Source of the DNA: Candidatus Baldrarchaeum yapensis
GTDB taxonomy: Archaea; Asgardarchaeota; Baldrarchaeia; Baldrarchaeales; Baldrarchaeaceae
Assembly (NCBI GenBank): GCA_016840465.1
Contig: JAEOSH010000025.1
Location: forward strand, 1 to 26,928
DNA length: 26,928 nt
Reading direction: 5' to 3'
Below are positions 1 to 26,928 of the stretch, piece by piece. A program made the translations under genes and the position numbers. The notes below the pieces were generated by a model. It was not told where the DNA came from. It saw only the letters and a list, made by a program, of their open reading frames with translations, and ran no database searches. Positions within the stretch are counted from its first letter, which is position 1. The number at the start of each line of letters is the position of its first letter.

Positions 1-107
1 GGACATAAGAGCACTCGTGGTGGGCGTTGGATCGCCAATCGCCATCTATTACATATCTGTACATTGCGGCGACGACCTCATCGCCCACCACGAGTGCTCT
101 TATGTCC
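1..107. repeat. perfect 26-bp inverted repeat (1-26 / 82-107), probably an end-of-contig fold-back artefact
   Basis: GGACATAAGAGCACTCGTGGTGGGCG at 1-26 is the exact reverse complement of 82-107. Confidence 0.8.
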
Positions 108-634
108 CTATTTGTCTTGATGTATTCTTGGAGGTAGAAGATTTTGTGGAGGGGGCCGCCGAGGGTTTCTCTCGATTCTAGGATTGATTTGAGGGAAAAT
201 GTGTCAGTTGCGAGGGCGACGAGTCTTCCCCAGCTTCCGACGAGGGGTTTTATTACCACGGGGAATCCCATTTTTTCGGCGGATGACAGGGCGCCTTCTA
301 TACCAAATGAAATGGAGGTGCGAGGGATGGGTATGTTATGTTGTTTTAACACTAGGTATGTGAGGAGTTTGTCTCCACAGATTTTAGTTGTGATATAGGG
401 GTTTATGACGGTGAATCCTTCGGATTCGAGGATGGCGGAGACGTATAGACCCTTGAAGTATGATATGCATCTTTGGAGGAAGACATCTGCATGGGGAAAG
501 GAGGACGGATCATGTAGGTCGAAGTTTAGGTTTCTGCAGTCGATGATGTCCACTTTCACGTTTCTCTTTGAGAGTTCCTTCATTATTTCCTTTTCTTCGA
601 ACCCTATCCTATTATGTAGCAACCCCACGATCAT
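1..634 (-). CDS. argX: LysX/ArgX-family ATP-grasp ligase, 3'-partial (runs off the window start); probably ArgX (glutamate--LysW ligase)
   Basis: Hand translation from ATG at 634 (ATGA overlap with the argH stop) is open to position 1: MIVGLLHNRIGFEEKEIMKELSKRNV...FLQRCISYFKGL...CGDKLLT...KPLVGSWGRLV...QEYIKTNRDIRALVVGDEVVAAMYRY...DWRSNAH. It is colinear with LysX at 9133-9990. The ORF track omits it, presumably because there is no stop in the window. The ArgX assignment comes from its position in the argG-argH operon. The first ~19 nt are probably a fold-back artefact. Confidence 0.85.
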   Translation of the reverse strand, partial: MIVGLLHNRIGFEEKEIMKELSKRNVKVDIIDCRNLNFDLHDPSSFPHADVFLQRCISYFKGLYVSAILESEGFTVINPYITTKICGDKLLTYLVLKQHNIPIPRTSISFGIEGALSSAEKMGFPVVIKPLVGSWGRLVALATDTFSLKSILESRETLGGPLHKIFYLQEYIKTNRDIRALVVGDEVVAAMYRYVIDGDWRSNAHHECSYV

Positions 635-2157
635 TTATTCCACCGCCAGGTTTTTTCGCTTGAAATTATGGAGTTTACGAGGGTTGAGACTTTCTCGAGG
701 GTTTTGTTTAATTTTTCGCGGAATTCTGAGATTTTGTTTTTGAGAGCGGTGAGGGCTTTTCTTCTGTCGGATAGCATTCTTAGGATTTCGTCCGATGATG
801 TTCCCCCGATGTGACATCTCCTTTGGATCGATGTTTGGGGGTCGAGGGCGTTTTTTATTTCCTCATCTGATATATTTGGGGGATTTGTGAAGCGTGTACA
901 TATTTCTGCAACCATTTTTGCAGAGAGTTGGGAGGGTTTGGTTCCGGTTTCCGCGATGCGTTTTGCAAGGGCAGCCACGATGTTGTATGCGGTTCTAAAT
1001 GGTATCTTTTTCTCGAGGGAGAGGAAGATTGCGAGATCTGGAAGGGTGCAAGGGGTGTCTTGGCATGTTTTTTCGAGAACGTCTTTGTTCAGCTTTATTG
1101 ACGAGAGAACTTTTGCCAGAATCTTGAGTATTTCGGAAGTGGTTTCCATTGCGGAAATTATACTGAACTTTGTTTCTTGCATGTCTCGCATATATCCGGA
1201 GGGCAGGCCCTTGAGCACGAGGAGGGTGTGAAGGAGGAGGGCGGGAATTCTCATGCTTCGGGCTCTTATCAGTTCTAGGGAGTCAGGGTTTCGTTTCTGG
1301 GGGAGTGCGCTGCTTCCAGTGCAGTACGCGTCTCCAAGTTTTACGAAATTGAACTCTCGGGTTGTCCAGAGGATCAGGTCTTCGGCGATGCGCGCAATAT
1401 GGAGTGCGAGGATATTCAGTTGCGCCAGTGTTTCGAGTTCCATTTCTCCTCGTGAGGATATAGCATCTAGGGCGTTTTCCTGGATTCCCTCGAATCCCAA
1501 CATTTTTGCCGTGAATTCTCTGTCTATTGGGAGCGGGACTCCCGCGACCGCCCCGGCTCCCAGTGGGCATACATTTACCCTTTTAAGGGTTTCCAGAAGC
1601 CTGTTTGCGTCTCTCAGCAACGCATCGACGTTGGCGAGGCACCAATATGAGAATGGCATGAGTTGAGCGTGTTGGAGGTGCGTGTAAGCGGGCATTATGA
1701 CATCTGCATTTTCATCTGCCAGTTTGAGGAGTTCTGATATTACGTTACATAGTTCTTCTAAAATTCCGAGGATTTTTTCGCGCATGTACATTCTGATGTC
1801 TGTGAGTACCTGATCGTTTCGGGATCTTCCGATATGTAGCATTTTTCCCGCGTCACTGGCTTTTTCCGTAACGAAGTTCTCTATGTTCATGTGCACGTCT
1901 TCGAGTTGGAGGTCGAGTTTGAATTTCCCCTCGGAGTGGAGTTTCTTGGCATCTTCTAGGGCCATTAGTATCTTCTTGAGGGATTCGAAGTCGAGTACGC
2001 CTATTTTGTACAGCATGAGGGCGTGTACTTCGTTTTGGATAATATCGTAGATTATGAGGTTTTCATCGAGCGATAAATCCTCTTGGGAGGCGAATTTTAA
2101 AAATTCGGGGTCGATACTTCCGGGTATTCTTTCCCTCCACATTGCTTTCTTCATCAA
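631..2157 (-). CDS. argH: argininosuccinate lyase
   Basis: 508 aa; EDVHMNIE, GRSRNDQV, YTHLQHAQ, GSSALPQKRNPD (fumarase/ASL signature); ATGA-coupled to argG. Confidence 0.95.
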   Translation of the reverse strand: MMKKAMWRERIPGSIDPEFLKFASQEDLSLDENLIIYDIIQNEVHALMLYKIGVLDFESLKKILMALEDAKKLHSEGKFKLDLQLEDVHMNIENFVTEKASDAGKMLHIGRSRNDQVLTDIRMYMREKILGILEELCNVISELLKLADENADVIMPAYTHLQHAQLMPFSYWCLANVDALLRDANRLLETLKRVNVCPLGAGAVAGVPLPIDREFTAKMLGFEGIQENALDAISSRGEMELETLAQLNILALHIARIAEDLILWTTREFNFVKLGDAYCTGSSALPQKRNPDSLELIRARSMRIPALLLHTLLVLKGLPSGYMRDMQETKFSIISAMETTSEILKILAKVLSSIKLNKDVLEKTCQDTPCTLPDLAIFLSLEKKIPFRTAYNIVAALAKRIAETGTKPSQLSAKMVAEICTRFTNPPNISDEEIKNALDPQTSIQRRCHIGGTSSDEILRMLSDRRKALTALKNKISEFREKLNKTLEKVSTLVNSIISSEKTWRWNK

Positions 2158-3404
2158 ATGTCCTCCCTGAGGCCTTGTGCCTTCAGGACCCTGTGCGCCA
2201 GCACTGAGGGTAGTCCCCAGAGTTCTACGAATCCCCTTGCGAGTTTTTGGTCGAATGTTGATATCTTTTCGTAGGTTGCGAGATGGTAGTCGTACAGCGA
2301 GTATTCGGATTTTCTTCCGACGACCTGGACGCTTCCCTTGTAGAGTTTTACTCTGACCACGCCGTTGACCTTCTCGTTAACTTTATCTATGAAGGCCTCA
2401 AGGTCCTCCCTGAGTGGATCGACCCAGAGTCCCGCGTACGCGAGGTAGGTCCATTCCTTATCGACGATGGACTTGAAGAGTATCTCGTGTCTGGTACATA
2501 CCATTTTTTCGAGGTCCTTGTGAGCGGTTATAAGTATCATTGCGGCCGGGCACTCGTAGACTTCCCTGCTCTTTATTCCGACTATTCTATCCTCGATATG
2601 GTCAAGCCTTCCTACACCATGCACTCCGCCGATTTTGTTTAATGTTTCCACGATCTTTACGGTATCCATATAATCTCCATTTATTGCAACGGGAACTCCC
2701 GATCGGAACTCTATTTCCAGGTATTCTGGCCTGTCGGGCGCCTTTTCTGGCGGGCAGGTCCATGCGAACGCATCCTCGGGGGGTTCGCAGAAGGGGTCCT
2801 CCAGCGGGCCGCATTCTATGGATCTTCCCCAGAGGTTCTCATCGATGCTGTACGGTGAGTCTATATCGACAGGTAGCGGTATTCCGTGCTTCTTTGCGTA
2901 CTCTATTTCCTCGTCCCTCGAGAGGTTCCACTCGAGCACCGGTTGGATGATCTTTATGTCCGGTGCGAGTGCCTTTATCGTCACGTTAAACCTTATTTGA
3001 TCATTTCCCTTTCCCGTGCAACCGTGAGCAATTGCGTCTGCTTTCTCCTTTCTTGCTATCTTTACGGCCCACTTTGCGAGGAGGGGTCTGGCAATGGAGC
3101 TGCTCACGGGGTAGACGTCCTCGTACAGGGCGTTGGCTTTAAGGGCGCGCATTGCGTACTCGTCGATGAACTCCTTTCTTGCATCTATGGTGTAATGTTT
3201 TTTGGCTCCGAGGTCGTATGCCTTCTTTTCTATCTCTTGGAAGTCTTTTGTCATTTGCCCAACGTTTAGGGTTAACGAGATCACGTCACAGTCGTACTTT
3301 TCCTGTATCCACTTTAGCATGCAGCTTGTGTCAAGGCCGCCGGAGTAGAGGAGGACGCACTTCTCGATGTGATCCGCATCCTTGGATTGCCCAGCAATTG
3401 TCAA
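2154..3404 (-). CDS. argG: argininosuccinate synthase
   Basis: 416 aa; LYSGGLDTS PP-loop, HGCTGKGNDQIRF, YSIDENLWGRSIECG, GIKSREVYECP; TTG start with GGTGA SD. Confidence 0.97.
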   Translation of the reverse strand: MTIAGQSKDADHIEKCVLLYSGGLDTSCMLKWIQEKYDCDVISLTLNVGQMTKDFQEIEKKAYDLGAKKHYTIDARKEFIDEYAMRALKANALYEDVYPVSSSIARPLLAKWAVKIARKEKADAIAHGCTGKGNDQIRFNVTIKALAPDIKIIQPVLEWNLSRDEEIEYAKKHGIPLPVDIDSPYSIDENLWGRSIECGPLEDPFCEPPEDAFAWTCPPEKAPDRPEYLEIEFRSGVPVAINGDYMDTVKIVETLNKIGGVHGVGRLDHIEDRIVGIKSREVYECPAAMILITAHKDLEKMVCTRHEILFKSIVDKEWTYLAYAGLWVDPLREDLEAFIDKVNEKVNGVVRVKLYKGSVQVVGRKSEYSLYDYHLATYEKISTFDQKLARGFVELWGLPSVLAHRVLKAQGLREDI

Positions 3405-3644
3405 TTACATCACCATTCTGTGGGGTCTCCTAATGCCTCTCAGCGACGGGTGTTAAAATTTACGTAGCGGCCAAAACAAGAACCTGGGATCCCGTTATTG
3501 TCATAACTTAATCGTGATATTCCGTTGCGCTGGGAGGTTTCTGCTATATGTCGGGGTTTGCATGGAATACGTACCGGATCGATGTCACTTCCTCCACATA
3601 ACCTATAAAAGGACACAATCATATTTTCAAAATGTCACAACGAG

Positions 3645-3896
3645 GTGGTTGAAATTTCGGGCCCTACGGAAAAGGAACTTAATTACAGGTTCGAAGAACC
3701 TCCGGGCATTCCCAATTATGTTTACGTGTATGTTCCGGCGGATGTTCTTTCTAAGGACGAATTGACGAGTATCGCGGCAATCTGCAATGCAATCCTGATA
3801 GAAACGCGAGGAAACGATACAAGAGTATTACTTCGCAAAAACAAGGTGAATCTGTTCGTAAGATTATTAAAGTACGCCGTAAGCGGGAAACCCTGA
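3645..3896 (+). CDS. small hypothetical protein (83 aa)
   Basis: Protein-like alternating beta/alpha pattern (YVYVYVP...DELTSIAAICNAILIE...RVLL...LFVRLLK). TATAAAA at ~3604-3610. It fills the gap between divergent argG and the convergent ACT gene. No family recognised. Confidence 0.55.
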   Translation: MVEISGPTEKELNYRFEEPPGIPNYVYVYVPADVLSKDELTSIAAICNAILIETRGNDTRVLLRKNKVNLFVRLLKYAVSGKP

Positions 3897-3916
3897 CTTC
3901 GTGGTATGTTATTTTC

Positions 3917-4615
3917 CTACTTATGTCTTTTTCTCATTAACATTATCTGATTTTCGAGTATTGAGTATGCCTTGAGCGCCATTTTCCTGTCGATTATTAT
4001 TATCGTGTCGGTGTAGCAACTCATAATTTGAGTTATGTTCACGCCGTTCTGGGCAAGTATGCTGGTGATGTAGGCTATTACCCCGGGTGTGTTTATTATC
4101 TCCTTGGGGCTAACAAGTACGAGGGCGGATTGATTTCTTATAGTCATGATGATGTTCTCCTTCCCCACCACATCAATTAACTTGTTGAGGAGGTGCTCGT
4201 CTATCACTATTGTGAAAGTGTCGGTTCCCTGCGTTATTTGGAAGAAGCGGGCGGTGCTCAATTCGTTTGCGATCTTGCCGAAACGGTTGATGAGAACATA
4301 GGGCCTGACTGTTACAACTGCAACATCATTCTTCAGTTCCAGAACCGTCTTGGCGATGATGCTAGAAATCTCCTCCTCCAGCGTCTCCTGGTGCTTAGAT
4401 AATTCGTCGGAGTACCTCAGTAATGCCATTTTTATCGCTTCGGATTTTACTTCCCTACCTATTATCTCCTCTACCTCTTTCTTGATGAGATTCGCTAATG
4501 CCGCGTAATTTAACACTTTCAACTTCAGAGCGTCCAATAATGACGGGTGGCGATTTATTACCTGTCTCGATGCCTCAGCTATTGATTTTGTCATTATATC
4601 ACACGCACCCCTCAT
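3917..4615 (-). CDS. archaeal ACT-domain protein (helical N-terminal domain plus tandem ACT/CASTOR-like domains); putative amino-acid sensor or regulator
   Basis: N-terminal SIAEASRQVINRHPSLLDAL...LNYAALA; C-terminal ACT TPGVIAYITSILAQNGVNITQIMSCYTDTIIII. Confidence 0.8.
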   Translation of the reverse strand: MRGACDIMTKSIAEASRQVINRHPSLLDALKLKVLNYAALANLIKKEVEEIIGREVKSEAIKMALLRYSDELSKHQETLEEEISSIIAKTVLELKNDVAVVTVRPYVLINRFGKIANELSTARFFQITQGTDTFTIVIDEHLLNKLIDVVGKENIIMTIRNQSALVLVSPKEIINTPGVIAYITSILAQNGVNITQIMSCYTDTIIIIDRKMALKAYSILENQIMLMRKRHK

Positions 4616-4810
4616 GCTTGATATTTGTAAAGATTATATGTGCATATTGGTACAGCATATGCTTTCTCTAATACTAGTTATAACGAACCATGCCTGTACA
4701 TGTGACAAATATAACATAACCTTTAAGTCACCATCCGCTTGTCCTCACATCTCAAATGTACCACTATAAAACTTAACGGTATACATACCTGGGAATATAT
4801 GGTACGAAAC

Positions 4811-4818
4811 CTTTAATA
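4811..4818 (+). promoter_or_regulatory. putative TATA box for the lysine operon
   Basis: CTTTAATA ~35-40 nt upstream of the hcs ATG; GGTGA SD at ~4843. Confidence 0.4.
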
Positions 4819-4851
4819 ATTTGGTTCGATGTTGCTGATAAAGGTGATGGT

Positions 4852-6069
4852 ATGAGTACGAAAAGCAAGTATAATGATCGAATATTCGTAAGCCCCTACT
4901 GCTATCACGAGGACGTTGTAAAGACCTACAGGGCCAATGGAGAGCCCGGCATAAACGACGCAACATTAAGAGAGGGAGAGCAGACGCCGGGTGTTGTTTT
5001 CAAACCCGAGGAAAAGGTAAAGATTGCGAGCATGCTCGACTCCATAGGAATAGATTACATAGAAGCGGGGTTCCCTGCGTCTTCCACGGCGGACAAGGAG
5101 GCTGTGAAAAGGATTGTAAGGCTTGGACTTAACGCGAAGATTTGCGGATTTTCGAGGGCCGTGAAATCCGATATCGATGCGGTGATAGATTGCGACTGCG
5201 ACTGTATTGTCCTTTCATTTCCGCCCTCAGACATCCACATAAGGTACAAACTCAGGATGACTCGTGAGGAGTACCTCAGGAGGGCAGTTGAGGCGGTAGA
5301 GTACGCGAAATCTCATGGTCTGTTCATAATTTATAGCGCGGAGGACTCGACGAGGGCAGAATTGTCGTGGTTGAAGCATGTATTTAATGAGATAGTTGCG
5401 GCGGGTGTTGACAGAGTGCGTATAGTCGACACGCTGGGTTGCATAACGCCGACCGCAATGAGGTTTCTCGTGGAACAGATAAGGGCATCGGTTCCCGCGC
5501 CGGTGGAGGTGCACTGCCACAACGACCATGGGCTTGCACTTGCAAACACGTTGATGGCATATGAGGCTGGTGCGACAGTTTTCAGTACAAGTGTCCTTGG
5601 TTTAGGTGAGAGAGCCGGTATTGCGCCGACTGAGGAGGTGATTCTGGCGCTCCATAATCTCTATGGAGTGGACAAATACATCACCGAGAACCTTGCGTCT
5701 CTCTGTGAGGAGGTTGCAAGGGCGGCAAAGCTACATATATGGCCGCTGAAGCCTGTGATCGGAGATAACGTCTTCACCCACGTTAGCGGCATCCATCAAG
5801 ACGGCGTGCTCAAGAATCCGATAGTTTACGAGTCATTCCCGCCGGAGATGGTCGGGCGCAGGCGCAAGTTCCTGTTAAGTAAGGTCAGCGGCCGGGCCGC
5901 TGTCAGGGCAAAGCTTAAGGAGTATGGGATTGAACTTTCCGACGAGGAGGTTAACGAATTAACGAATTTCATGAAGGATCTGTCCGTGAATAGAAAAAGT
6001 GCGTTCACTGATGAGGAATTCCTCGAGATCGTCCGCCAGTTCCTCTCAAGCAGGGGCAGGCATCTTTAA
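4852..6069 (+). CDS. hcs: homocitrate synthase (DRE-TIM metallolyase)
   Basis: 405 aa; DATLREGEQTPG, HCHNDHG, GLGERAG, HVSGIHQDG; lacks the C-terminal LeuA regulatory domain; first gene of the LysW operon. Confidence 0.85.
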   Translation: MSTKSKYNDRIFVSPYCYHEDVVKTYRANGEPGINDATLREGEQTPGVVFKPEEKVKIASMLDSIGIDYIEAGFPASSTADKEAVKRIVRLGLNAKICGFSRAVKSDIDAVIDCDCDCIVLSFPPSDIHIRYKLRMTREEYLRRAVEAVEYAKSHGLFIIYSAEDSTRAELSWLKHVFNEIVAAGVDRVRIVDTLGCITPTAMRFLVEQIRASVPAPVEVHCHNDHGLALANTLMAYEAGATVFSTSVLGLGERAGIAPTEEVILALHNLYGVDKYITENLASLCEEVARAAKLHIWPLKPVIGDNVFTHVSGIHQDGVLKNPIVYESFPPEMVGRRRKFLLSKVSGRAAVRAKLKEYGIELSDEEVNELTNFMKDLSVNRKSAFTDEEFLEIVRQFLSSRGRHL

Positions 6070-6099
6070 CTTTTTATTTAACTGGAGGACAGAACCCAT

Positions 6100-7353
6100 A
6101 TGGGCATGACAATTGCAGAAAAGATTCTTTCTAAAAAGGTCGGCAGAAAAGTGGAAGCTGGCGACCTGATAGTATGTGATGTGGACTTAGTAATGGCTCA
6201 CGATGGAACCGCGCCACTTGCAATAGAACAATTGAAGTCTCTCGGAGTTGATGACGTTTTCGATCCTTCGAAGATCGTTCTCGTGATCGACCACACTGCC
6301 CCCAGCCCGAGCAGCAATATCAGCAACATTCACAAGATGATGAGAGAGTTTGCGAGAAGGACCTCGTGTCATTTCAGGGATATTGGTTATGGTATATGTC
6401 ATCAAATATTGATAGAGGAGTTTGTAAAGCCGTGGACCGTTGTGGCAGGAGCGGATAGCCATACGTGTACGCACGGTGGACTTGGAGCATTTGCTGCAGG
6501 TTTTGGTAGCACGGACATTACTGTCATGATGGCCTACGGAAAAACATGGCTGAGAGTGCCCGAGTCGATAAAAGTTGAAGTTTCCGGCGAACTTGAGTGG
6601 CCAGTGACCGCAAAGGACGTGATATTACATGTAATTGGCGAGTTGGGGTCTGATGGCGCAACCTATATGGCCATGGAGTTCACTGGCGAGTGCATTAGAA
6701 AAATGAGCGTGGATGCACGATTTACGTTGACAAACATGGCAGTTGAGGCTGGTGCAAAGACGGGGTTGTGTCCGGTCGATGAAAAAACCTTGGAGTTCTT
6801 AAAACGGAGAGATGGAGTTACATATGAGAGGTTAGAGCCTGATAAGGATGCAGAATATGCGGATGAACTTCTGGTAGACGCAGGGAAATTGGAACCTCTT
6901 GTTGCGGTGCCCGATCGTGTTGACAACGTGAAATCGGTGAGTGAGGTCGAGGGCTTAGAGGTAGACCAGGTATTCATCGGAACGTGTACGAACGGTAGGT
7001 ATGAGGACTTGCTCATGGCGGCAAAGATTCTCAAGGGAAGAAAGGTGCACGAAGGGGTGAGATTGATAATACAACCGGCGTCACGAAGAGTTTACTTGGA
7101 GGCTTTGAATTCGGGACTCATAGAGATATTTCTCAAAGCGGGTGCGGTAATTAACCCGCCCGGGTGCGGCCCCTGTGTCGGTAGACATTTAGGTATACTA
7201 GGAGATGGGGAGCGGTGCCTTAGTACTCAGAATAGGAATTTCAAGGGAAGGATGGGCAATCCGAATTCGGAGATTTACTTGGCATCTCCGGTTGTCGCGG
7301 CTGCCACCGCGATCAAGGGTGAAATTACTGACCCTAGGAATTTGGGGGAATGA
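6100..7353 (+). CDS. hacA: homoaconitase (LeuC-family) large subunit
   Basis: [47 protein letters not shown]; lysine operon context. Confidence 0.9.
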
Positions 7354-7356
7354 TAT

Positions 7357-7872
7357 ATGAGGATAAAGGGAAGAGCCTGGAAGTTTGGTGATGATATTAA
7401 TACGGATCTGATAATCGCGGGGAAATACAAGTACGACACGCTTGATATGAAAGAACTTGCTAAACACGCATTTGAAGCGATAAGACCCGGATTTTCTGAT
7501 GCGGTTAAACCGGGCGATATAATTGTTGCGGGGAAAAACTTCGGTAGTGGGTCTAGCAGAGAGCAGGCCCCACTTGTAATAAAAGCATTAGGAATCGGAG
7601 CGGTGGTTGCAAAAAGCTTTGCTAGGATTTTCTACAGGAATGCGATTAATATCGGGCTTCCGGTGATCACGTGCGAGAAGGCATATGACGCGGTAACAGA
7701 GGGCGATGAGTTGGAAATAGATGTCGAGAAAGGTATCATAAAGAATCTGACGAGCGGTCAGACTCTAGGTTTTCGTCCTCTACCGGAGTTCATGATAAGG
7801 ATCCTGAAGGAGGGCGGAATAGTAAATTATCTGAAGAAGTATGGAGGATTCGAGATTGCCGCGGAGCGTTAA
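7357..7872 (+). CDS. hacB: homoaconitase (LeuD-family) small subunit
   Basis: [39 protein letters not shown]. Confidence 0.9.
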
Positions 7873-8881
7873 GGTTGCCGTGATACCGGGTGATGGCATC
7901 GGACCCGAGATAATGAGTGCCACCGTGAAAGTATTGGACTTCTTAAAATTGCCATTCGAGTTCGTGCGTGTCAATGTGGGGCGTAAGGCCTGGGAGAAGA
8001 GAGGGGCTGCAATCACCGATGAAGACTTAGACGTCATAAAAAGTTGCGATGTTGTATTGAAGGGACCTGTGGAAACACCCGTCGGCCGGGGAACATATCG
8101 GAGTGTTACTGTTACCATAAGGAAGGAGTTGGGACTCTATGCAAATGTTAGGCCCTTCAGAAGCATAGAGGGGCTTGCACTGATACCGAACGTGGACATA
8201 GTGCTCATAAGGGAGAACACCGAGGGACTGTACAGCGGGATAGAGTTCAGGATTGGAGAAGATACCGCATTGGGAATAAGGGTAATTACGAGACAGGCAT
8301 GCGAGCGGATTTTGAGGTTCGCATTTGAGTATGCACGGAGAAATGGAAGGAAGAAGGTTACAGCGGTTCACAAGGCAAATATCCTCAAGGAGACATGCGG
8401 CCTGTTCTTGGAGGTTGCCAAGGAGGTCTCGACGGAATATAGTGATATAGCGTATGATCATGCTCACGTGGATGCCGTTGCTTATGATTTGTTAAAAAGG
8501 CCGGAGCGTTTTGATGTTATAGTAACGACGAACCTCTTCGGAGACATTCTCAGCGATGAACTAGCAGGGATTACCGGCAGTATAGGTGTGGCAGCATCTG
8601 CGAACGTTGGGGATAAGTACGCAATGTTTGAAGCCATACATGGAACCGCACCGGATATTGCAGGAAAAGGCATTGCAAATCCGGCGGGTCTGATGCTAGC
8701 GGCGTCAATGATGTTAAATCATGTTGGATTTTCGAGGGAGGCCGATCTGTTGAGATCTGCTGTCATGAGAGCCCTGACGATGAAGAAAGTATGCACCCCC
8801 GACGTTGGTGGTAGGGGCAATACAGATACTTTCACTTCTGCGGTTTTGGATGAACTATCCAAGATGATGTCCGTCGTTTGA
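7841..8881 (+). CDS. hicd: homoisocitrate dehydrogenase (beta-decarboxylating dehydrogenase family)
   Basis: IPGDGIGPEI, LYANVRP, IRENTEGLY, VHKANIL, NLFGDILSD, EAIHGTAPDIAGKGIANP; the true start may be a few codons later. Confidence 0.85.
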   Translation: MEDSRLPRSVKVAVIPGDGIGPEIMSATVKVLDFLKLPFEFVRVNVGRKAWEKRGAAITDEDLDVIKSCDVVLKGPVETPVGRGTYRSVTVTIRKELGLYANVRPFRSIEGLALIPNVDIVLIRENTEGLYSGIEFRIGEDTALGIRVITRQACERILRFAFEYARRNGRKKVTAVHKANILKETCGLFLEVAKEVSTEYSDIAYDHAHVDAVAYDLLKRPERFDVIVTTNLFGDILSDELAGITGSIGVAASANVGDKYAMFEAIHGTAPDIAGKGIANPAGLMLAASMMLNHVGFSREADLLRSAVMRALTMKKVCTPDVGGRGNTDTFTSAVLDELSKMMSVV

Positions 8882-8913
8882 TGTATTTATTTCGAATTCC
8901 GTACATTGTTAAG

Positions 8914-8920
8914 TTTAAAA
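8914..8920 (+). promoter_or_regulatory. putative internal TATA box upstream of lysW
   Basis: TTTAAAA in an AT-rich 72-nt gap; GGAGGTG SD at 8941-8947. Confidence 0.4.
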
Positions 8921-8953
8921 GTACGAATTAAGAACATAATGGAGGTGGTGCGG

Positions 8954-9133
8954 ATGGGTAGGCAGGTTTCCTGCCCTGAATGTTACGCCCAGATAGAGGT
9001 TGCAGACGACGTTATCGTGGGTGAAATTATAGAGTGTCCGGATTGTGGAGTGGAGTTGGAAGTAGTAGAGGTGAACGACGAGGGTGTGAAGGTAAGAGTC
9101 GCTGAAGTCGAGGAGGAAGACTGGGGAGAGTAA
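8954..9133 (+). CDS. lysW: amino-group carrier protein LysW (59 aa)
   Basis: CPEC...CPDCG zinc ribbon, acidic, C-terminal EDWGE. Start reassigned from 8906 to ATG 8954, following the GGAGGTG SD. Confidence 0.97.
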   Translation: MGRQVSCPECYAQIEVADDVIVGEIIECPDCGVELEVVEVNDEGVKVRVAEVEEEDWGE

Positions 9134-17531: not shown

Positions 17532-18869
17532 ATGGAGAAGTTGAAACCTCTGAGAGGAATGCGGGACTTCTTGCCGCCCGAAATGATAAGAAGAATGTGG
17601 GTAATAGAAAAAATAAGGGAGGTTTTCGAGAGTTACGGTTTTGATCCATTGGAAACCCCTGCTATTGAGAGGTGGAGCGTTCTCACGAGGAAGTGCGGAG
17701 AAGAGGTTATGAATCAGATTTTTAAGTTCAAAGACAAGGGAGGCAGAGACGTAGGGCTTAGATTCGACCTGACGGTTCCATTAGCGAGAATAGTGGCTTA
17801 TAGGAGGGAGTTGCCAAGGCCGTTTAAGAGGTACTGCATTTCTAGGGTATGGCGTTACGAGGAACCTCAGGCTGGGAGATACCGGGAGTTTTGGCAAGCT
17901 GATGTTGATATCATCGGGAGCGCAAGGCCCGAGGCGGACGTTGAAGTAATAGCAGTGGCAATAGATGCCTTGAAAAACGTTGGAATGAGCAGATTTGTTG
18001 TTAGATTGAACAACAGGAAGATCCTAGAGGCTGCGGCTATATGTGCGGGTGTTCCAAAGGAAAAGATTCTGGATGCGTTCCGCTCACTGGATAAATTGGA
18101 TAAAATAGGAGAGGATGGCGTTAGAGATGAAATGGCCTCTCGGGGAATTCCCGAAAGTGCGATTGACAACATTATGGAGTTCATAAAAGTTGACGGTGAA
18201 ACAAACGAGGAGGTTTTGAGAAATGTTGAGGGACTTATCGGAGGCATCGATATCGGAAGAGAGGGAATTTCTGAGCTTATCAGCATCTTAAAAATTTCAG
18301 AATATTACAAGATTGACGAGTATTTACGTGTAGATTTGAGTTTAGTGAGGGGGCTGGATTACTATACTGGGCCTGTGTTCGAGATAGCGGTAAAAGACGT
18401 AACTAAGGGTGTGAAGGTTGGAAGCGTTGCCGGAGGGGGAAGGTACGATACTTTGATCGAATTGTATGGTGGAGAGCCCACGCCCGCTGTTGGAATCTCA
18501 ATAGGTGTGGAGAGAGTCATAGAAGTACTCAATGAGAGGGGACAACTGGATTTTCTGCCGGATACACTTGTGAGAGTCTTCGTGATCCCGGTGAACGACA
18601 AGGTTCGGGCGGATGCTATAAGGATAGCCCAGATGCTAAGATCCGCAAGTATACCAACCGATATTGAACTCATGGGTAGAAAGCTTGGGCGCGCGCTGGA
18701 GTACGCTGATAAGAAGGGGATACCTCTCGCCGTAATTGTTGGCCCTCAGGAGCTCAAGGAGGGGCATGTTGTTGTACGAAATATGAAAACGAGAGCGCAA
18801 GAAAAAGTGAAAATTGCGGAGTTGGTTGATTATGTGAAGTCTCAGATAAAAACGCGAGTTTTCACATGA
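17532..18869 (+). CDS. hisS: histidine--tRNA ligase
   Basis: LRGMRDFLP, LRFDLTVP, WRYEEPQAGRYREFWQ, RGLDYYTG, AGGGRYD, GISIGVER, anticodon-binding domain. Start reassigned from 17460 to ATG 17532. Confidence 0.97.
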   Translation: MEKLKPLRGMRDFLPPEMIRRMWVIEKIREVFESYGFDPLETPAIERWSVLTRKCGEEVMNQIFKFKDKGGRDVGLRFDLTVPLARIVAYRRELPRPFKRYCISRVWRYEEPQAGRYREFWQADVDIIGSARPEADVEVIAVAIDALKNVGMSRFVVRLNNRKILEAAAICAGVPKEKILDAFRSLDKLDKIGEDGVRDEMASRGIPESAIDNIMEFIKVDGETNEEVLRNVEGLIGGIDIGREGISELISILKISEYYKIDEYLRVDLSLVRGLDYYTGPVFEIAVKDVTKGVKVGSVAGGGRYDTLIELYGGEPTPAVGISIGVERVIEVLNERGQLDFLPDTLVRVFVIPVNDKVRADAIRIAQMLRSASIPTDIELMGRKLGRALEYADKKGIPLAVIVGPQELKEGHVVVRNMKTRAQEKVKIAELVDYVKSQIKTRVFT

Positions 18870-18877
18870 TCATTTTG

Positions 18878-19447
18878 TCATTTTCTGACACGTGCGGCTA
18901 TTTCGGCTGCGAGGCCCTCTAAGATAACCATTGCACTGACTTCGAATAGTGCGCCACGGAGGGAAATCGTATCTATCGGTTCACCACTCATGTAATCTGG
19001 GAACTCCTTCATGGGTGGCGAGGCTCGAGGCTTCACTCTACCCTTTACTTCCACTATATAGTCTGCGAGTTTGCCTAACGTCGAATCCGGATACGAAGTG
19101 ACCGCGATCACTGTTGCGCCCCGCTCATGCGCAATGCTACAGACATCTATCACTTCTTCGGTCTCTCCTGAGCCGGATATTGCAAATACGACATCCCTTT
19201 CTCCCCTTATTGGAAGATAAACATCAGATACTTCCTCCCCCGCGAGAGATACGTTTATGCCGAGTTGAACGAGCCTTATAGCGAAATCCCTTGCGACGAC
19301 GAACGACCTTCCGACACCGACGACTATTACCCTATCTGCGTTCCTTATCACGTCTACGATTTTGTTTATTGTCTTCTCGTCTATTCTATCGATATTTTTT
19401 CTAACCTCCTTTAGCAGCGCATTTGCAAACTCCTTGAGTATGCTCAT
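18878..19447 (-). CDS. hxlB: SIS-domain protein, 6-phospho-3-hexuloisomerase-like (divergent)
   Basis: GVGRS..VA..FA.RL, AISGSGET, VTSYPDSTLGKLAD, LFE. Confidence 0.72.
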   Translation of the reverse strand: MSILKEFANALLKEVRKNIDRIDEKTINKIVDVIRNADRVIVVGVGRSFVVARDFAIRLVQLGINVSLAGEEVSDVYLPIRGERDVVFAISGSGETEEVIDVCSIAHERGATVIAVTSYPDSTLGKLADYIVEVKGRVKPRASPPMKEFPDYMSGEPIDTISLRGALFEVSAMVILEGLAAEIAARVRK

Positions 19448-19733
19448 CAGTACCCCTCAGGGAATTTGTGCCATAAGGTCAAGAAGATCCAGGAGGAGTC
19501 GATCTTTCAAAGCTTTCCATAAGGGTCAAGATAATAATTCATGACGTTAGACGAATTCTTGACCATTTGGTACGTCTAGGACGTTAAGTATATATTTTTG
19601 TATTTGATTTCTGCGCATTGTGTATACGGTGCTCGAAAAAGTTTCAGGGAGGCAAGATATATTTCGAGACACCCGTGTAACGATGATGTTTACGGAAGAT
19701 ACATTAATCATGCATGATATAATACCTTTGGAA

Positions 19734-19741
19734 TTTATAAA
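19734..19741 (+). promoter_or_regulatory. TATA box for the mutase operon
   Basis: TTTATAAA ~40 nt upstream of the likely ATG (19782); GAGGTG SD at 19770-19775. Confidence 0.55.
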
Positions 19742-19772
19742 GCGTTAGAAGCTAAGAGGGAAATATGCCGAG

Positions 19773-21461
19773 GTGCCTGGCATGTTCAGACGAGAAACGT
19801 TGGAAGAAATCGAAAACAGGTTAAAGGAATGGGAGAAGCTTGTACAGGAGGAAACAAAGATAATTCCCGAGAGAGAAAAGGAGTTTCGCACGCTTTCGGG
19901 AATTCCCGTGAAAAGAGTGTACACACCACTTGATATTAAGGATAAGGATTACATGCGAGACTTAGGACTACCGGGCGAGTATCCATTCACTCGTGGTATC
20001 CACACCACGATGTATAGGGCAAGATTTTGGACAATGAGGCAGTTTTCCGGGTATGGAGGGCCTGAGGAGACGAATAGAAGACTAAAGTACCTATTAAAGC
20101 ATGGCGAGACCGGTCTCAGTTTGGCGTTTGACTTCCCGACAATAATGGGACTTGACTCGGATCATCCGCTCGCACATGGCGAGGTTGGCGTTTGTGGGGT
20201 TGCAGTGGATACTCTGAAGGACATGGAGATAATATTCGATGGCATTCCGATGGATAAGGTTACCACCAACATGACGATAAACCACCCGGCGACCGTCCTT
20301 CTGGCGATGTACATAGCCGCTGCGGAAAAGCAGGGAGTTCCACCAACTAAGATAGGCGGGACAACTCAGAACGACCCGCTAAAGGAGTTCATCGCCCAGA
20401 AATCCTACGTATTCCCTCCAGAGCCTGCAGTGAAACTGGCGATAGACATCATAGAGTACTGTACGAAACACGTACCAAAATGGAATCCCATCAGCATAAG
20501 CGGTTATCACATTAGAGAAGCTGGCGCCACCGCTGTGCAGGAGCTTGCGTTCACGTTGGCGGACGGGATAACATATGTTAAGCAGGCAATAGAGAGAGGG
20601 ATGGATGTAGATCAATTTGCACCGAGGCTTTCATTCTTCTTTGCTGCTCACATCGACTTCTTCGAGGAGATTGCAAAGTTCAGGGCTGCACGGAGAATGT
20701 GGGCGAAAATAATGAAGGAGTGGTTTGGGGCTAAGAAACCAAGGTCGATGTGGATGAGGTTCCATGTACAGACATCGGGTGTGTCATTAACTGCTCAGCA
20801 ACCCGAGAACAACATTGTAAGAGTGGCAATAGAGGCCCTTGCCGCCGTGCTGGGAGGCTGCCAAAGCCTTCACACGAATAGCATGGACGAGGCATGGGCC
20901 CTTCCATCCGAAAAGGCTGTCAAGATTGCCTTAAGAACCCAGCAGGTAATTGCATATGAGACCGGGGTTGCAAACACCGTTGATCCGCTGGCCGGTTCAT
21001 ATTACGTTGAATGGTTAACGGACAAGATAGAGGAGGAGGCATGGAAGTACATAGATAGGATAGAGAGCATGGGAGGTATGATAGAGGCGATAAAGAAGGG
21101 CTTCCCGCAAAGAGAGATAGCGGATAGCGCGTATAGGTTCCAGAAAGAAGTTGAAGAGGGCAAGAGGATAATTGTCGGAGTAAATGCATTCGTGGATGAG
21201 GACGAGAAGCTCGAAATTCCGCTCCTAAGGGTGGATCCTGAGATCGAAAAGAGGCAAATTGAGAGGCTTAAGAGGATAAAGAAGGAGAGAGACAACTCAA
21301 AGGTGCAACAACGCCTCGCAGAATTGCGAAGAGCAGCGGAGAGAGGGGAAAACGTGATGCCATACATTCTGAATGCCGTAAAGGTGTACGCAACACTCGG
21401 AGAGATAATGGACACTCTTAAGGAGGTGTACGGAGAGTACAAGGAGCCAATACTCTTCTAA
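19773..21461 (+). CDS. icmA: B12-dependent acyl-CoA mutase large subunit, isobutyryl-CoA mutase type (likely start ATG 19782)
   Basis: [65 protein letters not shown]. Phe and Gln occupy the MCM Tyr89/Arg207 specificity positions. Confidence 0.85.
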
Positions 21462-21485
21462 ACTTTCGTTCGAGTTATTTGCGCG

Positions 21486-21917
21486 GTGGTGATTCCAGTG
21501 GGGGAAGAAAAGAAAGAGGAAAGAAAAATAAGAGTGCTGATTGCAAAACCTGGGCTTAATGGGCATGATCGCGGAGCTAAGGTTGTCGCCAGGGGTCTAA
21601 GGGATGCGGGCATGGAGGTAATATATACTGGACTGAGACAGACCCCGGAACAAATTGTGGAAACGGCGATTCAAGAGGACGTTGACGTGGTTGGTTTGAG
21701 CATACTCAGTGGGGCCCATATGACGCTGCTTCCGAAAGTTGTTCAACTATTAAGAGAGCGGGGAGCAGATGATGTACTGGTGATTGCGGGTGGCATAATA
21801 CCCACAGAGGATATACCGAAGTTGAAAGAGGCGGGCATTGCAGAAGTGTTCTTGCCCGGCGCACCGATTAGCAAGATAGTGGAATTCATAAAGAAGAACG
21901 TAAGAAAACGGCGATAG
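21486..21917 (+). CDS. icmB: acyl-CoA mutase small, cobalamin-binding subunit
   Basis: [40 protein letters not shown]. Confidence 0.88.
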
Positions 21918-21928
21918 AGGTAGTCCTA

Positions 21929-22915
21929 TTGGCGGAAGGAGACATAGAGTTCGTGGAAAGAATTGCAGAGGGCGTCCTGAGGGGGGATGTTAGGAGCATA
22001 GCGAGAGCGATATCGATAGTTGAGAACGAGCCGCGCCTTGCTCCCCTTCTCATTTCCAAAATATTTCCGTACACCGGACGGGCGCACATTGTTGGAGTGA
22101 CGGGGCCGCCAGGTAGTGGGAAGAGTTCCCTAATAGCTAAATTGGCAAAGATATGGAGGAAGGACGGAAAAAAGATAGGAATAATTGCCGTTGACCCCAC
22201 CAGTCCCTTCACGGGTGGCGCCCTTCTCGGCGATAGAATAAGAATGCAGGAACTCACGGGCGACAAAGACGTTTATATAAGAAGTATGGCGTCGCGCGGG
22301 AGCCTCGATGGTCTCTCGAGGGCTACAAGGGATGCAATAAAGATACTTGATGCGGCCGGTAAAGACATAATAATCGTTGAGACAGTTGGCGCGGGACAGG
22401 CAGAGGTTGGAATAGTGAAAGTTGCACATACCGTTTTGGTTGTATTATGCCCCGGCCTTGGTGACGAGATACAATTTCTGAAAGCGGGTATTATGGAAAT
22501 AGGAGACATATTTGTCGTGAATAAGGCCGATATAGGTGATGCTGATAGAGTTGTCTTGGAAATAGAAAATATTCTGGAGATGGCATCTGAGTTCTTGCCG
22601 CAGAAGCCCGCGTGGGCTCCACTTGTCATAAAGACCTCAGTCATTACGAATGAGGGAATTGAAAAACTTGTGAGGAGTATAGAGGAGCACTATGCGTATA
22701 TCAGGGGAACATCAGAAGGCGAGTTTGTTAGGGACAAGATTATCGAGGAACTTGTGGACATCATCGGCGAGAATGTAAGGGAGTATGCGCGTCATTTAAT
22801 AACAAAGGATTCCATGTGCAACGAGATACTTGAGAGGGTTCTTAAGAAAGATATAGATCCGTACACCGCCGCAAGGAAAATACTTGCCGAGATGCTCAAG
22901 AGGCGGGAGTTTTGA
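21929..22915 (+). CDS. meaB: MeaB/MMAA G-protein chaperone of the B12 mutase
   Basis: TGPPGSGKSS, AVDPTSPFTGGALLGDRIRM, YIRSMASRG, ETVGAGQ, IQFLKAGIME, VNKAD. Confidence 0.95.
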   Translation: MAEGDIEFVERIAEGVLRGDVRSIARAISIVENEPRLAPLLISKIFPYTGRAHIVGVTGPPGSGKSSLIAKLAKIWRKDGKKIGIIAVDPTSPFTGGALLGDRIRMQELTGDKDVYIRSMASRGSLDGLSRATRDAIKILDAAGKDIIIVETVGAGQAEVGIVKVAHTVLVVLCPGLGDEIQFLKAGIMEIGDIFVVNKADIGDADRVVLEIENILEMASEFLPQKPAWAPLVIKTSVITNEGIEKLVRSIEEHYAYIRGTSEGEFVRDKIIEELVDIIGENVREYARHLITKDSMCNEILERVLKKDIDPYTAARKILAEMLKRREF

Positions 22916-23457
22916 TGTCGCATGATAGGCCGCGTCTAAAGCAGGGACTAATACAGGTTTATACGGGCGATGGTAAGGGTAAAACTACTGCGGCACTCGG
23001 TCTGGCAATGAGAGCAGTGGGACACGGGCTTAAAGTTATAATGGTGCAGTTCATGAAGGGAAGGTTCAACTATGGAGAGTTAAAGGTAGCAAAATACCTT
23101 CCGAATTTCGAAATAGTGTCTTTTGGGACACCGGACTTTGTTGATCCATCGAACATCAGAGATGTCGATCGAGAAGAAGCTAGGAAGGCCATGGACTTCG
23201 CCAAGAGGGTTATAGAGAGCGGGGATTACGATGTTGTCATATTGGATGAGATAAACGTGGCGATGGATTTCGGCCTTGTAGATGTGAATGAAGTGATAAA
23301 TATGCTTAAGAACAAACCCCGTCACGTCGAGGTTGTACTTACTGGTAGGTACGCGCCAAGAGAAATACTTGAAATGGCGGACCTCGTGACGATAATGAGG
23401 AACGTAAAACATCCGTATGAGCGGGGTATTATTGCAAGGAGAGGAATAGATTTCTAA
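22912..23457 (+). CDS. cobA: ATP:cob(I)alamin adenosyltransferase, CobA/CobO/BtuR type
   Basis: YTGDGKGKTTAALG, VQFMKG, VILDEI, EVVLTGR, ADLVT..KHPY..RRGIDF. Confidence 0.95.
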   Translation: MMSHDRPRLKQGLIQVYTGDGKGKTTAALGLAMRAVGHGLKVIMVQFMKGRFNYGELKVAKYLPNFEIVSFGTPDFVDPSNIRDVDREEARKAMDFAKRVIESGDYDVVILDEINVAMDFGLVDVNEVINMLKNKPRHVEVVLTGRYAPREILEMADLVTIMRNVKHPYERGIIARRGIDF

Positions 23458-23477
23458 GTTCTATATCAACTTGTTCA

Positions 23478-23540
23478 TGACGGGATGAAGAGACGTCAGC
23501 ACAAGGACCTGATGACTGAACCAGCTATCGCTGACCGTCA
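23478..23540 (+). ncRNA. box C/D 2'-O-methylation guide sRNA
   Basis: Terminal stem TGACGG(23478-83)/CCGTCA(23535-40). Box C ATGAAGA (23485-91). Internal CTGA/TGATGA-like D'/C' elements (23509-19). Box D CTGA (23531-34). The guide GAACCAGCTATCG is complementary to (C)GAUAGCUGGUUC, a conserved 23S rRNA segment. Confidence 0.75.
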
Positions 23541-23577
23541 ATTTATCGACCAAAATTTTATTGAAGGGTTATCGAAA

Positions 23578-25131
23578 ATGATAGAGGAGCAAAAACATGA
23601 TACTATAGTGGTTTTGGACTTTGGTGGTCAGTATTCCCATCTTATAACGAGAAGAGTGCGCGAATGCAACGTATATTCTGAATTGCTTCCTTACAACATG
23701 CCCGCAGAGAAAATTTTGGAAAAAGACCCAAAGGGAATAATATTATCCGGTGGGCCAGCAAGCGTATATGAGAAGGACGCACCTGTGTGTGATCCGAAGG
23801 TATTTGATCTGAAAGTCCCCGTACTCGGAATATGCTATGGTTTGCAACTTATGGCTCATATGCTTGGTGGCAAGGTATCCAGAGCAAGAAAACGTGAGTT
23901 TGGCAAAACTGAACTGGAAATTTTGGATAATTCCGATCTATTTTTTGGGATAAATAGGAAAAAGATCTTCTGTTGGATGAGTCATTCTGATATTGTAGAA
24001 ACTCTGCCTCAGGGATTCGAAACTATTGCACGGACAGAGAATTGTCCACACGCGGCGGTAAGAAGCAAGGATAGGAAACTTTTCGGCGTGCAATTCCATC
24101 CCGAAGTTGTGCATACGGAGTTTGGAAAACAAATCATCGAAAACTTCGTAATTAGAATATGCAAATGTAGACCCACATGGAAAATGGAGAACTTTGTTGA
24201 TGAGGCAATAAGGAAAATCAGATCGGTTATAAAGGACGATAGGGCGATTTGTGCTCTTAGTGGAGGCGTTGATTCTTCAACTGCCGCTGTGTTGGTACAT
24301 AAAGCGATAGGGGATAGGCTTGTTTGCGTCTTTATTAACCATGGGCTTCTCAGGAAGAATGAGCCCGAGGAGGTCCTTAAGATCTTCAGAGATAAGCTGA
24401 AAATGAATGTAATATACGTGGATGCCTCCGAGAGGTTTCTAAAGAGATTAAAGGGAGTGACGGATCCAGAGGAAAAAAGAAAAATCATTGGAGAGGAGTT
24501 CATAAAAGTGTTCACGGAAGTTGCGGAGAAGGTCGGCAGACCTAAGTGGCTCGTTCAAGGAACGCTATATCCTGACGTGATAGAGAGTGCCAGGACCGAA
24601 AGTCCGGCATCTCGGATAAAGACGCATCACAATGTGGGCGGTCTTCCGCCTTGGACCCCATTCAAGATACTTGAACCGCTGAGAATGCTTTATAAAGACG
24701 AGGTTAGAAAACTAGCGAGAGTACTCGGCCTTCCGGAGGAGATCGTTAAGAGGCATCCGTTTCCGGGACCTGGTCTCGCTGTCAGGATAATTGGGGAGGT
24801 TACGCCGGAGAAGTTGAGAATTTGCAGAGAGGCTTCTTATATTGTGGAGGAGGAACTTAAGAAGGCAGGCCTCTATGACAAGGTATGGCAAGCATTCGCC
24901 ATAGTGGGTGATGACAAGGCTGTGGGGATACTGGGGGACCAGAGGGCGCTGGGTCACATAGTTATTGTTCGGATAGTCACCTCCTTAGACGGTATGACTG
25001 CAGACTGGGCAAGGATTCCGTATGAGGTCCTTGAAAGGATCAGTAACAGGATCACAAATGAAGTTGAGGGAGTGACCTGGGTGGCGTATGCAATTTCGTC
25101 AAAACCGCCTGCGACGATAGAGCCATGCTAA
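23578..25131 (+). CDS. guaA: GMP synthase, fused GATase + ATP-pyrophosphatase
   Basis: [74 protein letters not shown]. Start reassigned from 23485 to ATG 23578, because the extension overlaps the C/D sRNA. Confidence 0.96.
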
Positions 25132-25132
25132 T

Positions 25133-26398
25133 TTATTTTCTCCCAAATCTCCCAAAGAAGCTATCTAGAGATACACCTGCCCTTCTCGGCGGTCCGTGGC
25201 TTAATAACCACTCTTTAACCTTTTCAGGCGTCCTCAATTTGTTCAGAACCGAAATTGCCTCGTTATATACCTCTATTAGTTTCTTGATTACATCCTCAGG
25301 ATAGTTTTGCTGAGGAATTATTGCATTCTTCGCGTAATTCAGCGCTCTGATCGCGTGATCCAGTGATATGTTCCCGAGGGCGAAGTGGCTAAGTATGTCC
25401 TCTATTTTATAAAAGGCCTCACGTGCAGACTTGCTGAACTTTCGACCGCCAGATACGGGAGGTGGTGAGGGATTAAACCTCAGATTATTTATGTCTATCT
25501 CGAAGAGTATGGCGTCTTTTATTATCTTAACCGCAGTTTTTTCATCGATGGCATTTTTCTTTTCCTCTCTTTTCACGCTCTTCATGACGTAATTACCCAC
25601 CTTATGATACGCTTTTTCCGCCAGCTCGTCGGCTTCTCCTTCAATATATTTTCTCCAATTAGGATTATGCTTAAAGTTCTTCGGATCTACCCAAGAAATG
25701 TCGAATTCTTCTAGATTTTCGGGTTTTAAAGCGATACACGAGAAATTTAAATGTCTGTGAAGACTCAATGGTGCAGTGAATACCCGTTGCGGATCCATTA
25801 GATTTTCTACCTTTATAGGCGATATTATGCCATTTGTGCTATTTAGTCGCAAAATTCCCTTCGATACTTTCTGAATTATATATTCGACAATTGCGTATCC
25901 CACGTTAAGAGGTCCTATTCTCGAGTATAAGTCGTCAGAGATTGCGTTCTCATGTATTCTCACATGTATACCGTTTCCAGACCACACCAAGTACACAGAT
26001 TCCGTCACGCCTTCCTTTTCCAGCGCGTCGACTATCATCTGAGCTGCTTTTATGGTCACCTTCCACTGTTCCCATTTGCTATCGATGTCCCAAGTTGGAG
26101 TTCGCCTAATTACATTATTTTCATAGTCCAGAGCGTCGCTCTTTACAGTTAGCTTTCGATAAATACTTGCTGATGCGTAAAAAGTTCTAGGTCGGAGTGC
26201 GGAGAATCTTTTTAGCAGGATTCTTACATCTTCGGGATTTGATATAGTTATTGGTTTATTTCCAGTATATCTTAACAAAATGGGACGGTCATCTTTAGTT
26301 TTTGTTTCGCAATGGATAGCGACCCACCTTCTTTTGCAGAATCCCGAGATCTCGTGTAATACTATAGGATTTGAGTAGTATCTTGCTACGTCCATCAT
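25133..26398 (-). CDS. archaeo-eukaryotic primase (AEP) superfamily primase-polymerase-like protein with a helical C-terminal extension
   Basis: Motif I WDID, motif II WSGNGIH, motif III region MDPQRVFTAPLSLH; ~150 aa C-terminal extension ending SLDSFF. Confidence 0.78.
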   Translation of the reverse strand: MMDVARYYSNPIVLHEISGFCKRRWVAIHCETKTKDDRPILLRYTGNKPITISNPEDVRILLKRFSALRPRTFYASASIYRKLTVKSDALDYENNVIRRTPTWDIDSKWEQWKVTIKAAQMIVDALEKEGVTESVYLVWSGNGIHVRIHENAISDDLYSRIGPLNVGYAIVEYIIQKVSKGILRLNSTNGIISPIKVENLMDPQRVFTAPLSLHRHLNFSCIALKPENLEEFDISWVDPKNFKHNPNWRKYIEGEADELAEKAYHKVGNYVMKSVKREEKKNAIDEKTAVKIIKDAILFEIDINNLRFNPSPPPVSGGRKFSKSAREAFYKIEDILSHFALGNISLDHAIRALNYAKNAIIPQQNYPEDVIKKLIEVYNEAISVLNKLRTPEKVKEWLLSHGPPRRAGVSLDSFFGRFGRK

Positions 26399-26800
26399 AG
26401 TACCCCTACCACAATAATAGGGTCAGAATATCAGCATAATGTAGCCGCATGAAAGCATATTAGAATGAGTATTTACGCACTTGGAAATTTTATGTTTGAA
26501 AATTTAGTCAGATAAGACTATGTAACTGGGAAGAGAGGCCGGAACTTTCATGGAGGGGTTCCTCGACATGGACAGAGAGATTCTATATAATCCCTCGGGC
26601 GGGGCACTTCATCGAAGCCGACAGAAGCCTCAGGACTTGTCAGATTTTCTGAGGCATGTATTCAGGTGAATGGATAAGGGAGAAAAAGACAGGTACCTGA
26701 TGTTGAAAACGCATTAACGTACGCATGGGGTGGAAACATAATATGTTGCATTTGTAACATACGATAACTTTTTCAACCTCGAGAAGCCCACCAAAAGGTT

Positions 26801-26928
26801 GTCTTTTGTCAAACCCTGCACCTCAATCACCTCCCGCCACCTATCCGCACGAAGAGGCCGGCCAGCGCCTCCAGCATCAACATCCGCCTAACGTTGTGCG
26901 CCGCCGTCCTGAAAACAACAAACGAGGC
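26801..26928 (-). mobile_element. probable IS end: C-terminal tail of a DDE transposase (26827-26928) plus a possible terminal repeat (~26801-26818)
   Basis: Minus frame ...ASFVVFRTAAHNVRRMLMLEALAGLFVRIGGGR* resembles the 'a(Y/H)NlrR' C-terminal helix of IS5/IS1182-like transposases. Hand count gives ~62% GC over the last 108 nt, higher than the preceding sequence appears. It sits at the window edge. Confidence 0.4.

Follow-up and report, generated by a model that had tools for sequence, protein, structure and literature searches.

The window analysed here, a stretch of 26,928 nucleotides from the uncultured Asgard archaeon Candidatus Baldrarchaeum yapensis, contains four co-directional genes which were matched by Pfam and NCBIfam profiles, in order, to the large and small subunits of an acyl-CoA mutase, MeaB and a CobA-type adenosyltransferase, the gene order given in the initial annotation. 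The features of the locus are listed below.

19733..19740, + strand: TATA-box-like TTTATAAA, read from the sequence; putative promoter element upstream of the operon
19782..21461, + strand: acyl-CoA mutase large (substrate-binding) subunit, probable isobutyryl-CoA mutase (ICM) type with Phe/Gln (PF01642, TIGR00641)
20043..20045, + strand: Phe codon at the Tyr89 position of methylmalonyl-CoA mutase (MCM), by alignment to solved structures
20397..20399, + strand: Gln codon at the MCM Arg207 position, by alignment to solved structures
21486..21917, + strand: B12-binding small subunit (PF02310, 93.7 bits; TIGR00640, 190.9 bits)
21558..21560, + strand: AAT codon, giving Asn where the cobalamin motif DxHxxG has a conserved Asp
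21929..22915, + strand: MeaB G-protein chaperone (TIGR00750, 341 bits; PF03308, 284.9 bits)
22915..23457, + strand: CobA/BtuR/CobO-type ATP:cob(I)alamin adenosyltransferase (TIGR00708, 197.3 bits; PF02572, 228.3 bits)

All four genes were intact and tightly packed, the adenosyltransferase gene overlapping the meaB stop codon, and the TATA-box-like element lies ~40 nt ahead of the ATG at 19782. The open frame of the large subunit (19773-21461, 562 aa) begins with a GTG at 19773 and contains the motifs WTMRQFSG and KEFIAQK. The ATG at 19782 is most likely the true start since the public call of 559 aa begins there and GAGGTG is located 7 nt upstream. Public gene calls place the start of the small subunit at 21489 or 21498. 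The large subunit scored 791.6 bits with PF01642 and 877.9 bits with TIGR00641, above the cut-off, whereas the score with the MCM equivalog NF006944 was 663.5, under the cut-off of 876. The public names are nonetheless 'methylmalonyl-CoA mutase family protein' or 'methylmalonyl-CoA mutase (EC 5.4.99.2)', the automatic naming that had been anticipated. MeaB, with the P-loop GPPGSGKS, and the adenosyltransferase, with the P-loop GDGKGKTT and a public call of 180 aa, were above the curated cut-offs of TIGR00750 (341 versus 240.75) and TIGR00708 (197.3 versus 167.75), consistent with the proposal that the mutase is provided with its own chaperone and adenosyltransferase. The operon is flanked by amino-acid biosynthesis and housekeeping genes; the gene survey of the window found no catabolic genes beside it, and no Rfam match to RNA families was obtained in the window.

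In order to locate the signature residues, the large subunit was aligned with HMMER to solved MCM structures. The Phe of WTMRQFSG and the Gln of KEFIAQK, both encoded at the codons originally reported, fell exactly on P. shermanii MCM residues Tyr89 and Arg207 (1req and 5req, the latter a Y89F mutant) and on the same Tyr and Arg equivalents of human MCM (2xij). The equivalents of Gln197, Tyr243 and His244 are retained as Q199, Y245 and H246, invariant in an alignment of 50 copies. Phe and Gln were present in all of the 120 best homologues, and across 136 archaeal and bacterial copies Phe was invariably accompanied by Gln, and Tyr by Arg; the pair is therefore not due to chance. Phe/Gln proteins differed at a third pocket position, residue 141, which held Cys, Val, Thr, Glu or Leu, and more than 50 different residue pairs occupied the two signature positions across the mutase family.

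The two residue types were also distinguished by their gene neighbourhoods. An epimerase gene was found within 2.5 kb of 21 of the 34 Tyr/Arg copies versus none of the 99 Phe/Gln copies. No methylmalonyl-CoA epimerase gene was found in the window, in agreement with the initial annotation, and the genome, which is 96% complete, yielded no match to TIGR03081 and none to PF01039 for a carboxyltransferase (propionyl-CoA carboxylase or methylmalonyl-CoA decarboxylase). Within the Asgard sample, epimerase matches above the cut-off were confined to families also holding a Tyr/Arg-type or other non-Phe/Gln mutase (in family f14 the mutase copy escaped both motif patterns), and families f20, f21 and f23, which hold Phe/Gln copies only, gave no match above the curated cut-off.

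Phylogenetic trees, obtained with FastTree and in a 38-taxon IQ-TREE run, placed the large subunit inside one Phe/Gln clade. The sister of its subclade, at 100% support, was a group of bacterial proteins, among them that of Clostridium luticellarii, and support for the whole Phe/Gln clade was moderate (UFBoot 71-75, SH-like 0.92). The grouping is with Phe/Gln genes of butyrate/isobutyrate-isomerising bacteria, in trees built without a purified ICM (Streptomyces IcmA) and without Syntrophothermus lipocalidus Slip_0759, ECM, PCM and RCM. A gene from an HCM context in Mycobacterium sp. ELW1, with Ile/Asp/Gln, was sister to the Phe/Gln clade.

The large subunit is the sole PF01642 protein encoded in the genome. 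Contig C75 carries another small B12-binding gene, which was considered as part of a hidden second mutase and rejected, its partner being a URO-D/MtaA-like methyltransferase. Profile searches of the genome returned 9 acyl-CoA dehydrogenase, 8 crotonase, 9 thiolase, 6 POR-family, 1 ETF and 10 ACD-domain matches; two fused hydroxyacyl-CoA dehydrogenase/hydratases and an acetoacetyl-CoA thiolase were confirmed, and 2-oxoacid:ferredoxin oxidoreductases and ADP-forming acyl-CoA synthetases are encoded. Of the gene sets that had been proposed for a genome search, those for beta-oxidation were present, together with POR-family 2-oxoacid oxidoreductases, but no MCR/ACR alpha subunit was found in the genome. 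The side suggestions, among them alkane carbon-skeleton rearrangement, gained no support: MCR/ACR was not matched, and a succinate-type alkane intermediate would require the carboxylate-binding Arg.

The operon was compared with known systems. IcmA/IcmB of Streptomyces cinnamonensis (EC 5.4.99.13) is the characterised two-subunit ICM and functions in polyketide precursor supply. It carries Phe80 and Gln198 at the Tyr89 and Arg207 positions, and shares the split into large and small subunits with the window operon; the Streptomyces operon is not known to include a MeaB or adenosyltransferase gene. IcmF (PDB 4xc6) has the Phe/Gln pocket and MeaB-type G-protein dependence in common with the window operon but is one polypeptide comprising the B12 domain, MeaB and the substrate domain, in contrast to three separate genes here. 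The IcmF profile NF045497 scored 382 bits versus a cut-off of 1500 and the match to 4xc6 only 304 bits. Tyr/Arg-type split MCM of archaea and clostridia is 60-66% identical to the window protein and has the same subunit split, MeaB partner and fold family; it differs in having Val at position 141 and an adjoining epimerase gene, where the window has Cys and no epimerase. HcmA/HcmB (4r3u) resembles the window proteins in Gln at the Arg207 position, split architecture and position as a sister lineage in the trees, whereas HCM Ile90 and Asp117 are replaced by Phe and Ala. In HCM these two residues contact the substrate hydroxyl; the rules applied here to the residues of ICM, PCM and HCM rest in part on alignments to PDB structures.

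Closest in gene content is the isobutyrate isomeriser S. lipocalidus TGB-C1, for which the same four-gene cluster is reported as Slip_0757-0760 (PMC5017805). For strain BL-3 and C. luticellarii, which produce isobutyrate, a homologue of ICM wrongly annotated as MCM has been described (PMC7764203). The large subunit of C. luticellarii is of the Phe/Gln type, is 59.8% identical to that of the window and belongs to the sister group of its subclade, and both S. lipocalidus and C. luticellarii isomerise butyrate and isobutyrate. These systems are bacterial, with enzymes assigned from genomes and physiology rather than purified, whereas the window operon is Asgard archaeal and differs further by Asn in the DxHxxG motif of its small subunit.

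Overall, the operon probably encodes a two-subunit AdoCbl-dependent isobutyryl-CoA mutase (IcmA/IcmB type, EC 5.4.99.13) with MeaB and a CobA-type adenosyltransferase, acting in catabolism, a reading from sequence to which we assign a probability of about 0.72. The residue alignment, covariation, epimerase adjacency, genome absences and placement in the Phe/Gln clade all favour the central proposal of the initial annotation, that the enzyme is of the ICM type rather than MCM and has no need of an epimerase. Points against the ICM reading are the lack of catabolic genes next to the operon, the moderate support for the Phe/Gln clade as a whole and the Asn in the small-subunit motif. Replacement of the carboxylate-binding Tyr/Arg of MCM by Phe/Gln would suit the pocket to an uncharged C4 acyl group, and the mutase would interconvert isobutyryl-CoA and n-butyryl-CoA. 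The MeaB GTPase would load and guard the cofactor, and the adenosyltransferase would convert scavenged corrinoid to AdoCbl. In the likely catabolic direction, valine or isobutyrate would yield isobutyryl-CoA through 2-oxoacid:ferredoxin oxidoreductase, the mutase would convert this to butyryl-CoA, and acyl-CoA dehydrogenase/ETF, the fused hydroxyacyl-CoA dehydrogenase/hydratase and thiolase would deliver two acetyl-CoA, with ATP derived from the ADP-forming acyl-CoA synthetases.

An unlikely alternative is that the enzyme rearranges a different uncharged acyl-CoA, such as isovaleryl-CoA/pivalyl-CoA or a branched C5 acyl-CoA, with butyryl/isobutyryl-CoA conversion at most a side activity. The variability of position 141 favours this possibility, as does the diversity of residue pairs at the signature positions, from which many specificities are expected in the family. 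IcmF, which has the same Phe/Gln pair, shows minor activity with isovaleryl/pivalyl-CoA, and better pivalyl-CoA activity requires a residue smaller than Phe at the signature position, a point against such a substrate here. The minor activity, restated in PMC10481361, counts for the alternative; the close bacterial sister group, from known butyrate/isobutyrate isomerisers (PMC7764203, PMC5017805), counts against it. A true MCM tolerating Phe/Gln, as the names in public databases and the 60-66% identity to archaeal Tyr/Arg copies might suggest, is scarcely credible, since the carboxylate-binding pair is absent and neither epimerase nor carboxyltransferase was found in the genome. Furthermore, most Asgard genomes hold, as well as the Phe/Gln copy, a separate Tyr/Arg paralogue with an adjoining epimerase, and this coexistence suggests that the two have distinct roles. 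A hydroxyacyl-CoA mutase (2-hydroxyisobutyryl-CoA/3-hydroxybutyryl-CoA; HCM/RCM-like) is very improbable. The best match among solved structures was HCM 4r3u (610 bits), and the Mycobacterium sp. ELW1 gene is sister to the Phe/Gln clade. The structure ranking is not diagnostic, however, and was rejected as an indication of function, because an archaeal Tyr/Arg copy also matches HCM best; Phe and Ala at the Ile90 and Asp117 positions, and the lack of a 2-hydroxyisobutyrate-CoA ligase gene adjoining the operon, also argue against this function.

The remaining alternative concerns the small subunit, the motif of which is NGHDRG, with the His and Gly of DxHxxG present and Asp replaced by Asn. The replacement is real since it was seen in three independent public assemblies, and it occurred in only 2 of ~92 neighbouring small subunits. 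Mutation of this Asp reduces turnover in related B12 enzymes, and the Asn may weaken catalysis. That the mutase is crippled or altered in cofactor mode is quite unlikely, considering the intact and tightly packed genes, the retention of every conserved pocket residue in the large subunit, the status of the enzyme as the genome's only mutase, and the same Asn in a Nitrososphaerales MAG, where it arose independently.

Read as an ICM, the operon corrects an annotation and represents neither a new kind of enzyme nor a new mechanism; the Phe/Gln variant is common and was already noted in bacteria. New are the Asn in the small-subunit DxHxxG and the spread of the Phe/Gln type, present in 162 of the 251 Asgard genomes sampled, about two thirds and more than hold a true MCM. 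It may be suggested, tentatively and with some doubt, that the Phe/Gln mutase is a so far overlooked part of core Asgard carbon metabolism, linking valine and isobutyrate to the butyrate branch, which is regarded as ancestral to these archaea, and that the archaeal subclade has a substrate range of its own, a possibility raised by the variability of pocket residue 141 and by the Asn in the cobalamin motif. Naming as MCM by automatic pipelines and in KEGG-style reconstructions leads to a propionate/methylmalonyl pathway being inferred where none exists, and, if the mutase does have this core role, part of the Asgard 'methylmalonyl/propionate' capacity read from genomes would be misannotation. 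The two-residue rule could re-annotate thousands of genes, since it is simple, covaries perfectly in the sample and tracks epimerase adjacency. With an ICM, valine or environmental isobutyrate could enter butyrate beta-oxidation, a route which should give two acetyl-CoA in place of excreted isobutyrate, and this reading would bear on models of carbon flow and energy in Asgard and other sediment archaea.

Four co-directional genes are contained within 19773-23457 of the window; the intergenic gaps measure 24 and 11 nt, and at one junction the genes overlap by 1 nt.

19782-21461 (+), first gene: acyl-CoA mutase large (substrate) subunit; 562-aa frame, 559 aa from ATG 19782; PF01642, 791.6 bits
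Second gene: B12-binding small subunit; PF02310, TIGR00640
Third gene: MeaB; TIGR00750, 341 bits against a cut-off of 240.75
Fourth gene: CobA/BtuR-type ATP:cob(I)alamin adenosyltransferase; TIGR00708, 197 bits against a cut-off of 167.75

The large subunit is likely to start at ATG 19782; GAGGTG lies 7 nt upstream of this codon and a TATA-like TTTATAAA is found at 19733-40, 5' of the gene. The deduced protein passed the TIGR00641 subfamily model and scored 663.5 with the methylmalonyl-CoA mutase (MCM) equivalog NF006944, below the cut-off of 876. The operon has arginine/lysine biosynthesis genes, HisRS, a SIS protein and GMP synthase as neighbours, and a search of the window around it revealed no catabolic partner. 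The large LysW-type lysine/arginine biosynthesis region (2-13070) comprises two LysX-like ATP-grasp genes, argininosuccinate lyase and synthase, a homocitrate-synthase-like gene, aconitase-family large and small subunits, an isocitrate/isopropylmalate-type dehydrogenase, a semialdehyde dehydrogenase, an amino-acid kinase and a class-III aminotransferase. Elsewhere in the window, a C-terminal MarR-type winged-helix domain is fused to an NAD kinase (15664-16707), and a 421-aa open reading frame (25133-26398, minus strand) has no Pfam match at E 1e-5.

The initial annotation had assigned the operon to the isobutyryl-CoA mutase (ICM) type from the motifs WTMRQFSG and KEFIAQK of the large subunit. 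Both are present with the Phe and Gln codons where claimed, and matching of the P. shermanii MCM residues in HMMER alignments to solved structures confirmed that these residues are the equivalents of Tyr89 and Arg207. The chain of the MCM Y89F mutant (PDB 5req) has the same residue, Phe, at position 89. Equivalents of Gln197, Tyr243 and His244 are retained, and the positions of Ile90 and Asp117 of 2-hydroxyisobutyryl-CoA mutase (HCM) are occupied by Phe and Ala. Phe and Gln occur together in all 120 of the best database homologues (69-78% identity), mostly from Thermoproteota MAGs. In the small subunit, Asn (21558-21560) replaces the conserved Asp of DxHxxG that is normally hydrogen-bonded to the cobalt-coordinating His, giving NGHDRG versus DGHDRG in approximately 90 related small subunits. 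The replacement is rare (2 of ∼92 related small subunits, the other from an unrelated MAG) and, since it was seen in three independent public assemblies, is real.

Of 251 genomes sampled from the phylum to which the organism belongs (Asgard), 190 have homologues of the large subunit, typically 2-3 copies of 60-80% identity. Most Asgard genomes encode two paralogous split mutases (e.g. loci L053 and L055-L061), and an alignment of 50 copies resolved two types: in one, Phe and Gln are accompanied by Cys or Leu at position 141, in the other Tyr and Arg by Val, and no mixed Phe/Arg or Tyr/Gln case occurred among the 50. The Tyr/Arg copies share 60-66% identity with the window protein, so that neither identity nor HMM score separates the types. 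In a motif-pattern search, 162 of the 251 genomes proved to have the Phe type and 111 the Tyr type; the Phe type is the only one in the genome of the window, as in families f20, f21 and f23. A third variant, WTMRLFSGHG (Leu before Phe, His after Gly), is found as an additional copy in a single Asgard family, f9 (G179:C179:2588-2616, G146:C12:127537-127565, G103:C187:1811-1839 and G173:C75:3155-3183, as genome:contig:positions).

The Asgard Tyr/Arg copy is in an operon that runs B12 subunit, MeaB, mutase, methylmalonyl-CoA epimerase, the last directly adjoining the mutase, whereas the Phe/Gln copy is separate. Among 136 archaeal and bacterial copies retrieved, epimerase was within 2.5 kb of 21 of 34 Tyr/Arg copies versus 0 of 99 Phe/Gln copies. 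TIGR03081 matched above its curated cut-off in 89 of the 251 Asgard genomes, all from families in which a mutase copy of the Tyr/Arg type, or of another type than Phe/Gln, is also present; in family f14 (epimerase in 10/10 genomes) the mutase copies were missed by both motif patterns. The Phe-only families of the sample had no match above the cut-off. The Tyr/Arg type is tied to epimerase by a link that is strong but not absolute, since the Tyr-type lineages f8, f9 and f18 have sub-threshold epimerase-like matches only.

In a FastTree analysis of 150 representatives of 50%-identity clusters (P0125-P0274) plus named references, all close Phe/Gln sequences, the window protein among them, formed one clade. 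Beside this clade branched the Mycobacterium sp. ELW1 gene with HCM context (Ile/Asp/Gln) and a Phe/Gln gene from a haloarchaeon, and the whole assemblage was sister to the Tyr/Arg clade of split type, with supports of 0.92-0.98. The haloarchaeal gene, a lone large subunit on Halocatena salina plasmid NZ_CP096020.1 (L075), encodes a protein that clusters with that of ELW1 outside the main Phe/Gln clade. In IQ-TREE (38 taxa, LG+G4, 1000 ultrafast bootstraps) the Phe/Gln(+HCM) clade was supported at 71-75%. At 100%, the window protein joined Thermoproteota, Bathyarchaeia, Thermoplasmatota and a few Asgard sequences, and this archaeal group was sister to a bacterial one (Aquificales, deltaproteobacteria and Bacillota, including Clostridium luticellarii and Desulfosporosinus orientis). 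Most Asgard Phe/Gln genes are placed elsewhere in the clade. Identity of the mutase (19782-21461 compared with loci L024-L052 and L080-L111) was 73% with Thermoproteota, and up to 78% among database matches, versus 62-72% with most Asgard sequences. Both the placement and the identities suggest that this lineage acquired its copy by lateral transfer among hydrothermal archaea. The ranking of PDB matches (HCM over MCM over the fused ICM, IcmF) was dismissed as a substrate clue since an archaeal Tyr/Arg copy gives the identical order.

The genome of the organism (2.27 Mb, 100 contigs, 96% complete) has a single PF01642 gene. As claimed for the window, no epimerase gene was found there, nor any match genome-wide even at E 0.001; a carboxyltransferase was likewise not found in the genome, results leaving no evident means to make or use methylmalonyl-CoA. 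The suggestion of alkane rearrangement gained no support, a search of the genome having found no MCR. Nine acyl-CoA dehydrogenase matches (one adjoining the sole ETF), eight crotonase matches, two fused 3-hydroxyacyl-CoA dehydrogenase/enoyl-CoA hydratases (667 and 694 aa), an acetyl-CoA C-acetyltransferase above its cut-off, six POR/VOR/IOR-family alpha subunits and ten ADP-forming acyl-CoA synthetase domain matches were identified. With these genes a route is complete on paper, the mutase step itself excepted: valine would be converted to isobutyryl-CoA, this by the predicted mutase to butyryl-CoA, and the latter via crotonyl-CoA to two molecules of acetyl-CoA, from which ATP would be formed. 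A further two small B12-binding genes were ruled out as mutase parts and belong to corrinoid methyltransferase systems. Loci with a corrinoid protein and a URO-D/MtaA-like methyltransferase are found at 2528-6960 of contig C62 (L161) and 12189-13778 of contig C75 (L160), and CobS was not found in the genome, which together suggest that the organism uses several corrinoid enzymes and salvages the cofactor.

The cluster Slip_0757-0760 of Syntrophothermus lipocalidus, which isomerizes isobutyrate to butyrate (Narihiro et al., PMC5017805), consists of four genes identical in kind to those of the operon. For the isobutyrate producers strain BL-3 and C. luticellarii, Liu et al. (PMC7764203) reported an ICM homologue wrongly labelled as MCM. 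The C. luticellarii protein is of the Phe/Gln type and shares 59.8% identity with that of the window. A 2010 review (PMC2847961) described ICM as only known from bacteria, and a search of the accessible literature on ICM in archaea or Asgard found no paper treating the subject.

Among the 164 family members retained in the tree analysis, the positions of Tyr89 and Arg207 hold over 50 different residue pairs, indicating that many specificities in the family are probably still to be assigned. For the operon, the signature residues, paralogue types, epimerase link, genome context and trees make the ICM-type reading the best-supported interpretation. The enzyme is very probably a non-carboxylate acyl-CoA mutase of the ICM/HCM lineage and is predicted, with a probability of roughly 0.7, to be ICM proper. 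The outcome is not a new system but a useful annotation correction.
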